Shown: piece after piece, positions 1 through 64,000 of the stretch
Layout: the number at the start of each line of letters is the position of its first letter
Position numbering within the stretch: the first letter of the stretch is position 1
Source of the DNA: a virus
Reading direction: 5' to 3' (one strand)
DNA length: 64,000 nt
IMG/VR virus record: IMGVR_UViG_3300017973_000001
Location: 1-64,000 of that record
Notes under the pieces: generated by a model
What the model was told of the DNA's origin: nothing
What the model saw: only the letters and a program-made list of their open reading frames with translations
Databases searched by the model: none
Made by a program: the position numbers and the translations under genes

Positions 1-357
1 GTGGGTGGCGTTCATAAATTTTATGATGAAAAAGGTTCAATATTTGAGGGATTTGTAGAGAGTATCCGTTCAACTACTGCTGAAGCTAATAGAAAATACA
101 AAGTAGAAATTTCACTTACCGTAATCAAGAAACAAAGAAACACATTCGTAGATAAATATATGTTCCAGGACATTAAAGAAACTGACTGGATGTATGGACC
201 AATAAGTAGGATGATTGAGCGAGGGATAGTTCATACCAATGGTACTAATGGAGACCCTTTCTTATACTTTGATCCAAATAATTTAATCGGTAGAGCAGAA
301 TTTATATCTTACGTAATGCGAACTAAAAGATTAATAGAGAAAATGGTTAGGGGGTAG
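1..357 (+). CDS. Virion protein C-terminal part with SLH-like motif (probably 5'-truncated by window edge)
   Basis: FQDIKETDWMYGPI...F.PNNLIGRAEF matches the SLH pattern F.D....W.../F.P...ItR.e. Confidence 0.6.
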   Translation: MGGVHKFYDEKGSIFEGFVESIRSTTAEANRKYKVEISLTVIKKQRNTFVDKYMFQDIKETDWMYGPISRMIERGIVHTNGTNGDPFLYFDPNNLIGRAEFISYVMRTKRLIEKMVRG

Positions 358-379
358 TCGGTCAGACTGCTCTTTTTTT
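352..379 (+). terminator. Rho-independent terminator-like hairpin
   Basis: GGGTAGTC-ggtca-GACTGCTC followed by a T-run. Confidence 0.55.
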
Positions 380-408
380 GTCTAACCTAAGTTCGAAGGG
401 GTGAGAAA

Positions 409-1881
409 ATGAAACGTTTTATAGACGTTAAACCTAGTGATTGGTTCTATGATGATGTGATTGAAGCAAGTAACACTATTTTAAGTGATGGGAAACCTTT
501 AATGACAGGTCTACCCTATACAAAGTTTACTACTGGGGCTCCATTTGTATATGAGGAGATTAAGAGCAAGAAAGGGCAAGCTTCTTTCACTATTAATAAA
601 TATCTAGTAGATAATTCTGTAAAAGGGTGTCCAATTTATGTGTTTGTAGATGGTACACAAACTACGTATAAAAAAATTTCATATGATACAAAGAAAACAA
701 AAACAACAATCGACTTATATATTGCACCAAAAGAAGGAGCTATTGTCGCTATAGCTTCACCAGGTATTCCTACCTTAGATATATGGGGAAGGCCAATTTA
801 TACACCGGAGGGGGATGACCTCAAAGGTAATTACCCAGTTGTTGTACCTAAATACTATAAAGACTATGTTTGGCAACCCCAAACAAATAATGAGTACTTA
901 ATTGGACCGGATGGAAAATATCTAAGGAAAGCTTCTGTACCGAATGACGAAGCTAATCTTAGTGGGCAACAATTAGCTGAAAAATACATTGGCTTTAAAG
1001 AAGATGTGTACTTAGTTCAACGTGGTTTAGTGTATTTACCATTTGACCTTTACCATAAAACAGTAACGTTCAAGTATTCACATGTAACTAATGATTTATA
1101 TAAATACGAAACAGAAACACTGAAAAGTGCTGAGAGTAATGAAGTACTGCATACTGACCGTTTCTTCCCTTATGCTCCTATAGAACGGTGGAGAATGTAT
1201 CAAATTTTAAATAGATTAAGGCATACATTCTACGAAACTTTTACTGACTCCGAACCAATAGGTAACATATACGACGAAGATTTTCAGATTGAATATACGG
1301 GCCAACGAACACTTGAATTAAGTGTACTGCCTTCAATTTACGTGAGTGGAGATACAAAGCCTATATTAACAATTATTAGGGATGATGGGACCGTAATTTC
1401 AAAACTAATTGAGGGAAAAGATTATAAATTCAACAATAATATAGTTTTCTTTTTAATTAGTTTAAAAGAAGGGACTTTAATTAATGTTTTTGCAGAAAAG
1501 AATGTTTCTACTGAATTTGTTGATGTTAATAAGCCAGTAAAGTACTTCCTAGTGGATGAAAATAAAGTTTTAAATATGGATGGTGGGAACGGTCTTTGGG
1601 CAGATGATGTTATCGAATATAGCAGTGAACGATTTGGCAATAATGAGTCACTGATCCCAGGATACAATATCTTCGAACTTGAAAGTAAAACAAAGCTACC
1701 TCATATTTATGGTCATCTTAGTAGTGGGACTGGAAAATTTTTAAATCGGTTTATACCAAAACTTACTTCCGGAAAACCTTACTATCAGTACTTTATGCCT
1801 CTAACATTCGTAGATAAAGCTAGTACAGTCAATTCGCTAGATAAGATGTTCCGGTGGTCAAAAGAAAGATTCCTAGATTAG
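409..1881 (+). CDS. Virion structural protein with interrupted SLH-like motifs
   Basis: N-terminal FIDVKPSDWFYDDV; later FFPYAPIERWRM and FVDV...WADDV...FMPLTFVDKA; tail-region context. Confidence 0.55.
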   Translation: MKRFIDVKPSDWFYDDVIEASNTILSDGKPLMTGLPYTKFTTGAPFVYEEIKSKKGQASFTINKYLVDNSVKGCPIYVFVDGTQTTYKKISYDTKKTKTTIDLYIAPKEGAIVAIASPGIPTLDIWGRPIYTPEGDDLKGNYPVVVPKYYKDYVWQPQTNNEYLIGPDGKYLRKASVPNDEANLSGQQLAEKYIGFKEDVYLVQRGLVYLPFDLYHKTVTFKYSHVTNDLYKYETETLKSAESNEVLHTDRFFPYAPIERWRMYQILNRLRHTFYETFTDSEPIGNIYDEDFQIEYTGQRTLELSVLPSIYVSGDTKPILTIIRDDGTVISKLIEGKDYKFNNNIVFFLISLKEGTLINVFAEKNVSTEFVDVNKPVKYFLVDENKVLNMDGGNGLWADDVIEYSSERFGNNESLIPGYNIFELESKTKLPHIYGHLSSGTGKFLNRFIPKLTSGKPYYQYFMPLTFVDKASTVNSLDKMFRWSKERFLD

Positions 1882-1892
1882 AGGTGTTTTGA

Positions 1893-4800
1893 ATGATTAA
1901 TCTTCCTAGAAATGTTGAGAAGTTAATTGGTGAACGTTTAAAAATTGGTAACAATAGACCGGTAGCTACGGTTGAAGTGGATAGATTCTCTTTTATACCT
2001 GGTGACGTAGAGACATTTGATGTTATGCGTATTGAAAAGGTAAAAATTGTTGAGACTGTCGTATCTAATGGTGGTTATTCTATTACTGGTGATGAAAAAA
2101 TTACGTTTCCTATACCTGGATATAATTTAAGTAGTATGACTTCGCCTTTTGGTGGTGCACGTAACCACGGTGGGATAGACCTTCAAGGTAAATTTGGAGG
2201 GGACGTTGTATCTGCATGGGGTGGTAAAGTTGTAAATGTTAACTATAACAATACATTGGATCAAGGTCGCTCTGTTAACATTATGCACTCCGGAAATATC
2301 ATGACTAAATACTTTCACCTAAATAGTATATCAGTGAATGTTGGGGATGATGTACAAGCCGGTCAAAAAGTAGGTGCTGAAGGAAACAGTGGTCATGTTT
2401 TCTCTAACGGTGTATTTACTGGTAATTCTCCTTCCGGAGCCGGCCATCATTTACACTTTGAGGTTTGGGAAGGTGCAACTGGAACAACTGGTGGCAATGG
2501 CCATAGAGTTGACCCAAAACCATACTTGCAAGGGGTAAAGAAACTCCCTGGCCCTTCAACAAATATAAACCCTACTTCTTCACCTAAAGCTAAAGCAGTA
2601 AGTCAAACGGATACTACTCATGAAGGTTTACCGGGAAAAATTTGGTTAAATGAAAAATTCACCAGTAAACAATGGTATAACCGTCCGGAATACTATCTAG
2701 AAGCAAGCTTTAAAGAGTTTACGTTCCCTGGAATTTCTAGTAAAGGTACTTATGCAAGATTAGAAATGTATACCTACACTGGAAATCCGGATAATACCTA
2801 TACTTTTAAAATTACAGTACCTACAAATATACACCCATCTAAGTTTGATTTAGGTTTCAGAACTAATATAAAAACTAGTGAAGGTGACTGGATAAAAGTT
2901 AAAGTAAACGGTTCTGAAGTTCGTTCTTTAGTGAAAGGTTTTGATACTACTGGGGATTACCATACTTTAAATAATATATATTTACCTCCTCAGTATGTTC
3001 AAATTCAAATTGATATACATTACGGGGGGAAATATGGACAAGGAACCACCTCTAGTAAGATTGTTCCTAAATTTATTGAGCTTAATAGTATGTTAATACA
3101 AGAAATAGTACCTACTGACGGAGAAGATAAAAGTATTTCAGACAATCCCATTGCTCCAAAACCATCTAAACCAACAGTTACTACTCAAGAATCCTGGCAG
3201 TTTATAGAACATAATGACAAGGTGAACTTAGAGACCGGGACATTCGTTTATATGGACACTATTAAGCTTGAAAATGTACAAAGTATAGATTTATCAAGCT
3301 CTTTAGAAAGTGAGTCTGCTGAAGCAAAGATAACAATTACTAACCCAAATGGTTATTATTCACCGGACTATAATCCATACCGTTTTCCGGAACTAACGAA
3401 ACGAATTAATTCACCTTTTTCATTCAAATTACCAGGTGGATATAATTATGGGGTTTTATCAGAGAACACTCCAATTCGTATATACATGGGGTACGGGAAT
3501 AATACTAAAGGAGTTCGAGTATTTACTGGTTTAATTGACACCGTAGATATGAGTGGTGGGGACGCTTCGCTTTCGATCTCAGCTAGAGATATGTACAAAA
3601 AAATATCTAATAAGGTTTTATTAAATCGTAAAGAATATCCACATATCGATAAAGCAAGCAACCCATTCTTGGCTGACAATCTAGAAACAGATACTAGTAA
3701 TCTAACAAGATATAACCAAATACTGCAAACTGCTTGGGATAAATCTAGAGCATGGGGCTTAAATGCTGATAACTGTTATTATTTCATGCTAGCCGTTACA
3801 AAACATGAGACTGAATTTGGTACTACTGGGCGTGGGCGTGAATCTAGTGGAAGTTTTATATGTGGTTATGGTGCATATGATAACTCTACTGACTGGACAT
3901 ATTCCGGAATCGATAAACAAATGTACTACACTGCTAAACGTATATATGACGCTATGCAATCTAGGGGTAGAAATCTTAATACTTTAGATGATGTAAAGTA
4001 CTTTTTTAACGGTGGGGACAAAGGGAAGGCATACACATGGGCTACTGATACTAATTGGCCGTATGCCACATATGAATGTTTCAAAGAAATTATAGCTAAT
4101 AAGAAAAAATACGCCCCACCATCAATGGCTAATTCAAACAAACCACCAAGCTCAGGTGTACCACCTGTATCAAATGGGAAAACACCTACTTACACTAATA
4201 TCAAATACCCAAATAAGGTCCTAAAAAGACCTATGAATACTGACTCTAATGTTAAGAAAGTTCAACAAAACCTTCTTGATTTAGGGTATAGGGTTGTGGG
4301 TAAAGCAGATGGTAGTTTTGGCCTTAATACAGAAAGTGGCGTAAAAGCATTTCAAAAAGCTAAAGGGCTTACTACAGACGGTAAAGTTGGGTTGAATACC
4401 TGGAACGCACTTTTTAATTCATATACATCATCTAATGGTACTGATGATAAGGCAAAAGCTAATGATAAAAAGTCAGCTCCGTGGTTAAAAACAGCCGTAG
4501 TACAAGATTTAATTGGTTATGCCGGTATGTATGGGTGGCGCTCTACGGCTGAAGATACAATGTATCCGGACTCCTATGTTGAAGAAAGTTACCTAATAGA
4601 GCTGAAGCCGAGAGAAGGTTCTGTGGTTAAAGCTTTATCTGAAGAAGATGTAACCAATCTACAACAGACGCTAGGTGATGATTTTAATATCGAGGATAGA
4701 TTTATGGACGTTCCTTTATCAGACTTATCAGTTCGTTCAGTCGAGGGGTGGATGAACCCTATGGTTGAGGAGTACGGTAAAACATTTACTGCATACGACT

Positions 4801-5915
4801 TTACGGTAGGTGACGCAATTCGTGATGTTATTAAAGACACTAACTATCGTTCATATGTAGACCGTTATGGAACCTATCGATTAGAGGAAATCGACTATTT
4901 TAAACCAATAGTAGGTTTCTATGCTCATGATAATAACCTTGTTCAGATTAATAAGACATTCGATTACTCAAGAGCTAGAAGTCATATAGTCATTTCAGAA
5001 GAAAAGTCCAGTACCTATGACGCTCATTTTATTGATAAAGAATTATTACTTGAGCTAAAAGGTGAAATACGTACTACTAGATTAGTAACTTCATGGGCTG
5101 ACACGGATCAAGCTAAAAAAGAAGTCGCTAGAAGATTGTTTTTTGATATGAAACGTATTTGTCGCTCACTTCAGATTGCAGTCCCAGGTGATCCGAGTTT
5201 GGATATTTTAGACCGTGTGACCATTAGTGATATGACCACTTCGACAAATGAGGTCTATACTATAAAAGGAATTAAGCATAGTTATTCAAAAGAATCCGGT
5301 TTTCTCACACACTTAGAATTAATGTGGTCACACTATGACAGTGTGGAGCAAATTCCTGGACCTGGTGGTAAGCTCTCTATCCCTAAACCACTTCCGGAAC
5401 CTAAGCCAACTCCGGCTCCTCCTACACCTGGTAAAATACAAACCTTCAACTCTCTTAAAACTTCATCTTGGAGAGACAAGGGTGGATGGCGTAATGATAA
5501 CCAGTATATTTATCAAGGTGAGTGGGATAACTCCGGAAACCATATTGGGTTAATTACGTTTGATTATAAAAAACTTAGAGAAAGCCTAAAAGGTAAATCT
5601 ATTAAAAAAGTTAGATTATACCTAGAACGTGTGAATAAAGGTGGTATATCGGGGCCTCAAAAACCTACATTCTACTTGCATAACCATACAGTTATACCAA
5701 GTGGTAAACCAACTATTCAGACAAGTTCAGCTTTCAATAGTCCAGTAGGATGGGCAAGAGGTGACGGAAAATGGGTGGACTTACCTACAAGTTTCATTGC
5801 TTCAATACGTGATGGTAAAGCTACTGGTATTGCTACGTATGCCGGCTCTGATGGAAAACCATATATGTATTTCTACGGAGGTACAAAAATTAAATTAGAA
5901 ATTTCAGTAGGGTAG
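1893..5915 (+). CDS. Tail/baseplate hub-type protein with M23 peptidase, lysozyme-like and PG_binding_1 domains
   Basis: M23 motifs HGGID and HLHFEV; VKKVQQNL...ADGSFGLNTESGVKAFQK...DGKVGLNTW is a PG-binding domain; hub-like segments (IRIYMGY, FTGLID, PGDPSLDILDRV). Confidence 0.8.
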   Translation: MINLPRNVEKLIGERLKIGNNRPVATVEVDRFSFIPGDVETFDVMRIEKVKIVETVVSNGGYSITGDEKITFPIPGYNLSSMTSPFGGARNHGGIDLQGKFGGDVVSAWGGKVVNVNYNNTLDQGRSVNIMHSGNIMTKYFHLNSISVNVGDDVQAGQKVGAEGNSGHVFSNGVFTGNSPSGAGHHLHFEVWEGATGTTGGNGHRVDPKPYLQGVKKLPGPSTNINPTSSPKAKAVSQTDTTHEGLPGKIWLNEKFTSKQWYNRPEYYLEASFKEFTFPGISSKGTYARLEMYTYTGNPDNTYTFKITVPTNIHPSKFDLGFRTNIKTSEGDWIKVKVNGSEVRSLVKGFDTTGDYHTLNNIYLPPQYVQIQIDIHYGGKYGQGTTSSKIVPKFIELNSMLIQEIVPTDGEDKSISDNPIAPKPSKPTVTTQESWQFIEHNDKVNLETGTFVYMDTIKLENVQSIDLSSSLESESAEAKITITNPNGYYSPDYNPYRFPELTKRINSPFSFKLPGGYNYGVLSENTPIRIYMGYGNNTKGVRVFTGLIDTVDMSGGDASLSISARDMYKKISNKVLLNRKEYPHIDKASNPFLADNLETDTSNLTRYNQILQTAWDKSRAWGLNADNCYYFMLAVTKHETEFGTTGRGRESSGSFICGYGAYDNSTDWTYSGIDKQMYYTAKRIYDAMQSRGRNLNTLDDVKYFFNGGDKGKAYTWATDTNWPYATYECFKEIIANKKKYAPPSMANSNKPPSSGVPPVSNGKTPTYTNIKYPNKVLKRPMNTDSNVKKVQQNLLDLGYRVVGKADGSFGLNTESGVKAFQKAKGLTTDGKVGLNTWNALFNSYTSSNGTDDKAKANDKKSAPWLKTAVVQDLIGYAGMYGWRSTAEDTMYPDSYVEESYLIELKPREGSVVKALSEEDVTNLQQTLGDDFNIEDRFMDVPLSDLSVRSVEGWMNPMVEEYGKTFTAYDFTVGDAIRDVIKDTNYRSYVDRYGTYRLEEIDYFKPIVGFYAHDNNLVQINKTFDYSRARSHIVISEEKSSTYDAHFIDKELLLELKGEIRTTRLVTSWADTDQAKKEVARRLFFDMKRICRSLQIAVPGDPSLDILDRVTISDMTTSTNEVYTIKGIKHSYSKESGFLTHLELMWSHYDSVEQIPGPGGKLSIPKPLPEPKPTPAPPTPGKIQTFNSLKTSSWRDKGGWRNDNQYIYQGEWDNSGNHIGLITFDYKKLRESLKGKSIKKVRLYLERVNKGGISGPQKPTFYLHNHTVIPSGKPTIQTSSAFNSPVGWARGDGKWVDLPTSFIASIRDGKATGIATYAGSDGKPYMYFYGGTKIKLEISVG

Positions 5916-5925
5916 GTGATTATAG

Positions 5926-6354
5926 ATGGCCGGGATTAACGATAATATAGTTTTTCCAGTTATTGATCTAATTAGGCGTGAAATAAGGGCTCAAAAAAGG
6001 GGCGTTAAACTAGCTTCAGACCCATTTGAAGGATACCCACATGTTCAGCTTAACCGAGATAACCCTACTGACCGTTACCAACTAACCGGAGTGGATTTAG
6101 CTTATCACTCCGGATATGTGGTTAATATAGATTTGGTCTTTGGTTCTGAAGATGAGTCAACATATCCGGACCCGGAATATTTTACTTACTTTGACTATGA
6201 TTACTACAGAACAAAACGTCTAACTGAAGTCATTTATCGAACTTTTAATGACAATGGTGTATTTGTAGGCCATTGGGTTGCATTTTTAGACTACGGTAAA
6301 GATGGCTTGTTAAACGGTATTGAGACATTGAAAGTAGAGGATGTTGAAGTATGA
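5926..6354 (+). CDS. Hypothetical virion protein
   Basis: ORF with RBS, in structural operon. Confidence 0.6.
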   Translation: MAGINDNIVFPVIDLIRREIRAQKRGVKLASDPFEGYPHVQLNRDNPTDRYQLTGVDLAYHSGYVVNIDLVFGSEDESTYPDPEYFTYFDYDYYRTKRLTEVIYRTFNDNGVFVGHWVAFLDYGKDGLLNGIETLKVEDVEV

Positions 6355-6761
6355 GTTTTAATGTTTCATATGTAGGTGGAGGTACGATTGACAAGATAAG
6401 AGAGTTGCCGTATCCACACTTTAGTAAAATGACAGTTCCTTTAGTTAAAGGGAGAATGATTGACGTTTCAGCTTCAAAAACAGTTTTTACAGACTCTTAC
6501 TCACTCCCATATGATACCGAATTTTTATCGGTTGCCTTTGCTAGTTCAGTGTACAATGCCGGGGACTATTGGGAATTAACTTTAGGTAATGTAAAAATTT
6601 GTGAGTCAATTTACACAAAAGAATTACCGGAAAGTGTGAGTATGGGAAATAGTTTTGGTATCGTATATCCACTGTCAGCGAATACAAAGATAAAGTTTGA
6701 TTTTTACAATGAGAGTGGGCAAGAAAAGAAAGTTTGGTATAACATCAAGTTCTTAAAATAA
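6351..6761 (+). CDS. Small beta-rich virion protein
   Basis: ATGA overlap with upstream gene, structural operon. Confidence 0.6.
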   Translation: MSFNVSYVGGGTIDKIRELPYPHFSKMTVPLVKGRMIDVSASKTVFTDSYSLPYDTEFLSVAFASSVYNAGDYWELTLGNVKICESIYTKELPESVSMGNSFGIVYPLSANTKIKFDFYNESGQEKKVWYNIKFLK

Positions 6762-6772
6762 GGAGGGTTCAT

Positions 6773-8599
6773 ATGCCGTCTCTAATAAACACTCAACCTA
6801 CTTTTGTGGAGGGTGAGTGCCAATCAAAAGATTTAATTTATAAATTAGCAGATGAAATTACTAAAGCTAAACTGCTAGATGAAAATGGTAATAAAATTCC
6901 AAATAATTGGACTAAAAAGTTTGATAAGAGTGGTTTACTTTACGCCAAGTACAAAGTAACAGATAGTGCTTCAACGAGTATGAAGATGACTATTAATGGA
7001 GTTAGCTACCAGGTGTACCAGTGTGATATAGCTAAGGTACCTACTGCTTATGTTTCAAGTGGCTACCTTAAAGAAGTAAAGGACAGTGCTAATAATTTAA
7101 CTGGCGCTAAAGTTCCAGTCGATAAAATTGATATACAGTTATTAAATAAAGATGGCTCACTTAAGATGAATGGTGGAAATCCTACAACTCAAAGTATCTC
7201 AATGAATGGTGCGTTTTTCATTTTTAAGAATAACGGTACCGTGTTAACACCGTATGTTGTTGAGAGAGGTTACTATTCTTCTGATGATACATTTGTTAGT
7301 GATAACAGTTATAACGGTTTTCGTCTTTTAGGTATATGTACAGATACATCATGGGGCCTTTTCTATAATAGAACTATTTATGTTAATTATACGTGGAATG
7401 GTAATGGCTATACTCCTACTTCTTTAAATTTCGCTGACTTTTTCTTAACATACAATAGTACATATAAAGTTATAACTGTTGATCCAATTTATTCTTTGAA
7501 TAATGTGGTGGGGATTGAAGCTACTCCAAACGTCCCTAATAGTATAACTCCTGTGACGTATTCTATTTTATTAGAGCAACCAATGAATGACTACAATCGA
7601 ATTAATATCACTTATGGAATGGGGCTTACTGCAACAGATACGGTTGGGGACCCTTCATTAAGTATTACCGGTATATTAGACCCGGCTACAGTAAAACCAG
7701 GTCAAGTACCCACAATTATTGACCCAGTAAAAGCTTATTTATATGCTATGAATCCAACTACATTTACAGCTTATAAATTAACGTGGGCTAAGGATTATGA
7801 TGGTGTAACTGATTTATCAAGTCCACCAATGTATTATTACCACGGTAGGGATAGTACAGTTTCATATCTTGTAAATAAAAAACGTAGACCGGATTATATC
7901 GTTCGATATTCAATGTCGATTAATAATAATCGTGTAGCCTTAGTAATTGAGGGCGACCCAGCCCCGTCAATTACAGACTATTACAGAAGTTTTGCTTACA
8001 TAGGTAAGATTGTTCCATTTAATAGTATGGATCACGTAGGTAACTTTGGTGTAACACTTGGGATGGGGGATTTAGACCCTGTTAAAACTGGATTTCAGTT
8101 TAGTGATATTTCTACTAGTAATCCTGTTTATACTAAGTGGGGAGAGTATACTTCAAACGGTATGTACACATTCAGCATGTTTAATACTGCCGGCAAAGTA
8201 TTCTTCCAGGCTTACTATCCATCATTCTTAACTCAGCTACCTAACTACCCGTCAGTTGGTACGATTCCTAAAGAGTTAAGTAGATTAGTAGTTGAGAATA
8301 ACGGTTTCCAAAAATCAGCATGGACAGGTAAATATCATGCCTCACCAGTGTATTTAGTACACAAAGCTGAAGGTTATAGAGGACACTTAGACGGAGTTGT
8401 AGCAATCTACGATCATAACCTAGTAAATGGGGACGAATTAATTGTAGAGACAGATGTTCCGAAAGACCCTAAAGACCTTTCACAAGGTTATTACCAAGAA
8501 GTTTATAAGTTTTATAGCATGTCAACACCGGTAAATTTCTTCAGCTATTCTCCGGCTCCTGGTGAGATGAGTATAGCAATCTTGAAAGAAATTAAGTAG
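6773..8599 (+). CDS. Virion fibre-like structural protein, paralog 1 (large internal insertion)
   Basis: C-terminal SAWTGKYHASPVY...EGYRGHLDGV shared with 8616, 20883, 21822 and 22747. Confidence 0.65.
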   Translation: MPSLINTQPTFVEGECQSKDLIYKLADEITKAKLLDENGNKIPNNWTKKFDKSGLLYAKYKVTDSASTSMKMTINGVSYQVYQCDIAKVPTAYVSSGYLKEVKDSANNLTGAKVPVDKIDIQLLNKDGSLKMNGGNPTTQSISMNGAFFIFKNNGTVLTPYVVERGYYSSDDTFVSDNSYNGFRLLGICTDTSWGLFYNRTIYVNYTWNGNGYTPTSLNFADFFLTYNSTYKVITVDPIYSLNNVVGIEATPNVPNSITPVTYSILLEQPMNDYNRINITYGMGLTATDTVGDPSLSITGILDPATVKPGQVPTIIDPVKAYLYAMNPTTFTAYKLTWAKDYDGVTDLSSPPMYYYHGRDSTVSYLVNKKRRPDYIVRYSMSINNNRVALVIEGDPAPSITDYYRSFAYIGKIVPFNSMDHVGNFGVTLGMGDLDPVKTGFQFSDISTSNPVYTKWGEYTSNGMYTFSMFNTAGKVFFQAYYPSFLTQLPNYPSVGTIPKELSRLVVENNGFQKSAWTGKYHASPVYLVHKAEGYRGHLDGVVAIYDHNLVNGDELIVETDVPKDPKDLSQGYYQEVYKFYSMSTPVNFFSYSPAPGEMSIAILKEIK

Positions 8600-8615
8600 A
8601 GGGGGAGTTTTTGAA

Positions 8616-9707
8616 ATGGCAGATTTTAAATATATTGAGAGTATCATTCCATCAAAACGTATTTTAAACCAAATTAAAAGTAATATTACTAGTTTCACGG
8701 AGTATCCTTTTGATACTGCTAGTGGTGAGACTCCAATTAAAAATAACTGGGTTGTACAAAGTGAAGTTACTGACGTAAGTGGTAATACTAAAGAGCTAGT
8801 ACTTAAAGGCGTAGCTACTATCGGTAAAGCAAATCCATTGTCTAGAACAATTTACGTTAGACTAAGACATGCCGGGCTGAACACTAACCCACCAGGTATT
8901 ACTTATAATCAGCACAGTACAATTATCGCTCAGATTGTGGATGATTATAGCGCTAGTACAAGCACTTTTGCTACAGAAGGTCATCCGGTTTTAATTCAGT
9001 TTGCTGACGAAAAAGCAACACCAACAGACCGTAACTTAGAAAAACCGGTTTACATCTATATGAATATGATGAATAACCGATTAGCTATGGTACTAGTAGG
9101 AGACCCTTCAGTTAACTTTACTGACTACCGTAAAACATTTATGTACTTCGGTTGTATTGAACCGTTTAAATATAATGAAGATGATGTAACTGGTAACGTA
9201 TTATTAACAGGTGGGGCAGTAATTGATGAGCCAAGTTTAACGTCAATTGCTTCAGGCTCTTACAACTTTGGTGTATATACTTCACCTGGTAATAATACAT
9301 TCCAAATGTACGCTACTAAATCCGGAATTAAGTTCCAAAAATTCTATCCATCATTTATTACGCAAGCTCCACCAGTTGGTAAAGCTTACATTGATTCAAA
9401 ATTAGGTGATACCGGACTTGCTCTTGAAGCTCAAGGCTTCCAGGCTTCAAAATGGACAAACAAATACCACCTAACACCTATTTATGTGGTACATGGTTAT
9501 GAGGGTTATCGAGGTAAATTACAAAATGTTATCGCTCTAACACGTCATAATATTCTTCATTTAGATGAGCTAATCATTGATGTAGAAGGCAAAACGTGGA
9601 AACAAGAAGTGTATAAATACTTCGATATTAACACTGAATGTAATTTCATGAAAATGTCAGCCAACCAACAAATGTCGGTGGCGATCCTAAAAGAAGTTCG
9701 TTACTAA
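8616..9707 (+). CDS. Virion fibre-like structural protein, paralog 2
   Basis: NNRLAMVLVGDPS, FYPSFITQ and SKWTNKYHLTPIY...EGYRGKL closely parallel the 6773 protein. Confidence 0.65.
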   Translation: MADFKYIESIIPSKRILNQIKSNITSFTEYPFDTASGETPIKNNWVVQSEVTDVSGNTKELVLKGVATIGKANPLSRTIYVRLRHAGLNTNPPGITYNQHSTIIAQIVDDYSASTSTFATEGHPVLIQFADEKATPTDRNLEKPVYIYMNMMNNRLAMVLVGDPSVNFTDYRKTFMYFGCIEPFKYNEDDVTGNVLLTGGAVIDEPSLTSIASGSYNFGVYTSPGNNTFQMYATKSGIKFQKFYPSFITQAPPVGKAYIDSKLGDTGLALEAQGFQASKWTNKYHLTPIYVVHGYEGYRGKLQNVIALTRHNILHLDELIIDVEGKTWKQEVYKYFDINTECNFMKMSANQQMSVAILKEVRY

Positions 9708-9720
9708 GACTGAGTGATTA

Positions 9721-9760
9721 GAGAATTTCTGAGTATATCTCTCAGAAGTTCTCTTTTTTT
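9721..9760 (+). terminator. Rho-independent terminator
   Basis: GAGAATTTCTGAG/CTCAGAAGTTCTC stem followed by T7. Confidence 0.75.
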
Positions 9761-9780
9761 GTCAAAGGTGGTGGAGAGGT

Positions 9781-12700
9781 TTGCCTACATTAAATACAAC
9801 AAAGAAACTAAATGTAAAAGTTGTAGATGTTTCAGTGAGTAAACGTGGGTACAAAGTTAGCTATGTTATATCATCTGTTAATAATGTTAAATATAACGTA
9901 ACTTACGTACCATACTCACAATACACTAGTATTTTAATGCTTGACTTTATGCTAGGTAGAACAGAAAAGTCTAGTGAAATACAAGATTTATTAATTAGTT
10001 CAATTCGAAAAGACCTTGAAATGTATGAAGAAGAACTTCTGTTAATAAGCACACGTAATAAAGTACATGATAGTGAAATTGATGAAAATAAAAACATGGG
10101 GATTGTACCTAAACGAACTGGTGAATTAACTGAAGGTAGTATTAAGTCCAGTAAAGTATTTTCTCAAGGTACATTAGTCAATGAGAATATAAAAGCCTAT
10201 AGAGAATCTTCTCTAGGAGTAGTTGACGGAGAAAGTGAAGGAGCTCATAGGGTAGATACGGGTAAAGAACTTCAAGTAATCCGTAATGTGTCTCTTTCTA
10301 GAAATTTCGTAAAACAACTTGAGTCAGTTGATCCTAACCTTGTATTTTTCCGTGAAAATGAATCCGGGTTAGTTCTTGATTATAAAATGGGTGAAGGTGT
10401 TAGGAATAGCACTGGAAATCTAGTAGTAAGTAAGCAAGAAAAACAAGGGGTAAGACCTAACATATTTCAAGGTGTTTCAGAAAATCTATTCAGTAAAGCC
10501 TTAAGGGATTATATAAAACAAGGTGATGTAGGCCCACGTATTCTAGAATCAATAAGGGCTCAGCAAAAAGGAAAAGCCCATATATCTTCTAGTTTAGGTA
10601 ACTCTATCCGTGCTAATCGTAAAGGTTATATGAGTGTATTAACTGACTTTAGAAAGGCTTTTAGACCTTACGAACACTTAATGCATGTACTAAATCGTTT
10701 AGGTACCTCTACACGTTTGATGAATAAAGGGTTTGGTACAATATCTTACAACATGAGTGGGTTTCGTTCAGAGTCGAAAGGGAAAGCTTTTATAACTAAG
10801 GGTTCCTCAGCCGTTCGTAGTGAAAGTAAAAGTAAGATGTACTTATCCGATTATCTTACTAAGCAGTTTTGGGGAAAGATGAAAGCACGTCAATACCCTA
10901 CAGTCCTTCAGATGTTATTGGATGGGCGCAAAAACTATAATGGGAAATTCTATATAAGTAAGGTGTTAAATAGTATACGTAATGTAGATAAAGGTAAATT
11001 GGATTTAGCTTATGAATTAGGTAGTATTCGTAATATTGATAAAGGTAAATTGAATCTAGAATATGGCTACATTATGGACAGGCTTAATTTTAAAGGGTCT
11101 GTAAGCCTTAATGACATTATATCTGCTATCAATCTTAAATTCTATGTACGTAATGAGATCAGATACATGACTATTTATTACTCATTATTTACAAGTGATA
11201 GACTTAATGAAAAATCAGTACTGGTTCATGAAACACCTTCAACTGCTGAACGATTAGTACTTAAAAATATGTCCGTATTACAAGAAGAAGGTCAATTTAA
11301 ACGACATAGTGAAAGTCAGTTATACCTACCTGGTTATTTAGTGGAAGGTGAGAGAGAAAATTCACATGGGTTATACCTACCTAGCTATTTAGTAGGTGGT
11401 GAGAGAGAAAGTTCACATGGATTAGATATAGCTGAATTAAATCTTTTTGACCATTTAAAAATACCTAAGTATCTTGATGTTGTTCAAGAACTACAGTCCG
11501 AACGTGTGACCGAGACGGGTCTTTACATCCCTTATGAGTCTAAGTGGGGAGATAAACATTCAGTAAGAGATTTAATTGTCATTAATGATAAAACTGGTGA
11601 ACGTGCAAGTTCACTCACTAAAGAACTACTTATTGATTATATGGTAAGTGCAACCCGTAATAATAAACGTTTTAATATGGAACTTTTAACAGAATACCTC
11701 TTAGGTACATGGCACCGTAGTTATATGGATTTTACCCAACATGATGGTATGTTGATGGATGATAGTCTACTTGGGGATATGGTAAAAGATTTCTTTGAAA
11801 TTATAGATGTTTTAGAGGGAGCATACCGTTATCGTGATCTAGAAGGTTATCAATTAGAGGAACACATTGAAGGTATTAAATCACGTATCAGTTCAATGGT
11901 AGATAATGATTTTATCGTCTCTACAAAGGTTGACGAACGTGACGGTATTCTTTTATTCAATGAAGTTGAGGGAGTTAAAGAAAAAAGAAAAGCTATTAAA
12001 GTTGAAGAACAACCTCAAGCATACGAAGATTTAAGACCGGTAAATTTTGATGATATTGAGAATCCTTATGGATTTGTTGAATCAAAGCATGCAGTAGGCT
12101 CTCTTGAGGAAATATTGGGAAATAGAGCAAAAGCATATGGTGAAATTAATGACGCTAGAATGTCTTTAGGTGGACGTGATGATATTCACGGTAACATAAA
12201 CGATCCGGACGTTAAACTTGGTGGTCGGGACGATATTCACGGTATTGTGAATGAACCGGACGCTAAGCTTGGAGGTAGGGATGATATTCACGGTAATATA
12301 AATGACCCGGACGTTAAACTCGGTGGACGTGATGATATTCATGGACAAGTAAATGACCCTACTCCAATTATAGGTAACACCCCGGAAAGATATGGTGTGA
12401 CCATTAAAGATGAAGAAACAATTGGGGAATCAGTAAATAAAGATGGTTATATAGCTGAAGAAAATTTCCTGTTAAAGAGCAATAGTGAAAAAGTTACAGA
12501 TTTATTAACTGATTACTTATTTGCTACTGATGATGACCATAGAGCTACTGTTATTGATGAGTTACTTCCTTTCATTCGTGAGAAGTATTCAAACTTTTTA
12601 ATAGACGAATATATGGCACTTGCAGATAAAGGTAAGAACGAAGGGTTAGTTGTTCCGGAAAATATTACTGCTGAGCAATTTAAAAATGCACTCCTTGAGA

Positions 12701-13338
12701 CATTACCGGAGGCAGAAGATGATCTTGAAGCTCAAAGCTTTATGTATGATTATCAAAATGATTTATTAAACTATGGTATGGATATTGAGGATTGGGATGA
12801 CAATATTGGGTTCCATATTCCAAAAGGTTATGACCCTCATGATCCTTACAATGCGTACCATCCGTGGAATAATGATTATAATACTGCTGAACTAACTCAG
12901 TTATTTGATTGGATTGAATTTCGAGAAGGTAACTGGGACATAGATAGAGAAAAAGGCACTTTCGAATCGTTAGATGACGTTGAAGTTATAAATGGATTGT
13001 ATAAAAATTCTTTCGTGGCAGATGAGTACACATTCGAGTTTGATGTAAAAGTCCACGACTCTAATCTAGATCATGCAGTAGGTGTTACATTCAAATACGT
13101 AGATGAGGATAATTTTTATTATTTCCTTATGAGTGGGGGAGACCAGGATGGTTCCTTAAGAATGAATGATACTATGCAACTATTTAGAATGGTTGATGGA
13201 GTAGAGTATAGAATGAGTTCTCCTATGGCCCCTTTCAAATGGGAATTAGGTAATTGGTATACCCTAAGAGTAGAAGTACGTAATGCTCGTACTAAAGTTT
13301 GGGTTGATGGTCAATTACAATATGATTTTATAGATTAA
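9781..13338 (+). CDS. Large virion protein with 16-17-aa periodic repeats and C-terminal ConA/LamG-like beta-sandwich
   Basis: TTG start with RBS GGAGAGG; repeats visible; C-terminal YTFEFDV...GVTFKYVDEDNFY...WYTLRVEV...VWVDG. Confidence 0.65.
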   Translation: MPTLNTTKKLNVKVVDVSVSKRGYKVSYVISSVNNVKYNVTYVPYSQYTSILMLDFMLGRTEKSSEIQDLLISSIRKDLEMYEEELLLISTRNKVHDSEIDENKNMGIVPKRTGELTEGSIKSSKVFSQGTLVNENIKAYRESSLGVVDGESEGAHRVDTGKELQVIRNVSLSRNFVKQLESVDPNLVFFRENESGLVLDYKMGEGVRNSTGNLVVSKQEKQGVRPNIFQGVSENLFSKALRDYIKQGDVGPRILESIRAQQKGKAHISSSLGNSIRANRKGYMSVLTDFRKAFRPYEHLMHVLNRLGTSTRLMNKGFGTISYNMSGFRSESKGKAFITKGSSAVRSESKSKMYLSDYLTKQFWGKMKARQYPTVLQMLLDGRKNYNGKFYISKVLNSIRNVDKGKLDLAYELGSIRNIDKGKLNLEYGYIMDRLNFKGSVSLNDIISAINLKFYVRNEIRYMTIYYSLFTSDRLNEKSVLVHETPSTAERLVLKNMSVLQEEGQFKRHSESQLYLPGYLVEGERENSHGLYLPSYLVGGERESSHGLDIAELNLFDHLKIPKYLDVVQELQSERVTETGLYIPYESKWGDKHSVRDLIVINDKTGERASSLTKELLIDYMVSATRNNKRFNMELLTEYLLGTWHRSYMDFTQHDGMLMDDSLLGDMVKDFFEIIDVLEGAYRYRDLEGYQLEEHIEGIKSRISSMVDNDFIVSTKVDERDGILLFNEVEGVKEKRKAIKVEEQPQAYEDLRPVNFDDIENPYGFVESKHAVGSLEEILGNRAKAYGEINDARMSLGGRDDIHGNINDPDVKLGGRDDIHGIVNEPDAKLGGRDDIHGNINDPDVKLGGRDDIHGQVNDPTPIIGNTPERYGVTIKDEETIGESVNKDGYIAEENFLLKSNSEKVTDLLTDYLFATDDDHRATVIDELLPFIREKYSNFLIDEYMALADKGKNEGLVVPENITAEQFKNALLETLPEAEDDLEAQSFMYDYQNDLLNYGMDIEDWDDNIGFHIPKGYDPHDPYNAYHPWNNDYNTAELTQLFDWIEFREGNWDIDREKGTFESLDDVEVINGLYKNSFVADEYTFEFDVKVHDSNLDHAVGVTFKYVDEDNFYYFLMSGGDQDGSLRMNDTMQLFRMVDGVEYRMSSPMAPFKWELGNWYTLRVEVRNARTKVWVDGQLQYDFID
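11305..11425 (+). repeat. 51-bp in-frame tandem repeat (LYLPGYLVEGERENSHG / LYLPSYLVGGERESSHG)
   Basis: ttatacctacct...ggtgagagagaaa..tcacatgg repeated. Confidence 0.8.
12166..12360 (+). repeat. About 4 x 51-bp in-frame tandem repeat (LGGRDDIHGNINDPDVK)
   Basis: Protein repeat conserved while codons have diverged synonymously. Confidence 0.9.
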
Positions 13339-13367
13339 AGGCGACTAAATCAACATGGTCGCCTTTT
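13338..13367 (+). terminator. Terminator-like hairpin overlapping a phage promoter
   Basis: AAGGCGAC...GTCGCCTT-TT; near-identical stem at 25909-25932. Confidence 0.6.
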
Positions 13368-13395
13368 CGTATATGTAAGGGGAGGAGGTAGAGAA

Positions 13396-16300
13396 ATGGT
13401 TCATACTTATGGATTAGTTGTAAAAGGTCAGAGTAAAGCTCTATTCTCAAATGTTCGTTCTACAGAAGTGAGCATTGGTCACGAAGATTATCCTGGAAAC
13501 TATGGTTCAAAAAATGCACCTAGAGCAGACCGAAAAGACGGTCAAGACCCAATTTTAGGTGATGATGGTTATGGTAAGGTGGGGCGTTGGCAAGAAGTAA
13601 AAATATCAGCCCTTGAAAATATAGTAGAGCAGATCGTTGAGGAGTATTTAAGGGATAAAACCTGGTACGGTAAAGTACGTTGCCGTGAAGCTTTATGGAA
13701 TATGTATAGACGTATTCGTACTTATGTACTTAATCAGATTGAGCCTAACAACTCACAATATTCTAGGGTTCTTCAGCTAATGAGGGATTGTATTGAATGT
13801 ATATTAAGCCCTGTTCAAACTGAACAAGAGTTACTTTATAAAGCAGATTTTACGGACAGTGACTTAAGTAAATTTGATGTTAAAGGGTTTAAAGTAGATG
13901 TGAGTCCCGAAATGGGAAATATCTTACGTTCAACAGAACCAGGTATTAGTGAATTTAACGTTTCAGTGGATATTGCAAATGATGGGGAGCTCAACTTTAG
14001 ATATGGTGGCCAGTTCTTCTTAGATGACAAGCTTGAAGTATTTGTAAATAACACTCTTGTTTGGAAAGGGATCGTATCCACTAGATTAACTGAGGAGAAT
14101 CCTATAAGAATCTTATTAGACAAAGGTAAAAATAACATCAAGTTTAAATACACCAGTATGTCTAGAGCAGTTGAGAAAGAATGTTGGATTGATGATATTC
14201 AGATAAATAACTATAAGCCAATTACAACAAAGGAAGTACCTAGTTGCCCGGCTCCATATCAGTATAAATACTCTTATAGTTGGTTCAATCACTTTGACGG
14301 TAAAGATACTATTATTAAAGCATTTTCTTTAAGTTCTTTACCTAAATTGGAGACATTCCCTGGTCTATTTCGTTACGTGTCTAGTTCTGAAGATATTGAG
14401 TGGGAGCTAGTTCATAGTGTAAGTGATGATGAAAATAGTGGGGACGAAAACATATTAAAAATAGATTTAACTAAAATGCCCCTCAGTACTAGCTCCAAAA
14501 TTACTTATAATTGGCGTTACCGTAATCGAGGTAAAGTAAAGTTTAAATTCCTTGCTTCAGTTCAGAGAGGTGATGGTTTATTATTCTTCATCAACGGCAA
14601 GCAAGTAGGTGGAGAATATAGTAAATCTAACGATTGGAAGGAAGTTGAATTTAATTTACCACATAACGGTACTTATAAGTTCGATTTCATGGTGCGTAAC
14701 AAGAGTGGTATACGTTGGGGTAAAAATGCAGTTTATATAAAAGACTTAGAAAATATTGAAATTATAGGTGCATTTGATCCACCGGCTCCACTTGATTATG
14801 ACAAGCTAGGTAAGGAAGCATTTGCCGGTAAGAATGATTGGGTAACTATTAAACATGAAAGTGTAACTAAAGCGTTTAATTTCGGAAAAGTAGTTAAGAA
14901 TCCTCAAGTATTTGAAATGAATGATGTGACGCTTGAATGTGACGGTAAAATTAATTTCACATACAAAATGGGAGTAGCTGATGTACCTTCTAGCTTTAAT
15001 GAGTATTCTGATTTTTACGTGGAACAATTCGAAAAAGCTAGTGCATATGCTAAATCCCTTCATGATAGTACTGCTACTTCACATTTACCGTGGGGATTTA
15101 AGGATGATGTTTCAGATGTTGATGACTTTGGTAGGTATGCTGAAACAACATCTAATAACGAAATTACTTACGATATTACACAAGGTAGTGATACATTTTT
15201 ACGTATTTATGGTGCGATTAATATAGAATGTCCGGACGTTGTAATAGATCACTATAAAGAAGATAAACAAGATATAGGTGACTTATCATTCGCATTAAGT
15301 GGTCCGGTTTTATGGAACCAGGAATTAATTAACGGTAAATGGCATTTAAAATCTGAGAACTTTGTTCAAGGTGTTTCTACTGCTTCATTCGACATAAACA
15401 TGCAAGAAAAAGGATATTTTACATTCAATATAGCTAACACTGAATTTTATCCGAGTGAGTCATTTCAAATATTTGTAAATGGTAGGCAGAGGTACTTTTA
15501 TGATAAAAGTGGTGGGCCAGTTAATAACATTAAAATTACTCTTGCAAAAGGGGTTAACCGTATTGATTTTAAGGTCGTAGATACCTTAACTGAAACGAAT
15601 GAAACATTTATCCTCTCTAAAACATTTGACTATGACTACCACACAGATAAATTAGTCGTTCCGGATACTGTAAACTACACAAACAAGTTTAATAGTAGTG
15701 TGAGTGTGTACAGAGAATGGTACCCAACTGGTAAGGCACTTAGAACATTGGATGGTGGGAAGATTGTAAAGTACGGAATATGGTTAAATCCAGGAGCTAA
15801 ATTTGAATTAAATGAATTAGTTCGTGTAAGTCCTAAAATTCCTAAGTCACCAATAACAGGGTTAAAGTCACTTTTTGAGGAGGATTTTAGGGTTCCTGGT
15901 ATAACCCTACCTAATATTCACTGGGATCATAATTGGAGAAATATATGGATACAAGATGAGTTCCCGGAGATACCTGGCCATGACGGGGTACTGTTCGTTA
16001 GAAGTATAGATAACGTTGAGAATGTAGTTACCATTGATAACATTTACTTGAGCAAGCCTGGGTTTATAGAGTTTCAGTATGGTGGAATATTACGTCCAGG
16101 TGAATATGTTGATGTATTAGCTAACGGTGTAGCAATAGCGACTTTTACACCTAGTACTACACTAGATGGCCAATTTGTATATAGTTTCCCTTTACCTCAA
16201 GGTACTAGTGTTGTCCAGTTTGTGTACAAAGATAAGTATGGAGTAATTGCGCCAGTTGAGGGGGATTCTCAAGTTGGAGGGGATGACAACCCTGGTGACA

Positions 16301-18318
16301 CTTGTTATTACGGTGGTAATAATGAGTATACCGTTATAGGTAGTGGGAGTTGGTCAAAAGTAACGCCTCGTAATACTAAGTTAAGTGCGACTGAAGGAAA
16401 TACTGTTATTACAAGGACATTCAGCTTACCAAACTATGTAGGTGGTAGATATACTGAAAAGCTAAGTATTATAAATGGACATAAATGGATTCAACCTCCA
16501 CAACCACCGGATACAAAAACATTAGATGTGAAATTTGGGTATATATATCCGGACGTTACTTTCAACACTGGATGGAATATTTGGCACAGTAATAGTGGTT
16601 ATTTTGCTCAGCGTACATTAACTGGCCGTGGTCCACTTGATCCAACACCTATCGGAATAATCACTGATTTTACTGGGCGAATACCTAAAGGTGGAAAACT
16701 AAATATTAGTTTTGACTTCCTTACAAACTTAAAGGACCAATACCCAAGAGCTATGGTACAAGTACAATTAGTACGTTTCTTAGGGTGGGGGTCTCCTATA
16801 CCTGGTTATGATGGTTATGTTTATAAATCTCCTATTGTTGATTATTTTTGGCAAATACACGAAGAACGAAATAACATAGGTAAAACGTCGAAAGATATTT
16901 ATAACTTAGACTTTTCTTCATCTAAGCATTTTCAATTTCAACATATCGTACAAGATACTGGTAACTATGGTTTATTTTTCAATCTTTGGGACCTTAATTT
17001 AGATAATGATAAAGATAGTAAAGGAAATGATATTTACTATGCTTTTAAAAATGTTAAATTCACATGGGATAAAAATACTCCACTACCTCCAATTTCAAAA
17101 CCGGATAATACTGGTGTAAGAGTAGAGTTTATCGATTTAGCTACAAATCAGATTGTCAGTTCAAAAGTATATTATGCTGACGCTGATATTTCTTTCGTAA
17201 TGGAACCAGGTAAACAATATAAAGTTAAATACACGCTACTAAGAGATCAGCCGGACGGGAATTTCTCTCTTGATAATGGCTTATTCCAGGAACATTGGGA
17301 ATCATATTGCGTGGGTAAAAATGGATACTATAAAAATCCTAATCCACCACCCCCTAATATAAATGTCCCGAAAGATAAAAAAGCATATGTAGTTGTGGAC
17401 GCAATTAAAATTTTTGAGTCACCAAGTAAACCGTGTGATGGTTCTGAAGTGAAACTTTCAGTGTTCGAAGAAGGCACATTTATGTACAATAAAGATTTTT
17501 ATAATACGTACAATGAAAATGCTAATGTCGTTATTGAAAATAAAGGAGACCATAGAACATACAATGAAGTTGTTTTTGAATTTAAACCGGCATGTACTGG
17601 TGACAGTGGAATACTTTCCGGAGGTAACTTTAAATTAACTGAAGCTAAACCACCTAAGCACACATTTATTGACATAGCTGAGCTTGAATTTTTCACTCGA
17701 ATACCAATATATATGGGTGGTTGTTATGACTCAGATATGGTAATAACATTGGAAACTGATGATGGTCAACAGTTATTTGAAACCCCTATTTTTAAAGGTG
17801 GACTAGAGTCTTTTGAGTTTCCAATGATTAATTTTGAAAATACTGGAAGTAAGAAATTTAAAGTACGAATAAAACCAAATCAACAAGGTAAAGTCAGCAG
17901 TGTAACTGGGAAAAGTTATCTTACTAAATTCCAATTAAAAGAGTTTGTCATAACTGAAGAATATATACCAAAACCGGCTGAGTTCGATAGTGAACTAGAT
18001 TTCTACATTGATGGTGAGTTAGTCGATACTTTTAAAGAAAAAGGTGGATTTTTCAAAATTTCTCATTCAGTCCCTAAAGGTAAACACTCATTTTCATGGG
18101 TATTCAAGACGAACGCTAAAGGCTTTGTTTGGGATTATGCAAGTTTAGATTATGTTCAGATAACAAACTGGGTTTGTGACTCAATTAAGGTTGTACCTTA
18201 TTGTGAAAAAGGTGGGGGAGATAAGTGTATAGAGGCGCTTATTAGATGTTTACTAAAATATAAATCTCAACCTAATCCAGTCACTAGAATAGGTCAAAAA
18301 ATATGGTTATTTACATAA
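13396..18318 (+). CDS. Very large virion protein with multiple beta-sandwich (carbohydrate-binding-like) domains; putative adhesin
   Basis: Repeated F.vnG...G.n.i.F.y modules; many Cys; strong RBS. Confidence 0.6.
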   Translation: MVHTYGLVVKGQSKALFSNVRSTEVSIGHEDYPGNYGSKNAPRADRKDGQDPILGDDGYGKVGRWQEVKISALENIVEQIVEEYLRDKTWYGKVRCREALWNMYRRIRTYVLNQIEPNNSQYSRVLQLMRDCIECILSPVQTEQELLYKADFTDSDLSKFDVKGFKVDVSPEMGNILRSTEPGISEFNVSVDIANDGELNFRYGGQFFLDDKLEVFVNNTLVWKGIVSTRLTEENPIRILLDKGKNNIKFKYTSMSRAVEKECWIDDIQINNYKPITTKEVPSCPAPYQYKYSYSWFNHFDGKDTIIKAFSLSSLPKLETFPGLFRYVSSSEDIEWELVHSVSDDENSGDENILKIDLTKMPLSTSSKITYNWRYRNRGKVKFKFLASVQRGDGLLFFINGKQVGGEYSKSNDWKEVEFNLPHNGTYKFDFMVRNKSGIRWGKNAVYIKDLENIEIIGAFDPPAPLDYDKLGKEAFAGKNDWVTIKHESVTKAFNFGKVVKNPQVFEMNDVTLECDGKINFTYKMGVADVPSSFNEYSDFYVEQFEKASAYAKSLHDSTATSHLPWGFKDDVSDVDDFGRYAETTSNNEITYDITQGSDTFLRIYGAINIECPDVVIDHYKEDKQDIGDLSFALSGPVLWNQELINGKWHLKSENFVQGVSTASFDINMQEKGYFTFNIANTEFYPSESFQIFVNGRQRYFYDKSGGPVNNIKITLAKGVNRIDFKVVDTLTETNETFILSKTFDYDYHTDKLVVPDTVNYTNKFNSSVSVYREWYPTGKALRTLDGGKIVKYGIWLNPGAKFELNELVRVSPKIPKSPITGLKSLFEEDFRVPGITLPNIHWDHNWRNIWIQDEFPEIPGHDGVLFVRSIDNVENVVTIDNIYLSKPGFIEFQYGGILRPGEYVDVLANGVAIATFTPSTTLDGQFVYSFPLPQGTSVVQFVYKDKYGVIAPVEGDSQVGGDDNPGDTCYYGGNNEYTVIGSGSWSKVTPRNTKLSATEGNTVITRTFSLPNYVGGRYTEKLSIINGHKWIQPPQPPDTKTLDVKFGYIYPDVTFNTGWNIWHSNSGYFAQRTLTGRGPLDPTPIGIITDFTGRIPKGGKLNISFDFLTNLKDQYPRAMVQVQLVRFLGWGSPIPGYDGYVYKSPIVDYFWQIHEERNNIGKTSKDIYNLDFSSSKHFQFQHIVQDTGNYGLFFNLWDLNLDNDKDSKGNDIYYAFKNVKFTWDKNTPLPPISKPDNTGVRVEFIDLATNQIVSSKVYYADADISFVMEPGKQYKVKYTLLRDQPDGNFSLDNGLFQEHWESYCVGKNGYYKNPNPPPPNINVPKDKKAYVVVDAIKIFESPSKPCDGSEVKLSVFEEGTFMYNKDFYNTYNENANVVIENKGDHRTYNEVVFEFKPACTGDSGILSGGNFKLTEAKPPKHTFIDIAELEFFTRIPIYMGGCYDSDMVITLETDDGQQLFETPIFKGGLESFEFPMINFENTGSKKFKVRIKPNQQGKVSSVTGKSYLTKFQLKEFVITEEYIPKPAEFDSELDFYIDGELVDTFKEKGGFFKISHSVPKGKHSFSWVFKTNAKGFVWDYASLDYVQITNWVCDSIKVVPYCEKGGGDKCIEALIRCLLKYKSQPNPVTRIGQKIWLFT

Positions 18319-18331
18319 CGGGGGTGAAAGT

Positions 18332-19456
18332 ATGTCTGTAACAAGCATGCGAGATAATGGCTATATATATCAAGAAACTTACTTCAACGGTATTGATGGT
18401 ACGTGGGAGCTATCTCCTAACACACCAACTAGAGTTAACTTCTCTTTAGGGCAGATGACATTAAAACATGGAACAACACCATTAAGATTATTTTTTTCAT
18501 ACCTTACAAATACTCAGCAATTTGTACTAGATGTAAAAAACGTTTATAACCCTAAGATCGTGGGGGATGAAGGTGGAATTATCGTGTATAAATCTGACAC
18601 TGATTATTTCACAATAACGGAATACTTTAATTCTGCTGAAGGTACTACACAAAGTTATCCGTGGATACGCCTAATTAGGGATTACAACAACTATTATGCT
18701 TACTGGTCAGATGATGGTGTTGTATGGAACTCATTGGGTGTGATGTTATTTGACCAAGCACCAAAAATCGGACTATATGTAGACGGAACAACTGGGGACG
18801 ATTTAGTAATAGAGCAAATAAGAATCTATAAGTCTACTAAATTAGTCATAGATAATCTAGGGCCAGGTTATGTAGCTCAATTACTAGACACTTCCGGAAA
18901 CATAGTCAATTCACAAACATGCAGATATGGAGATAGTTCAGTAAGCTTTGATATGTCCGGAATTGATTTACCGTTAAATGGGAAGATCGCAATAGTAAAC
19001 GGGACTACTACATTTTCTCAAGGAAGTAACTACCCTATGTGGGGTGGGGATAGAAGAAGTTTTGAGGTCTCAACAGATTTAGAATATAAAGATGAAAAAG
19101 GTAATTTTATTAACTTTGATGGTAATATAGAAAACTTTCTAGGCTACTTGAATAGTGGAAGTAATGATTTTAGAGAAATTGAATTGAGAGTTTCAAATAC
19201 TCATACTGGTTCATTCAGTAATATCACAGTTGGATTAACTGATTACAAGGGGACTAGTCAATATCAAACACTAGTAAAATTAGCTTCAGATAATAATGGT
19301 ACCCCTGGTGTTTACGGGAGCTCAATAACAATACCTACTCTTGCACCAGGTCAAACAAAAACAGTTTGGCTGAAGTGTAATCGTGAGACCAATCCGGCTT
19401 TAATTACATCACAGATTTATTTCGCATTTAACATAACTTCAACATATAGTTACTAG
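18332..19456 (+). CDS. Virion protein with ConA-like (DUF1349-type) and Ig-like domains
   Basis: WIRLIRDYNNYYAYWSDDGVVW...KIGLY motif; C-terminal TLAPGQTKTVW. Confidence 0.55.
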   Translation: MSVTSMRDNGYIYQETYFNGIDGTWELSPNTPTRVNFSLGQMTLKHGTTPLRLFFSYLTNTQQFVLDVKNVYNPKIVGDEGGIIVYKSDTDYFTITEYFNSAEGTTQSYPWIRLIRDYNNYYAYWSDDGVVWNSLGVMLFDQAPKIGLYVDGTTGDDLVIEQIRIYKSTKLVIDNLGPGYVAQLLDTSGNIVNSQTCRYGDSSVSFDMSGIDLPLNGKIAIVNGTTTFSQGSNYPMWGGDRRSFEVSTDLEYKDEKGNFINFDGNIENFLGYLNSGSNDFREIELRVSNTHTGSFSNITVGLTDYKGTSQYQTLVKLASDNNGTPGVYGSSITIPTLAPGQTKTVWLKCNRETNPALITSQIYFAFNITSTYSY

Positions 19457-19528
19457 TCTATACTAAATTGGGAAAAGGGTAGTTAAACTACTCTTTTCTA
19501 CTTGTTAAGGCATGGGGGTGAAGAACAA

Positions 19529-20431
19529 ATGAGTATAAAGTTTAAGAGAGTTGGTACTACAACAATAAGTAACGATCATAATTTTCTCTTGAACAAAGGT
19601 GTTCGTACCCACGCAGAGATTGATACTTACTTAGCTGAGATCGATAGGGCTAGGGGTGGTAAATCAGAATTAAAGTTACGTCTTGACGCTATTGAAACTA
19701 AAAATACTGACCAAGATACTAGACTAACAAACGTAGAAACTAAGAATACAACTCAAGATACAAGGCTAACTGCCATTGAAAAGGTAAATACTGACCAGGA
19801 TACTAGGTTAACTACCAATGAAAATAATATAAATAACGTTTATTTCCGTGTAGGGGCCGTTGAAACTAAGAATACTGCTCAAGATACGAAACTAGCAGAT
19901 CATGATGATAAATTCACTGCAAATGATAAACGTTTTACCACAATAGAAACCAATGCAACGACTCTTAAGGGTAGGGTTGATGGTCATGATAACCAATTTA
20001 ACTCACTCAATAAAAGTATCGGTGCTTTAAGTGATAGAGTAACTAGCCTTGAAAATGTCAGTGCTTCGGGTGAAATTCAAAGTGCTCATACGGATAAAGA
20101 TGGTTATGTGTTTGCTACTTTAAAAGACCGATTAGATGATATGCAGACTAAAATCGGAACCGGTGGTGGGGGTGGTACATCATATGATCCGGACGCAGTT
20201 CGATTATTAGATATTGACTACAAGTATGATGACACTGGTGTATTAATAACTGAAACGTACACTGATATGTCTGTTCCTACAAACCCTAAAGTAGTTAAGC
20301 AAATTACGTACACTTATAGTAAAGACGGTGAAGTTCAGAAGGAAACTATTGTAGTTTCAAGTGGGACGTATGAACGTACATATACAATGACAAACGGACT
20401 AGTTTCAAAAGAAAGTATTCGTAAAATATAA
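19529..20431 (+). CDS. Coiled-coil tail fibre/whisker protein
   Basis: Likely start ATG 19529 after GGGGGTG; 14-aa repeats ETKNTDQDTRLTNV; TLKDRLD motif. Confidence 0.65.
   Translation: MSIKFKRVGTTTISNDHNFLLNKGVRTHAEIDTYLAEIDRARGGKSELKLRLDAIETKNTDQDTRLTNVETKNTTQDTRLTAIEKVNTDQDTRLTTNENNINNVYFRVGAVETKNTAQDTKLADHDDKFTANDKRFTTIETNATTLKGRVDGHDNQFNSLNKSIGALSDRVTSLENVSASGEIQSAHTDKDGYVFATLKDRLDDMQTKIGTGGGGGTSYDPDAVRLLDIDYKYDDTGVLITETYTDMSVPTNPKVVKQITYTYSKDGEVQKETIVVSSGTYERTYTMTNGLVSKESIRKI
19690..19900 (+). repeat. 42-bp in-frame repeats encoding double heptads
   Basis: gaaactaa.aatac...caagatac repeated about 4 times. Confidence 0.75.
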
Positions 20432-20440
20432 GGAGGTGTA

Positions 20441-20866
20441 GTGATGGACGCTCTTGTATATGGACAAGTTAAAAAACTTCAAAAGAAAGTGGATGACTTA
20501 AACGCTAAGTTAGACGCTACTGGTAAGGTTATTGATCTACGTTATGACTTCTCTTTAATCGGTGTGGGCTTAGAGCAGATTATAGACCTAACCATTGGAA
20601 CTAGAACTAATAAAATGGCAGTAAAAAATATTTATGTAAAGGGTGGAACTGACTCAGCAGTAGAGGTAGAAATATTATCTAAGTCTGATAAGGCCACTGC
20701 TTTTTCATTCTACAAAAACGCAGTATCCTCTAACCTTGTGTATGACCAGGTAGACGTTCCATATATTGATGATGATAATAAAGATTCACTTCATGTTCGT
20801 GTCAAAAATATAGGTAAGCTATCCACACCTTTTACTTTACGAATTACTGGAATATCAGCAATTTAG
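20441..20866 (+). CDS. Small virion protein (short coiled coil plus beta domain)
   Basis: RBS AGGAGGT; structural operon. Confidence 0.55.
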   Translation: MMDALVYGQVKKLQKKVDDLNAKLDATGKVIDLRYDFSLIGVGLEQIIDLTIGTRTNKMAVKNIYVKGGTDSAVEVEILSKSDKATAFSFYKNAVSSNLVYDQVDVPYIDDDNKDSLHVRVKNIGKLSTPFTLRITGISAI

Positions 20867-20882
20867 AGGAGGGCGTGGGAAA

Positions 20883-21812
20883 ATGTGGTTTGAAGGGTTT
20901 GTACGTTATTTAGATTTACCTCAAACATTAAATTCATTAATAACAAGTATTCCTCAAGGAGAGTCATCTCCGTATTGGACAATGATTAGCAGTAACATAG
21001 GCACTAAACTGACTGATGACGGTTATGTATGGTATTCAAAAGGTTCAAGTGGTAAAGACAATATTTATATTGGTATGAAAAATGCATTTTACGCAAGTGA
21101 CCAATCGAAGGGTTTTCAAGTATTTGTATATGAAAACTATATACCTAATGTAACACCGGGGCAAAACTCAAACCAACCAGTAGGTTTGAACATGATTAAT
21201 GCAAACATGAATACTATGAATATCTCACTAGGAGGTAGTGACTCTAGTAAATACGGTGTCTTTTACTACCTAAGCGTGACAAGAGACCGAATTATATTAA
21301 CGATAAGGTTCCCGGTATCAATACATGACCGTTTCGTTGATACTACCAATAATGGTTACGCATTAATAAATACTACTTACATGGGTTTAATAAAACGTTA
21401 CAGTGATGAAGCAAACAGTACCGGAGTTACATTAGCTACTACTCATGATGTTAACGCTAATATCTATCTTATTCGTTTATTACGTGGGGCAGATGGGACA
21501 CCTTATCAACAATATTCCCCATCCTATAGGTACTATACGTATGCAACTGATTATAAGAGTTGGGGTGGTGATTTACTAGTAGTGCCTAATGCTCTATACC
21601 TTGAAAATGAAGGTTATCGTGGGGAGTTAGATGGGATGTTGTTTGCTTGTTCGTTTATAAGTTACGCATATTCTATGGGAACACCTATATTTAGTAATGT
21701 TCAAGTAAATGGAAAAGATTATTTACTAATTACGAGAAGTAATTCAGAACAAGGTCAACAAGATAACTTTAGTGCCGGTGGCCAGTATGTAATGTTAATA
21801 GAAAAGAAATGA
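20883..21812 (+). CDS. Virion fibre-like structural protein, paralog 3
   Basis: KSWGGDLLVVP...EGYRGELDG; N-terminus similar to 21822. Confidence 0.65.
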   Translation: MWFEGFVRYLDLPQTLNSLITSIPQGESSPYWTMISSNIGTKLTDDGYVWYSKGSSGKDNIYIGMKNAFYASDQSKGFQVFVYENYIPNVTPGQNSNQPVGLNMINANMNTMNISLGGSDSSKYGVFYYLSVTRDRIILTIRFPVSIHDRFVDTTNNGYALINTTYMGLIKRYSDEANSTGVTLATTHDVNANIYLIRLLRGADGTPYQQYSPSYRYYTYATDYKSWGGDLLVVPNALYLENEGYRGELDGMLFACSFISYAYSMGTPIFSNVQVNGKDYLLITRSNSEQGQQDNFSAGGQYVMLIEKK

Positions 21813-21821
21813 GGTGATTAG

Positions 21822-22733
21822 ATGTTCTTTAAGGGAAACTGTTTTGCTTCTGACTTCCCTAAAATTGTAAGGGATTGTATTTTAACTAATGATCCAAATA
21901 CGGGAGCTCCTTTTTGGCAGATGGTCAGTTCAAATGTTGGTACATCAACTTCTGATGATGGTTATGTATTTCAATCTACCGGTACTAACGGCTCAAGGAA
22001 CATTATTATTGGGATTAAAAGTGAGGTAAACGGTTTCTATGTTGCCCCTACTTCCTTATCTGGAGGATTTACAGTATTTGTTTCAAACAATTATACACCT
22101 GGTACTCCTGGTACTAACGGTAAATTTGGAAATGAGTACTTCGTTGACGGTACCTCTTTTATATATAATAACAATTTCAATAGGTTTATTTTTAATACTT
22201 TACAACTAAGTTATTACGTTAGCGTGAAAAAAGATAGAGTTATAATTGCGTACACTAATAATATTGTAGATACAAATAATAATAGAACAAATGTTATCTA
22301 TATGGGAGCTCCTACGTGGGTTAAGGACTTTTCAGCAGATGGTAATATTTTAGGTATGACTAGCTCCCAATCACTTACAAGTAATGGTTATGTAAGGATG
22401 ACAAATAGTTATGTACTTAATCCATCTACTGCAAATCAAGAAAAAGTTCCTATCCTTACAAATGATCCAAGACCTTCCGGGTGGGGGAGTTACCTATACC
22501 CTCAACCAATTTACATAAGGGGAAATAATGGAGGCATTAGAGCTAAATTAGATGTTTATTTACTTAATAATAACTATCCAAATAGTGTTTTAAGGCATGG
22601 AGATAGTTTGATATTTAATGGTATAGAGTACCATGTACATGGATTATCCTACCAGTTTTCACCGGTAAACTTATACAACAATTTAATTAACATAAATCAC
22701 GCTAACTTTATGATGTTAATTCCTAAAGATTAA
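21822..22733 (+). CDS. Virion fibre-like structural protein, paralog 4
   Basis: FWQMVSSNVGT..DDGYV, VKKDRVII, SGWGSYLYPQPIY...GGIRAKLD. Confidence 0.65.
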   Translation: MFFKGNCFASDFPKIVRDCILTNDPNTGAPFWQMVSSNVGTSTSDDGYVFQSTGTNGSRNIIIGIKSEVNGFYVAPTSLSGGFTVFVSNNYTPGTPGTNGKFGNEYFVDGTSFIYNNNFNRFIFNTLQLSYYVSVKKDRVIIAYTNNIVDTNNNRTNVIYMGAPTWVKDFSADGNILGMTSSQSLTSNGYVRMTNSYVLNPSTANQEKVPILTNDPRPSGWGSYLYPQPIYIRGNNGGIRAKLDVYLLNNNYPNSVLRHGDSLIFNGIEYHVHGLSYQFSPVNLYNNLININHANFMMLIPKD

Positions 22734-22746
22734 GGGGGAGGATAAA

Positions 22747-24066
22747 ATGGTTTATTTTACTGGACGTGTACTAATATCTGATTTAATACAGACTATGTAC
22801 GATAATATTAATTCAACTGGTTTATGGCAAATGACAAAAATACCTAAAGGTTTGACATATAAGAATGGAGGAAATGGGGTTGAGGTAATTGATAACATTA
22901 AAACTCAAGTAATATCCCAATCTAATGGTAACGGTAGTTATTATGCTTACCTAGCTTTCGCTAAAGATTATTCGACAGGTTTTATGGTATATGCATCTTA
23001 TCCACCAGGTCACCTATACAGTTATATTATATATGATTTTGGTATAACGAATGACGCTTCAGCGATACCTCAGCAAAAAGTAGTGGATATGTATTCTATA
23101 CGTACATGGTGGGATGATGAAAATAGAATTAATACATATACTGGTACACCTACCGGTTGGACTTTATATGGTTCAAATGACAATAGCACATTTACTCAGT
23201 TGCATAAAGTAGCTGGTCAAACTGGATGGACTTACGGAGAAAGAAGATTTTTCCGATTCATTAATACAACGGCATACCGTTATTATAAGTTAACTATAGA
23301 TACTACGTCAGACGGTACTTTTGGTCGTTTATCTCAGATAGAGTTTTATAATTCGAGTGATACTACTACTGGTGGATTCTTTTTGAAATCGAGTGGTAGT
23401 AGTAATACAGATGATATAAACCTCTATATCAATTCTTTAAATACTCATTGTACAACTGGTAATATGTTAGAAATTGGTACAATGACAAGTTTTAATCCAT
23501 CTACACTTGTTTCAACAGATTTTATGGGTAATTTACATTCGTTAACGGCTACAATGTCAGCTTTAAACTACACAAAAAATGTCTACGTTACTTACCATAT
23601 AGACGTTACAAAAGACCGTATATTTTTTAATACGAGCTTAGATCAGAACGCAAACTCAGCTACTTCATCTTGTTGTTATTTAGGTTTAATGAAGCGACAT
23701 TCATTAGAAACTGATAGTACTGCCGTGACAACCTTAGCCGGAGTTTTAGGTACTAACGTAACTAATCCGATATATGTCCTTAGAGATAAAGCTAGAACAC
23801 CGTATAAGAAATACACACAAAAGACAATTACACCAACATATTCACCTTCTATTTGGGGAAACCAGGTATTCGTTTCACCTATTTTTCTTGAAGGTGATTA
23901 TGAAGGTATCCGTGGAGAGCTAGATGGAGTATATACTTCATTAGGTACAAACTTAGTAGATCAAGATGAGATTATTATTGGAAATGTTCGATACAAAGTA
24001 TTTGTAATGGGAGCTCAAACTTATACGTCTTTCCCTAACAAAGTAGCAATAATTAAACTACCTTAA
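22747..24066 (+). CDS. Virion fibre-like structural protein, paralog 5, with inserted F5/8 type C (discoidin) domain
   Basis: PTGWTLYGSND...AYRYYKLTI insertion; VTKDRIF; SIWGNQVFVSPIF...EGIRGELDGV. Confidence 0.7.
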   Translation: MVYFTGRVLISDLIQTMYDNINSTGLWQMTKIPKGLTYKNGGNGVEVIDNIKTQVISQSNGNGSYYAYLAFAKDYSTGFMVYASYPPGHLYSYIIYDFGITNDASAIPQQKVVDMYSIRTWWDDENRINTYTGTPTGWTLYGSNDNSTFTQLHKVAGQTGWTYGERRFFRFINTTAYRYYKLTIDTTSDGTFGRLSQIEFYNSSDTTTGGFFLKSSGSSNTDDINLYINSLNTHCTTGNMLEIGTMTSFNPSTLVSTDFMGNLHSLTATMSALNYTKNVYVTYHIDVTKDRIFFNTSLDQNANSATSSCCYLGLMKRHSLETDSTAVTTLAGVLGTNVTNPIYVLRDKARTPYKKYTQKTITPTYSPSIWGNQVFVSPIFLEGDYEGIRGELDGVYTSLGTNLVDQDEIIIGNVRYKVFVMGAQTYTSFPNKVAIIKLP

Positions 24067-24079
24067 TGGGGGGAGTAAA

Positions 24080-25903
24080 ATGCCTAGAGATTTATTAACG
24101 TATGGGACAAGTGGATTTAGTATTACGCCTTTTATATACAGTGATCCAAAATTCATAGATACAAGTAAGGGTGCTATCACTTGGAATATACGTAAAAGTC
24201 AGAAAATGGATTTATCCGGTGGTACTGGAGGTAGAGGAAATCAAAATACGTACACTGCACCTAATGGGGTAACTGTAAAATCTAGTATTACCACTTACAA
24301 TGCTCCCCCTAACTATTATATGGAGTATATGTTTAATAACTCTATTCAAACATCTGTAAATCTATATAATCAAATGTTTTTAGCTAATGGTACTAATGGA
24401 ACAATTATAATCGATTTTACAAAATACTCCAATTATGCCGGTGTAAGTAGGATTGATTTTTACCCATTTGCTCGTAGCGATTGTTATGCAACAATAACAG
24501 TAGAAATATCAAATGATAATACAAATTGGTACCCAGTGAATACATTTAACGTACCTTACGCTAACGCTAGTAACGTAGGTACTTTCTTTACAGTCAATCT
24601 AAATCAGAGAATAAATTATGTAAGATTTAACTATAGTGGCGTAAATAATTACATGACTATGGATGAGATAGTGGTTTATGAAATGTTAGGTGACTATATT
24701 TCTGCTCCCCCTAACTTAAATCAATGGTATTATACTTACAATCAGCCGATTAATTTATCTAATAGTGAATTTTTAAATGGTTTCCAAATTACCGAAGAAA
24801 AACCAAGTGGTACAGATATTAGATATTTACTCAGTTTTGATGGGGGAGCTAGTTTCGTGAGGTATGATAGTGGTAATGATACACTCATTAATACCGACCA
24901 AAAAATTCCGATAAATGACGGGACTCCGTATCAAAATAATATCCAGTATAATCAAGTCAATGGTTATCTAATCGATAAAGCGTTTGATGGTGATTTCGAT
25001 AGCTATTTTTATAATACTTATACTAATCCAGTTAGCTTTAAGTGTGGGAAAGATTTCGGTACTCCTGTTTTTATAAATGGCTTAAATGTTTTTCAAGATA
25101 ACTCATATTATGCAAGTACTATAAATTTATTCGGCTCTAATGATGGGACAAATTGGACACAAGTAGGTTCGACAAATATTCTAATACCACAGTCGTTTAT
25201 AGGTGCTTATGTTTCTTCAGTTAATAATATTAATACTAATAAGCCCTACAGATATTGGGCATTTTCCGGAAGTGGATTTCCGTCAAACTATCTGCGTATT
25301 AAAGAAATAAAGTTTTACGGATACAATGCTACTAATGGGTTTTCAACAGTAAGTAGCGCTGACTATGGCACAAAAGGAATGACATTGGATGAACTACTTG
25401 CTATACCACAAACTACTTTAAGCACATTTAAAAACTGTAGTGTATCTGTTATGGTTCTTATGAATAGCTATAGCGGTAATGTACCCAAGGTTACTAATCT
25501 AAAATTAGATATTATTGCTAAGTCCCCACCTACTTTCACGGGATTACCTGGTGCAAGTGTATTTAAACGTAACATACAACAACTAGAAATTAGCCCAGGT
25601 CCAGTAGATAAGAAATTAACACCACGTTATCAACCAGGCAATATATCTATATGGTATCAAGGTATATCTGTATTTAAAGCTAATATAAAAATATTAGATA
25701 TATTTCTTAGTAATGGTGGAACTCCGTTAAGACGGCCAACGAAAACTTATTTTGGGATACAGTACGGAGTAGGGTGGGTGGTTACGCCACCATTTAGACC
25801 TCGTATCTACCCGGCATACTGGCACTCAGCTATTTGGAATGGTCAAAAGACAAATGACCAACCTCAGTATGATCCTAATAATATAACACCACCAACGACA
25901 TAA
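24080..25903 (+). CDS. Receptor-binding/adhesin protein with two discoidin-like (F5/8C) domains
   Basis: VEISNDNTNW...YVRF and KAFDGD...GSNDGTNW...YRYW motifs; last gene of the structural operon. Confidence 0.7.
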   Translation: MPRDLLTYGTSGFSITPFIYSDPKFIDTSKGAITWNIRKSQKMDLSGGTGGRGNQNTYTAPNGVTVKSSITTYNAPPNYYMEYMFNNSIQTSVNLYNQMFLANGTNGTIIIDFTKYSNYAGVSRIDFYPFARSDCYATITVEISNDNTNWYPVNTFNVPYANASNVGTFFTVNLNQRINYVRFNYSGVNNYMTMDEIVVYEMLGDYISAPPNLNQWYYTYNQPINLSNSEFLNGFQITEEKPSGTDIRYLLSFDGGASFVRYDSGNDTLINTDQKIPINDGTPYQNNIQYNQVNGYLIDKAFDGDFDSYFYNTYTNPVSFKCGKDFGTPVFINGLNVFQDNSYYASTINLFGSNDGTNWTQVGSTNILIPQSFIGAYVSSVNNINTNKPYRYWAFSGSGFPSNYLRIKEIKFYGYNATNGFSTVSSADYGTKGMTLDELLAIPQTTLSTFKNCSVSVMVLMNSYSGNVPKVTNLKLDIIAKSPPTFTGLPGASVFKRNIQQLEISPGPVDKKLTPRYQPGNISIWYQGISVFKANIKILDIFLSNGGTPLRRPTKTYFGIQYGVGWVVTPPFRPRIYPAYWHSAIWNGQKTNDQPQYDPNNITPPTT

Positions 25904-25934
25904 AAAAGAGGCGACTAAAATAGTCGCCTTTTCT
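25902..25934. terminator. Bidirectional terminator between convergent genes
   Basis: AAAAAAG-AGGCGACTA-aaa-TAGTCGCCT-TTTC. Confidence 0.8.
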
Positions 25935-25936
25935 TA

Positions 25937-26785
25937 TTATATAAAAGCTTGTAGTACTGCTTGAGATTTCTTACTAGTTTGGATTTTAGTATAAATTTTA
26001 GTTGTATCAGTTTTAGAATGTCCGGCTAAGTCCTGGATAGTTAATACATCTACATTATTTTCAGCTAATGTTGTACAAAAAGTATGCCTAAATTTATGTG
26101 GTGTGATTTCAGATTTATCAAGACCGGCTTCATTTACATAATTCTCTAAAGTTGTATTTACATGTCTAAGGCTTATGTGGTCTTTGTGTCTAGGTGACGG
26201 GAATACATATGAACTCTTATGACTATCTAGATGAGCTCTTAAAACTTTCACTAATTGAGGGTGTATTGGAATTAATCTTTCTTTATTTCCTTTACCTATA
26301 ACATACATATGGGCTTTGCTTACTTCATCAATATGAATATCTTTTCTTTTTAATGTACACAACTCACTTCGTCTAATTCCAGTATAGTAAAGTGTTTTAA
26401 TCATAGCTTCATGATTTAGGCTTTTAATTACTCTAAATAATTTATTTACATCATTTTCTGAAATAGGTTTAGGTATGCGCTCCCCAACTCGTCCACTCTC
26501 TACATCTACTGCCGGGTTAAAACCCATTTTACCCTCTTTAACTAAGAATCTATAAAAAGTTTTTATACCGGATAAGGCTCTATTTTTAGAAGTAACTGCT
26601 TTTTGTAACTGACGGATATATTCACTAACATCTTTATATGTAACTTCTCTAAAATCTTTTTTAACAAAAATCTCGAAAGCTTGAATGTCTAATGTGTAGT
26701 TATAAGTTGTATGCTCAGATAATTTTCTCTCATGTTTTAAATACCCTAAAAATTCCTCTATCATTATTTCATTTTGTTTTCCCAT
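25937..26785 (-). CDS. XerC/D-like tyrosine recombinase
   Basis: SAM-like N-terminal domain; catalytic R (GIRRSE), K (GKGNKER), HxxR (PHKFRH), H (LAGH), Y (TKIY) all intact. Confidence 0.92.
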   Translation of the reverse strand: MGKQNEIMIEEFLGYLKHERKLSEHTTYNYTLDIQAFEIFVKKDFREVTYKDVSEYIRQLQKAVTSKNRALSGIKTFYRFLVKEGKMGFNPAVDVESGRVGERIPKPISENDVNKLFRVIKSLNHEAMIKTLYYTGIRRSELCTLKRKDIHIDEVSKAHMYVIGKGNKERLIPIHPQLVKVLRAHLDSHKSSYVFPSPRHKDHISLRHVNTTLENYVNEAGLDKSEITPHKFRHTFCTTLAENNVDVLTIQDLAGHSKTDTTKIYTKIQTSKKSQAVLQAFI

Positions 26786-26918
26786 AACATTCTCCCTTTA
26801 TTATGTGCTTTGGTTTATATTGTACAACCTATGTTTTTCAAAAACAACTAGTAAAATTCGACAAATTTAATTGTTACTAACCTTCATTCGTATAAGAGAA
26901 AGTGGAGGGGTGTCTGCA

Positions 26919-27953
26919 ATGGATAATGAAAAACTTTACTTAGAGCTAGAAAATAAGGAAGAACAATTCCTTTATAATGAAGGATTTAATAAAGGATTTA
27001 CAATGTTTCACAAGAAAGTTGCTCGTTGCCTTCTTCTTTCATCTAATTCGAAAATCCTATATCAATTATTACTTTCTTATGCAAAAGGTGGGGGTGGGGA
27101 AAGTTTCCCTTCTCATGCAAGATTGATGTTAGAGCTAGATTGGACAAAACCTACATTACTAAATTATATGAAAGAACTTGAAGATAAAGGGTTTATCCTT
27201 ATTCAAGCTAACTCCGGTTATGCTAACCATTACTTGTTTCCAATGTTACATAAGAATGGCACTATTCTTCATTCAGAAACCCTTTTTATGATACAGAAGA
27301 AATTACTTAGTAAATACAGTGGGTTAAACTTCCAAAAGTTACTGAAGAAGTATCGTGAGTCTGAGCATTTTAAAGTAGTAGTTAGTCAACCTGAGCTTAG
27401 GGTAACGATTGAAAGTTGGTTCACAGATGAGATCGAAGGTATTCAACCGAAGATAGATACTCAACTTTGTTATATGCACGGTGTTGAGCCACCTAAACCT
27501 AGCCGTAGAGTAGTTTCATATGGTGATTATAACGTAGAACGTTCTAACAGTACTGATGTTAAGGCACCAAAGAAGAAACAAGCAAATTATTTAGAAACTT
27601 CTATAGATGATTGGAACACTGTTCATTTCCATGAGTACTTCAGTCATTTGTATAAAGAAAAATACAATCTTCCATATATGCCTAAAAATATGATTCAAGA
27701 TCGTTCTGCTCTGAAGGTATTAATTGAACTATATAACGACAATAAAATGCAATTAAAAGAACATATGGAGACTTTCTTTAAATCTGACGTATTTAAACAC
27801 AAAAAAATAACCGTGTTTAGATCAGCATGGGTACAACAAAAGTTAAATGAACTAAAAAATGGTAGCAAAAATACTTCTTCTAAAAAATCATCTGAGATAG
27901 GTGACTCAGCTTATGATGAGTGGTACAACTCACTAGGATTGGGGGAGGACTAA
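26919..27953 (+). CDS. Phage replication initiator (N-terminal winged HTH)
   Basis: Likely start ATG 26919 after GGAGGGG; LYQLLLSYA...SFPSHARL...ELEDKGFI; directly upstream of the loader. Confidence 0.7.
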   Translation: MDNEKLYLELENKEEQFLYNEGFNKGFTMFHKKVARCLLLSSNSKILYQLLLSYAKGGGGESFPSHARLMLELDWTKPTLLNYMKELEDKGFILIQANSGYANHYLFPMLHKNGTILHSETLFMIQKKLLSKYSGLNFQKLLKKYRESEHFKVVVSQPELRVTIESWFTDEIEGIQPKIDTQLCYMHGVEPPKPSRRVVSYGDYNVERSNSTDVKAPKKKQANYLETSIDDWNTVHFHEYFSHLYKEKYNLPYMPKNMIQDRSALKVLIELYNDNKMQLKEHMETFFKSDVFKHKKITVFRSAWVQQKLNELKNGSKNTSSKKSSEIGDSAYDEWYNSLGLGED

Positions 27954-28661
27954 ATGGGCCCATACCAGGAGTGTACTAACTGTATAGCTATTAAATGGTG
28001 TAAGAAATACACTGGTGAAATTGAAGTTAAACCTTATCCGGATTGGTGCTCAGCCCATTTTAGATTAAATAAAGCGATTGAATTATCTAACATACCTAAA
28101 CGTTACCATAGAGCAAATCTACATGAGTGTAGGGTGGATGATGATAATAGAGAAGCTATAGAAAAATTAAAGCCTTACTTTAATAATATTGTCCCCACTT
28201 TTGATGGGGGTAAGAACTTCCTAATTTTCGGAGAAAAGCCTGGGACGGGGAAAACTTATTTAGCGACAACGTTATTAAACCAATACATATATAAAACATG
28301 CCTTACTAATAAGTTTGACTTTGAGAATCCACTTGCTTACTCAGTTAACTACAGTGATCTAATGGACTTGCTCCGTTACCAACACAGTGAGGAAGAAACG
28401 GAACAATTAATGAAAAAGGTAATGAATACGCCAGTATTATTACTTGATGATATAGCGAGTGGTACATCATCTAACTTCACTGTAGAGCAAACCTATTTAA
28501 TTATGAACCACCGTTTTAATAATAATTTAAGTACCGTAGCAACGACTAATATTACTCTGAAGAATTTAGGGGGGTTATTTGGCGCTAGAAGTATGTCTCG
28601 TTTATTAGCTAATTGTGAGATTGTGAAGCTAGAACACGGGAAAGATAGGAGGTTTATATAA
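27954..28661 (+). CDS. DnaC/IstB-like helicase loader ATPase
   Basis: Walker A GEKPGTGKT, Walker B LLLDD, ATTN, SRL. Confidence 0.9.
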   Translation: MGPYQECTNCIAIKWCKKYTGEIEVKPYPDWCSAHFRLNKAIELSNIPKRYHRANLHECRVDDDNREAIEKLKPYFNNIVPTFDGGKNFLIFGEKPGTGKTYLATTLLNQYIYKTCLTNKFDFENPLAYSVNYSDLMDLLRYQHSEEETEQLMKKVMNTPVLLLDDIASGTSSNFTVEQTYLIMNHRFNNNLSTVATTNITLKNLGGLFGARSMSRLLANCEIVKLEHGKDRRFI

Positions 28662-29914
28662 TGCTAGAAGAATTACAGTTTATTAATCTATGGCTGAAGC
28701 AAAAAGACCCCTATCTAATGCAAAAGCACACAATAGATAAAACATACTTTGTCGTATTAAATGACATTGTTACCTGGGTTGAGGAGTTCCGTGATGAGCA
28801 TAAGATACTTCCATCACTAGATACTGTTGCTAAAAAGTTTGATGATTTCCGTGAATTGGACGACCTAGAGAATGTTAACTATGTTGTAAACGTACTTAAA
28901 GAACAAAGAGCATATATGGATTACCGACCTGTATTAACGTCCAATGCTGAAATGCTGAGGGATGGCCATACGATTGAAGCCATGAGTAAAATGCGTGGTG
29001 ACATTGATAGCCTACTGAAGAAATTTACGGGGCAAATTACTAAGTATGACTGGATTAAAAACTCTGCTGAACGTTATTTAAAGTACCTAGAAAAGCATGG
29101 GAAAGAAGGGTTAAGTGGAATCACTACGGGAATCCCGGAATTAGACGATATAACGGGTGGATGGAAAGAAGATGACCTTGTTCTGCTAGCCGGGAGGACG
29201 AATGAAGGTAAAACGTTTATTGGTCTCTATGTAGCGTATAAAGCCTGGTTATCATTTAAGAAAGCCGGTATCACTGATCCAGTAGTTTATATCAGTACTG
29301 AAATGCCTGAGCTAGAAGTTGCTTATCGTCTTGATACTTTAAGGTCTCATTTTAGTAACCGTGAATTAAACGAAGGTAAACTTAAAAATGCTGAATTGTA
29401 TAAAGAGTTTCTGGAAGGATTGGAGAAAGAGGACACTAGTTTCTTAATTCTTACTCAAGAATCTAATGGTGGAAGGCAGTTCACACCTTCAGATATTAGA
29501 GCCATGATTGAAAGAGAACGACCAGGTTTACTAGTAATTGACCAGTTGTATGACATAAGTGATGGTACAAGTGAAAAAGATATTCGTAAACGAATTGTGA
29601 ATGTATCTAACCAAATTCGTGAAATTAATCTATACACTAAAACACCTACTATTCTACTTGCTCAAGCTTCAAGGGAGTCAGCAAAAGAGGCCAAGAAGGA
29701 TAAGAACGCTTCACCGGAACTTCATAGTATTCAAGAATCAGATAATCCGGCTCAGAAAGCTACAAGGGTTGTTACAATGCGTAAGATAGATGATGTATTT
29801 AAGTTGTCGATTAAGAAAAACCGTGGGGGTCCAAAAGATAAAGATGTATTCTTACGAGCTGACTTAGATCGTGGGATATTCGAACCATTAACTGAAGATG
29901 AGATGGCATTTTAG
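28661..29914 (+). CDS. dnaB: DnaB-like replicative helicase
   Basis: TGIPELD...LAGRTNEGKT, STEM, VIDQL, LAQASR, KKNRGG. Confidence 0.92.
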   Translation: MLEELQFINLWLKQKDPYLMQKHTIDKTYFVVLNDIVTWVEEFRDEHKILPSLDTVAKKFDDFRELDDLENVNYVVNVLKEQRAYMDYRPVLTSNAEMLRDGHTIEAMSKMRGDIDSLLKKFTGQITKYDWIKNSAERYLKYLEKHGKEGLSGITTGIPELDDITGGWKEDDLVLLAGRTNEGKTFIGLYVAYKAWLSFKKAGITDPVVYISTEMPELEVAYRLDTLRSHFSNRELNEGKLKNAELYKEFLEGLEKEDTSFLILTQESNGGRQFTPSDIRAMIERERPGLLVIDQLYDISDGTSEKDIRKRIVNVSNQIREINLYTKTPTILLAQASRESAKEAKKDKNASPELHSIQESDNPAQKATRVVTMRKIDDVFKLSIKKNRGGPKDKDVFLRADLDRGIFEPLTEDEMAF

Positions 29915-30134
29915 CGAGAGGAGAGATATAATGATTAGTTACCGTATTATGTATTCACTTGACGGAGAAGAAATAAATGTAGGATTTATAAAAGTTAGTT
30001 CGGATGACATTGGTAAAATTATTGAAGTTGCAGTAAATTATATTAAAGGCGAACAAAAAGCGAACGCTACATTAGAACTTAAAGCGTTCAGTTTTCTGAG
30101 ACTGGGTGAAGAAAATGAATCCAACTTGTCTTAG
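29898..30134 (+). CDS. Hypothetical protein (probable start ATG 29931)
   Basis: RBS GAGGAG upstream of 29931. Confidence 0.5.
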   Translation: MRWHFSERRDIMISYRIMYSLDGEEINVGFIKVSSDDIGKIIEVAVNYIKGEQKANATLELKAFSFLRLGEENESNLS

Positions 30135-30351
30135 TTGTGATTATATCAACGATTGTAGCAAAACGATAAAAATTAACAATGAATCAGTCTTAGCAAAAAA
30201 GCAAACATATGTTTTTATGAATTGCTTATATGTTGTGGAGGATTTATGTAGGGACTGTAAGTTATTTAAGGAAAAAAAGTGTGCTAGTTGGTACATCACT
30301 AAGGGTAAAAAGAAAAATGGGAAATTGGTATCTTGTCCAAAAAGAGTCTAG
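30106..30351 (+). CDS. Cys-rich hypothetical protein
   Basis: Two CxxC...C clusters. Confidence 0.5.
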   Translation: MKKMNPTCLSCDYINDCSKTIKINNESVLAKKQTYVFMNCLYVVEDLCRDCKLFKEKKCASWYITKGKKKNGKLVSCPKRV

Positions 30352-30473
30352 TTAGTTATATTCTTTCTTAGTTAATTTTAATTTTTTTCTAATAGTCCAT
30401 TTAATAATGTCGAAAAATATTATAAAATATAGAAAACACCAAAAAATCAAACAACATAGCAAAGAGGTATAGT

Positions 30474-31520
30474 ATGAGTTTACTAGAAACATTCGACCTA
30501 GACGTGCTAGAAGTACTTGAAGATTTACGTCTAAACTGGGAAGATAATACCTCTTATACTTACAACCCCAACGCTTTTTCTAGAATAAAAGACAACGGTG
30601 AAAATATTATGTTCTGTTGTCCGGAACATAGTGAAACAAATCCTTCAGCCGGTATAACTACCTCAGCTCCTTATAAGTGGAACTGTTTTGGGTGTGGTGC
30701 AACCGGGACAATTGGTACACTTGTAGCAATTGCATTAGGCATGCCGAAAGGTGCCTCAGCCGATTTTTACATTACTAAAAATTACTTAGTAGTAGAACGT
30801 ATGGAACGAAAAGCAATCGATCTAAATTCTATACTGGATGGCACAGATGATAAAAAATTCCATGTTCATTCAGAAGAAGATATTGCTGAGTTTAAAAGAT
30901 TCAGACATAAGTATTTTGAAACTAGGGGATTTTCTGAACGTACTTTAAGAGTATATGAAGCCGGGTATGACAAAGAAAGTCAATGTATTACTTTACCAAT
31001 TCGTACATCAAAAGGTGAAATTCGCTTTGTAAAGAGACGTAGTGTTCGCAGTAAAATGTTCCTTAATGAGAAAAACGTAGCAAAAAGAGACATTGTGTAT
31101 GGGTTGTACTATATTCTAAATTCCGGAGTCGTTCCTAGAACATTATTCTTAAATGAATCCGAAACAGATACATTGTCTTGCTACGAGGGTGGGTTACTAG
31201 CCGGTTCAATTTTAGGTAGATTACTATTTAAAGAGCAAGTACATGAATTATTATTGGCCGGTGTAAAAGAAGTTAATCTATTTTTTGATAATGACAAATA
31301 CGGTTATGACGCAACATTACAAGCATATGAACTACTTAAAGAAACACCTATTATAGTAAATGTCGTACTTTATCCTGGGGGACATTGGGGGATAGACCAC
31401 ATGGAGGAAAGTATGTACAAAGACGCAAATGAACTACTAAAAGCAAAAAAACTAAAAGAAATAAAAATAATTCCATACATCAAATTCATACAATTAGTAA
31501 AAACAAAAAACATGGTCTAG
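30474..31520 (+). CDS. dnaG: DNA primase (zinc finger plus TOPRIM)
   Basis: CPEH...PS...WNCFGCG zinc finger; ESETD; FFDND; YKDANE. Confidence 0.9.
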   Translation: MSLLETFDLDVLEVLEDLRLNWEDNTSYTYNPNAFSRIKDNGENIMFCCPEHSETNPSAGITTSAPYKWNCFGCGATGTIGTLVAIALGMPKGASADFYITKNYLVVERMERKAIDLNSILDGTDDKKFHVHSEEDIAEFKRFRHKYFETRGFSERTLRVYEAGYDKESQCITLPIRTSKGEIRFVKRRSVRSKMFLNEKNVAKRDIVYGLYYILNSGVVPRTLFLNESETDTLSCYEGGLLAGSILGRLLFKEQVHELLLAGVKEVNLFFDNDKYGYDATLQAYELLKETPIIVNVVLYPGGHWGIDHMEESMYKDANELLKAKKLKEIKIIPYIKFIQLVKTKNMV

Positions 31521-31535
31521 ATAAAGGGGTAGTTA

Positions 31536-32087
31536 GTGATGGCTGAATTAAAATTATCAACAGGTTTAGAAATGGCTGATTTACTAAAGCGTGTAAAAGA
31601 TAAGTGCTCACAAAAATTCAAGCATAAGATTATTGGTTACTTTGATGAGGATGATGTACAACAAGAGGTAATACTGAAGGTATGCCAAGCTCTTGAGAAG
31701 TACGATCCAAAAAAAGCCAAGCTAACTACATTTTTAGATACAGTTATTGAAAATAAAATCAAAGACTGTATGAAACTTATCACAAGTGAGAAAAACAAAG
31801 TAAATACTTTTTCTCCTAGAATTGTTGACAACTATGAAGTAGAAGAAAAAACAGTTATGGATAGTGACTATACTGTATGTGTCGTACAAGAAGATGAGCA
31901 GTTGCAGTTAACTGAGATTGAGGTAGACATTTTACGGAATCCGGATTTAACGGATAAAGAAAAGGCATTTGCTCTATTGAAATTTAGAGGGTATCGTTCG
32001 AGTGATTTAGCTGAAATGTTCGACATAACCAGGGCTCGAACCTCCCAAATAATGCGTGAAGTAAAAGAGAAGTTAGGAGACGTTTAA
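31536..32087 (+). CDS. Phage sigma-70 family factor (regions 2 and 4 only, ECF/SigH-sized)
   Basis: DDVQQEVILK...YDPKKAKLTTFL; C-terminal HTH GYRSSDLAEMFDITRART. Confidence 0.8.
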   Translation: MMAELKLSTGLEMADLLKRVKDKCSQKFKHKIIGYFDEDDVQQEVILKVCQALEKYDPKKAKLTTFLDTVIENKIKDCMKLITSEKNKVNTFSPRIVDNYEVEEKTVMDSDYTVCVVQEDEQLQLTEIEVDILRNPDLTDKEKAFALLKFRGYRSSDLAEMFDITRARTSQIMREVKEKLGDV

Positions 32088-32167
32088 TTAACGTCTCTTT
32101 TTTTCGTATAAGGACAATGAGGGGTATAAATCCCATCACAATCCAACGAAAAAAGGAGACAAAAAAC

Positions 32168-32740
32168 ATGGCAATTATGAAGGGCTTTACTGCAATTAAA
32201 GAAGAACAAAAAAAGGGTATTCCTACACTAAAATTAAAAGATGGTGAAGGAGCAGTTATTCGCTTCATTCAAGACCCATCTGAAATTATTTCAGTTTACG
32301 AATACACTGAGCAAATCGGTGGACGTTGGGTAACGTTTACGGCTCCGGAATATAATGAGGACCCTATGCGAGCTATGGGTAAGAAACCTTCATTTAAAAC
32401 TTACTTCCTGGTAGCTGACCGTTCTGACGAAGATCGTGTTAAAATCTTCAAAGCTTCTAAAACAGTTGGTGGAGCTATCACTGGATTACTAGAAGAATAC
32501 GGGGATTTACGTGACCGTGACTTTAAAATTGTACGTCAAGGTGAGAAGTTAAAAACTACTTATCAATTCTTCCCTAAAGATAAGTCTAAATTTGAGTTAT
32601 CTGAAGATGTTGAACTACCTAACTTAGAGGAAATGCTTACACCAAAAACAAGAGAAGAAATTCTTGCTATCATGAATAGTGATTACTCTGAAGCAAACGA
32701 GGGTGGCTCTGAATCAAAAGATAGCGATTTCCCATTCTAA
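32168..32740 (+). CDS. Phage single-stranded DNA-binding protein (gp32-like)
   Basis: Likely start 32168 after AAGGAG; RDFKIVRQGEKLKTTY; acidic tail ending DSDFPF. Confidence 0.8.
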   Translation: MAIMKGFTAIKEEQKKGIPTLKLKDGEGAVIRFIQDPSEIISVYEYTEQIGGRWVTFTAPEYNEDPMRAMGKKPSFKTYFLVADRSDEDRVKIFKASKTVGGAITGLLEEYGDLRDRDFKIVRQGEKLKTTYQFFPKDKSKFELSEDVELPNLEEMLTPKTREEILAIMNSDYSEANEGGSESKDSDFPF

Positions 32741-32886
32741 TGTATACCTGTGTACAGTGTCAGAAACCGTTAGGGTGGAGTGGGGACCATGAAACTTTCG
32801 AAGGAGTATTCTATGCTGAGTATTCGTGTAGAGATTGCCAATTATTTGTGACAATCACTCCTTATGACGAAGATGAAGAAGAATGA
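32740..32886 (+). CDS. 48-aa zinc-ribbon protein (not in ORF track)
   Basis: MYTCVQCQKPL...YSCRDCQL...EDEEE; TAATG overlap with ssb stop. Confidence 0.65.
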   Translation: MYTCVQCQKPLGWSGDHETFEGVFYAEYSCRDCQLFVTITPYDEDEEE

Positions 32887-32961
32887 TATAATGTATTTGT
32901 ATGGACTATAGTTTAAATCTCCCAGGTCTTAAAGTGTATCCATAAATAAAGGGCGTACTCA

Positions 32962-33162
32962 TTAGAGTACGTCTTTTTTATGTACTTTTTTATTGTAATA
33001 CGTAATAAAGAATACTTGTGATGACATGAAAATTATAATCATTAAATCTATGTATATTTTATCCGGAATATGTGGAAAAAAATAAAGAATCATAAAACTT
33101 ATCACAAGTGCAACTAAAGGGGGAAGTATCGCCCTAAATAATAATTCTTTTAATTTATTCAA
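32962..33162 (-). CDS. Small 2-TM membrane protein, paralog of 44502..44699
   Basis: About 37/65 identical to the paralog; RBS AAGGAG; TTG start. Confidence 0.75.
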   Translation of the reverse strand: MNKLKELLFRAILPPLVALVISFMILYFFPHIPDKIYIDLMIIIFMSSQVFFITYYNKKVHKKDVL

Positions 33163-33288
33163 ATTCTTACTCCTTTACTCTACTTATGTAATACTCCTCA
33201 AAATTCTAACACAAATCAATAGGTTTCTCCTACATTACTTAACTATTATTCTTCCACTTTCTTATAAATTAAGTGGGAGGTTGAACGG

Positions 33289-35532
33289 ATGGATATAGAT
33301 GAAATTTTAGCAGTAAGAGACGAAGCGATTGAAACTACTAAAAAAGAAAAGAAATTACCTTCTAGAAAAAAAGCCAAAGTTAAAAAGCTAACTAAAAAAG
33401 AATTGGCTATTAGAGAGCTAGCTAGTAATACAGTTACACCGGATCACTATGAAACGGTATGGACTGAAGAACAGTTGCACAAAATGATAGAGTTCTTAAA
33501 TGGTCATGAATATATAGCTTTAGATACAGAAACAATGGGCCTTACCTGGATGACGGATGAGATTGTTGGTCTGTCAGTGTATGCTCCACACAAAGGTTAC
33601 TACATTCCACTTAAGCACTACCAGGATATAAACATCAATGAAGAAGAACGAGAGAAACTAAAGCAAATAGAAAGTCCAATTTTAGGTACTGATTACGTAG
33701 AGTGTTTACCTAAAGACGTTGTAATAAAAGCTCTGAAGCCGTTAATTGAGGACGGGGGTAAGAAGTGGATATTTCACAACTACAAGTTCGACTTTCACAT
33801 AATGAATAAATGGATGGGAATTAAATTAGATTGCCATTTTGATACTATGATTGCCCAAGCATTACTAGATGAAAACCACTCAAAAGCACTTAAGGATATG
33901 GCCGTAACATATCTGAAGGTACCGGCTGACCGTTACGGAACAATTTTCGGTAAAACTACATTTGATAGAGTTCCAATACTAGAGAGTCAAATTACTAGAG
34001 CCGGAAATCTAGCAACTTATTACGCAACAAAAGACGTTGAGCTTACATTTAATATGTTCCGTTTCCAGGAGAAGCACCTTAACCATCCTAGTCTAGAAAA
34101 GATTAATAAATTATTTTACGAAATAGAGATACCTTTCTTAAAAATAGTGCGTGACGCTGAGACCTATGGTGTAAAGCTAGATTCTGACTATTTAATTAAC
34201 GTGGTGGGGAAAGAGCTTAACGCTGAACTTGAAGAACTACGTCAAAAGATATGGGCGATTACTGGACAGATTAACCTTAATTCACCAGTTCAGCTATCGA
34301 AGGTTTTATATGGAGACTTGAAACTACCTAGAGTAAACAATAAGAAAGGTGACTCTACTGATAAGAAAACTCTTAACAAGCTAAAGGGCCATCATCCAGT
34401 AGTTAAAATGATCTTGGACTACCGAGAGAAAACAAAACTAAGTACTGCGTTCGTAGAAAAGCTACCTAAAAAGGCAGTAAATGGGCGAATACATACTAGT
34501 TTTAATCCAGTTGGAGCAAAGACTGGAAGAATGTCGTCCCGTGATCCGAACTGTCAGCAAATCCCGGCCCGTCTAGGAAACTTAATTCGAAATGCTTTCA
34601 TATCTGATGAAGGTAGATTGCTAGCTTCAATCGATTTTAGTCAGCAAGAACTACGTGTGCTAGCTCATATTTCAAAAGACCCCGTGCTCCTGGACGTATA
34701 TAAAAACGGCAAAGACGTACATAGTCAGACGGCAGTATCTATGTACAACATTCAAAATCCACGTAACCAAGTAACGTATGAGAATTTTGAGTACTGCCGA
34801 AATATGATGGGGAACTTCCAGGATGAGGATGGGAAACTAGATAAGTCGCTATTAAATGACAGCAAGTATAAAGATAAATTATTTGCTGAAGGAACAATTA
34901 ATACTACTGATACGGATATTCTGATTGGTGATTGTGAGAAAGGTATTAAATTTGAGAAAATTCGCAAAAATGCAAAAACTGTCAATTTTGGGATTGTGTA
35001 TGGTATGGCAGAATTTACACTGGCCGAAAATTTAGAAATATCCGTTGAAGAAGCAGTTCAGTATATTAAGGCTTATTTTGCTCAATACCCTAACGTTAAA
35101 AAAGAAATGAAAGTCCAACATAAAAAGATCGCACAAGTCAAATACGTTGAGACATTACTAGGTAGAAAAAGACGTTTCCATAAGGTAATGAAGGAAGGCG
35201 AGTTTTGGCAAATCGCTTCAGCAGAGCGTCAATGCTTCAACGCAATTATACAAGGCTCAAGCGCAGATATGGTAAAGCTTGCAAGTATCAAACTCCAAAA
35301 ATTACTGAAGGAATTAGATGTACGAATTGTTCTATGGGTGCATGATGAAATTATTTTTGATGTACCGGAAAATATTGGAATGGACAACCTTAGACGAATT
35401 GCTGAGATTATGTGTACGGCCTTACCTCTTGATTGTGGCTTAAAAAGTGATATTGAGGTTGGGAAGAAGTGGGGTCAAAAACTTAAAGAAGATGAGCTAA
35501 ATGAATTAGCTGACTTATTCGAGGATGAGTGA
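33289..35532 (+). CDS. polA: Family A DNA polymerase with 3'-5' exonuclease
   Basis: ExoI DTET; TGRMSS; motif A DFSQQELR; motif B KTVNFGIVYG; motif C VHDE. Confidence 0.97.
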   Translation: MDIDEILAVRDEAIETTKKEKKLPSRKKAKVKKLTKKELAIRELASNTVTPDHYETVWTEEQLHKMIEFLNGHEYIALDTETMGLTWMTDEIVGLSVYAPHKGYYIPLKHYQDININEEEREKLKQIESPILGTDYVECLPKDVVIKALKPLIEDGGKKWIFHNYKFDFHIMNKWMGIKLDCHFDTMIAQALLDENHSKALKDMAVTYLKVPADRYGTIFGKTTFDRVPILESQITRAGNLATYYATKDVELTFNMFRFQEKHLNHPSLEKINKLFYEIEIPFLKIVRDAETYGVKLDSDYLINVVGKELNAELEELRQKIWAITGQINLNSPVQLSKVLYGDLKLPRVNNKKGDSTDKKTLNKLKGHHPVVKMILDYREKTKLSTAFVEKLPKKAVNGRIHTSFNPVGAKTGRMSSRDPNCQQIPARLGNLIRNAFISDEGRLLASIDFSQQELRVLAHISKDPVLLDVYKNGKDVHSQTAVSMYNIQNPRNQVTYENFEYCRNMMGNFQDEDGKLDKSLLNDSKYKDKLFAEGTINTTDTDILIGDCEKGIKFEKIRKNAKTVNFGIVYGMAEFTLAENLEISVEEAVQYIKAYFAQYPNVKKEMKVQHKKIAQVKYVETLLGRKRRFHKVMKEGEFWQIASAERQCFNAIIQGSSADMVKLASIKLQKLLKELDVRIVLWVHDEIIFDVPENIGMDNLRRIAEIMCTALPLDCGLKSDIEVGKKWGQKLKEDELNELADLFEDE

Positions 35533-35801
35533 TTATGTCATATTACTATATTGGTTCTAGGTACAAACAATATAATACGGCTTTTGATTTAAGAGAGTTT
35601 AATAGATATAAATTTTGCCCTCATTGTGGTCAAGGTGGATTCCTAAAAGTAATGGATGATCCGAAAACACCTTCAGTATTCTGTTTCAACTGTAGTTGGG
35701 AGCACAAAATGATTAATCTTGATTACCTGGAAGGGTGCAAGAAGTGGAAAGAGGGGGAACCAGGTGGGCCTAAAAGGTTTAGTAAAAAAGATAAAGAATG
35801 A
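35529..35801 (+). CDS. Zinc-finger hypothetical protein
   Basis: CPHC...CFNC. Confidence 0.55.
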   Translation: MIMSYYYIGSRYKQYNTAFDLREFNRYKFCPHCGQGGFLKVMDDPKTPSVFCFNCSWEHKMINLDYLEGCKKWKEGEPGGPKRFSKKDKE

Positions 35802-36570
35802 GTCAAAAGAAAAAAGCTTTGAAATGCGCTACCTAGAAGCAATAGACAAATACCTGGTAGAGCCTAAAGGTGAGCAAAAGAAAGTACGCTTAGCATTTAG
35901 ACCATCATCTTATTACAAGTGTCAGCGTATGGTTTATTACTTCTTAAATGGAGTTCCAGAAAAGAATAAAAAACCGGCTAGGATACAACGTATTCTTGAT
36001 ATTGGAACTATTACACATGAATGGATACAAGAAGATGTGCTAATGAACATGTGTACAGTTAAACCACTGTCAGTAGAAGAAATTCCTACTTATGGGGAGA
36101 TAGGTATTGAGTTCATACGTGAACACGGTTCAGCTCCTATTGAAATTAAATTCGTTGATAAAAGATGGACTGCTAGATACCCAGTTTCGGCTATGGTGGA
36201 TGGGTTTTTAGAGTTCGAAAACATGAACTTCCTATTTGAATTTAAAACTATTAACCCTAAAGACTTTGAAACTCTTATCGAGCCTCTAATGGAGCACATT
36301 AAACAAGGGGCCATTTACGCTTTATGTACTGGTGTAAGACAAGTAATGTTCCACTATATTAATAAAGGCAACCAGGAGTGGAAAGCTTTCTTAGTTAAAT
36401 ATACTGATGAACAACTTGAGTGGGTAATTGAACGCATACAGACCATTGAAGGTTATGTAATGAAGAACGAACTTCCGGAAAAGGAAGTTAGTACTAAAGA
36501 TTGTCGCTACTGCTCATTTAAAAATATGTGTGGTAAAGAAATTAATCCGGAGGTAAAACATGAAAATTAG
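35764..36570 (+). CDS. Cas4-like / PD-(D/E)XK exonuclease
   Basis: Probable GTG start 35764; PSSYYKCQR, GTITH, VDG...EFKT, QGAIY, CRYCSFKNMC. Confidence 0.85.
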   Translation: MGLKGLVKKIKNESKEKSFEMRYLEAIDKYLVEPKGEQKKVRLAFRPSSYYKCQRMVYYFLNGVPEKNKKPARIQRILDIGTITHEWIQEDVLMNMCTVKPLSVEEIPTYGEIGIEFIREHGSAPIEIKFVDKRWTARYPVSAMVDGFLEFENMNFLFEFKTINPKDFETLIEPLMEHIKQGAIYALCTGVRQVMFHYINKGNQEWKAFLVKYTDEQLEWVIERIQTIEGYVMKNELPEKEVSTKDCRYCSFKNMCGKEINPEVKHEN

Positions 36571-36781
36571 TCTTTCTAATGCAGAAATTAATGATTCAAT
36601 TCGTCTTTACTTAGCTACTGTATACGGGATCACACTAGAGAAATCTTCATATATCTCTTTTCGAAATGATATGGATGAGACAGTTCCTTTATTATCGGCT
36701 ACTTGTTGGGTAGATGAGCGTACTGTTGAATTGAGGGAAAACCGTGAAATATCCACTTCTATTAAACTACCTGGTAATTAA
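36560..36781 (+). CDS. Hypothetical protein
   Basis: RBS GGAGGT. Confidence 0.6.
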   Translation: MKISLSNAEINDSIRLYLATVYGITLEKSSYISFRNDMDETVPLLSATCWVDERTVELRENREISTSIKLPGN

Positions 36782-36919
36782 TCTAGTTGGTTGCTACTTA
36801 GCAGTTCAGATTATGCTTCAATTACTGAAGTATAAAACAAATAAACGCACTAGTCGTATTTATATATTGATGTACTATTACTTACTTTGTACATTGTTTC
36901 AAGTGAGGGGGGACAAGAC

Positions 36920-37264
36920 GTGGCTGATAAATTGTGGAAAGCTTTTGAGCGAAAAGTTGGTAAAGATATATTTGATGGTTCAAAACGTAATATCGGCAGT
37001 GGGGCCATCAATAGTACTGATGAAGGTACTCCTCGTAGTGGTGATGTGATCCATCCTACTTACGAGATCGAGTGTAAAGTCTATTCAAAGATAGCGATTT
37101 TTCGTTGGTGGGACAAGCTGAAGGTGGAGGCTCAAAACACTAAGAAAATTCCGGTCCTGGTAATGCGTGAGAAAGGTAATGCCAAAGATGTTTTAGTTGC
37201 AGTGCACTACCAGGATTTTGTAAAAATGAAAGAAAGTTGGGAACGTGAGAATGGATTACGATAA
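36920..37264 (+). CDS. Holliday junction resolvase-like PD-(D/E)XK nuclease
   Basis: GTG start after GAGGGGG; FER, GSGA, GDV, IECK. Confidence 0.75.
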   Translation: MADKLWKAFERKVGKDIFDGSKRNIGSGAINSTDEGTPRSGDVIHPTYEIECKVYSKIAIFRWWDKLKVEAQNTKKIPVLVMREKGNAKDVLVAVHYQDFVKMKESWERENGLR

Positions 37265-37454
37265 ATGGAAAACAACTCAATACACCGACAAGCTATTTAC
37301 TTACTGTACTTATTGTGGTGAGGCTATCTATCATGGTGAAGAATGTTTAAAAGGCGACTTTGACGGTATTGATGAGTACTTACATGAAGATTGTCTAACT
37401 GACTTTACTAACGAACGTTTTAGAATACATAGTGTAATTGGAGGGGAAGAATAA
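37245..37454 (+). CDS. Small zinc-binding phage protein
   Basis: MDYDKWKT; CTYCGEAIY...HEDC. Confidence 0.6.
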   Translation: MRMDYDKWKTTQYTDKLFTYCTYCGEAIYHGEECLKGDFDGIDEYLHEDCLTDFTNERFRIHSVIGGEE

Positions 37455-37987
37455 TGGAACATTGGCAAGTAGTCGATAGCGTAAATCAATATGAATCAAG
37501 AGCATTAGTTGACGCTAATCTGAAGAAAGCCGGTTTACCGTTACCTCCAAAGCCACAAAATGCTGAGAACTTATACCAGGAGTGGGAAATGATTAAAGGT
37601 AAACATGGTGGGGTGGCCAACATTCCTTTTAGGGAATTAGGTGACTTTTTGGACAAGTGGACGGGGCTAGTTTCCTATGCTCGTTGGGTTGAAGCAATAG
37701 CTGACATAGATATGCAGACTGCTAGAGAAATAAGGGACACAATTAAAAAACAATTGTTCACACTACAACCTGGGGGACGGGAGCAAAAAGACGCTCTTGT
37801 TCAAACTGACCCTTTATATATTAAGTATGAAGTTACGTTTACTAAGAATTTAGCTATGTATACTGCGACAAAAGCTCTTAGGGAAGGGTATGAATATCGT
37901 ACTAATTCTATCTCAAGGGAAATAACTCGTAGAGGTAATGATATTTCAGATACTAGACGTAGTAATAATAGAGGTTCTACCGTGTAA
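37454..37987 (+). CDS. Helical protein, possibly a UvsY-like recombination mediator
   Basis: EQKDALVQTDP...SREITRR; recombination gene context. Confidence 0.4.
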   Translation: MEHWQVVDSVNQYESRALVDANLKKAGLPLPPKPQNAENLYQEWEMIKGKHGGVANIPFRELGDFLDKWTGLVSYARWVEAIADIDMQTAREIRDTIKKQLFTLQPGGREQKDALVQTDPLYIKYEVTFTKNLAMYTATKALREGYEYRTNSISREITRRGNDISDTRRSNNRGSTV

Positions 37988-37990
37988 ATA

Positions 37991-38019
37991 TTGACTATAA
38001 GCACATAATAGGCTATAAT
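37991..38019 (+). promoter_or_regulatory. SigA-type promoter
   Basis: TTGACT-N17-TATAAT. Confidence 0.8.
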
Positions 38020-38024
38020 GAAGG

Positions 38025-38122
38025 CCGACATACATAGAATAAAGTTCTCTTATTTTCATTGTCTTTGAAACATGCTTCTATGAAAAAATCCTTCTACTTA
38101 TGGTGGGTAGAGGGATTTTTTT
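38025..38122 (+). ncRNA. Candidate ~95-nt sRNA
   Basis: Near-consensus promoter, no ORF with RBS, terminator AATCCTTCTAC...GTAGAGGGATT-TTTT. Confidence 0.5.
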
Positions 38123-38264
38123 ATGGAAATAAAAATGACTCAAACCGGAGGGAATGAGCCATCTTTTGTAAGTAGTTATCGGTTAAAGCGATAACGCTAA
38201 TGAAAACTTCTACTAACTGTAGTTTAACCTAAAATATATAAGAGGTCAACTGGGGGAAAATAAC

Positions 38265-38714
38265 ATGGCAAAGAAAAATGTTGTATCAAAAGAATTACTG
38301 GAAAAGTTCAACGTATGGAGAAAAGAATCACGAAAATTAGAACGTGAGATAGAAATATTTGTTGAGAATAAAAAACAACAAATAAAAATAGAATTGATGG
38401 AACTATTTGATGACAGAAAAGAAGAAATAATGGATAGAAAAGCTGACATTTGGGATGAGGTTTATGCTGAGCTAGGACTTAATCCGGACCAACCACATAC
38501 AATCGACGCTAGAACTGGTGAAGTAAAACTTGATACGGATGAAGAAGTAGAAATTAATGGTAAAGACTTAGCTCAATTTTTAGGTAAACTTATTGGTGCT
38601 AAGCCAGGTAATATTAAAAAAGCTACTGCTAAAGTTAGAAAGACACCGGAGACTGCCAAAGGACAAGTAGTTGATTTATTCAATGGTGATAAAGGTAACG
38701 ATAACGTACATTAA
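38265..38714 (+). CDS. Hypothetical protein
   Basis: RBS GGGGG, ORF. Confidence 0.65.
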   Translation: MAKKNVVSKELLEKFNVWRKESRKLEREIEIFVENKKQQIKIELMELFDDRKEEIMDRKADIWDEVYAELGLNPDQPHTIDARTGEVKLDTDEEVEINGKDLAQFLGKLIGAKPGNIKKATAKVRKTPETAKGQVVDLFNGDKGNDNVH

Positions 38715-38726
38715 TAGGAGGGCGCA

Positions 38727-39053
38727 TTGTTGAAAGAGTTTAATTGGTTTAAAAATAAAAGGTTTAATATTCTTCAGTGCGTCAACGGTAGAGTCTACGT
38801 TTACATTAGTCCGTTAATATATGGGTGGCAAGCTCAAATGTACCAACGTGGGAATGTTAGTATGTGTGAGCTTGAAGTAAGGACTTCCAATACTGGCGCT
38901 CCTGGTCTTGAAAAGATGAAAGAGATTGCTGAGCAGTGGTTAACTCAATATGCTGACGGTGATGTAGATAGATATTCAAAAGATAAATACAATATAGCTA
39001 ATCCGAACGGTGTATGGGGGAAAGATCGTGGAAGAAAAGAATATTGGATATAG
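38727..39053 (+). CDS. Hypothetical protein
   Basis: RBS AGGAGGG, TTG start. Confidence 0.6.
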   Translation: MLKEFNWFKNKRFNILQCVNGRVYVYISPLIYGWQAQMYQRGNVSMCELEVRTSNTGAPGLEKMKEIAEQWLTQYADGDVDRYSKDKYNIANPNGVWGKDRGRKEYWI

Positions 39054-39495
39054 TAATCAACATACTAATAAACATATACGTATGCTTAAGATGTTTACAA
39101 TCATCTTAGCAGTATACTTAGCAGTGACAATTATAACTGGCATTATTGCAGTAGGGTTCAGTGTTAAATGGGCTGATTCACTATCAAAGTATGTTTCATT
39201 AGTCGGTAGTGCATTAGTTATAGGATTCATTATTGCTTCAGTCAGAAATTATTTAGCTAGCTCTAAAGAGTCTGAGCGTAGGCAAGAAGAATTACGTAGG
39301 GACTTAGAAAAGTTTGAAGAAGAAAATAAACAAAGGTTCCTTGACTTAGGTTTACCATTTAAAGACCCGGAGGATTTAGATGAATGGTTTGACCATAAAA
39401 AGTCACGTAGGATTGTTGTTTCAGTAAATTCAATTGCAATCCTTGTAAACGTTATAATTTTAATTAAAGATATTTATGAGATATGGTTTAAATAA
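39010..39495 (+). CDS. Membrane protein (3 predicted TM segments)
   Basis: Hydrophobic segments. Confidence 0.6.
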   Translation: MYGGKIVEEKNIGYSNQHTNKHIRMLKMFTIILAVYLAVTIITGIIAVGFSVKWADSLSKYVSLVGSALVIGFIIASVRNYLASSKESERRQEELRRDLEKFEEENKQRFLDLGLPFKDPEDLDEWFDHKKSRRIVVSVNSIAILVNVIILIKDIYEIWFK

Positions 39496-39695
39496 GTTGT
39501 TTTTGAACTTTTTAATGTAGGTTTAACCTTGATTTAATGATACTTTTGGTCCATACTGAAATAGGTAATTTTTTTCCAATTTTATTATATAGGGAGATAG
39601 GGTTAAATTATCCTATCTCTTTTTAATGTAAAAATTTTATTGAAGTCCCCACTGTTTAATTGTATTAATGCAACTAGATTATAGGAGTTAATAAA

Positions 39696-39992
39696 ATGAC
39701 TGAAGAAGAATACTTACAGTACTGGAAAAACCTATGGGCTGAAACGAACAAAGAAAATATAATATTGGAGAAGAAATTACAACTAGCTGAAAGAAAAATT
39801 AAGTATTTAACATATGATAGAGTTAAATATGATCCATATGAAGAACTTAGAAAACTTCAAGGAGAAATGGCTAAACTATTCGCAACACTCGAAGATATAT
39901 TTTTAATAGATTTAATGCAGTATTCACGAAAAGAAATAAAACAAAAAGCTAGGGAAGCTCTTGGGAGGGGTAAATTTTATGGAGAGAATTGA
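39696..39992 (+). CDS. Hypothetical coiled-coil protein
   Basis: RBS AGGAG. Confidence 0.6.
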   Translation: MTEEEYLQYWKNLWAETNKENIILEKKLQLAERKIKYLTYDRVKYDPYEELRKLQGEMAKLFATLEDIFLIDLMQYSRKEIKQKAREALGRGKFYGEN

Positions 39993-40218
39993 CATTATAC
40001 GTGAACATATGACGCTAAATTGGACTGAAGAACAACAAGACAAACTTAGTAAAATTTATAGCTTAGTTTATGAGCTAATGTTTGAATTAGATAGTGATAA
40101 AGATAAGATAGATGAATTAAAAGCTATGTCTATGGTTTATGTACAAATTGAACCTATTATCTCAGGGGTTTGTATAAAACAATTTATTGGAGGAATGAAG
40201 GAGAAAGGTAACTATTAA
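39979..40218 (+). CDS. Hypothetical protein
   Basis: Probable ATG 39979 after GGGAGGGG. Confidence 0.55.
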   Translation: MERIDIIREHMTLNWTEEQQDKLSKIYSLVYELMFELDSDKDKIDELKAMSMVYVQIEPIISGVCIKQFIGGMKEKGNY

Positions 40219-40237
40219 GTTACCTTTTTCTGATTCT

Positions 40238-40265
40238 AGTAGACATAATGTTTATTATAGGAAGT
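40238..40265 (-). other. dif: Bacillus-type dif (Xer recombination) site
   Basis: Reverse complement ACTTCCTATAA-TAAACA-TTATGTCTACT vs B. subtilis dif ACTTCCTAGAA-TATATA-TTATGTAAACT. Confidence 0.88.
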
Positions 40266-40466
40266 TCTAAAAATAGCAAAAAGAGGGGACTTTTAGGTAA
40301 AATCCGAACAATTTTTGTTCCAGGTTTAACGGCCAAGTGATTTTTCCGAACGATTTTGAAGATCCCTGGATTCCGGAATTACCTAAAACCCGAACTATGA
40401 AAATATCGGTTTAACCTATTATTCTATGCTATAATTTACATATTACATAGTAAGGATGGTAGCAAC

Positions 40467-40991
40467 ATGCGAGGTATAAATGAAATATTAGACGTACTAG
40501 AGCAAGCAAAAGATGTTTTGGGAGGTTTGGCCGGAGTTGATTTTAACTACTCACCACGATCACTAGAAAAGCTTGAAGTAGCTCTTAACGATATGTTCCC
40601 TTTTGGTAGAAAGACAGATGTTGCAGTATCAATACTGATAGGAGTTTACTTAGGTGAAGTAATCGTTAGGAACATAAAAGAAGCAAGTTGGGGTGAGTTC
40701 AACACAAAAGACCCTTTTGAGACAGAAGTTATAGTAAAAAAAGGTGAGATGACTGGTCATGTAAAACCTTTATTGAGGGCGTATAAGTTCCTTAATAGAG
40801 ATAGAACTGACGCTTTATCAGTATTTTATTATATGAATAAAGCTATGCTAGAAGATAAATTAAAGCACAATACGGGGGCTGAGTGGCAAGAAGATGGTCC
40901 CTATATGTATCGCTCATTAAAAGTCACTAAAGAAGAACATGAAGCTGGCTTAAGCTACGAGCAAATACTTGAAAATAGAAAGAAAAACTAA
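40467..40991 (+). CDS. DUF3806-like (immunity-protein-like) protein
   Basis: DFNYSPRSLEKLE...GVYLGEVIVRN...W; own TGnTATAAT promoter and terminator. Confidence 0.5.
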   Translation: MRGINEILDVLEQAKDVLGGLAGVDFNYSPRSLEKLEVALNDMFPFGRKTDVAVSILIGVYLGEVIVRNIKEASWGEFNTKDPFETEVIVKKGEMTGHVKPLLRAYKFLNRDRTDALSVFYYMNKAMLEDKLKHNTGAEWQEDGPYMYRSLKVTKEEHEAGLSYEQILENRKKN

Positions 40992-40999
40992 AGGACGGA

Positions 41000-41218
41000 T
41001 TAATTTCCGTCCTTTTCTATTGATGACATATGTAGATGGCCTAACACTTGTATTAATTGGCCCTCATCTGCAATTACTTCTTCAGCTTCACCATTTGTTG
41101 ACTCATTAATCTTGTCCTGGATCAACTGGGTGGCCGGGCTATCTTCACCAAAGAAAATTGTACATAACTGCAACCAGTTACCTAATGTACTATCCAGTCC
41201 CGTAGAAAGCTTTCTCAT
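41000..41218 (-). CDS. Hypothetical protein
   Basis: Probable ATG 41218 after GAGGAG. Confidence 0.55.
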   Translation of the reverse strand: MRKLSTGLDSTLGNWLQLCTIFFGEDSPATQLIQDKINESTNGEAEEVIADEGQLIQVLGHLHMSSIEKDGN

Positions 41219-41229
41219 ATTATTACTCC

Positions 41230-41466
41230 TCATCCAAACGATTTTCTAGCGTCTGCTTCATTATCGAATAATCTACAGCCCCAATAAGTTAATTGGTCTG
41301 CGTTGTAATATGTAGCAAACTCCGGATTTTTAAGTGCGTATAGATCACAAGCCTCCTGGAAAGAAGTTGCTTTCTCAGAACCGAAATAATTTGCAAATCC
41401 ATATTCACCAGTTGCTCTAAATCCTTCAGACCATATATGGTAAATTTTTTCATTTACTTTAGTCAT
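41230..41466 (-). CDS. Hypothetical phage protein
   Basis: ORF in minus-strand operon; WGCRLFDNEADARKSFG. Confidence 0.6.
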   Translation of the reverse strand: MTKVNEKIYHIWSEGFRATGEYGFANYFGSEKATSFQEACDLYALKNPEFATYYNADQLTYWGCRLFDNEADARKSFG

Positions 41467-41470
41467 TGTC

Positions 41471-41980
41471 TTACCCTTCCTCCTTATATTTAACGTCCCC
41501 TAATCCTATTACCCAATCAAACTTCCATCTGAACCAATGAGTTGATTCACAGTCCCACCCGTACATGCTATATTCAGACCAACGAGTAGCCCACTGCCCT
41601 TCTCTAGTTAAACTAACTGCGTCATAATCTTCAGCTACTTTATTAAAGTCAATGGTACCGAATGTTCTAAAATCGTTAAAAAAAGCAAGTGGCCCTTCAG
41701 TTACCGGATACTTTTCCATTAAATGTTTTGCCGACATCTCATCATTTACTGTATAAATACGTGCGTCCTTAGAAGGTACTAGAATACTAGAAGCCCATTT
41801 CCCATCTTTAGGTACCCTAAATTCTTCAGCCAAGCACCACTGTACCCAGTCGCTCCCGTATTCACTTTCATATGTAGAAGTCCATAATCCTCCACCGGCT
41901 TTAATTGCTAAGTGTGGTACCAACGGTCTCAGTTGGCCTTTAACTAAATTACTATTACCTACGTGTAATTGTTTCTCCAT
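41471..41980 (-). CDS. Hypothetical phage protein, possible ADP-ribosyltransferase-like fold
   Basis: H...GGLWTS...YDAV...WDCES pattern. Confidence 0.4.
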   Translation of the reverse strand: MEKQLHVGNSNLVKGQLRPLVPHLAIKAGGGLWTSTYESEYGSDWVQWCLAEEFRVPKDGKWASSILVPSKDARIYTVNDEMSAKHLMEKYPVTEGPLAFFNDFRTFGTIDFNKVAEDYDAVSLTREGQWATRWSEYSMYGWDCESTHWFRWKFDWVIGLGDVKYKEEG

Positions 41981-42222
41981 GTTGTTTATATCCCCTTACA
42001 TACAAAAACCCACCCTACATGAGAGTGGTAAAAATAATAACATTATGTGCATTATACCATACTTATTAACCTATAAATATCTTACATTTGGACCAAAAAT
42101 CGTCACCTATTTTTTAAAAATTTCACGTACCATAAGTTTAAGAAAACTTATATTTAAAAAATAAATTCTTTAAGGTTTGCTTTAATCGACTCTCCCCTAC
42201 TTCGTATAAATTAACCGAGGGA

Positions 42223-43290
42223 GTGATTAAAATGGATCAAAATGAATTACTTCAAAAAATACGTTCAGAATTTGGTGAGCAATCAATGTTCATCTTAGGT
42301 AAAGAAGAAAAATTAATGGATATTAAGGTGCGCCCTTCGGGTTCCCTTCTATTAGATATAGCTTTGGGTGGTGGCTACCCTCAAGGTAGAGTACTTGAAC
42401 TTAATGGTAGAGAAAAGTCCGGTAAGACAACATTACTTAATCTATTAATTGCTGAGTCTCAACTACTTGAACCGGAAAAGACTTGTGCGATTATCGACCT
42501 GGAACACTCTTTTAATCCGGAGTGGGCTAAGAAATTGGGTGTTGATGTAGATAAATTATTCATTACTCAACCGGATACCTACGCTGAGAAAATATTTGAA
42601 ATGATAGAGTTTATGCTGAAAAGTAAAAAGTTCTCTATTATTGGATTAGATTCTATAGCCGGTTTAATCTCAAAAGCTGAGATCGAGGAAGAAAACTATG
42701 AGAATAACTCCCAGGTTGGTGGAACGTCTAAGTTAAATGCTAGAGCAATGAGGAAAATTGTTAATAGTGGTCTTTTAACAGACAGTGGGACAAGCCTGGT
42801 ATTCATCAATCAATTACGTGATAAAATCGGTGGATTTTCTATGTATGGGCCACAGACTACTACGGGTGGTGGCCGAGCTCTGAAACATGCTTATAGCCAG
42901 GTTTTAGAAGTTTCTATTGGAGATTACTTCTCTAAAGGGCAAGGAGATAAAAAGAAAGTATTAGGTCAGCAGATTAAAGTAAAAGTTGCTAAGAATAAGA
43001 TAGCTCCCCCTTTCCGTACTGCTACGATTGATGTTTATTATGAAAATGGTATAGATCGTGTGAGAGAACTTGTACTGGTAGCTAAAGAGATCGGGGTTCT
43101 TCAAGGAACTAGTTGGCTGAAGTTTGTAAATCCTTCTACTGGTGAGATTTACTCAGATGAGGATGGTAAAGAAATTAAATGGAATGGTACAGATAAAACT
43201 TGTGAAGCCCTGGTACAAGATATACAAGAAAATAATGGTATCCTTTACTCACTTCTAGAAGCAACCGTACATGAGACACTTAGGGGGTAA
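42223..43290 (+). CDS. recA: RecA recombinase
   Basis: LDIALGGGYPQGR, GREKSGKTT, FINQLR, GGRALKH, KNKIAPPFR. Confidence 0.97.
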   Translation: MIKMDQNELLQKIRSEFGEQSMFILGKEEKLMDIKVRPSGSLLLDIALGGGYPQGRVLELNGREKSGKTTLLNLLIAESQLLEPEKTCAIIDLEHSFNPEWAKKLGVDVDKLFITQPDTYAEKIFEMIEFMLKSKKFSIIGLDSIAGLISKAEIEEENYENNSQVGGTSKLNARAMRKIVNSGLLTDSGTSLVFINQLRDKIGGFSMYGPQTTTGGGRALKHAYSQVLEVSIGDYFSKGQGDKKKVLGQQIKVKVAKNKIAPPFRTATIDVYYENGIDRVRELVLVAKEIGVLQGTSWLKFVNPSTGEIYSDEDGKEIKWNGTDKTCEALVQDIQENNGILYSLLEATVHETLRG

Positions 43291-43295
43291 TCAAA

Positions 43296-43538
43296 ATGAC
43301 TATTGGAGTTAGCTTAATGGCAGTCGCTATTTCAATCGTTATATCATCTTTGATTAAATATAGTTTTTTAGCTTACAAGTCACGTATGAGTGACAAAATC
43401 TACAAAGAAGCATTAAATCATGTAATAGTTCATGATAAAGAGCAGATTATTCATTCAATTAGTGTAGGTGTTTTACGCAAATATGACGGGATGGTGCGAA
43501 ATGAAGCTGACCGAGTATACACGAAAGCTATCTCATAA
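43296..43538 (+). CDS. Small protein with N-terminal TM anchor
   Basis: Hydrophobic N-terminus. Confidence 0.55.
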   Translation: MTIGVSLMAVAISIVISSLIKYSFLAYKSRMSDKIYKEALNHVIVHDKEQIIHSISVGVLRKYDGMVRNEADRVYTKAIS

Positions 43539-43848
43539 TGAAGTCTTAATTAATCTTTATGCAAGGCAATCATTAGTTTTAAAAGCTTTAGCTGATGTTC
43601 CGGACGGGGCAAGTGCAAGTGAACTAGCCTTACTAATCTATCAAAAAGGTTTAGTACCTACACCGGATCGTAACCGTACCCACCCTCGATTGAATGAGCT
43701 TGAAAAATTAGGTGTTGTTACTGCTCAAAGTAAACGTAGATGTAGGGTAACTGGTAAAACTGTATCAATCTATCGATTGGAGGACGGGGTTTATGAGCAA
43801 ATCATTAGGTCAGATGAGGAGCAATCGCCAGGAGAGACGGATAACTAA
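43501..43848 (+). CDS. Winged-HTH DNA-binding protein
   Basis: ASELA...RNRTHPRLNELEKLG...CRVTGK; probable ATG 43501. Confidence 0.7.
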   Translation: MKLTEYTRKLSHNEVLINLYARQSLVLKALADVPDGASASELALLIYQKGLVPTPDRNRTHPRLNELEKLGVVTAQSKRRCRVTGKTVSIYRLEDGVYEQIIRSDEEQSPGETDN

Positions 43849-44149
43849 GTCTCTAAAAGAAATTGGTCTGCAAGCACGTCAGCAAATCAGCTCCGGTTCC
43901 TTATGGTTTGCTAAATCAGATGTAGTTTCTGAACTGCTTCAGATAGAAGCAAAAACAAAAGCTACTGAATCTAAGACTATTACTATTAAGAAAGAATGGC
44001 ATGACAAGATTGAGTTTGAAGCTTTTCAAAATAGCAAAGTTCCGGCCATTGTCTATTCTTTCGGTACCAACACAGACTACTTCGCTTTACGTGATAAAGA
44101 TTTTTTAGCGTTAATAGAAGAATTAGTTGAACTGAGGAAAGGTAAATGA
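43793..44149 (+). CDS. Second Holliday junction resolvase-like nuclease
   Basis: QE, SGS, KSDV, IEAK. Confidence 0.75.
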   Translation: MSKSLGQMRSNRQERRITKSLKEIGLQARQQISSGSLWFAKSDVVSELLQIEAKTKATESKTITIKKEWHDKIEFEAFQNSKVPAIVYSFGTNTDYFALRDKDFLALIEELVELRKGK

Positions 44150-44496
44150 AGCAAATGAAAGTAATGACAGTAGGGTTTAACCCAACACAATTTAAAGAAG
44201 ATCACCGATTCCTATACGCTCACCATATTCCAGGTGTTCCGGAAGGGTTTACGGAAAAAGAGTATTATAGATTATGCGAGCGCCACTTATATTCTTCATA
44301 CGTAGTTATCGTTAATTTAGATAAAGTTCACTATGATATAGATGAAATCGTAGTTTTACATAAAGCATTTTTGGATAATAAACCAATCTTTGCTATTGGT
44401 GAGAACATTAATAAAACGTTTTTTGACCACTTCGTTACTCAGCACTTTTTAACCCTAGCTGAGCTCCACGATCACCTAACTGCTCACTATTTTTAA
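44146..44496 (+). CDS. Hypothetical protein (possible deoxyribosyltransferase-like fold)
   Basis: SYVVIVNL...EIVV...NKPIFAIG. Confidence 0.35.
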   Translation: MKQMKVMTVGFNPTQFKEDHRFLYAHHIPGVPEGFTEKEYYRLCERHLYSSYVVIVNLDKVHYDIDEIVVLHKAFLDNKPIFAIGENINKTFFDHFVTQHFLTLAELHDHLTAHYF

Positions 44497-44501
44497 GAGA
44501 C

Positions 44502-44699
44502 CTAATTGGTCTCTTTTTTTATTTGCTTACTGTAGTACGTAGTGAAAAATACTTGTAATGAAAGAAAGATTATAAGCGTTAATACCAGGTATGTTCTATA
44601 TGAAATGCCTGGAAAAATTTCACCAATCGTAACACTTATTATGAAAGCAACTAAAGGTGGCAATATTGCCCTAAACAATAATCCTTTTAACGTATTCAA
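44502..44699 (-). CDS. Small 2-TM membrane protein, paralog of 32962..33162
   Basis: Shared LLFRAILPPLVA and QVFF.TYY; TTG start. Confidence 0.75.
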   Translation of the reverse strand: MNTLKGLLFRAILPPLVAFIISVTIGEIFPGISYRTYLVLTLIIFLSLQVFFTTYYSKQIKKETN

Positions 44700-44737
44700 G
44701 CCCTCACTCCTTTACTATACTAATGACCGAAACGTAA

Positions 44738-44959
44738 TTAAAAATCTATTTCAGAATCACTTATAAAATCTTTTTTAAGACACTTAGGACAAACAAATAA
44801 ATGATATTCTTCATTATCCCACGGTTCCCAAAACCACTCTGGATTACCTCTATTAATATCTTCTTCATGTTGTCTTAAAGTTTTTGCAGTTACATTACAA
44901 TCTGTACAAACAACAGAAAAATTCTTTTTTTGCAAGAACATAAAATCACTCCTCAGCAT
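44738..44959 (-). CDS. Zinc-ribbon hypothetical protein
   Basis: CTDC...CPKC. Confidence 0.6.
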   Translation of the reverse strand: MLRSDFMFLQKKNFSVVCTDCNVTAKTLRQHEEDINRGNPEWFWEPWDNEEYHLFVCPKCLKKDFISDSEIDF

Positions 44960-45101
44960 TATTTACCCTAAGTTCATCTTTAGGTATTCGTATAAGCTCC
45001 CCTTCTTCTTCAAACCAGGGTTCAGTTACTAAATATTCCGTTTTACCTTCACCTACTACAGAATAAGTTTTCCCTTTATATTCAATGACTTTAATATCCA
45101 T
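44946..45101 (-). CDS. 51-aa hypothetical protein (not in ORF track)
   Basis: MDIKVIEYKGKTYSVVGEG...; RBS AAGGAG. Confidence 0.6.
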   Translation of the reverse strand: MDIKVIEYKGKTYSVVGEGKTEYLVTEPWFEEEGELIRIPKDELRVNNAEE

Positions 45102-45149
45102 CTTCTACTCCTTGTACTCTACTTCTGTTTCCACTTCACGGACCATACG

Positions 45150-45524
45150 TTAATCAATTCCGAAAGGTAACTTCTTTTCATGTAACACCCATAAATGGTA
45201 CATATCTGCCTGGTCAATTAGTTCGCTTTCTTTAGGAAATACCTCGATAGATACACTTTCTTTACCAAACAAATCATTTTTTATACTTTGCTTTTCTGAC
45301 CAATCCGGTTGTTCATGCGCAGTTATGGTAACGTGAGTAACCTTCCCCCATTCGGTTTGTAAATCCCTCATCATACAGACAACTTGATTATCATTTCTCC
45401 TATAAACTCTATCTAGTTCACCAAACCATCCTTCCCCTCTTTTGAGTTCTTTTGGAGAAGGGTGTTTTGTCCATCCTACAATTTGGTGGCCTCTTTCTTG
45501 TTGTCTACGTTCTGCTCTATTCAT
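45150..45524 (-). CDS. Conserved phage hypothetical protein
   Basis: HVTI...PDWSEKQSIKNDLFG...EVFP...MYHLW pattern. Confidence 0.6.
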   Translation of the reverse strand: MNRAERRQQERGHQIVGWTKHPSPKELKRGEGWFGELDRVYRRNDNQVVCMMRDLQTEWGKVTHVTITAHEQPDWSEKQSIKNDLFGKESVSIEVFPKESELIDQADMYHLWVLHEKKLPFGID

Positions 45525-45627
45525 ATGTATATCAATTCTCCTTTTCTTACTTCAATTACTTAATTATATCTCCCCCACTTCTTATAAATAAAGAGGTAGC
45601 ACCTAACAATTAAGGGGGATTTTTTCC

Positions 45628-46038
45628 ATGATGACTATTAAAACTGAAGAACAACAAGTTACTGAATTAATGCTTGAATCATTAATCGAGAAGTTTATCC
45701 ATGTTCCAAAAAATATGCATGACAACCTTCAAGAAAACGGTCAATCAGAAAAAGTAAATGTATGGTTTGCCGGCAAGGTGGCCGGTTTCGAAAAAGCAGT
45801 TATCCGTTATGACTATGAAACTGCTACTTATGTAGACGAGGCAAAAATCTATTACAACGTACTTCTAAGTGATGGTATGGCTTACGTACTAGGTGAAGAA
45901 GTTGTAATTAACTTAATCAGTGAAGATGAGTTTGCTGACTTACTTGCTAGATTCCAAGCTGAAAATTCAATGACTGAGGCTGGCCAAGAGATCATTGAAG
46001 GTCAAAACAAGATTTTAATTCCCGGTGAGGATTTCTAA
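45628..46038 (+). CDS. Hypothetical acidic protein
   Basis: RBS GGGGG, phage promoter upstream. Confidence 0.65.
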   Translation: MMTIKTEEQQVTELMLESLIEKFIHVPKNMHDNLQENGQSEKVNVWFAGKVAGFEKAVIRYDYETATYVDEAKIYYNVLLSDGMAYVLGEEVVINLISEDEFADLLARFQAENSMTEAGQEIIEGQNKILIPGEDF

Positions 46039-46739
46039 TGAAAGACTTTCACACGGAACTAGAAAAACACTTGTCAGCTAAGAGTGAAATGTTCCCGGAG
46101 GTTGGGGCTAAATCAAGTCCCCTCCCTCCTATTATCGCTTTTGAAGGTATAGACGCATGTGGTAAAGAGACTCAAACAAAAATGTTATCTGAAGCGTTAC
46201 ATAACTCCGGATACATGGTTTGGTCTGAGACATTCCCTCGTTATCATACCCCAATCGGTAAATTAATCCGTTCCTGGTTAACTGGGAAGGTTGCAATAAA
46301 TGATGAAGCTTTACACATGCTCTATGAAGCTGACCGTTACGACTTTAAATTCGAGCTTGAGTTCTTTGAAGATAACCATGACGTATGTGACTTAATCATC
46401 TTAGATCGTTTCACTTTATCGAATTTAGCTTTTGCTAAGGCTAAAGGAATTGACGAGTCCTGGTTACTCAAATTGCAGTCTGCAATTCCGAAACCGGACT
46501 TAACCATCATTTTAGATATACCAGTAGAGGAGTCATTCAGCCGTAGAACTACTAGAGATAAGCATGAGAAAGACACTGAACTACTAGGTAAAGTGAGAAA
46601 TGAATACAAAGAGCTAGCTAAAAACTCTAGCAAACTAGGTCAACAAATTATCATCCTAGACGGTACTAAAAGTCCTCAAGCAATACACGAAAATATCATG
46701 ACGTTCATACATAAAAACTCAATAATACCAACGCTTTGA
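46038..46739 (+). CDS. tmk: Thymidylate kinase
   Basis: FEGIDACGKETQ, FPRY, ILDRF..SNLAF, PKPDL. Confidence 0.93.
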   Translation: MKDFHTELEKHLSAKSEMFPEVGAKSSPLPPIIAFEGIDACGKETQTKMLSEALHNSGYMVWSETFPRYHTPIGKLIRSWLTGKVAINDEALHMLYEADRYDFKFELEFFEDNHDVCDLIILDRFTLSNLAFAKAKGIDESWLLKLQSAIPKPDLTIILDIPVEESFSRRTTRDKHEKDTELLGKVRNEYKELAKNSSKLGQQIIILDGTKSPQAIHENIMTFIHKNSIIPTL

Positions 46740-46781
46740 CCCCATCTGTCTATCCTAAATGTGAAAAGGAGGTTGAAAATT

Positions 46782-47090
46782 ATGAAAGTTTTTAAAGATG
46801 ACATAATCCGTGAGTATTCACAACGTCAAGGCATTAATGGTTCTGAAGCTAAAAGACGTTTCGACGACATAATCGACATTATTACTGAAAATCTTATTGC
46901 CGGTAATGACATAAAAATACCTAACTTCTTTAACTTCTTTGTAAAAGAATTGAAAGCTAAGCCAGGTATTAATCCGATCACAAAGGACCCAATCATTATC
47001 CAGGCAACTAAGACGATCCAGGTCAAAATGACAAAGCCATTAAAGGATCAGTTAAAGGCTAACAATCTACCAAAATACTTATACGAATAA
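46782..47090 (+). CDS. hup: HU/IHF-like DNA-binding protein
   Basis: IPNFFNF...GINPITKDPI; probable ATG 46782 after AGGAGG. Confidence 0.85.
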   Translation: MKVFKDDIIREYSQRQGINGSEAKRRFDDIIDIITENLIAGNDIKIPNFFNFFVKELKAKPGINPITKDPIIIQATKTIQVKMTKPLKDQLKANNLPKYLYE

Positions 47091-47114
47091 ACTATCAAAG
47101 GAGGGCTCAACATC

Positions 47115-47906
47115 TTGTTACCACATCACATTCAACAAAATCTACAACAAAATAAACTATACTACTCAATGGATGAAGTTGAGAACATAATCAGAGCTAA
47201 AACTGACGCTGATTATTTGGGTGATGTAGTCATTGCAAACGAAAGTTTAATATGGCATGCAGTATACAAGTATGTTGGTAGCCCTAAATACATAACCCGA
47301 AATGGTGGCCTTGAAAAAGACGACATTCTTCAGTTAGGTCGCTTAGGTTTTATAAAAGCCGTTTATGCATTTGATATTAACCGTGGTGTCAAATTTAGTA
47401 GTTTCTCAGTGACGGCCATATTTAGAGAAGTACGTTGTTTTTTACGTGATAGCTCTAGTATTATTCGTCCTACACGTACTGCTAATAGCTTAATAAATAG
47501 ATTGCGTTCACTAGAATTGAAGTTAGGCTACCTACCCCATACATCTGAATTATCAGTGTTATTGGATGAGGATGAATCTAAGATTATTAAAGCATTATTA
47601 GTAGGTCAAAATATCAAATATTTGGACGAGCCAGTAAAAAGTAAGATTGAATTTTTGGAGATACCAATATCAATGACTGATAACTTATTGTCAGACATTG
47701 ATGAAGATACCATTCTTGATGAAGTGTATCTAAACAACATCACCGAAAAATTGGCTCAGAAATTGACTGACGTTGAAATGGAAGTCTTTAAAAATAGACT
47801 ATCCGGGTTGAATCAGACTCAAACTGCTAAAAAGCAAAACATATCTCAAATGCGAGTTTCTAGGATCACTAGAAAAATAGCTAAGTTAATTCGAGAAGAA
47901 ATGTAA
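47115..47906 (+). CDS. Sporulation-type (SigF/SigG/SigB family) sigma factor
   Basis: DDILQLGRLGFIKAVYAFD..RGVKFSSF, EVRCFLRD, Q.QTAK..ISQMRVSRI. Confidence 0.9.
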   Translation: MLPHHIQQNLQQNKLYYSMDEVENIIRAKTDADYLGDVVIANESLIWHAVYKYVGSPKYITRNGGLEKDDILQLGRLGFIKAVYAFDINRGVKFSSFSVTAIFREVRCFLRDSSSIIRPTRTANSLINRLRSLELKLGYLPHTSELSVLLDEDESKIIKALLVGQNIKYLDEPVKSKIEFLEIPISMTDNLLSDIDEDTILDEVYLNNITEKLAQKLTDVEMEVFKNRLSGLNQTQTAKKQNISQMRVSRITRKIAKLIREEM

Positions 47907-47929
47907 GCTAGGAATATACCTAGCTTTTT

Positions 47930-48040
47930 CTATTCGCAATCCTCACATGTTCTTGGGTGGCCTGGGGCTTTCTCATCAATAAACACCCCACAAAATTGAC
48001 ATAAATATCCTTCAATGACTAATTCAGCTACTTCGCCCAT
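47930..48040 (-). CDS. 36-aa zinc-finger peptide (not in ORF track)
   Basis: MGEVAELVIEGYLCQFCG...PRTCEDCE; RBS AAGGGGAG. Confidence 0.7.
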   Translation of the reverse strand: MGEVAELVIEGYLCQFCGVFIDEKAPGHPRTCEDCE

Positions 48041-48069
48041 TATTACTCCCCTTTTCTTGTTGTATTATT

Positions 48070-49512
48070 CTAGAAGACCTCGGAAGTATCTCCGAATGAC
48101 ATAGCAACCCTTACAAACTCAGTCACATTGTCAAACTTAGTCCTTATAGACCTTAGTGAATTTGCTAGGAAATCTGCTATTATCCCATTCAAATCATGTG
48201 GGTATAGATTTATCCCCTTTTTAACCAATGTTTTCACAGTTGAATAAGCCTCATCTTTTGTAAAGCTTAAGTCTTTCACTAACCGATTGCAAATATCCCC
48301 CGGATATTCCTTAACTACTTCTACTGCTTCAGCATTAGGTTTATTCTCAAGCCAATTATGGAACGGTATCTTGCCAGTGTATGGAGTCTCCACTTTAGGT
48401 TCCAATTCATCTTTTGCTATTTGGTTGGTTTTTTGATTACCAATTTCATTGTCTATGAACCTAGCAAAACAACTTCCAGGAGACGAAACTGCATTTTTAT
48501 ATTTATACTTCTTGTAGTCAATTAAAGTTTGTTGGACTACTAAGTTAGAAATCTCAGTATGCCTGTACACCTTATATAGCTTATTAAGTGCTTGTAGTAT
48601 CTGCCCTTCTGTAAACCCATTGTTAGACATTACTTGATAAATATTTTGATAACTTAAATTAGTTTGTAACACATTTAATATTTCTTCGTCATCATGCTTT
48701 TTCTTTGGTTCTATTTCTTGATTATATTCATATTCTGTTATAGGAGCCTTATCATGATGATTATTATATAGTGTATTACCATTATAAGTATGGAAAGTAA
48801 GTATGCTTATTAATAGGGATTCAATTCGTTGAACCTGGTCGCTTAACTCATTTGAACCCCCTATTTCTACTGAAGTGTTGGTATCACTAGGTTTTTCGGG
48901 AGGAGCTTCAGATTGAACTTCTTTTTGAACCCCTGGAATTTTGAACCCTTCAGCTTCAGCTAGGTCCTCTATAGTTATTCCGTTTTTACGCATAAGCTCA
49001 CGGATTTTATCTATTGGGCTAACTGCGTTTTTTAAGCGAGTAATTAGACTCTTTTTAGCCCCTTCAATACCGGATTTACGGTGTTTAACGTTAAGCTCCT
49101 TATGGTTGCGTACTTTAACAAGAGGTTTATTACGTAACTCATAATCCCCTAATGGATAGTTCTGAATTATAACGACTGTTTTAGGAGTTCCAGTTGTATG
49201 TTCATTGGATTTTACAAAGTCTACTAACCCGTAGTCATACATTATGTTTAAATATTTACGCATTGTGTTAGAGGCTATACCACGGATTCTAGCCAACCCT
49301 TTAATTCCGTATGTAATTCTTCCAACGTTACTCTCTTTAGTACGAGTAGCCATTGTATGTAGTTTACATAGTTCTAAGTAGACCTTGTCCCCTAATACGC
49401 CAATCCATTGGTCAATGCATGTATATGAATTAAACGGTATATATAATTCATTACGTTTACGTTTTTTCTGTACATCAATATCTATAATATTTTCTGCATG
49501 CGAAAAAGACAT
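48070..49512 (-). CDS. Plasmid-type replication initiator (N-terminal wHTH)
   Basis: DQWIGVLG..VY..L..LHT..., HTH GIKGLARIRGIASNTMRKYL...YGLV; long leader with countertranscript; next to parMR. Confidence 0.6.
   Translation of the reverse strand: MSFSHAENIIDIDVQKKRKRNELYIPFNSYTCIDQWIGVLGDKVYLELCKLHTMATRTKESNVGRITYGIKGLARIRGIASNTMRKYLNIMYDYGLVDFVKSNEHTTGTPKTVVIIQNYPLGDYELRNKPLVKVRNHKELNVKHRKSGIEGAKKSLITRLKNAVSPIDKIRELMRKNGITIEDLAEAEGFKIPGVQKEVQSEAPPEKPSDTNTSVEIGGSNELSDQVQRIESLLISILTFHTYNGNTLYNNHHDKAPITEYEYNQEIEPKKKHDDEEILNVLQTNLSYQNIYQVMSNNGFTEGQILQALNKLYKVYRHTEISNLVVQQTLIDYKKYKYKNAVSSPGSCFARFIDNEIGNQKTNQIAKDELEPKVETPYTGKIPFHNWLENKPNAEAVEVVKEYPGDICNRLVKDLSFTKDEAYSTVKTLVKKGINLYPHDLNGIIADFLANSLRSIRTKFDNVTEFVRVAMSFGDTSEVF
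48829..48947. repeat. Five TTGAAC(C/T) direct repeats inside rep (candidate iterons)
   Basis: Copies at 48829, 48852, 48913, 48925 and 48941, beside an AT-rich tract. Confidence 0.5.
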
Positions 49513-49683
49513 TATTATGCGATCCTCCTACAGAGTGGTCCCCAAAGAAAACCTCACACACACAACAACGTCTCTCTTTATCTATCTCTATATCTGTCTA
49601 TTTACCCATAGATTTATTAAAATTTATATTATATTCTATTAAAATATGTAATATTTTTTTAATAAAAAATGTACGGTAAAACC

Positions 49684-49712
49684 TTGCATACCCCTAATTT
49701 TATATGTATAAT
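49684..49712 (+). promoter_or_regulatory. SigA promoter for rep countertranscript
   Basis: TTGCAT-N17-TATAAT with extended TG. Confidence 0.75.
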
Positions 49713-49717
49713 GGGGT

Positions 49718-49800
49718 TATCAATATTGTTTAAGCGTTTTTATACGCTTTGTTGTTGTGTGAGTGGTGAACTTTGGACGGTTGAACCACTCTTTTTTTTA
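49718..49800 (+). ncRNA. Antisense (ctRNA-like) RNA to the rep leader
   Basis: Promoter, AAGCGT/ACGCTT stem, GAGTGGT...ACCACTC hairpin plus T8; antisense to rep 5'UTR. Confidence 0.65.
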
Positions 49801-49958
49801 TTTGATTAAGCACATAATACCATTGTCTAAAACGTTTGCATAGTCCCTATTTTAAATTTCCATAAAATATAAATATTTAGAACATTGTAAAATATACGGT
49901 AACACCATATAAATAAAGAGCTCCTAATGTGGGAGCTCTTTTTGTTTGTCGAAATGTT

Positions 49959-50243
49959 TTAGTATTTTATTCCGGTATACTGTCTAAAATTTTTACCTCC
50001 GTCTTTCATGTAAGTCTTTAATTTATTCATAAATTGTTCGTCCTGTAATGCAAGTTCGACAATAAATGCCTGGGCACTTCCTAAACTTCGATTACGTTTA
50101 CAACGTTCATTAAAACGGGGGTGGCGAAAATCAATGTTTTTACATACTTCCTCTAATGTAAAGAAATTCATACCAGTATAAGTACTAGTGACCCGTTCAT
50201 ATATTTCATGATTACCTTCATAAGTATGTTTCTTTTTAGCCAT
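49959..50243 (-). CDS. Hypothetical protein
   Basis: RBS GGGGGG. Confidence 0.6.
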   Translation of the reverse strand: MAKKKHTYEGNHEIYERVTSTYTGMNFFTLEEVCKNIDFRHPRFNERCKRNRSLGSAQAFIVELALQDEQFMNKLKTYMKDGGKNFRQYTGIKY

Positions 50244-50318
50244 AGTAAAAAGCCCCCCTTCTCTTTGTAAGAGTATATGAGGGCTTTTCCAATTTTAGAA
50301 CACAGAGCACACTAAAAG

Positions 50319-51029
50319 TTAGATTTCATCAAAGAATTTTGTAGTCCACGGTGAAGCTTCTTCAACTTCCTTACGGATCAACTCAGCTAACTCCTGGATT
50401 TCATCTTGTGCATGCGTACCTTTACGTCTCTTAGAATAAAAATCTAGTATTCCACGTAAGTTACCAGTCATTACAAAATTACATGAAGCTGACAACGGTA
50501 AAGCCATACGTGCTTTTTCTGCTGATACACCTAACTCGCGTAATTTATCATAAGCAACCTGGGACTGATCCATTGCGTCTAGGAAAGTTTCTAATGCCTC
50601 CCCTTCTAGACCGTCCGGAACAACAAATGACATTCCTTGAGATTTATCTTCGCTACCAAACTTTACATATCGCATACTTTGAACACTAAATGAGTACATA
50701 CGGTGGCGAGTAATCTGTCCAAGAAGAACTCTCGATACCCCTTCGACTGCAAATGTGTAGTTGTCATGTTCTAATGTACTAGTATGGCCACTACGTACAA
50801 TGTGACGAATTAAACGGTCAGATTCAGTTCCACCTTCCCCGTCTTTTGCTATTTCGCCAAAATATTTTCCCCCTTCAACCTCTACGATCTCAGTTGGTTT
50901 CAAGTGAGAATAACATGTACGAATTGCAGTTAGTGATAAGATTTCGCTATCTTTCACATTTCTATACTTAGCTAATTTTTTCCTAAATTTGTCGGATAAT
51001 TGTGTATGTGCTAGTAACGTGATTTCCAT
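50319..51029 (-). CDS. thyX: Flavin-dependent thymidylate synthase
   Basis: GHTSTLEH, RHRxxSFSVQSxRY, ARMALP, HAQDEI. Confidence 0.95.
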   Translation of the reverse strand: MEITLLAHTQLSDKFRKKLAKYRNVKDSEILSLTAIRTCYSHLKPTEIVEVEGGKYFGEIAKDGEGGTESDRLIRHIVRSGHTSTLEHDNYTFAVEGVSRVLLGQITRHRMYSFSVQSMRYVKFGSEDKSQGMSFVVPDGLEGEALETFLDAMDQSQVAYDKLRELGVSAEKARMALPLSASCNFVMTGNLRGILDFYSKRRKGTHAQDEIQELAELIRKEVEEASPWTTKFFDEI

Positions 51030-51108
51030 AATTCAGCAATTTCCCCTTTTCGTTCGACTATGTAGGTTAGACCTCACATAGTTCTTATACGAAAAAGAGA
51101 GACGTTAA

Positions 51109-51300
51109 TTAACGTCCCCTTTTCTTCATTCTCTTGCTGAGAGTTTTCATTACTATCACACACTCATCTGAACAGATGTAAGTAGCAAAATCATTATGAA
51201 TTTGGTAAGTGTGTTTACCACAAACACCACATTCCCCGGCTTGCTCTACATTGTAAGTCAATACTTCTGACTTGTTTTTTAATATAGCTTTATTCTCCAT
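51109..51300 (-). CDS. Small zinc-binding protein
   Basis: CGVC...CSDEC. Confidence 0.6.
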   Translation of the reverse strand: MENKAILKNKSEVLTYNVEQAGECGVCGKHTYQIHNDFATYICSDECVIVMKTLSKRMKKRGR

Positions 51301-51438
51301 AATGTACTGACCCCCTAGAATAAGTTAAGCCCCATTAAGGGGCCCCGGAAGAAAATAAAATCCACACATTAACTTATACTACTTAGTCAGCCTGGAAGTT
51401 AATTTTTATCATAAAATAAATTATTTTACGTTTTCTAT

Positions 51439-51468
51439 GTATAAAATATTATTCGTTTGGCAATACTA
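51439..51468 (+). promoter_or_regulatory. SigF(/SigG)-type forespore promoter
   Basis: GTATA-N15-GGCAATACTA fits the sigF consensus GYATA-N15-GGnnAnAHTR exactly. Confidence 0.75.
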
Positions 51469-51473
51469 ATAAT

Positions 51474-51660
51474 ACTGAAGAATGGTAACAAGTAAACTTT
51501 CTGAAGTGATCTGAGTTTGCTAATTGTTATTGGGTTATTATTTTGTTACCCTATTCCCTACCTAAAAATTTTTCTATCACTCCGTCCCCTCCTTAGACCT
51601 AAACTGCGTTATTGTGTGCAGAGCACATTAATGCATGGTCGAGAGGAGGAGGCTTTTTTA
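51474..51660 (+). ncRNA. CsfG-like sporulation sRNA candidate (~185 nt)
   Basis: sigF promoter; 5' stem GGTAACAA/TTGTTACC; pyrimidine motifs CCCTATTCCCT and CACTCCGTCCCCTCCTT; long terminal hairpin plus T-run; no ORF. Confidence 0.6.
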
Positions 51661-51696
51661 TTTTTATTCTATTAATATAGTAACCTATAAGTATAC

Positions 51697-51732
51697 AAAA
51701 ACCCCTTAAAGGAACATTCCTCTAAGGGGTTT
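51697..51732 (-). terminator. Terminator of the parMR operon
   Basis: AAAAACCCCTTA...TAAGGGGTTT. Confidence 0.7.
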
Positions 51733-51744
51733 ACTATTTTAATA

Positions 51745-52131
51745 TTAAGATAGACGGCCACTTATCATTTCGTCAGAAAATCTTTTTTCTAGCTCCTCAT
51801 TTTTACCAGTCTCTTTTTTAGGTATTTGAGGCTTAACTGGTTTTTGTGTCGGTGGCTTAATAGGTTTAGTCTTAGGTTGCTCCACTTCCTCCATAATTTC
51901 TATATCAGTATTGTTACTTAATATATTTTGGATAAAGTCATTATGATTATTCTTAATCTCAAAACCACGGTATTTTAACCCGTCATAGAGAAGATCACGG
52001 ACAAACTCACTCAACTCACCTTTAGGTAGGTTATCAAGAATTGACACTAGCTCTTTATCTCGTACACTTCTAAGTGAGAAAGAAAAGATTGGACTTCTTT
52101 TCCCACCGTCAGCAGTTTTTTGGTTAGCCAT
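51745..52131 (-). CDS. parR: ParR-like ribbon-helix-helix adaptor
   Basis: FSFSL...DKEL...ELSEFVRDLL; low-complexity C-terminal tail; directly downstream of parM. Confidence 0.75.
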   Translation of the reverse strand: MANQKTADGGKRSPIFSFSLRSVRDKELVSILDNLPKGELSEFVRDLLYDGLKYRGFEIKNNHNDFIQNILSNNTDIEIMEEVEQPKTKPIKPPTQKPVKPQIPKKETGKNEELEKRFSDEMISGRLS

Positions 52132-52145
52132 GATAACCCTCCTAT

Positions 52146-53204
52146 TTATGATTTTTTACGTGATTTTCCGTAAGTTTCTCTTGCAGAACGGTTAGCTAAT
52201 TTATGGTACCCACGAACACATGAGAATCTACCTTCATTAACGATTTCAGCTCTAGGGAAGTTTGCTTTTAATATTGGAGTTATGTACTTACGTAGTACGT
52301 CACAACCTCCCCCAGTAAGAATAATAGTGTCGATTTCACTCTTAATATGGATTAACTTTTTGTCGAGTTCACCTACTAAACTTTGAGCATGAATTTGATA
52401 ATTCTCCTCAACAATTTTTCTAATATCAGTATCATTTGAGATAAATCCGGATTGAACGTATTGTGGGATACGTGCAATATTTATGCTTTTACCATAATTA
52501 ATTTCAATGTCGCTTTGAATACCGAGCCACGCTTCATACATACCTTCGTTAAGCGTTGTATTAATTTCCGGGATTGGTGTAAATCCTCTTGAAGCAGTTA
52601 AATTCCATGTACGAGCGCCTAAATCAAATACTATAGTAATTTTTGATAATTCTACACTGTCGGTAACAGAGCCATCATCTTGCAGTAGATAATTAGCAGT
52701 AGTACCAAAAGCCTGGTCCGTTATGAATGTCTTTTTAATATTTATAGCTTTTTGAATAATTGTCCCGTCAGCTAAAGTTACTTTCATTTCATGTGGTTTC
52801 TCAGTAAGTTTTTTTAATAATGCTATACGTTCCGGTACATATTGTTTAACTGGTAAGCCCATTACTAGTACATCTATGTCATCTTGATCCGGACCATTTT
52901 CTGTTAATAGCGTTAGCATTGTTTTAAACAGTGGGTCAAAATCATTTGCAAAATTATGTTTATTTTCTACGCCTTGCCACTTAGCTTTAGGGTTAAGATT
53001 TTGTGCTCCATACCCTACTAGCTTTCTAATATCATCACCGTATTCTACAGTTATATGGCTATGAGGCTCACTATAATCTCCGTCAATACCATTGTCTGGT
53101 TTTGGTACGAATTTGTGTACAAAATTAGGTAAAAATATCTCTAAATCGCCCTTTTTTCCTTTGAAATCTCCAAAGCCATCATCAATCCCAAGCACATTAT
53201 ACAT
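52146..53204 (-). CDS. parM: ParM/StbA actin-like segregation ATPase
   Basis: GIDDGFGDFK, MGLPV, FDLGART, LTGGG. Confidence 0.9.
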   Translation of the reverse strand: MYNVLGIDDGFGDFKGKKGDLEIFLPNFVHKFVPKPDNGIDGDYSEPHSHITVEYGDDIRKLVGYGAQNLNPKAKWQGVENKHNFANDFDPLFKTMLTLLTENGPDQDDIDVLVMGLPVKQYVPERIALLKKLTEKPHEMKVTLADGTIIQKAINIKKTFITDQAFGTTANYLLQDDGSVTDSVELSKITIVFDLGARTWNLTASRGFTPIPEINTTLNEGMYEAWLGIQSDIEINYGKSINIARIPQYVQSGFISNDTDIRKIVEENYQIHAQSLVGELDKKLIHIKSEIDTIILTGGGCDVLRKYITPILKANFPRAEIVNEGRFSCVRGYHKLANRSARETYGKSRKKS

Positions 53205-53249
53205 ATTAAATCCCTCCGGTTTTTAAAATACTAAACTACTTACAGTTAA

Positions 53250-53278
53250 ATATTACCATCTGTAAAACTAGTAATCAA
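53250..53278 (-). promoter_or_regulatory. SigA promoter of parMR
   Basis: TTGATT-N17-TAATAT on the minus strand. Confidence 0.6.
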
Positions 53279-53297
53279 GCTTTTTTATTGGTTAAAC

Positions 53298-53446
53298 CTA
53301 TAAAACTTATAAACTTTTTAATAATATGTTTTATTTTTACAATGAAAAAACTAAGAAAGTTTATAACATGTTATGAAAAAGTTTATAACATTTATGAACA
53401 TGTTATGAAAAGTTATAAACTTTTATGAATATATTCATAAAAACTA
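53298..53446. repeat. parC centromere-like repeat array
   Basis: AAAGTTTATAACAT x2, AACATGTTATGAAAA x2 and TTATAAACTTTT x2, immediately upstream of the parM promoter. Confidence 0.75.
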
Positions 53447-53534
53447 TTAACATTGGAGCTTTAAACCTACAAAATGCCTAACTAATACGTGGGTATATTG
53501 TCTAATCTAAGTTAGAAGTAGGGGAGGGGGTACT

Positions 53535-53909
53535 ATGTTGAAATTCAATCCATTCTCTAGCATTAGTAGTGTAGAAAAAGTAGGGATATGTTCTCTAACA
53601 ATTTGGTGGGGGCTTATATCGATCTTGCCGTTAGGGAAACTATTAAGTGAGCCATACTACACTCTATTAGCTGAGGTCAAAGACACTGGTTTTCTAGTAA
53701 TGATATTAGGTCTATTACTTCTGTATTCATTTTTAAATCATAAAAGAAAACTAGAAAAGTTCTGCTTACTATTTCTCACTTTTTACTGGTTTTATGTCGC
53801 CAAACTAGTAAATATCGAGGAAACATTTTTTATGCCTAGCACCATCTATCTGTTAATTGGTCTAGTAACAAGTTATTTATACGTCAAAGTGGGGGTGTTG
53901 GAGAAATGA
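53535..53909 (+). CDS. Multi-TM membrane protein of the lysis cassette
   Basis: About 4 hydrophobic segments; precedes holin-like genes. Confidence 0.6.
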   Translation: MLKFNPFSSISSVEKVGICSLTIWWGLISILPLGKLLSEPYYTLLAEVKDTGFLVMILGLLLLYSFLNHKRKLEKFCLLFLTFYWFYVAKLVNIEETFFMPSTIYLLIGLVTSYLYVKVGVLEK

Positions 53910-54253
53910 AACTAGATAGCACAGTTGTTAGCGCTCTATTTGGAGCTTCGGGAGTCGTTGTTACTAGCTTAGTAGGATTGATAGTAACAAAGGTCAATAA
54001 CAAGAAAGACGTTAAACTCTCAACAAGCGAGCGACTGTCTAACGATCAAACACAATTCTACGAAATGGTCATGAATGAAATTAAAGAAGTAAAAAAACGA
54101 GCTGACGAGGTTGAGCAAGAACTTGTACAGTGGCGTGAGGAAGCATTACAACTACGGATAGAAAACAAATCTCTTAAAAATAGGGTGGAAGAACTTGAAA
54201 AACTGATTACAAAATATCAAAAGGGAGAGATCAAAAATGAAACATATTCTTAA
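53906..54253 (+). CDS. TM-anchored coiled-coil protein (holin/XhlA-like accessory)
   Basis: N-terminal TM plus coiled coil; lysis context. Confidence 0.55.
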   Translation: MKLDSTVVSALFGASGVVVTSLVGLIVTKVNNKKDVKLSTSERLSNDQTQFYEMVMNEIKEVKKRADEVEQELVQWREEALQLRIENKSLKNRVEELEKLITKYQKGEIKNETYS

Positions 54254-54473
54254 AGAAGGTTTTTCAATCAATGAAGCTAAGTTTTCAGTGATTGTTCTAA
54301 TGACGTTAATTACGTTTGGTATAACGTTATACCAATTATTCAGTATAGGGCATATTACTAAGTCTTTACTGGACTTATTACAGTACCTATTGATGACTTT
54401 ATTTGGAGTGAATGTTGCAAATGGAGTTACTGGCGCTATATCAGATTTTAATAGCAATAAAGACGATAATTAA
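54237..54473 (+). CDS. Holin-like 2-TM protein
   Basis: Two TM segments; directly before the endolysin. Confidence 0.6.
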   Translation: MKHILKEGFSINEAKFSVIVLMTLITFGITLYQLFSIGHITKSLLDLLQYLLMTLFGVNVANGVTGAISDFNSNKDDN

Positions 54474-54518
54474 CTTTCTACCTATACTAACGTATAAGAT
54501 TAATAGGAGGGGATTAAT

Positions 54519-55262
54519 ATGACGTTTAATATGAAATATAACATCAACAAAGATTACATAGCTAAGGGTACTATGAAACGCCCTGGAAATGGGATTAAAG
54601 TACAATTTATCGTGGCTCATGACACTGGGAACCCTGGTTCAACTGCTCAAAATAACGTAGATTACTATAAACGTGTTGCTAATGAGTCTTATGCTTCAGC
54701 TCATATTTTCGTAGATGATAAGCAAATTCTTGAGTGTATCCCGGCTTTAACTGGTCCTACAGAAAGGGCTTATCACGTAATCTATGATGTTACTAAAGAT
54801 AATGAGTTATTTGGTGTTGACGCAAATGATGGGGCGATTGGAGTAGAGTTTTGCTATGGAAATGGCATTAATTTTACTGAAGCTTACAAGAAGTATGTAT
54901 GGGTTATTGCTTACATCTGCTTTAAGTTTAACATTGACCCACGTAAGAAAATTACTGGCCATTTCATCTTGGACCCGGCTCGTAAAACAGACCCGGTAGG
55001 GGGGCTGAAATTTGGTGGAAAGACTTTCCCACAATTTTTAGCTGATGTAGTTACTGAGTACAATAACTGTATCATTCCGGATCAACAAGTAAAGCCAATA
55101 CCTCAACCAACTGGTGTAACTTATAAAATTCAAAAAGATGATACATTTTGGGGAATAGCTACACGTTTACATATGAATGTAAATGACTTAATGAAGTTAA
55201 ACCCAGGTGTTGATCCTAAAAAGTTATCAGAAGGTATGGAGATTATCATTGGAAAAAAGTAG
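54519..55262 (+). CDS. Endolysin: Amidase_2 plus LysM
   Basis: VAHDTGNP, SAHIFVD, IGVEFC, GHFILDPARKTDP; LysM TYKIQKDDTFWGIA. Confidence 0.93.
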   Translation: MTFNMKYNINKDYIAKGTMKRPGNGIKVQFIVAHDTGNPGSTAQNNVDYYKRVANESYASAHIFVDDKQILECIPALTGPTERAYHVIYDVTKDNELFGVDANDGAIGVEFCYGNGINFTEAYKKYVWVIAYICFKFNIDPRKKITGHFILDPARKTDPVGGLKFGGKTFPQFLADVVTEYNNCIIPDQQVKPIPQPTGVTYKIQKDDTFWGIATRLHMNVNDLMKLNPGVDPKKLSEGMEIIIGKK

Positions 55263-55510
55263 AGGAATATATTAGGCCAACTGAAGCAAGTTCGCCTTTT
55301 ATAGTAAAAGAAGTACCGTACCCAGGAGACTTGAGAAAAGGCTCTAGAGGGGAGGGTGTTAAGTTACTTCAGCAGTACTTAGGAGCTGAACCGGATGGTA
55401 TATTTGGACCTAAGACTGAGAAGTTGCTTATTACCTACAAGAAAAGGGAAAGAATGAAGGACGTTAGTGGAGTTCTTAATTTCATGACCTGGTACAAGCT
55501 TGTTAAATAA
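55259..55510 (+). CDS. Start-less -1-frame extension of the endolysin encoding PG_binding_1 (83 codons)
   Basis: YPGDLRKGSRGEGVKLLQQYLGAEPDGIFGPKTE...SGVLNFMTW; entered via A AAA AAG at 55253-55259. Confidence 0.75.
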   Translation, partial: VEEYIRPTEASSPFIVKEVPYPGDLRKGSRGEGVKLLQQYLGAEPDGIFGPKTEKLLITYKKRERMKDVSGVLNFMTWYKLVK

Positions 55511-55511
55511 T

Positions 55512-55540
55512 AAATACCCACCTTAATCGGTGGGTATTTT
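55512..55540. terminator. Bidirectional terminator
   Basis: AAATACCCACC...GGTGGGTATTT, located after the extension stop codon. Confidence 0.75.
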
Positions 55541-55780
55541 AAAATCTTCTAGAACTGTTCTAACCACAGATATGTCATAACCTAGATGTGGCTCATAAGA
55601 TATTACATACGTATGTTGGTTTTTAAACCTAAGAAAAGTTTTTTTACGTCCTATCCTATGGATAACCTCAGAATTGTTTACTTCATATAGAATACGGTTA
55701 ATACACTGTATCCTATCCTCAATAATATTAACTCTTTGGTTATACCTCATAATCGCATGATCGCCTATCCAAAGTTGTTC
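55523..55780 (-). CDS. RelE/BECR (DUF4258-like) domain, probably expressed as a +1 frameshift extension of the S1 protein
   Basis: EQLWIGDHAIMRYNQRV...YVI...VVRTVL; the motif begins upstream of the first ATG (55750). Confidence 0.55.
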   Translation of the reverse strand, partial: EQLWIGDHAIMRYNQRVNIIEDRIQCINRILYEVNNSEVIHRIGRKKTFLRFKNQHTYVISYEPHLGYDISVVRTVLEDFKIPTD

Positions 55781-56663
55781 AAAGACACTCCTTTGATTGT
55801 TTTTCTATTTCTTTAACAAATAGCATGGAAATGTCCGGGTTAAATACTTTTTGAGCTTCTACAATACTACGCATAGTCCTAACAAGGCCATGTTGTTGTA
55901 CACTGCTCGCTAAAAGGTCTATTGCTTCATCACTTCTTAATTCAATATCTGCAAATTCTTTAATAAATCCGATTACATCTAAAAAGTCTTTTGTTTCTTT
56001 TAATTTCCCAGTATCAGAAGGTGCTATATCTAAAGGTGCAAGGTCAATTTTATTTATATTTTTTCTTTTTGAGTTATCGATACCGATTGTGCTAAGTTCC
56101 ATTTCATTTCGATTATTAATCTTATGGAAACTAGCTTTGATTAGATCGCCTTCCTCAAAGTATTCATGAATATCAGCTATATATGCGTCCTTAATACGTG
56201 ATACATGGACTAATCCTTGATATTTACCATCTAACGTTTTACATACTGCTCCAACATTAGTGAGTACTTTTACAACTTTTAAATCCAATAATTGTCCGTA
56301 GTAGAAAGGGGGCTTGTCAAAAGGTTTACTGTTGGTATCTTCTGAAGATTTATCTTTCAATGACTTGTTTTCTGTACTATAAACGACTTCTCTTTCATCA
56401 ACTTGATTATCTAGTTCGTTATCTAGTGGTGTATCAGTAGAATCATCATCTTTATACAAAAGTTCTTTGACGTTTAAGTCTTTATATATTCTGTAATAGT
56501 AGTAATTTACGTTTGCATACTGCATGTCATATTTAGTACATAGCCCACGGATGAAGTCAACACTAGTCATTTTATTTGTACCTTCAACCAGTGATATTAA
56601 ATAATCGTGAATTTCTTTTTTTAATTCTTCTTTTACTTTTTGTGAAAGCCTATTAGTTGCCAT
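55779..56663 (-). CDS. S1 RNA-binding domain protein
   Basis: GQLLDLKVVKV...GLVHVSRIKDAYIADIHEYFEEGD...ELS; probable ATG 56663 after AAGGAG. Confidence 0.8.
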   Translation of the reverse strand: MATNRLSQKVKEELKKEIHDYLISLVEGTNKMTSVDFIRGLCTKYDMQYANVNYYYYRIYKDLNVKELLYKDDDSTDTPLDNELDNQVDEREVVYSTENKSLKDKSSEDTNSKPFDKPPFYYGQLLDLKVVKVLTNVGAVCKTLDGKYQGLVHVSRIKDAYIADIHEYFEEGDLIKASFHKINNRNEMELSTIGIDNSKRKNINKIDLAPLDIAPSDTGKLKETKDFLDVIGFIKEFADIELRSDEAIDLLASSVQQHGLVRTMRSIVEAQKVFNPDISMLFVKEIEKQSKECL

Positions 56664-56726
56664 ACTGTGCTCCTTTGTAAACACTTTGAAGTTTTTAAAT
56701 TTTTACATAATAAAAAGGGCTATGTG

Positions 56727-56945
56727 CTATAAGCCCTTTTTCATTGATTTTCGGCCATCATTAAACAACTCAAGTTGTTCATTGATCTGTTTGCCGGCCT
56801 CATCCCATGCTGTTTTATAAACGGCAATATGATTTTCGCTTTCTTCAACTTCCACGCTAATTCCGGCATGGAATTGAATTGACTCATAGTTAGGGAGAGA
56901 TTTCTTATAAGTTACCGATACGTTTATGTTGTTTACTTTAGCCAT
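56727..56945 (-). CDS. Conserved phage hypothetical protein
   Basis: Probable start MAKV at 56945; NYESIQF motif. Confidence 0.6.
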   Translation of the reverse strand: MAKVNNINVSVTYKKSLPNYESIQFHAGISVEVEESENHIAVYKTAWDEAGKQINEQLELFNDGRKSMKKGL

Positions 56946-57321
56946 GTTGTTCTTCCTCCAAGCAGTTATCACAAATATCAAATATATTAGTAGATTCTTC
57001 GCCACAATCGGGACAGAAAGTAATTGGGTAACTTTCAAAAATTGAGCATGAGATTCCTTCTTTAGTAAGAAGACCGTTTCCGGAAAAACTAGCTAATACC
57101 TTTTTTGAGTCGTTTGTATAAAAGGGTTTGCCAGTAGTGAACCAGTTTTTAAACTGCTCTACGCTCAAAAACTCGTTCTCGAAAAAGCCATAGAGCAATC
57201 CATTTTCCTCAAACTGAATAAGGTGGGGTAGACCTCTAGAGTAGTCTACCTTTTTTACCTTACCCCATTTCCCACTAAATTTAATAGAACAAGAGGGTAG
57301 AATAAATACCTTATTACTCAT
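56938..57321 (-). CDS. Hypothetical protein with C-terminal zinc finger
   Basis: CPDCG...CDNC. Confidence 0.6.
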   Translation of the reverse strand: MSNKVFILPSCSIKFSGKWGKVKKVDYSRGLPHLIQFEENGLLYGFFENEFLSVEQFKNWFTTGKPFYTNDSKKVLASFSGNGLLTKEGISCSIFESYPITFCPDCGEESTNIFDICDNCLEEEQHG

Positions 57322-57715
57322 TGGGTAGATCCTTTATAATTAAACGTTCAATACCTGGTGACTGAAGCCAGGCATGTTCTTTTAATTCATCAAGGTTTAT
57401 TACGCCACTGTCAATCGCTCCGACTAATTTTTCCTCATCAACAATTAATTTACCGAACTCTTTTAAAAATCCCTTTGATTCAAGATATTCTGCGACTTTA
57501 TCCATATCGAACTTAGAGTTATCGCTTACAGAAACCTGTACTCTAAAGTTACCAATATCGGTTTTAGGCTTACCCATTCGTTGCAAGATAGAGACTATAT
57601 ACGGTTTATGCTCCTTCAACCAATTTTGGTCCTCTTTCACTCGTTTGTTACGGTAGTTATATTGTTCAAGAATAGTTAAATCTTCGGGTGTATAGTTGGA
57701 AAATATTGAACTCAT
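57314..57715 (-). CDS. Hypothetical phage protein
   Basis: RBS AGGAGGG; phage promoter upstream. Confidence 0.65.
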   Translation of the reverse strand: MSSIFSNYTPEDLTILEQYNYRNKRVKEDQNWLKEHKPYIVSILQRMGKPKTDIGNFRVQVSVSDNSKFDMDKVAEYLESKGFLKEFGKLIVDEEKLVGAIDSGVINLDELKEHAWLQSPGIERLIIKDLPNE

Positions 57716-57767
57716 TTTATCCCTCCTAGTTGTACACTTAAAATATACGACTATGGAGTTTAAAATG

Positions 57768-57956
57768 TTAATTTACTAATGTAAATGCTGAAACAATGGT
57801 AAGGATAACTGATGTAATAGCTGAGTTAGTAGTTAAGTCTCTAAATATATCATTGTCTTTTGTGATCGCTAGTATGTGAAAAATAATACTCAACGAAACT
57901 AGTATAATTGCCAACACTAAGAATACCATAGACTTATACCCCTCCCTATAAGTCAT
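57768..57956 (-). CDS. Small 2-TM protein
   Basis: Hydrophobic; probable ATG 57929 after GGGAGGGG. Confidence 0.5.
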   Translation of the reverse strand: MTYREGYKSMVFLVLAIILVSLSIIFHILAITKDNDIFRDLTTNSAITSVILTIVSAFTLVN

Positions 57957-58087
57957 AGTATAACCTAGCTTTTAGGCCAATACAAACAGAAGTTTGGAAA
58001 AATGAGGAATTTATTGAAGATTTTAGAAAAAGGGGTAGGAGAGGTTGTTAAATAATAAAATAGGGGGCAAAATGCCCCCAGTTAATA

Positions 58088-58366
58088 CTATAAAATGCTC
58101 TTTAATTTTTCGATTTCATTTTTAAGTATAAGTAGCCCTTCTGTACTGATTATATTTCCATTTGGTAGCTTTATACAATCTGAAGAAACTTTACCAGTAA
58201 TTACACAAGCAGATTCTTTTTCATATTTTCTAAGTACAATACTATCTTCATCTACAAACATTTCAATTGGATCACGGGGTTTTATTCCCCATGTTCTTCT
58301 CATTTCCATAGGTATTACAATTCTCCCAAGTTCGTCCATCTTACGGACTACTCCTGTTGCTTTCAT
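58088..58366 (-). CDS. abrB: AbrB-family transition-state regulator
   Basis: MKATGVVRKMDELGRIVIPME.RR...IVLRKY...CVITG. Confidence 0.93.
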   Translation of the reverse strand: MKATGVVRKMDELGRIVIPMEMRRTWGIKPRDPIEMFVDEDSIVLRKYEKESACVITGKVSSDCIKLPNGNIISTEGLLILKNEIEKLKSIL

Positions 58367-58411
58367 TCTACTTCCTCTTTTCTACGTATGCTCCATGTTG
58401 TTATTTTAACA

Positions 58412-58687
58412 CTACTTATCTTTTCGGTGGGAAAGTAGATTTTTTAACTGTTTAGTATTTAATCTGATACCGACTTTATTATTTTCCTCGGTTGAATTAT
58501 ACAAGGTTACTTCATCTGCTTTATTATTATTCAGATACTCTAACATGTAATCTACGTATTTATACAGAAATTGGAAAATATGTACCTTTTTGTTATCTTT
58601 AAAAATATTAATAACAAATTTATCATCATGAAATTCTAGGTCATACTTAAACTCTTTATCTTCAACATCATTAATATATAAAATCAT
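58412..58687 (-). CDS. Hypothetical early protein
   Basis: RBS AGGAG. Confidence 0.6.
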   Translation of the reverse strand: MILYINDVEDKEFKYDLEFHDDKFVINIFKDNKKVHIFQFLYKYVDYMLEYLNNNKADEVTLYNSTEENNKVGIRLNTKQLKNLLSHRKDK

Positions 58688-58704
58688 ATATTATTCTCCT
58701 AATC

Positions 58705-58953
58705 TTAAATCCATATTTCAACAATAACTGGATCATCTACCTCAGAGCGATCCAACCTTGAAAATCGTCCATACGGAATAGACTTACGAACTTCTTCTAA
58801 ACTATCAGCTACAACATGGTATTTAGTAGGAAGGGGGGCTTCAAATAATCTAGCAACGTACTTACCAGGAAAATCTTTAGTATTAAAGTACACCGTAATA
58901 ATTGGTAGTTCAATTTTTGATAGGTCTAGTTCTGCGAAATTTGCTATTTGCAT
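58705..58953 (-). CDS. Conserved phage hypothetical protein
   Basis: DFPGKYVARLF...DDPVIVEIW. Confidence 0.65.
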   Translation of the reverse strand: MQIANFAELDLSKIELPIITVYFNTKDFPGKYVARLFEAPLPTKYHVVADSLEEVRKSIPYGRFSRLDRSEVDDPVIVEIWI

Positions 58954-58978
58954 TGATGTACTCCTTAAATTTTATTTT

Positions 58979-59332
58979 CTAAATTAAATCGTAAGACTTA
59001 AATCCCTCTAACACTTTACCTAATCTATCTATTTCTAAGTTAAGTGCATAAATGCATGCTTGATGGCTTACTTGTGTAAGACCAATTTTTAGTTCATCTA
59101 TTGCCGTTTCTACATTTTTAATATCTTCCTTGATTTTTACGAAAAACTCATCTAGTTTTTCAAGTGCTTCAGTCTGATTTTTGACGTAAGCTACATTCTT
59201 ATCTTTAACATATAATATTTTAGAGCCACTACGTCCAACATAACTACGGCTATATTCGATTCTACCTACAATCTTATCACCACTGAGTATACTCCATTCA
59301 TCTTCGTGTTCTTTCCGTACCTTTAAATCCAT
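58979..59332 (-). CDS. Hypothetical early protein
   Basis: RBS AAGGAG. Confidence 0.6.
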   Translation of the reverse strand: MDLKVRKEHEDEWSILSGDKIVGRIEYSRSYVGRSGSKILYVKDKNVAYVKNQTEALEKLDEFFVKIKEDIKNVETAIDELKIGLTQVSHQACIYALNLEIDRLGKVLEGFKSYDLI

Positions 59333-59346
59333 TATTATTCAGCTCC

Positions 59347-59679
59347 TTACTTCTTAACTGGTGGGATAATTTTTTCCATACCTTCTAGTTTTGAATCATC
59401 ATACTGATCCATAGCCCTCATAACTTTAAGGTATTGAGTGTCTATTCCTTCACGTTTCATGTATAAAAGGGAACCGGCACATAATTCATTACCTTGTTTT
59501 GGTTTGAATTTCTCCCCATGCTCACCCTTAGTATAATCAATGGTCTTATGACAGAAGAAATGTCCGTTGTTCTCTAAATCATGTACAATATCTTTTAAAC
59601 GGTTTTCATGTAATGTTTCATTAGTGAGGCTATCTTTTACAAAAGGGCAGTCCTTACACGGAGTCTTTAAGTTAAACAT
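59347..59679 (-). CDS. Zinc-binding phage protein
   Basis: PCKDCPF...FFCHKT...CAG. Confidence 0.65.
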   Translation of the reverse strand: MFNLKTPCKDCPFVKDSLTNETLHENRLKDIVHDLENNGHFFCHKTIDYTKGEHGEKFKPKQGNELCAGSLLYMKREGIDTQYLKVMRAMDQYDDSKLEGMEKIIPPVKK

Positions 59680-59694
59680 TGTAACGTCTCCTTT

Positions 59695-59937
59695 TTAATC
59701 TAAGTGTTCCTCTAAGTCTGAGTAAAGCTCTTGAATACTTTGTGTAATAGCTTCTAGCTTTTCAACCATTTCAGCATAAGCCTCAGCTTTTTCTTCATTA
59801 CCTTTTTCATCATAGTCATTAGCTTTATCGCTTAATTCACTGATAAACTCCTCAACATCTAGGTCATTAAATTGTGATAATTGTTCTTTCCAAATCTTTA
59901 TTACTTTATTAAGGTCTGACTTATTTAATTGAGCCAT
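59695..59937 (-). CDS. Acidic helical hypothetical protein
   Basis: ORF in operon. Confidence 0.6.
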   Translation of the reverse strand: MAQLNKSDLNKVIKIWKEQLSQFNDLDVEEFISELSDKANDYDEKGNEEKAEAYAEMVEKLEAITQSIQELYSDLEEHLD

Positions 59938-60399
59938 TTATTCTTCCACCTTTACCCATAATTTATCACTGGTAATTAGTTGGTATTTCTCAACTAAACC
60001 AATATATACCTTTTCCATTAGTTCTGCAATCTGAGTGTATTTTTTAGGAATATCGTAATCATAAGAATAATCTACACATTTACTAGGGTTTTCGTATTCC
60101 CCTAAAAAGGTAAGTCTAGCACTGTGCATGTACGTTGTCCCTTTTGCTTTTAGTGAGAATTTATCATTAACTCTGTAAGAGAGGTATACATATTCTCTAG
60201 CTAATTGAACCTTTACACCCTCGATTTCTAGCTCTCCCTCAATAGTATTCATGTATTCATAGTAACTCAGTCCACCAAAACGTTCACGATTCCCCATATC
60301 TATAAGCTCCTCCATCATACGTTCAACACTACGAGCTTCTTGTAGTAGGATAGTTCTTTTTTCAGCTAATTCCAGGTACCTTTCTTTTAAGCTACTCAA
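59938..60399 (-). CDS. Hypothetical early protein
   Basis: RBS AGGAGGG, TTG start. Confidence 0.6.
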   Translation of the reverse strand: MSSLKERYLELAEKRTILLQEARSVERMMEELIDMGNRERFGGLSYYEYMNTIEGELEIEGVKVQLAREYVYLSYRVNDKFSLKAKGTTYMHSARLTFLGEYENPSKCVDYSYDYDIPKKYTQIAELMEKVYIGLVEKYQLITSDKLWVKVEE

Positions 60400-60410
60400 T
60401 ACTTTCCCTC

Positions 60411-60740
60411 CTAAAAATTCTCATTAAATGTAATTATAGTATCTAAATCAGATGTACCTTCAACCTTTCTTTGTGTTTCTTTATTTAGGTTGTCGAAACC
60501 AATTTTTACAATTTCAATTTCATCTTTTCTAAGAATTTCACCTACATGGTGGGTAAGATAATCTTCAATTTCTTCATATGCTACTACTCTAACTTTATTT
60601 GTGCCTTCAAGTGTATTAAAATCGTGAATTATTCCTTCTCTTGACGATCTTACATTTACAAGTGCAAGTATGCCTTTTGCAAAGCTATTTATTTCTTCAT
60701 TTCCCTCAACTAAATACTCAAATCCTTTTACTAGTTCCAT
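60411..60740 (-). CDS. Hypothetical early protein
   Basis: RBS GGAG. Confidence 0.6.
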   Translation of the reverse strand: MELVKGFEYLVEGNEEINSFAKGILALVNVRSSREGIIHDFNTLEGTNKVRVVAYEEIEDYLTHHVGEILRKDEIEIVKIGFDNLNKETQRKVEGTSDLDTIITFNENF

Positions 60741-60754
60741 TTAAAACTCTCCAA

Positions 60755-61186
60755 TCAATATTTTTTCTCTCTTACTCGGACTGTAAGACCTTCCATTTTT
60801 ACATCTTTATCACCATAAATATAATAATCATTACCGTTATGCTCAACCCTTGAAGTACGCCAAATTTTCTTATAATCCTCGATTACCATATACTCAATAC
60901 CTTCACCACTTGTATAGTAGTCGTCCATATCAGTGATCCAATATCGGCCATCTTCTTTTTGAAATAGGGTACCAGTATGAATTACCTTTCTAGTGAAGTA
61001 TTCTAACGTATGGTTTATATCAAAAAGTTTATCTACAATAGTTTCATACTCACTTGCTAGCTGACGCTCATTAGGGCTACTAGTATTATACTGAATGTTG
61101 TCGGTATAACCATCCATTCCTCTATCAATTTGTTTAATAAGTGTAGATATTTTAGCAAGATTTAACTTCAAATCCTCTAGTTTCAT
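60755..61186 (-). CDS. DUF5348-like phage protein
   Basis: GTLFQKEDGRY...TSGEGIE...WRTSRVEH...YY. Confidence 0.6.
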   Translation of the reverse strand: MKLEDLKLNLAKISTLIKQIDRGMDGYTDNIQYNTSSPNERQLASEYETIVDKLFDINHTLEYFTRKVIHTGTLFQKEDGRYWITDMDDYYTSGEGIEYMVIEDYKKIWRTSRVEHNGNDYYIYGDKDVKMEGLTVRVREKKY

Positions 61187-61285
61187 TTTTGCTCCTCCTT
61201 ATTAAGTTCTAGTTTTAATATTACACATGGTAAACGAAATTCCTTCTCGATACAACCACCACCTTACCATAAATAAAAAAGGCCA

Positions 61286-63139
61286 CTATGCAGTGACCTT
61301 CGTTTCTTTAACTTGTTTACCTATTAATTCCTTAATTAGTTGCTTAGCAGTAACTAGACCGACAACCTCAACACCATTATCTAGTAAGTTCTGAGCCATA
61401 CTCTCCTTACGATCCACGGTAGCTTTTACATGTTCATCTATTGTATCGACACATTGTAGGTAGTGAACTGTTACTGCGTTACGTTGACCGATACGGTGGG
61501 CCCTTGAGAAAGCTTGCTCTACATATGCATAAGACCATTCTAAGTCAGTAAATACAACGTGAGTAGCTTTAGTAAGTGTCAGCCCCTCACGACAAGCAGT
61601 AGAGGTACCTAAGAATATTTTAGATGAGTCATCTTTTTGGAACTTATATACTTGGAGCTGACGTTCAGACGTAGTTCTATCTTCAACTAACTTTTCACGT
61701 TCTTTCTGAGTTAACCGGCTCCACTTAGTTCCGTATTCACGTTTCAACTCACGTACTGCTGAAGTAATTGTTTTACCTTGAGCGTCCACGTCTCCATGAA
61801 TAATTGCCGGATTGTAGTGAGCATATCGTTCTTCAAGAAGGTGGATGAGTGACTTAAATCTACTGAACACGATAACCTTTTCGCCACCCTCGATTAAATC
61901 CTCTAGTAAATCATCTAATGCTTTTAACTTAGCTGAGTCATCTTTTCCACCGATTAAAGCCGGGGTGTTCGTGATCTGCTGAAGCCTCATCAATTTAGCT
62001 AAGCTAGATGGTATTTGCTCAAGGGACGTATCGGTTAAATCCTCAAGTATCTCACGTTTAACTGCATTGTATAGTTTCTTCTGTCCAGGAGTCATTTCTA
62101 TTTTAATTGTTCTAAAAGTAACTTCCGGAAGTTCCTTCAGCTTATCTATCTTTCTTCTACGTAACATGTTTCTTTGAATATTCGTTTTTAACTCAAGTAT
62201 ATTTTGATACCCAATTACTTCCTTACCACCATATCCACCTAAGATAGCATATCTTTGTTGGAACTCAAACCAATGCATATCTACTTGCTTACCTAACTTC
62301 AAGTAGTTATAAGCTTCAAGTGGTGAGTTGGGAAGGGGGGTGGCCGTTAAGATATACTTACATTTAAACGGGATCTTATGGATAGAGTCACCCATCTTAG
62401 ACATAGGGTTTTTAATCTTATGTGCTTCATCCAGGACGATGAAATCTAGTGATTTTTTAGTGTCCAGGTGTTGGAAACACGGGTAAGTATCACGGAAAGT
62501 CTCATAACTAACTATAATAAATGTCCAATCGTCTGAGTAAGTAAGCTCACTAAACATTTTACTTCTCTGTTTTACATTACCAGTTAATACAACTGCTTTC
62601 TCATTAGTGTGCATATGAATTTCATCACGCCAGTTATAAACTAAGCTTGCTTTAGCTACAATAACACCACGTTTTACTTTACCGAGCTTTTTCTTGGCCT
62701 CCATAGCCGTAGCTACTTGCCAACTTTTACCAAGTCCTTGCTCATCTGCCAGGATTAAAAAGTCTTTCTCGACTAATAAGTTATGACCCTTTACTTGATA
62801 CTCACCCCACGGTGTAGTTTTAAATCCAGTACTATTAATAATCTTCCCAGTTAAATCATACTTAATTGAGTAACCAGGAGTAGTAGGGTAGGATGGAATA
62901 GTATCCTCACTAATCCCACCACCGTTAGGTTCCTCGTTATCCCAAACAATAAGGTGCTCAGCCATAAGACTATTAAATTTATCTAACTGAGAGTAGGGGA
63001 CTGCCCAACATTCCCTTACTGGTGAATAACTTGCTCCCGGAATAGTTCCCATCTTTTCTGTATATTCTTTGTTCTTTTTGAATGAGACTTTTAACCAGTC
63101 AGAATCATCAAAACCCTTAATTTTTTCTGCTTTAATCAT
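61286..63139 (-). CDS. SNF2-family helicase with HARP-like N-terminus
   Basis: LADEQGLGKS, LDEAH, LTATP, EGLTLT, QAFSRAHRIGQ. Confidence 0.93.
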   Translation of the reverse strand: MIKAEKIKGFDDSDWLKVSFKKNKEYTEKMGTIPGASYSPVRECWAVPYSQLDKFNSLMAEHLIVWDNEEPNGGGISEDTIPSYPTTPGYSIKYDLTGKIINSTGFKTTPWGEYQVKGHNLLVEKDFLILADEQGLGKSWQVATAMEAKKKLGKVKRGVIVAKASLVYNWRDEIHMHTNEKAVVLTGNVKQRSKMFSELTYSDDWTFIIVSYETFRDTYPCFQHLDTKKSLDFIVLDEAHKIKNPMSKMGDSIHKIPFKCKYILTATPLPNSPLEAYNYLKLGKQVDMHWFEFQQRYAILGGYGGKEVIGYQNILELKTNIQRNMLRRRKIDKLKELPEVTFRTIKIEMTPGQKKLYNAVKREILEDLTDTSLEQIPSSLAKLMRLQQITNTPALIGGKDDSAKLKALDDLLEDLIEGGEKVIVFSRFKSLIHLLEERYAHYNPAIIHGDVDAQGKTITSAVRELKREYGTKWSRLTQKEREKLVEDRTTSERQLQVYKFQKDDSSKIFLGTSTACREGLTLTKATHVVFTDLEWSYAYVEQAFSRAHRIGQRNAVTVHYLQCVDTIDEHVKATVDRKESMAQNLLDNGVEVVGLVTAKQLIKELIGKQVKETKVTA

Positions 63140-63743
63140 TTTGTTTCACCTCCATATATCTTCTATATACTGTAGTAAGAGAGAGTTTTAGAATCTTAGA
63201 AATCTCTCTAAAAGACTTTTGCTCAATATCTCTGAGTTTTATAATCTCATCTTTGAAATCACTATAAACTATACCGTACTCTCTTAATAGTTCCCAAACT
63301 GATTGACCTTTCATTCTTGCATGGTAATACAAACGGTCATATAGTTTCTTATCGATATAATTACCATTTTCTTTTACCATTTCTATTAACTCATCTAGGC
63401 TAGCAAATTTATCATATTCAATAATAAAACCTTCTTTAAGTAATGAGTCTGAAATTCCTCCGAAAGTGGATATATAATTATATATATTTCTATTTTCTTT
63501 TCTTAATTTTGTAAGATTTACCTTCTCTCCATGATTATAGAGAAGGTACATAATACATTTATCATAACTTTTTAATCCTCTTTGGTCATCTAAGATCATA
63601 ATTCCTTGCTCATCTAATTCTTTAGATAACCTCACACTATTACTTTTATAGTAAGAGAAAAGAGGGTAGTTTGTTCTTCTTAATACTGATAAAGGAAGAA
63701 CATTATTTCTTGCTAAACTACTTAGAATTTTAGGTATACTCAT
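63132..63743 (-). CDS. Protein with C-terminal HTH (putative regulator)
   Basis: KSFREISKILKLSLTTVYRR. Confidence 0.65.
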   Translation of the reverse strand: MSIPKILSSLARNNVLPLSVLRRTNYPLFSYYKSNSVRLSKELDEQGIMILDDQRGLKSYDKCIMYLLYNHGEKVNLTKLRKENRNIYNYISTFGGISDSLLKEGFIIEYDKFASLDELIEMVKENGNYIDKKLYDRLYYHARMKGQSVWELLREYGIVYSDFKDEIIKLRDIEQKSFREISKILKLSLTTVYRRYMEVKQND

Positions 63744-64000
63744 AAAAACACCCCCTTAATATTTATACTAAGGAGGTGGGGGAGGAGTTAAATTCCTACA
63801 TATTTAGCAACTTTAATATTTACAAAAGTTAGGATAGATAAAAGTATAGCTACTCTAAATAGCTCTAATATATTAAGGTGTATAATACTTCTAAAAAGGC
63901 TACCTAATAAGAAACAATAACAAATCAAATCTAGACCTAATAAACAGAATAAAGAAAAACAACCGACCATATCTATCTATCTCCTAAATACATTCTCTGC

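Follow-up and report, generated by a model that had tools for sequence, protein, structure and literature searches.

Among the described RNAs that resemble the locus analysed here, the C-rich base-pairing sRNAs of Firmicutes (RsaE/RoxS type) use exposed C-rich motifs for G-rich ribosome-binding sites and end in a 3' intrinsic terminator. Among the genes known from phages of spore formers are those for sporulation sigma factors and for a few spore proteins; a riboregulator linked to the sporulation programme is not known from phages. Sigma factors resembling SigF and SigG show enrichment in phages whose hosts form spores, and they are able to activate sporulation genes of the host (Schwartz et al. 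2022, PMC9429907); of the phage factors tested there, SigF-like behaviour was limited to a close homologue with 62% identity to SigF (PMC9429907). A phage gene under the forespore factor sigmaG is also on record, namely sspC of prophage SPbeta (PMC8270828). CsfG, a forespore sRNA, arises by transcription of the strand opposite to the orphan ylbH leader motif, Rfam family RF00516 (PMC3574147).

A preliminary description of a 64-kb stretch of viral DNA (the window) had proposed a phage-borne, sigmaF-driven, CsfG-like sRNA at its positions 51439-51660. After analysis of this region, we favour a new sRNA gene that stands alone on the plus strand, spans about 190 nt, would be read by forespore sigmaF/sigmaG, and would be like CsfG only in general design; we put the probability of this at roughly 40%. 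An exact strict promoter, unique in the genome and placed 6-10 nt before the first helix, argues for it, as do a plus-strand-specific fold, a plus-strand terminator, exposed seeds, and the lack of a credible ORF. The neighbouring par operon having its own terminator, the sigmaF-like sigma factor carried by the phage, and the infection of spore formers by its kin point in the same direction.

The Phage and Its Accessory Island

Virus record IMGVR_UViG_3300017973_000001 has a length of 109,430 bp with direct terminal repeats and a G+C content of 35%, and the window is its first 64 kb. In a search of sequencing runs, the sole run listed as containing the sequence was its source DNA, a peat metagenome, with no RNA run among the holders. 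Kin of the large terminase (TerL) with 61-69% identity were found in viral records of 100-113 kb and in one Bacillota MAG, and the protein is 51% identical to those of Brevibacillus phages Jenst and SecTim467 and Bacillus phage EZ-2018a; kin of this phage infect the spore formers Brevibacillus and Bacillus. The 109-kb phage is probably maintained in plasmid form by a Bacillota host that makes endospores.

The RNA candidate sits in a 444-bp gap (51301-51744) amid minus-strand genes, which form a block of about 5 kb (48070-53204) including a Rep-like gene (48070-49512) and thyX (50319-51029). On one side of the gap, and divergent from the RNA, lies an ORF of 63 aa (51109-51300, minus strand), Cys-rich and zinc-ribbon-like, with thyX downstream of it. 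On the other side, the convergent parM-parR operon consists of a ParR-like adaptor gene (51745-52131) and an Alp7A/ParM-like actin gene (52146-53204; Pfam ALP_N, MreB-like_C, and Alp7A_like_C), both on the minus strand. This operon has a separate intrinsic terminator outside the RNA, on the minus strand at 51692-51732 (inverted repeat 51699-51714/51717-51732, then TTTTTG), which we rate as strong and canonical given its 16-bp GC-rich stem and T-run. In a search among 5.8 billion proteins, the closest relatives of ParM displayed 41-45% identity, none exceeding 45% and one lying on a Solibacillus silvestris contig, and searches with ParM, ThyX, and Rep in viral or genome contigs revealed no close kin.

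Several structured or repetitive stretches surround these genes. Upstream of parM, positions 53300-53455 are densely filled with direct and inverted AT-rich repeats with units such as AAAGTTTATAAC and ATGTTATGAA, probably a parC-type centromere bound by the ParR-like protein; a second centromere in the gap was considered and rejected, since these repeats do not recur there. The leader of the 63-aa ORF/thyX operon, on the minus strand, contains a GC-rich hairpin (51327-51345) and a 22-nt inverted repeat (51307-51328/51369-51390, minus strand) covering the AGGGGG ribosome-binding site of the operon, and translational or attenuation control by the structures of this leader (51301-51440) is possible. 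In a scan covering part of the intergenic gaps, the 446-bp leader of the Rep-like gene (49513-49958) was strongly structured as well, more so on the minus strand (z -5.2), and a 277-bp gap between plus-strand genes (37988-38264) folded strongly on both strands (z about -5.8, mononucleotide shuffles), the latter showing no Rfam match at the gathering score.

Comparison with five TerL-related genomes revealed common genes up to and including the sigma factor gene, thymidylate kinase among them, and again from about 54.5-57 kb, while the segment 48070-54500 has no counterpart in any of the five. This segment comprises the Rep-like gene, a 94-aa ORF, thyX, the Cys-rich ORF, the RNA, parR, parM, and three small plus-strand ORFs. 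Hence an island of some 6.5 kb, accessory and specific to this phage, harbours the RNA; judged by its gene content (Rep, ThyX, ParM/ParR), it looks like a plasmid-maintenance island.

Predicted Fold and Terminator of the Candidate RNA Unit

The plus strand of 51474-51662 folds with a minimum free energy of -53.9 kcal/mol (z -4.80), which none of 200 shuffles equalled, against -37.8 kcal/mol (z -1.16) for the minus strand of the same 189 nt. G-U pairs make up 10 of the 57 pairs of the plus-strand fold; they explain the strand asymmetry and point to a plus-strand RNA. The 5' stem noticed earlier is present as part of a predicted three-way junction (51477-51574), composed of P1 (51477-51483/51568-51574), the P2 hairpin (51484-51531), and the P3 hairpin (51532-51551). 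On its own, this 5' domain reaches -20.0 kcal/mol on the plus strand (z -2.0) and -10.1 kcal/mol on the minus strand (z +0.6); most of the significance of the fold is carried by the 3' terminator hairpin (z -4.7).

That hairpin is predicted to be long and imperfect, 70 nt in length (51584-51653), with the arm CCCCUCCUU pairing with the arm GAGAGGAGGAGG; it reaches -33.9 kcal/mol on the plus strand (z -4.7) and -27.3 kcal/mol on the minus strand (z -3.1). It is followed at 51654-51668 by the U-run U6AU5AUU (T6 A T5 A TT in the DNA), completing an intrinsic terminator and bearing out the terminal hairpin with U-run of the preliminary description, and no T-run lies directly past the hairpin on the minus strand. 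A plus-strand terminator within about 5 kb of minus-strand genes is sensible only if plus-strand transcription begins nearby.

Two C/U-rich motifs had also been pointed out, and both are indeed there, but they are exposed only in part: in the first, CCC closes P3, and in the second, GUCCCCUCCUU forms the 5' arm of the terminator stem. What is predicted to stay open is a 16-nt C/U-rich junction strand, UAUUCCCUACCUAAAA (51552-51567, unpaired probability 0.91-0.99), and a 9-nt linker, UAUCACUCC (51575-51583, unpaired probability 0.88-1.00), which we regard as first and second candidate seeds.

These structures may also be read without any RNA gene. The whole 444-bp gap could be regulatory DNA, with a minus-strand promoter and structured leader for the zinc-ribbon/thyX genes, a further hairpin reinforcing the par terminator or blocking stray transcription, and a promoter match on the plus strand arising by chance. 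Promoter-like sites do occur on the minus strand (51496-51469 and 51437-51408), the leader carries the hairpin and the inverted repeat over the ribosome-binding site described above, strong folds were also seen elsewhere, in several further intergenic gaps covered by the scan, and the RNA is without conservation in the collections searched. The strand on which the structure lies speaks otherwise, since on the minus strand 51474-51662 shows no significant structure (z -1.2; 5' domain z +0.6) and the U-run past the long hairpin is on the plus strand only; the par operon, moreover, already possesses a canonical terminator. We regard a purely regulatory gap as unlikely, though as a serious alternative to the sRNA gene.

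Promoter and Sigma Factors

The exact sigF-type promoter reported earlier, GTATA-N15-GGCAATACTA, was recovered on the plus strand at 51439-51468, with GTATA as -35 element (51439-51443) and GGCAATACTA as -10 element 15 nt past it (51459-51468). From the -10-to-start distances of mapped promoters, transcription is predicted to start at 51474-51478, 6-10 nt past the -10 element, and the first helix begins at 51477. The strict pattern GYATA-N15-GGNNANAHTR has this one match on both strands of the 109,430-bp genome, with 0.3 expected from dinucleotide shuffles. In the whole genome it is also the only intergenic match, all other relaxed matches lying inside coding sequence. The strict motif is absent from the five related genomes, and in the six genomes together (this phage and the five related ones) no other canonical sigmaF-type promoter was found.

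In sigmaF promoters, a 15-nt spacing is usual and A or G at -7 is common (PMC5942855). Among the mapped sigmaF promoters of C. difficile, GTATA is the commonest -35 element, being that of spoIIQ and sigG, and the mapped -10 elements (Table S6) include GGTAAATACTA, GGGAATACTA, and GGATATACTA, with starts 6-7 nt downstream. The GTATA, the 15-nt spacing, and the G-led -10 element of our candidate agree with the mapped sigmaF/sigmaG promoters (PMC5942855; PMC3789822). By its sequence, the promoter is a very good match to the forespore sigmaF/sigmaG type, experimentally mapped promoters included, and in it sigmaF and sigmaG are not separable.

The chance expectation of 0.3 strict motifs per genome weighs against the sRNA-gene reading, and the argument from coincidence is a post hoc one. 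If the sigmaF-like motif were coincidental, the RNA could still be real and be read by housekeeping sigmaA, either while the carrier cell grows vegetatively or in the lytic cycle, as the evidence from structure and terminator is independent of the type of sigma factor. A sigmaA-like site, TTTACG-16-TATTAT, overlaps the sigmaF-type promoter at 51425-51452 and would place the start about 15 nt upstream. It is the weaker of the two sites, however, matching at 9 of 12 positions with a suboptimal 16-nt spacing, and such matches are common (8 found vs 4.7 expected in 1.4 kb), whereas a match of the sigmaF type is much less frequent, and this one sits exactly in front of the first helix. Transcription of the RNA by sigmaA, with the sigmaF-like motif as a coincidence, is in our estimation unlikely, though, like the regulatory gap, a main rival of the forespore reading.

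As stated in the preliminary description, the phage itself encodes a SigF-like sigma factor, more precisely one of the SigB/SigF/SigG family (47115-47906, plus strand; TIGR02980 4.5e-31, spore_sigF 8.5e-28, both below the curated cut-offs). Its best equivalog model is spore_sigF, with a score below the cut-off, and with 65 bits to sigmaF (PDB 1L0O chain C) it is only distantly sigmaF-like. It is kept in relatives without the RNA, with 57-59% identity in two viral records of 103-113 kb and 35% in a third. Because the phage sigma is distant from sigmaF and conserved in relatives lacking the RNA, the host sigmaF/sigmaG would be likelier than the phage sigma to read the promoter.

Antisense and Coding Alternatives

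An own promoter, the absence of an ORF, an own intrinsic terminator, and a strand-specific stable fold, as expected of a stand-alone sRNA gene, are all present in the sequence, which supports a plus-strand unit running from promoter to terminator without a credible ORF. The position of this unit would also allow for a cis-antisense RNA, pairing over its full length with par read-through or with an extended leader of thyX transcripts, and controlling its partner by cleavage of the duplex or by transcriptional interference. The RNA runs towards parR, with the two terminators only about 30 nt apart, and its promoter stands back to back with the candidate minus-strand promoters; yet the par terminator, with its 16-bp GC-rich stem and T-run, is strong, inspection of the sequence upstream of the RNA body gave no promoter on the minus strand, and the parC-like repeats (53300-53455) are not repeated in the gap. 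A cis-antisense function is in our view improbable.

The preliminary description had noted about 185 nt without an ORF, and the roughly 190 nt downstream of the promoter are indeed free of any credible one. The sole downstream frame is a 52-codon TTG frame (51517-51675), and a small hydrophobic protein encoded by it, for example a type I toxin, is very improbable: the frame opens with a hydrophobic stretch (MLIVIGLLFCYPIPYL), but its TTG start has no upstream Shine-Dalgarno sequence, it crosses the terminator hairpin and the U-run, and no homologue of it was found. A type I toxin-antitoxin pair was rejected likewise, with that frame lacking a Shine-Dalgarno sequence or a homologue and no overlapping convergent promoter pair being found.

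Comparison with CsfG and Search for Relatives

Since CsfG is the reverse strand of RF00516, a search with RF00516 on both strands is a direct test of membership in the CsfG family, and a search with the covariance model had been named in the preliminary description as the check on the claimed similarity to CsfG. At E ≤ 10, RF00516 matched neither 51250-51800 nor any other part of the 109-kb genome; among 14 control genomes, one exceeded the cut-off. In the 64-kb window, no match was found at the gathering score (50 bits). The claim of similarity thus fails with an empty search in region and genome, and the RNA is not a member of the CsfG family. A diverged CsfG homologue captured from the host, for which the promoter of sigmaF/sigmaG type and the C/U-rich stretches between helices, as in the description of CsfG (PMC3574147), could be cited, is extremely improbable in view of the absence of any RF00516 match in region or genome at E ≤ 10 with the control passed, the length of about 190 nt against a CsfG peak of 136 nt, and the lack of a similar RNA in about 150 sampled Bacillota genomes.

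Beyond RF00516, Rfam (window at the gathering score, region at E ≤ 10) returned only matches of the chance or terminator type, namely rli38, trpB, and His_leader, far below the cut-off. Comparison of the gap or of 10 kb by blastn with 50,697 phage records and 72,556 plasmids returned nothing, and exact or degenerate DNA patterns searched in viral and metagenome contigs gave only unrelated, chance, or low-complexity matches. A covariance model built from the single sequence of the RNA revealed no copy in the five TerL-related genomes, in three distant ParM loci, or in the related Bacillota MAG. Among 150 genomes of the class of this MAG, the model had one match of 24 bits, which was discarded as a terminator of the usual kind, located between msrAB and a gene for an ABC ATPase. 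In the collections searched (phage, plasmid, viral-contig, and metagenome sequences, the five related phages, and about 150 Bacillota genomes), the RNA is an orphan, and with no homologue found, covariation or conservation lends it no support.

Possible Mode of Action

If the locus is an sRNA gene of the proposed kind, the host sigmaF and/or sigmaG would make the RNA in the forespore of the sporulating carrier cell, with the divergent sigma factor of the phage as the less likely driver. The RNA may then act by base pairing, the exposed UAUUCCCUACCUAAAA and UAUCACUCC pairing with mRNAs of the host or the phage at ribosome-binding regions rich in G, like the C-rich sRNAs of Firmicutes; such an anti-Shine-Dalgarno action is what we infer from the design of the molecule. 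In a target scan of 159 translation-start regions of the phage, the native seed performed no better than shuffles of the same composition (best -29.4 vs shuffled mean minimum -30.7 kcal/mol), and antisense matches to the RNA within the phage genome did not exceed 13 nt. Any specific targets probably lie in the host.

Taken further, a plasmid-like phage would carry its own riboregulator wired to the forespore sigma cascade of its host and made only in the spore that entraps the phage genome, where it would modulate spore or germination mRNAs, or else hold the phage in a silent, maintained state up to germination. This wider scenario is tentative and, taken as a whole, doubtful. Synthesis of the RNA in the forespore, if it occurs, would give phages a means of acting at the RNA level inside the very compartment that shelters them through dormancy. 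As a single uncultured sequence without relatives, the locus is a good lead, and kinship with CsfG can be dropped.

Comparison with Known Systems

With CsfG of Bacillus subtilis, the candidate shares the organization as a stand-alone sRNA with a promoter of the forespore sigmaF/sigmaG type and C/U-rich unpaired stretches between helices (PMC3574147; PMC9147052), a likeness of design only, as set by the description of CsfG, which likewise has no known target. In comparison, CsfG has its peak at 136 nt (PMC3574147) whereas the phage RNA has about 190 nt, CsfG lies in the chromosomal ylbG-ylbH gap and the phage RNA in an accessory island, and CsfG is conserved across endospore formers, whereas the phage RNA is an orphan.

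Exposed C-rich motifs and a 3' intrinsic terminator are also what the phage RNA has in common with the RsaE/RoxS type, but it has no Rfam match to RsaE or any other family, its fold differs, and the scan of the phage revealed no specific target. The sigma factors reported for phages of spore formers (PMC9429907) have a counterpart 3.5 kb upstream of the RNA, although the one found here is distant from sigmaF and is kept by relatives lacking the RNA. The sspC gene of SPbeta offers a precedent for a phage-carried gene wired into the forespore sigma cascade of the host, with the difference that the element described here would be a non-coding RNA carried by a plasmid-like phage. Our literature search found no phage-borne forespore sRNA. 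Phage genes under forespore sigma factors and sigmaF-like factors of phages are thus already known, while a virus-encoded, compartment-specific sRNA would be a class not described so far.

Follow-up and report, generated by a model that had tools for sequence, protein, structure and literature searches.

Why is the last domain of a phage endolysin encoded in a reading frame that the gene itself does not enter: is the domain added to some enzyme molecules by a -1 ribosomal frameshift, or has it been cut off by the loss of one base? The locus lies in a stretch of 64,000 nucleotides (bases 1-64000, here called the window) of a 109,430-bp IMG/VR virus, which has direct terminal repeats, is scored complete and comes from a peat metagenome. 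The G+C content of the phage genome is 35%. Bacillus phage EZ-2018a is among the nearest cultured phages, all of them distant (40% major capsid identity), and the Brevibacillus phages Jenst and SecTim467 show 35% major capsid identity; the EZ-2018a group and the Jenst/SecTim467 group both belong to Jenstvirus. Since these nearest cultured phages infect Bacillus or Brevibacillus, the host is probably a member of the Bacillales. To look for close relatives, IMG/VR was searched with five queries (the lysin, its ParM-like and S1-like neighbours, the major capsid protein and P0003, which is one of the closest fused lysin homologs, P0003-P0005), and none exceeded 57% identity. DNA and protein searches of a phage collection similarly returned distant matches only.

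An endolysin divided between two frames

The gene and its surroundings comprise the following features.

54505-54512, plus strand: ribosome-binding site AGGAGGGG, located 6 nt ahead of the endolysin ATG, read from the sequence
54519-55262, plus strand: endolysin ORF in frame 0, 247 aa, the predicted short isoform (Pfam, PHROGs; all invariant family residues kept)
55259-55510, plus strand: -1 extension of 83 codons plus TAA (55508-55510), a linker followed by PG_binding_1 (Pfam, AlphaFold)
55331-55333, plus strand: TTG, the sole start codon ahead of PG_binding_1 in the -1 frame, with AGGAG 2 nt upstream
55512-55539, either strand: hairpin of 11 bp between convergent genes, the first terminator-like site after the lysin start

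According to Pfam, the frame-0 product carries Amidase_2 at residues 27-159 (about 54597-54995) and LysM at residues 202-244 (about 55122-55250), and its ORF ends GGA AAA AAG TAG. The third domain, PG_binding_1, is encoded in the -1 frame only, at about 55349-55501 (29.4 bits, profile positions 2-57 of 57). PHROGs assigns the frame-0 piece and the -1 piece alike to endolysin families. Domain order, catalytic residues and placement in what looks like a lysis cassette are those of an Amidase_2-LysM-PG_binding_1 endolysin (CwlA/XlyA-like). Joined to the short form, the extension gives a predicted long isoform of 330 aa, which reads ...IIIGKK-VEEY... and has VEEYIRPTEASSPFIVK as its junction-side peptide.

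The other members of the apparent cassette are three small hydrophobic ORFs of 124, 115 and 78 aa (window 53535-54473), situated directly 5' of the lysin and probably holin or lysis accessory genes. In the 115-aa ORF, which matches the PHROG 'hol-like chemotaxis', a hydrophobic stretch at the N terminus precedes a coiled coil.

An earlier note on this DNA, made from the letters alone, had described the -1 frame as open for 83 codons, with a clear PG_binding_1 domain, no usable start and a terminator only behind it; each of these points is borne out. There is no stop in the 83 codons at 35% G+C. The only start is TTG 55331, which lies 69 nt past the TAG and whose spacing of 2 nt from AGGAG is poor. 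The hairpin at 55512-55539, likely a bidirectional terminator, is the sole terminator-like structure, and it follows the -1 ORF.

The domain itself is well preserved. In the PG_binding_1 alignment, all eight of the eight invariant positions are kept. The PG_binding_1 part has 0.57 times the identity of the amidase part, where intact homolog pairs of similar distance have a median of 0.59. An AlphaFold model of the extension has pLDDT above 90 for residues 21-83 and aligns structurally, at about 1 Å, with the PG-binding domains of SleC, phiKZ gp144 and SleB. The second (last) DGxxG motif deviates, reading SGVLN. The stops, lost residues and excess divergence of a pseudogenised domain were thus not found downstream of the break, and the domain was clearly functional for most of the lineage's history. 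Such absence of decay is also expected after a recent break, and it does not separate a recent break from ongoing translation.

Signal elements at the frame break and elsewhere in the genome

The frame break is surrounded by the elements listed here, together with a second site of the same kind in the phage genome.

55238-55241, plus strand: internal Shine-Dalgarno (SD)-like GGAG, 11 nt 5' of the heptamer
55253-55259, plus strand: A_AAA_AAG, the slippery heptamer, in a register that allows shifting; the genome has 12 copies in register
55260-55262, plus strand: frame-0 stop TAG, directly abutting the heptamer, read from the sequence
55268-55303, plus strand: stem-loop UAUA..AGGC.AACU / AGUU.GCCU..UAUA, starting 8 nt after the heptamer
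101237-101243 of G000 (L006:3238-3244), outside the window: putative -1 site of the tail assembly chaperone, CTA AAA AAG TCA ATG TAA

The ORF end, heptamer, GGAG and stem-loop at the lysin site had all been named in the earlier note and are real, and the dnaX/IS-type elements that it listed are not only all present but together exceed what chance would give. The heptamer has the X_XXY_YYZ form of dnaX/IS911-type sites in the correct register of the upstream ORF. Candidates for the stimulators of such sites (an SD-like motif some 10-14 nt before the heptamer, an RNA structure some 5-9 nt behind it, or both) are found in silico, and the -1 extension is a meaningful one that has no efficient start of its own. 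The stem-loop has a minimum free energy of -12.1 kcal/mol (z = -2.9 against dinucleotide shuffles), and 3.5% of the genome's coding windows of 51 nt fold at or below this value. GGAG or GAGG occurs 9-14 nt upstream of 3.2% of coding positions in the genome. An SD-like motif, under a slightly looser definition than in the preceding count, and a hairpin of such strength occur together at 0.15% of coding positions (21 of 14,218).

Synonymous recodings of EEYIRPTEASSPFIVKE gave a mean folding energy of -4.7 kcal/mol (sd 2.5), and only 0.5% of them fold as well as the native sequence. Thus, codon choice rather than the peptide makes the hairpin, which points to choice for RNA structure. These tests of the flanks are post hoc, the features having been picked beforehand, and were discounted for that, but they still speak for a selected signal by a factor of ten or more. 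On the modest side, the SD-like motif is just 4 nt long, and the G+C-rich core of the hairpin begins at 55274, 14 nt after the heptamer, with only a weak A-U stem beginning at 8 nt.

The same heptamer recurs in this genome. Of the 12 copies of A_AAA_AAG that stand in register in genes, ten have a -1 frame that closes within 2-16 codons, and the two copies with both a nearby frame-0 stop and a long -1 ORF are those of the lysin and of the tail-chaperone ORF. The latter (G000 100794-101252, 152 aa) stands between a major-tail-like gene and a tape measure gene of 2471 aa, which is the canonical tail-chaperone location and that of the G/GT type, and its -1 frame is open for 111 codons. The corresponding sites are GGA TTA AAA AAG TCC ATG TAA in Jenst and GGC TTA AAA AAG TCA CTA TAA in EZ-2018a; the heptamer is kept in both despite synonymous changes in adjacent codons. 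In both phages, the -1 frame also keeps the same peptide (...W..IFF.L.HYCN...) upstream of any annotated start. This pattern indicates that the lineage very probably uses A_AAA_AAG for -1 frameshifting, and therefore the lysin mRNA should give some long form, whatever its origin. The chaperone site has no significant hairpin (z -0.4).

In Jenst, the upstream chaperone ORF carries the label 'DNA polymerase III subunit gamma/tau', apparently in error, and the annotated start of the downstream chaperone ORF cuts off conserved sequence. One further heptamer in the window, 65 nt into a gene at 56938-57321 on the minus strand, is in register and is followed by a fold of -13.8 kcal/mol. Its -1 frame closes after 4 codons, and it may only truncate a fraction of the product.

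In-register A_AAA_AAG occurs 12 times against 13.6 expected from synonymous shuffles, and heptamer avoidance as a sign of harm was accordingly rejected. Since the bare heptamer is not depleted, efficient frameshifting would need stimulators.

Frame-break junctions, defined as a downstream frame overlapping an upstream stop without a nearby start that has a ribosome-binding site, number three among 164 crude ORFs: they are at the lysin, at the S1-like gene beside it and at the tail chaperone. Each of them resembles a recoding signal. The S1-like gene (301 aa) lies on the minus strand, tail-to-tail with the lysin across the shared hairpin at 55512-55539, and ends AAGGAG TGT CTT TGA A at 55779-55796, that is, an SD sequence, 3 nt and then CUU UGA as in prfB. 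The neighbouring +1 signal of which the earlier note had spoken was thus seen. The +1 frame is open for 85 codons and has no start with a ribosome-binding site, and the motif AAGGAG-N3-CTT-TGA is a candidate RF2-like +1 signal.

The reading to which we give most weight, with a probability of about 0.55, is that A6 is real and that a functional -1 frameshift yields lysins of 247 and 330 aa. Most ribosomes would stop at TAG 55260, releasing the Amidase_2-LysM lysin of 247 aa. On A_AAA_AAG, a fraction would move back by one base, through tandem slippage of two tRNA-Lys or through slippage in the P site with the stop in the A site. Three things would promote the slip: the GGAG 11 nt upstream, by pairing with 16S rRNA; the hairpin 8 nt downstream; and the abutting stop, where termination would be slow. 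The shifted ribosomes would translate the linker and PG_binding_1, and their product of 330 aa would have the three-domain architecture that relatives encode in one frame. No tRNA gene able to alter Lys decoding was found in a search of the phage genome. We infer slippage at the lysin site, its efficiency and a differing wall affinity of the two forms.

Relatives and competing explanations

Other than itself, the closest match to the 247-aa protein reaches no more than 55-62% identity. The 20 or so closest LysM-carrying proteins are single ORFs of 319-403 aa in the order Amidase_2, LysM, PG_binding_1, and the three closest fused homologs have 328-331 aa, compared with 330 aa for the predicted long form. 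On alignment, the break in the window sits in the linker between LysM and PG_binding_1. In addition, 80 metagenome and 80 genome loci were scanned with domain profiles in all forward frames; at every locus having PG_binding_1, it lies in the same stop-to-stop frame as the amidase, and only the window is split. The in-frame fused domain was found in about 20 database proteins, 3 to 4 metagenome loci and 7 genome loci.

A search of the protein collection for stand-alone relatives of the 83-aa piece gave only the window's own 59-aa ORF and fragments from tiny contigs, and no other split copy of the lysin was found in that collection. The earlier note had proposed comparing homologous genes for conservation of the heptamer and stop, and such conservation was not found: about 30 homologs with PG_binding_1 are all fused in frame. 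The heptamer and frame arrangement is therefore not conserved in the relatives, a comparison of low power when close relatives are lacking. Thus, the fused state is ancestral and the split is a singleton in all data reached. A lysin parallel in Jenst was rejected: the ORF right after its lysin encodes a membrane protein, not a binding domain. This 99-aa ORF (L171:2784-3083) directly follows the lysin in the same frame past the stop, and the gene orders differ in that the membrane ORF of Jenst follows the lysin and those of the window precede it.

The strongest competitor of the frameshift, and a serious one to which we give perhaps a third of the weight, is a genuine, fairly recent deletion that turned A7 into A6 in the linker joining LysM and PG_binding_1, at its Lys-Lys codons. 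The 247-aa lysin would then work as it is, the downstream domain would be an undecayed remnant, and any long form would be incidental at most, arising from slippage that is not selected. The relatives, with one continuous ORF as expected if the window's gene is truncated, speak for this, as does the singleton state of the split. Removal of one base from an ancestral GGA AAA AAA GTA G would create the heptamer, its register and the adjacent stop in one step, and therefore those three carry little weight as signs of a signal. The A6 run (55253-55258) is the longest A/T homopolymer in the lysin gene, and among frameshift mutations, indels in homopolymers are the most common. At the spot of the break, the linkers of homologs are rich in Lys; after LysM, homolog L029 reads GAG AAA AAA GTA (EKKV), and the GKKV of the window's -1 reading fits an ancestral Lys-Lys-Val there.

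Further, in-register A_AAA_AAA is about 3.5-fold depleted in the whole genome (9 observed against 31.6 expected from synonymous codon shuffles). This suggests strong selection against runs of A7 or longer in this phage; an ancestral A7 may therefore have been unstable, which favours a deletion. The deviating last motif of the domain points the same way.

Against a deletion, the SD-like motif and the hairpin, with their joint frequency of 0.15%, would have to be a coincidence, as would a hairpin more stable than 99.5% of synonymous recodings. PG_binding_1 would be a remnant without decay, and the genome has no other broken gene that lacks a recoding-like signal. Moreover, a lineage that very probably already frameshifts on the identical heptamer would make some long form anyway. 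The claim of the earlier note that lysins of 247 and about 330 aa are co-produced accordingly stands in part: the signal elements make it the likelier reading, while the singleton state and the fused relatives tell against it.

That the true genome has A7 and a single ORF of 330 aa, with A6 reflecting a sequencing or assembly error, is very improbable. The frame does break inside a homopolymer, and the depth is only about 11. A search of sequencing runs for this DNA gave one DNA run and no RNA run; the assembly probably derives from that run, and its reads then offer no independent evidence. However, the Logan assembly of that run spans the whole stretch with A6, 0 substitutions and 0 indels at a word depth of about 11, so that two different assemblies agree on A6, and the 109-kb genome is without a scatter of broken genes. 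A consensus of short reads seldom confuses A6 with A7 (for this run, the platform is not recorded). The alternative of A7, which the earlier note had raised, is thus answered by a second assembly of the run, at the level of contigs of one DNA run, where rare variants are invisible, and probably from the same reads.

Least probable of all, by a little, is production of PG_binding_1 as a separate protein of 59 aa, a free wall-binding subunit started at TTG 55331 or by reinitiation after the TAG: the TTG ORF (predicted product beginning MRKGSRG) holds the whole Pfam domain with AGGAG just upstream, and other endolysins are known to have free binding-domain subunits that arise from internal starts (PMC6116005), but the SD spacing is 2 nt, the codon is TTG, the start lies well past the stop and the product would lack the conserved PYPG segment that precedes the domain. 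A reassigned or read-through TAG was rejected, as frame 0 closes 14 codons later, short of the domain, and other genes ending in TAG have normal starts with ribosome-binding sites behind them. Transcriptional slippage was also rejected, A6 being too short for bacterial polymerases as far as these are understood (PMC5009743).

A wider proposal, which we regard as tentative and rather doubtful, is that this phage appends optional C-terminal domains by recoding, with a -1 shift in the chaperone, a -1 shift in the endolysin and an RF2-type +1 shift in the convergent neighbour, and that the ratio of short to long lysin is a tuned property of lysis. Such a ratio, if real, might balance, for example, a diffusible against a wall-anchored enzyme. 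The wall-binding domains of modular endolysins decide range, affinity and diffusion, and adding a binding domain to a set proportion of the molecules by frameshifting would, if confirmed, be a new way of setting an isoform ratio.

Our literature search found no paper on ribosomal frameshifting in an endolysin, and the available part of the recoding review makes no mention of endolysins (PMC5009743). If the frameshift is genuine, no endolysin before this one would have had its domain content set by the ribosome shifting frame, phage genes with -1 recoding would gain a new class, and annotators would be warned against discarding such downstream domains as remnants or errors. If there has only been a deletion, the gene encodes an ordinary truncated lysin; even so, it would offer a natural test case for the yield of long form from a bare A_AAA_AAG-stop in a Bacillus-type host.

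Comparison with known systems

The elements of the dnaX site, namely the heptamer, an internal SD-like sequence and a downstream stem-loop, are described in two articles (PMC5389563, PMC5009743). The lysin site has in common with dnaX tau/gamma of E. coli the heptamer A_AAA_AAG, an SD-like sequence about 10-11 nt upstream and a stem-loop a few nucleotides downstream. The outcomes differ: in dnaX, the shift leads to a stop and a shorter product, whereas in the lysin it would avoid the abutting stop and add a domain. In addition, the predicted lysin hairpin is weaker than that of dnaX, with its G+C core further away.

With OrfAB of IS911 and the IS3 family, the lysin shares A_AAA_AAG near the end of the upstream ORF and a -1 shift that would fuse the product to a downstream ORF without an efficient start. 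In IS911, Rettberg et al. are said to have reported in 1999 that an upstream SD-like sequence and a downstream structure act as stimulators. The IS911 product is a transposase and its stimulator a three-way junction, whereas the product in the window is a lysin.

Endolysin isoforms as such are established, in the form of products of in-frame internal starts (LysA of Ms6; multimeric lysins), and both products can be needed for properly timed lysis (PMC6116005; PMC3111421). In these lysins, as proposed for the window, one gene gives two products of different domain content. Their isoforms differ at the N terminus through initiation, whereas those of the window would differ at the C terminus through recoding.

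A different parallel is provided by the G-run of herpesvirus thymidine kinase, in which a homopolymer indel is partly offset by low-level ribosomal slippage, as described in the recoding review (PMC5009743). At the lysin locus, a 'savior' indel of this kind would correspond to a hybrid of the frameshift and deletion explanations. Unlike in thymidine kinase, no selective reason is known for an indel in the lysin, and the flanking stimulators suggest more than incidental slippage.

In the lambda tail chaperone G/GT, a -1 shift close to the gene's 3' end yields a short protein and one extended at its C terminus, their ratio being fixed, again according to that review (PMC5009743). The lysin would similarly give a short and a C-terminally extended product, and the window phage's own chaperone site has the identical heptamer. 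The two sites differ in that the chaperone site is conserved across phages and has no significant hairpin, whereas the lysin site is a singleton with a hairpin. Overall, the lysin site is a candidate for a dnaX/IS911-like mechanism whose outcome, a C-terminal extension, would resemble that of IS911 OrfAB and phage G/GT.

Follow-up and report, generated by a model that had tools for sequence, protein, structure and literature searches.

A candidate prfB-like +1 frameshift site between an S1-domain gene and a start-less, BECR-like reading frame in a phage of a probable Paenibacillus-like host

We found that, on the minus strand of a viral genome, a complete gene coding for an S1 RNA-binding protein closes with a site built like the +1 frameshift site of prfB, and that the +1 frame beyond this site is open for 85 codons, has no start codon from which its whole domain could be made and encodes what is best read, with moderate confidence from structural modelling, as a BECR (RelE/ParE/colicin-like) fold. 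Fusion of the two by a +1 frameshift is plausible, though unproven, and decay of a two-gene toxin module accounts for the sequence nearly as well. The window, by which we mean the whole 64,000-nucleotide stretch analyzed, is the first 64 kb of an IMG/VR virus record of 109,430 bp with direct terminal repeats and a GC content of 35%. The replicon is a phage or phage-plasmid of about 109 kb. Its helicase shares 57–60% identity with those of four viral records (112–125 kb) and of a plasmid of Paenibacillus sp. S-38 (121 kb), and the host is therefore probably a Paenibacillus-like member of the Bacillota. The features needed for the argument are the following.

56710..56740, minus strand: GC-rich hairpin plus T run, immediately 3' of the preceding gene, read from the sequence as AAAAAGGGCT..AGCCCTTTTT
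55782..56663, minus strand: S1-protein ORF, 294 codons, start ATG 56663, stop TGA 55781-55779
56049..56306, minus strand: S1 / OB-fold RNA-binding domain, residues ~120-205, from NCBIfam profiles and structures
55788..55793, minus strand: SD-like AAGGAG, upstream of CTT by 3 nt and of the out-of-frame TTG by 5 nt
55778..55784, minus strand: candidate shift site CTT-TGA-A, in the S1 frame, read from the sequence
55765..55782, minus strand: TTG overlapping the stop as TTGA and opening a 5-codon mini-ORF, TTG AAC AAC TTT GGA TAG, read from the sequence
55523..55780, minus strand: +1-frame ORF, 85 codons plus TAA, from GAA 55780 to TAA 55525-55523, predicted BECR (RelE/ParE/colicin-D-like) domain
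55759-55754, 55747-55745 and 55735-55733, minus strand: motif residues His8-Ala9, Arg12 and Arg16, from the seven-row alignment
55748..55750, minus strand: ATG, the sole canonical start in the +1 frame (75-aa form), without SD and 3' of the invariant His-Ala
55512..55539, minus strand: intrinsic terminator-like hairpin with a T run, overlapping the end of the +1 ORF and its stop 55525-55523, from the hairpin scan

The start of the S1 gene, ATG 56663, is preceded by AAAGGAG (56676-56670) with a 6-nt spacer. An earlier note on this DNA had taken the product for an S1 RNA-binding protein, and profile and structure matches establish a genuine S1 domain: residues 120-205 matched the NCBIfam S1-domain model NF004473 with an E-value of 1.8e-10, at the head of NCBIfam S1 matches reaching to 1e-7, and the GSP13/CvfD models with E-values of 4e-9 to 7.5e-9, and the domain also matched PNPase S1 (7e-4), Rrp5 and the GSP13 structure. 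The Pfam S1 model scored 15.9 bits on the 294-residue protein, under its 22-bit cut-off. The regions on the N- and C-terminal sides of the domain had no matches, and in a word-indexed search of 5.8 billion proteins the whole protein matched only itself.

On the minus strand the gene ends with AAGGAG (55793-55788), TGT (55787-55785), CTT (55784-55782), TGA (55781-55779) and A (55778), exactly where the earlier note had read them. That note had also recognised in this end the architecture of prfB, and the prfB gene of the Paenibacillus carrying the related plasmid bears this out, with the same parts at the exact 3-nt spacing (AGGGGG-TCT-CTT-TGA-C there, AAGGAG-TGT-CTT-TGA-A here). Here as in prfB, a CUU (YUU) that would occupy the P site directly precedes an in-frame UGA (URA) in the A site, an internal SD-like sequence lies 3 nt 5' of the shift codon, and an essential part of the product continues in a start-less +1 frame, whose first canonical start is codon 11, within the conserved motif. 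The differences are that the site belongs to another gene and stands at the end of 294 complete codons, not near codon 25; that the SD is AAGGAG, whereas that of prfB is G-rich; that the base after the stop is A, whereas the prfB consensus YTT_TRA_C (PMC3711429) conserves C; and that the product here would not feed back on RF2. UGA-A in place of UGA-C should lower the efficiency of a shift.

SD-N3-CTTTGA occurs once in the 109-kb genome. For the looser GGAGNNNCTTTGA, counted in all frames, the expectation is 0.19 occurrences per 64 kb, and 18 of 100 shuffles contained it at least once. The bare motif is only mildly unusual and is weak evidence, chance occurrences being expected in very large scans; the unusual part is its in-frame position at the end of a gene together with a start-less, domain-encoding +1 ORF. 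The probable source run, a peat metagenome, is also represented by a Logan contig with a k-mer depth of 10.8, which was identical over 54400-56800 without any indel. It comes from the same sequencing data passed through a second assembler and is not independent evidence; the identity argues against an assembler artefact, and the assembly indel that the earlier note had named as a possible refutation did not appear in this contig. Folding of the RNA over 55700-55830 gave no significant structure (z -0.32). We rejected a reassignment of TGA, which terminates about 22% of the long ORFs in the genome; read as a sense codon, it would add just 13 codons to the S1 frame before a TAA and would miss the BECR frame.

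TAG 55807-55805 bounds the +1 frame on its upstream side, and ATG 55750 is the first ATG, GTG or TTG within it, which confirms the earlier description of this frame as one that runs to 55523, is closed upstream by a TAG and has no start before its HA motif. The reservations expressed in the same place about ATG 55750, that it has no good ribosome-binding site and would cut the motif, also held, since none of GGAG, GAGG and AGGA occurs in the 22 nt upstream and the His-Ala pair lies ahead of it. The 85-aa form weakly matched two PHROG families of unassigned function, phrog_19545 (E 4e-4) and phrog_8252 (E 1e-2), while the 75-aa form beginning at the ATG matched neither; in a six-frame search the phrog_19545 alignment began at profile position 2, at 55783, which is the position of the S1 stop. 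Since these matches are lost without the 10 upstream residues, ATG 55750 is internal to the domain. Two non-canonical starts, ATA (55768) and ATT (55753), were considered and are unlikely, neither having an SD at a suitable distance. The out-of-frame TTG at 55782 may be the remnant of a former start of the domain. As the whole domain is unobtainable from a start of its own, the routes left are a +1 shift, decay of a gene or initiation at ATG 55750.

By sequence the extension is an orphan. The two PHROG families were each run against 400 genomes of the class to which Paenibacillus sp. S-38 belongs, and the motif-sharing proteins recovered were P0126 (73 aa), a prophage-like protein of about 90 aa, the TIGR02530 flagellar-operon protein and a conserved Paenibacillus protein of 145 aa. 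Common to them is a strand followed by HA(I/V)xR(Y/F/W/L)xxR; another helix comes next, and the C-terminus is a hairpin that closes with hydrophobic-V-x-T. In a seven-row alignment, which is shallow, hand-assembled and made of weakly related rows, no variation occurs at His8, Ala9, Arg12 or Arg16 of the +1 ORF; a larger alignment (A3) was left out as its C-terminus was misaligned. The 145-aa Paenibacillus family (P0005) was set aside as a homolog and kept as a lead only, the N-terminal motif alone being common to both and the hhalign probability standing at 23%. The +1-ORF protein retrieved only itself from the word-indexed set of 5.8 billion proteins and from peptide-pattern scans of IMG/VR, and an exhaustive phmmer search of 1.84 billion representatives added one junk tandem-repeat translation. 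A scan of IMG/VR with the back-translated motif gave a lone match inside an ATPase, which we regard as chance. Padloc, and Pfam run on the extension, found nothing, and PDB sequence searches with the extension or with alignment A2 gave nothing meaningful. The earlier note had suggested tblastn against phages for a conserved SD-NNN-CTT-TGA or for homologs fused in frame; in GenBank phages, megablast and tblastn matched the query alone.

A single-sequence AlphaFold2 model of the extension had a pLDDT of 48, and both the model and the Foldseek search made with it were uninformative. When the seven-row alignment was supplied, the best model reached a pLDDT of 79.3 and a pTM of 0.68, and was the one confident model of five, the remaining four falling below 52. 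Its topology is E-H-H-E-E-E-E (E2-5, H7-17, H23-35, E38-43, E48-53, E56-63, E70-78), with strand 1 and helix 1 formed by residues 2-17, so that the predicted fold needs residues upstream of the ATG. Nearly all top Foldseek matches in the PDB were RelE, YoeB, YafQ, HigB and ParE, with moderate scores (E 4e-3 to 0.1, probability 0.85-1.0, TM ~0.5-0.58). In a VIA-align comparison with 48,161 representatives the best match was 6l7q (Z 9.2), and ParE1, PrpT, RelE1, the colicin D tRNase, MqsR and Cami1, as well as YoeB, YafQ, BrnT and CdiA-CT domains, followed at Z 5-7.5. Searching BFVD retrieved many small uncharacterised phage proteins (E 1e-4 to 1e-3, TM up to 0.75) and, besides these, proteins bearing the names DUF4258, colicin D, MuF C-terminal domain and cytotoxic translational repressor; the closest matches are stand-alone phage proteins of 90-116 aa. 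The ESM Atlas has its own model of the 75-aa form, with PBECR1, PBECR3, HigB and RelE clusters among the neighbours.

The extension thus shares with RelE/ParE and with the colicin-like BECR RNases (DUF4258/Ntox49, PBECR, colicin D, CdiA-CT) a predicted fold of one strand, two helices and four strands, a length of about 85 aa and a last strand reading hydrophobic-V-x-T-V, and with DUF4258 the HA..R...R motif in the first helix. Of the earlier suggestion that it is a DUF4258/RelE-like BECR domain, the fold was upheld by the AlphaFold2, Foldseek, VIA-align and BFVD results, the modelling that had been proposed as a check giving RelE/ParE-type matches, but the family was not: Pfam DUF4258 (PF14076) and PBECR1 (PF18809) had no six-frame match at E<=10, and hhalign of the +1 ORF against 12 DUF4258 sequences gave a probability below 1%. 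Membership of either family is unsupported, the motif being the sole shared feature, and no antitoxin was identified beside the domain, a further difference from the RelE/ParE and colicin-like BECR RNases. A recent preprint (bioRxiv 10.64898/2026.08.28.747851) assigns the active-site histidine of colicin-like BECR proteins, among which it counts DUF4258, to helix 1. His8 would then, by analogy, be a catalytic residue, and the roles of Arg12 and Arg16 are assigned in the same provisional way.

The S1 gene and the ORF that follows it are accessory cargo of the replicon. The pair was absent from all five related replicons examined (the four phages and the Paenibacillus plasmid); it stands after the homolog of ORF 56727-56945, which is the last gene that these relatives have in common with the phage, and each of them has different content in this region. 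No tRNA genes were found in the 64-kb window. The hairpin at 56710..56740, which the hairpin scan missed because its loop is longer than 8 nt, is probably a terminator that insulates the upstream side, and with the terminator-like hairpin at 55512..55539 on the other side the two genes form an insulated cassette.

Taken together, these observations lead us to propose, tentatively and as somewhat less than an even prospect, that a +1 fusion is functional or at least real. Most ribosomes would stop at UGA 55781-55779 and release the 294-aa S1 RNA-binding protein. In a minority, with CUU in the P site and UGA in the A site, the peptidyl-tRNA-Leu would slip +1 to UUU and the ribosome would then read GAA, the slip being aided by pairing of AAGGAG, 3 nt to the 5' side, with the anti-SD and favoured also by slow action of RF2 at the UGA. 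Shifted ribosomes would read 85 further codons to give a 379-aa protein in which a C-terminal BECR fold, judged from the model to be probably a ribonuclease, is tethered to the S1 domain; the predicted junction peptide is ECLEQLWIGDHAIMR. The occurrence and efficiency of the shift, RNase or toxin activity of the domain and control of the ratio of the two proteins by the level of RF2 are inferred. The prfB of the related Paenibacillus has the same layout, which implies that ribosomes of that genus already shift at such sites, and the ribosomes, tRNA-Leu and RF2 of the likely host should, by the same analogy, already perform the CUU-UGA shift. We also count in favour of the fusion the start-less +1 frame, which is open for 85 codons and reaches the terminator, together with the dependence of the domain on residues 5' of the ATG, its BECR-like fold and the indel-free second assembly. 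The fusion accounts for all the features together, and its prior is low, since the CUU-stop +1 sites in RECODE all come from prfB (PMC10274946). Because neither protein had a detectable relative among 1.8 to 5.8 billion proteins, in IMG/VR or in GenBank phages, and the cassette is missing from the five related replicons, the fusion has no comparative support; the SD placed 5 nt before the TTGA overlap also weighs against the fusion, as AAGGAG may be an initiation signal.

Stop-stimulated +1 shifts have a precedent in phages of low-GC Gram-positive hosts, namely the tsh tail gene of the Listeria phages PSA, A118 and A500, in which the shift occurs at CCC_UGA (PMC5009743). There too ribosomes pause at a stop codon and shift +1, so that a fraction of the product gains a C-terminal extension (PMC5009743). 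In tsh, however, the codon is CCC and not CUU, no SD stimulator is described, and the products are experimentally verified structural proteins, whereas the case here is predicted from sequence. A C-terminal BECR domain on a larger targeting or sensing protein is likewise known from the CARF-RelE protein Cami1 and from the MuF-PBECR phage head proteins, but those are in-frame fusions and the one proposed here would require recoding. The combination of S1 with BECR was not found elsewhere.

The alternative that explains the sequence almost as well is a stand-alone toxin gene, once the second member of a coupled pair, which was decayed or silenced by deletion of one nucleotide just after its TTG, for example in an A run; on balance we hold this to be on the unlikely side. 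The likeness to prfB would then be a by-product, the SD having served initiation and CTT being one of the 16 possible NNT codons before TGA, and the present output would be nothing useful, a 5-residue peptide or perhaps a truncated 75-aa protein. Much of the sequence fits. CTT-TGA necessarily holds a TTGA overlap, the TTG version of the common ATGA, here behind a strong SD; its 5-nt spacing between SD and start is short and occurs at 4 of the 73 predicted strong-SD starts in the genome, and real overlapping junctions in the same genome show comparable spacings. The mini-ORF opened by the TTG is one base off the register of the domain, and restoring one base after the TTG gives Met-x-Gln-Leu-Trp-Ile-Gly-Asp-His-Ala, with HA at residues 9-10 as in P0126 (73 aa), while in two bacterial ORFs with the motif an in-frame Met precedes HA by 7-8 residues, the place taken here by the S1 stop. 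The top BFVD matches are, moreover, themselves stand-alone phage proteins. Toxin genes are often found inactivated, ordinary biology suffices for this account, and recoding comes without conservation evidence. Such decay nevertheless requires a rare indel within two codons of the start, the coincidence of a CTT (about 1 in 16) and the exact prfB spacing, in an ORF that is otherwise intact over 85 codons to the terminator, and the resulting site would still be expected to shift somewhat in a host with the same prfB signal. Decay and fusion are for this last reason not exclusive, as the leftover SD and CTT-TGA are expected to give some +1 product, which selection could have kept after the deletion. 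The cassette very probably derives from a coupled pair of genes, and the fusion itself most likely originated in this way, from an ordinary coupled module (an SD and a TTG overlapping the TGA) less one base just after the TTG. That the phage co-opted an RF2-sensing shift signal for a scarce, S1-tethered RelE-like RNase with no other route of expression is a narrower claim, which we regard as doubtful; the dose of effector would on that account rise when termination at UGA in the host is slow.

The role of the S1 protein can also be read differently. It may serve the BECR protein as an antitoxin or immunity partner, in which case any frameshift product would be an antitoxin-toxin fusion and not an RNA-targeting effector. 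The order, antitoxin then toxin, and the insulated two-gene cassette fit this, and in RelE/ParE and DUF4258 modules the antitoxin lies upstream and fused single-gene toxin-antitoxins exist (PMC11980606). A 294-aa S1-domain protein is, however, unlike known antitoxins; comparison with antitoxin families gave no match, no antitoxin or immunity partner was found, and we consider this reading quite unlikely. More improbable still is an ordinary 75-aa gene translated from ATG 55750 by re-initiation 29 nt after termination, with the HA..R likeness upstream of it fortuitous or dispensable. Re-initiation near a stop is known in bacteria, the ATG is the sole canonical start, gene callers choose it, and the 75-aa form is found in the database and in the ESM Atlas. 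This ATG nevertheless lacks an SD, and starting there abolishes both PHROG matches and costs the modelled fold strand 1, half of its first helix and the invariant His-Ala, and with them the first-helix position of the active-site histidine; the 75-aa form is unlikely to be a functional product. We give very little credence to a sequencing or assembly indel, by which the real phage would have an extra base after the TTG and a normal coupled pair. The sequence comes from one assembly of a metagenome, with a depth of about 11x, and the endolysin gene has a second frame break at an A6 run, 300 bp away; yet the second assembler returned an identical sequence without any variant, and the putative missing base lies outside long homopolymers, the run there being AA. 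Whatever likelihood these readings leave falls to something else.

Should the narrower, RF2-sensing reading prove true, prfB-type recoding would for the first time be known outside prfB, and a toxin-like domain would for the first time be known to depend solely on recoding for its expression. A real shift would show that CUU-UGA with an SD is a module that can be carried to other genes and is not special to prfB. With it, mobile elements could make the synthesis of a dangerous protein depend on how the host termination machinery is performing, and S1-BECR would join the known ways to aim RelE-like nucleases. If the shift is not real, the case shows that any TTGA overlap behind an SD will look like a prfB site if CTT is the last sense codon, and since this mimicry is automatic, scans for +1 recoding need comparative or experimental support.

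The palindrome at 55512..55539 also lies just beyond the end (55510) of a convergent endolysin unit. The endolysin gene, 300 bp away, has a candidate -1 recoding signal of its own, with the frame break at its A6 run, and we counted the proximity of this signal in favour of the +1 fusion.

Analysis of the S1 stop region revealed that the SD (AAGGAG) and the candidate CTT-TGA shift site are able to pair with each other; this hairpin is listed here with two further features of the window.

55779-55796, minus strand: 7-bp hairpin UCAAAGG-AGUG-UCUUUGA, mutual pairing of SD and shift site
55247-55510, plus strand: end of the amidase-LysM endolysin ORF and its -1-frame extension
58088-58366, minus strand: gene for a 92-aa protein matching phrog_4681 (E 2.7e-31)

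In free mRNA, the hairpin would mask both the SD and the TTG that overlaps the S1 stop, and the region around it as a whole showed no unusual degree of structure (z -0.32). A second frame break was found 300 bp away from the CTT-TGA site, where the endolysin ORF ends in GGA AAA AAG TAG and 83 codons are open in the -1 frame from the heptamer A_AAA_AAG. The product of this frame has a linker as well as a segment resembling PG_binding_1 (GSRGEGVKLLQQYLG..DGIFGPKT), and its sole start, a TTG, is located within the PG_binding_1-like domain. The endolysin -1 frame is a candidate for a second recoding event, or else for a homopolymer indel. The phrog_4681 family is described as 'antitoxin from a toxin-antitoxin system'; the gene for the strongly matching protein belongs to the strand block of the S1 gene, 1.4 kb upstream of that gene's start, and no obvious toxin adjoins it.

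We also examined bacterial proteins that share motifs with the phage domain, including the following genes.

L010:1429-1866 and L011:1429-1866: P0005, a 145-aa protein
L040:1498-1794 and L040:2704-3000 (genome G209): two copies of P0126, a 73-aa HA..R protein

P0005, which has a basic C-terminal tail and no Pfam family, has the motif I-x-[DN]-HAI-x-RYN-x-R in common with the phage domain. Its family, annotated as hypothetical or 'periplasmic protein', includes about 700 relatives and is 70–80% conserved across Paenibacillus. The two P0126 genes are identical, are separated by 1.2 kb and each overlap the end of an ORF upstream; this arrangement points to tandem duplication of a module. In the TIGR02530 flagellar biosynthesis protein (L034-L039), the conserved core resembles the phage domain in its HA..R...R motif and in a VVS..IIT hairpin, and the protein's DUF4258 match is weak and N-terminal (E 0.016). 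This flagellar-operon protein may itself be a candidate for a BECR-like fold.

At the level of the whole virus, one plasmid relative was identified.

L007: Paenibacillus sp. S-38 plasmid unnamed1, 120,923 bp, complete

The virus and this plasmid have in common a helicase (57% identity) and three genes neighbouring it, which fits a lineage of phage-plasmids.
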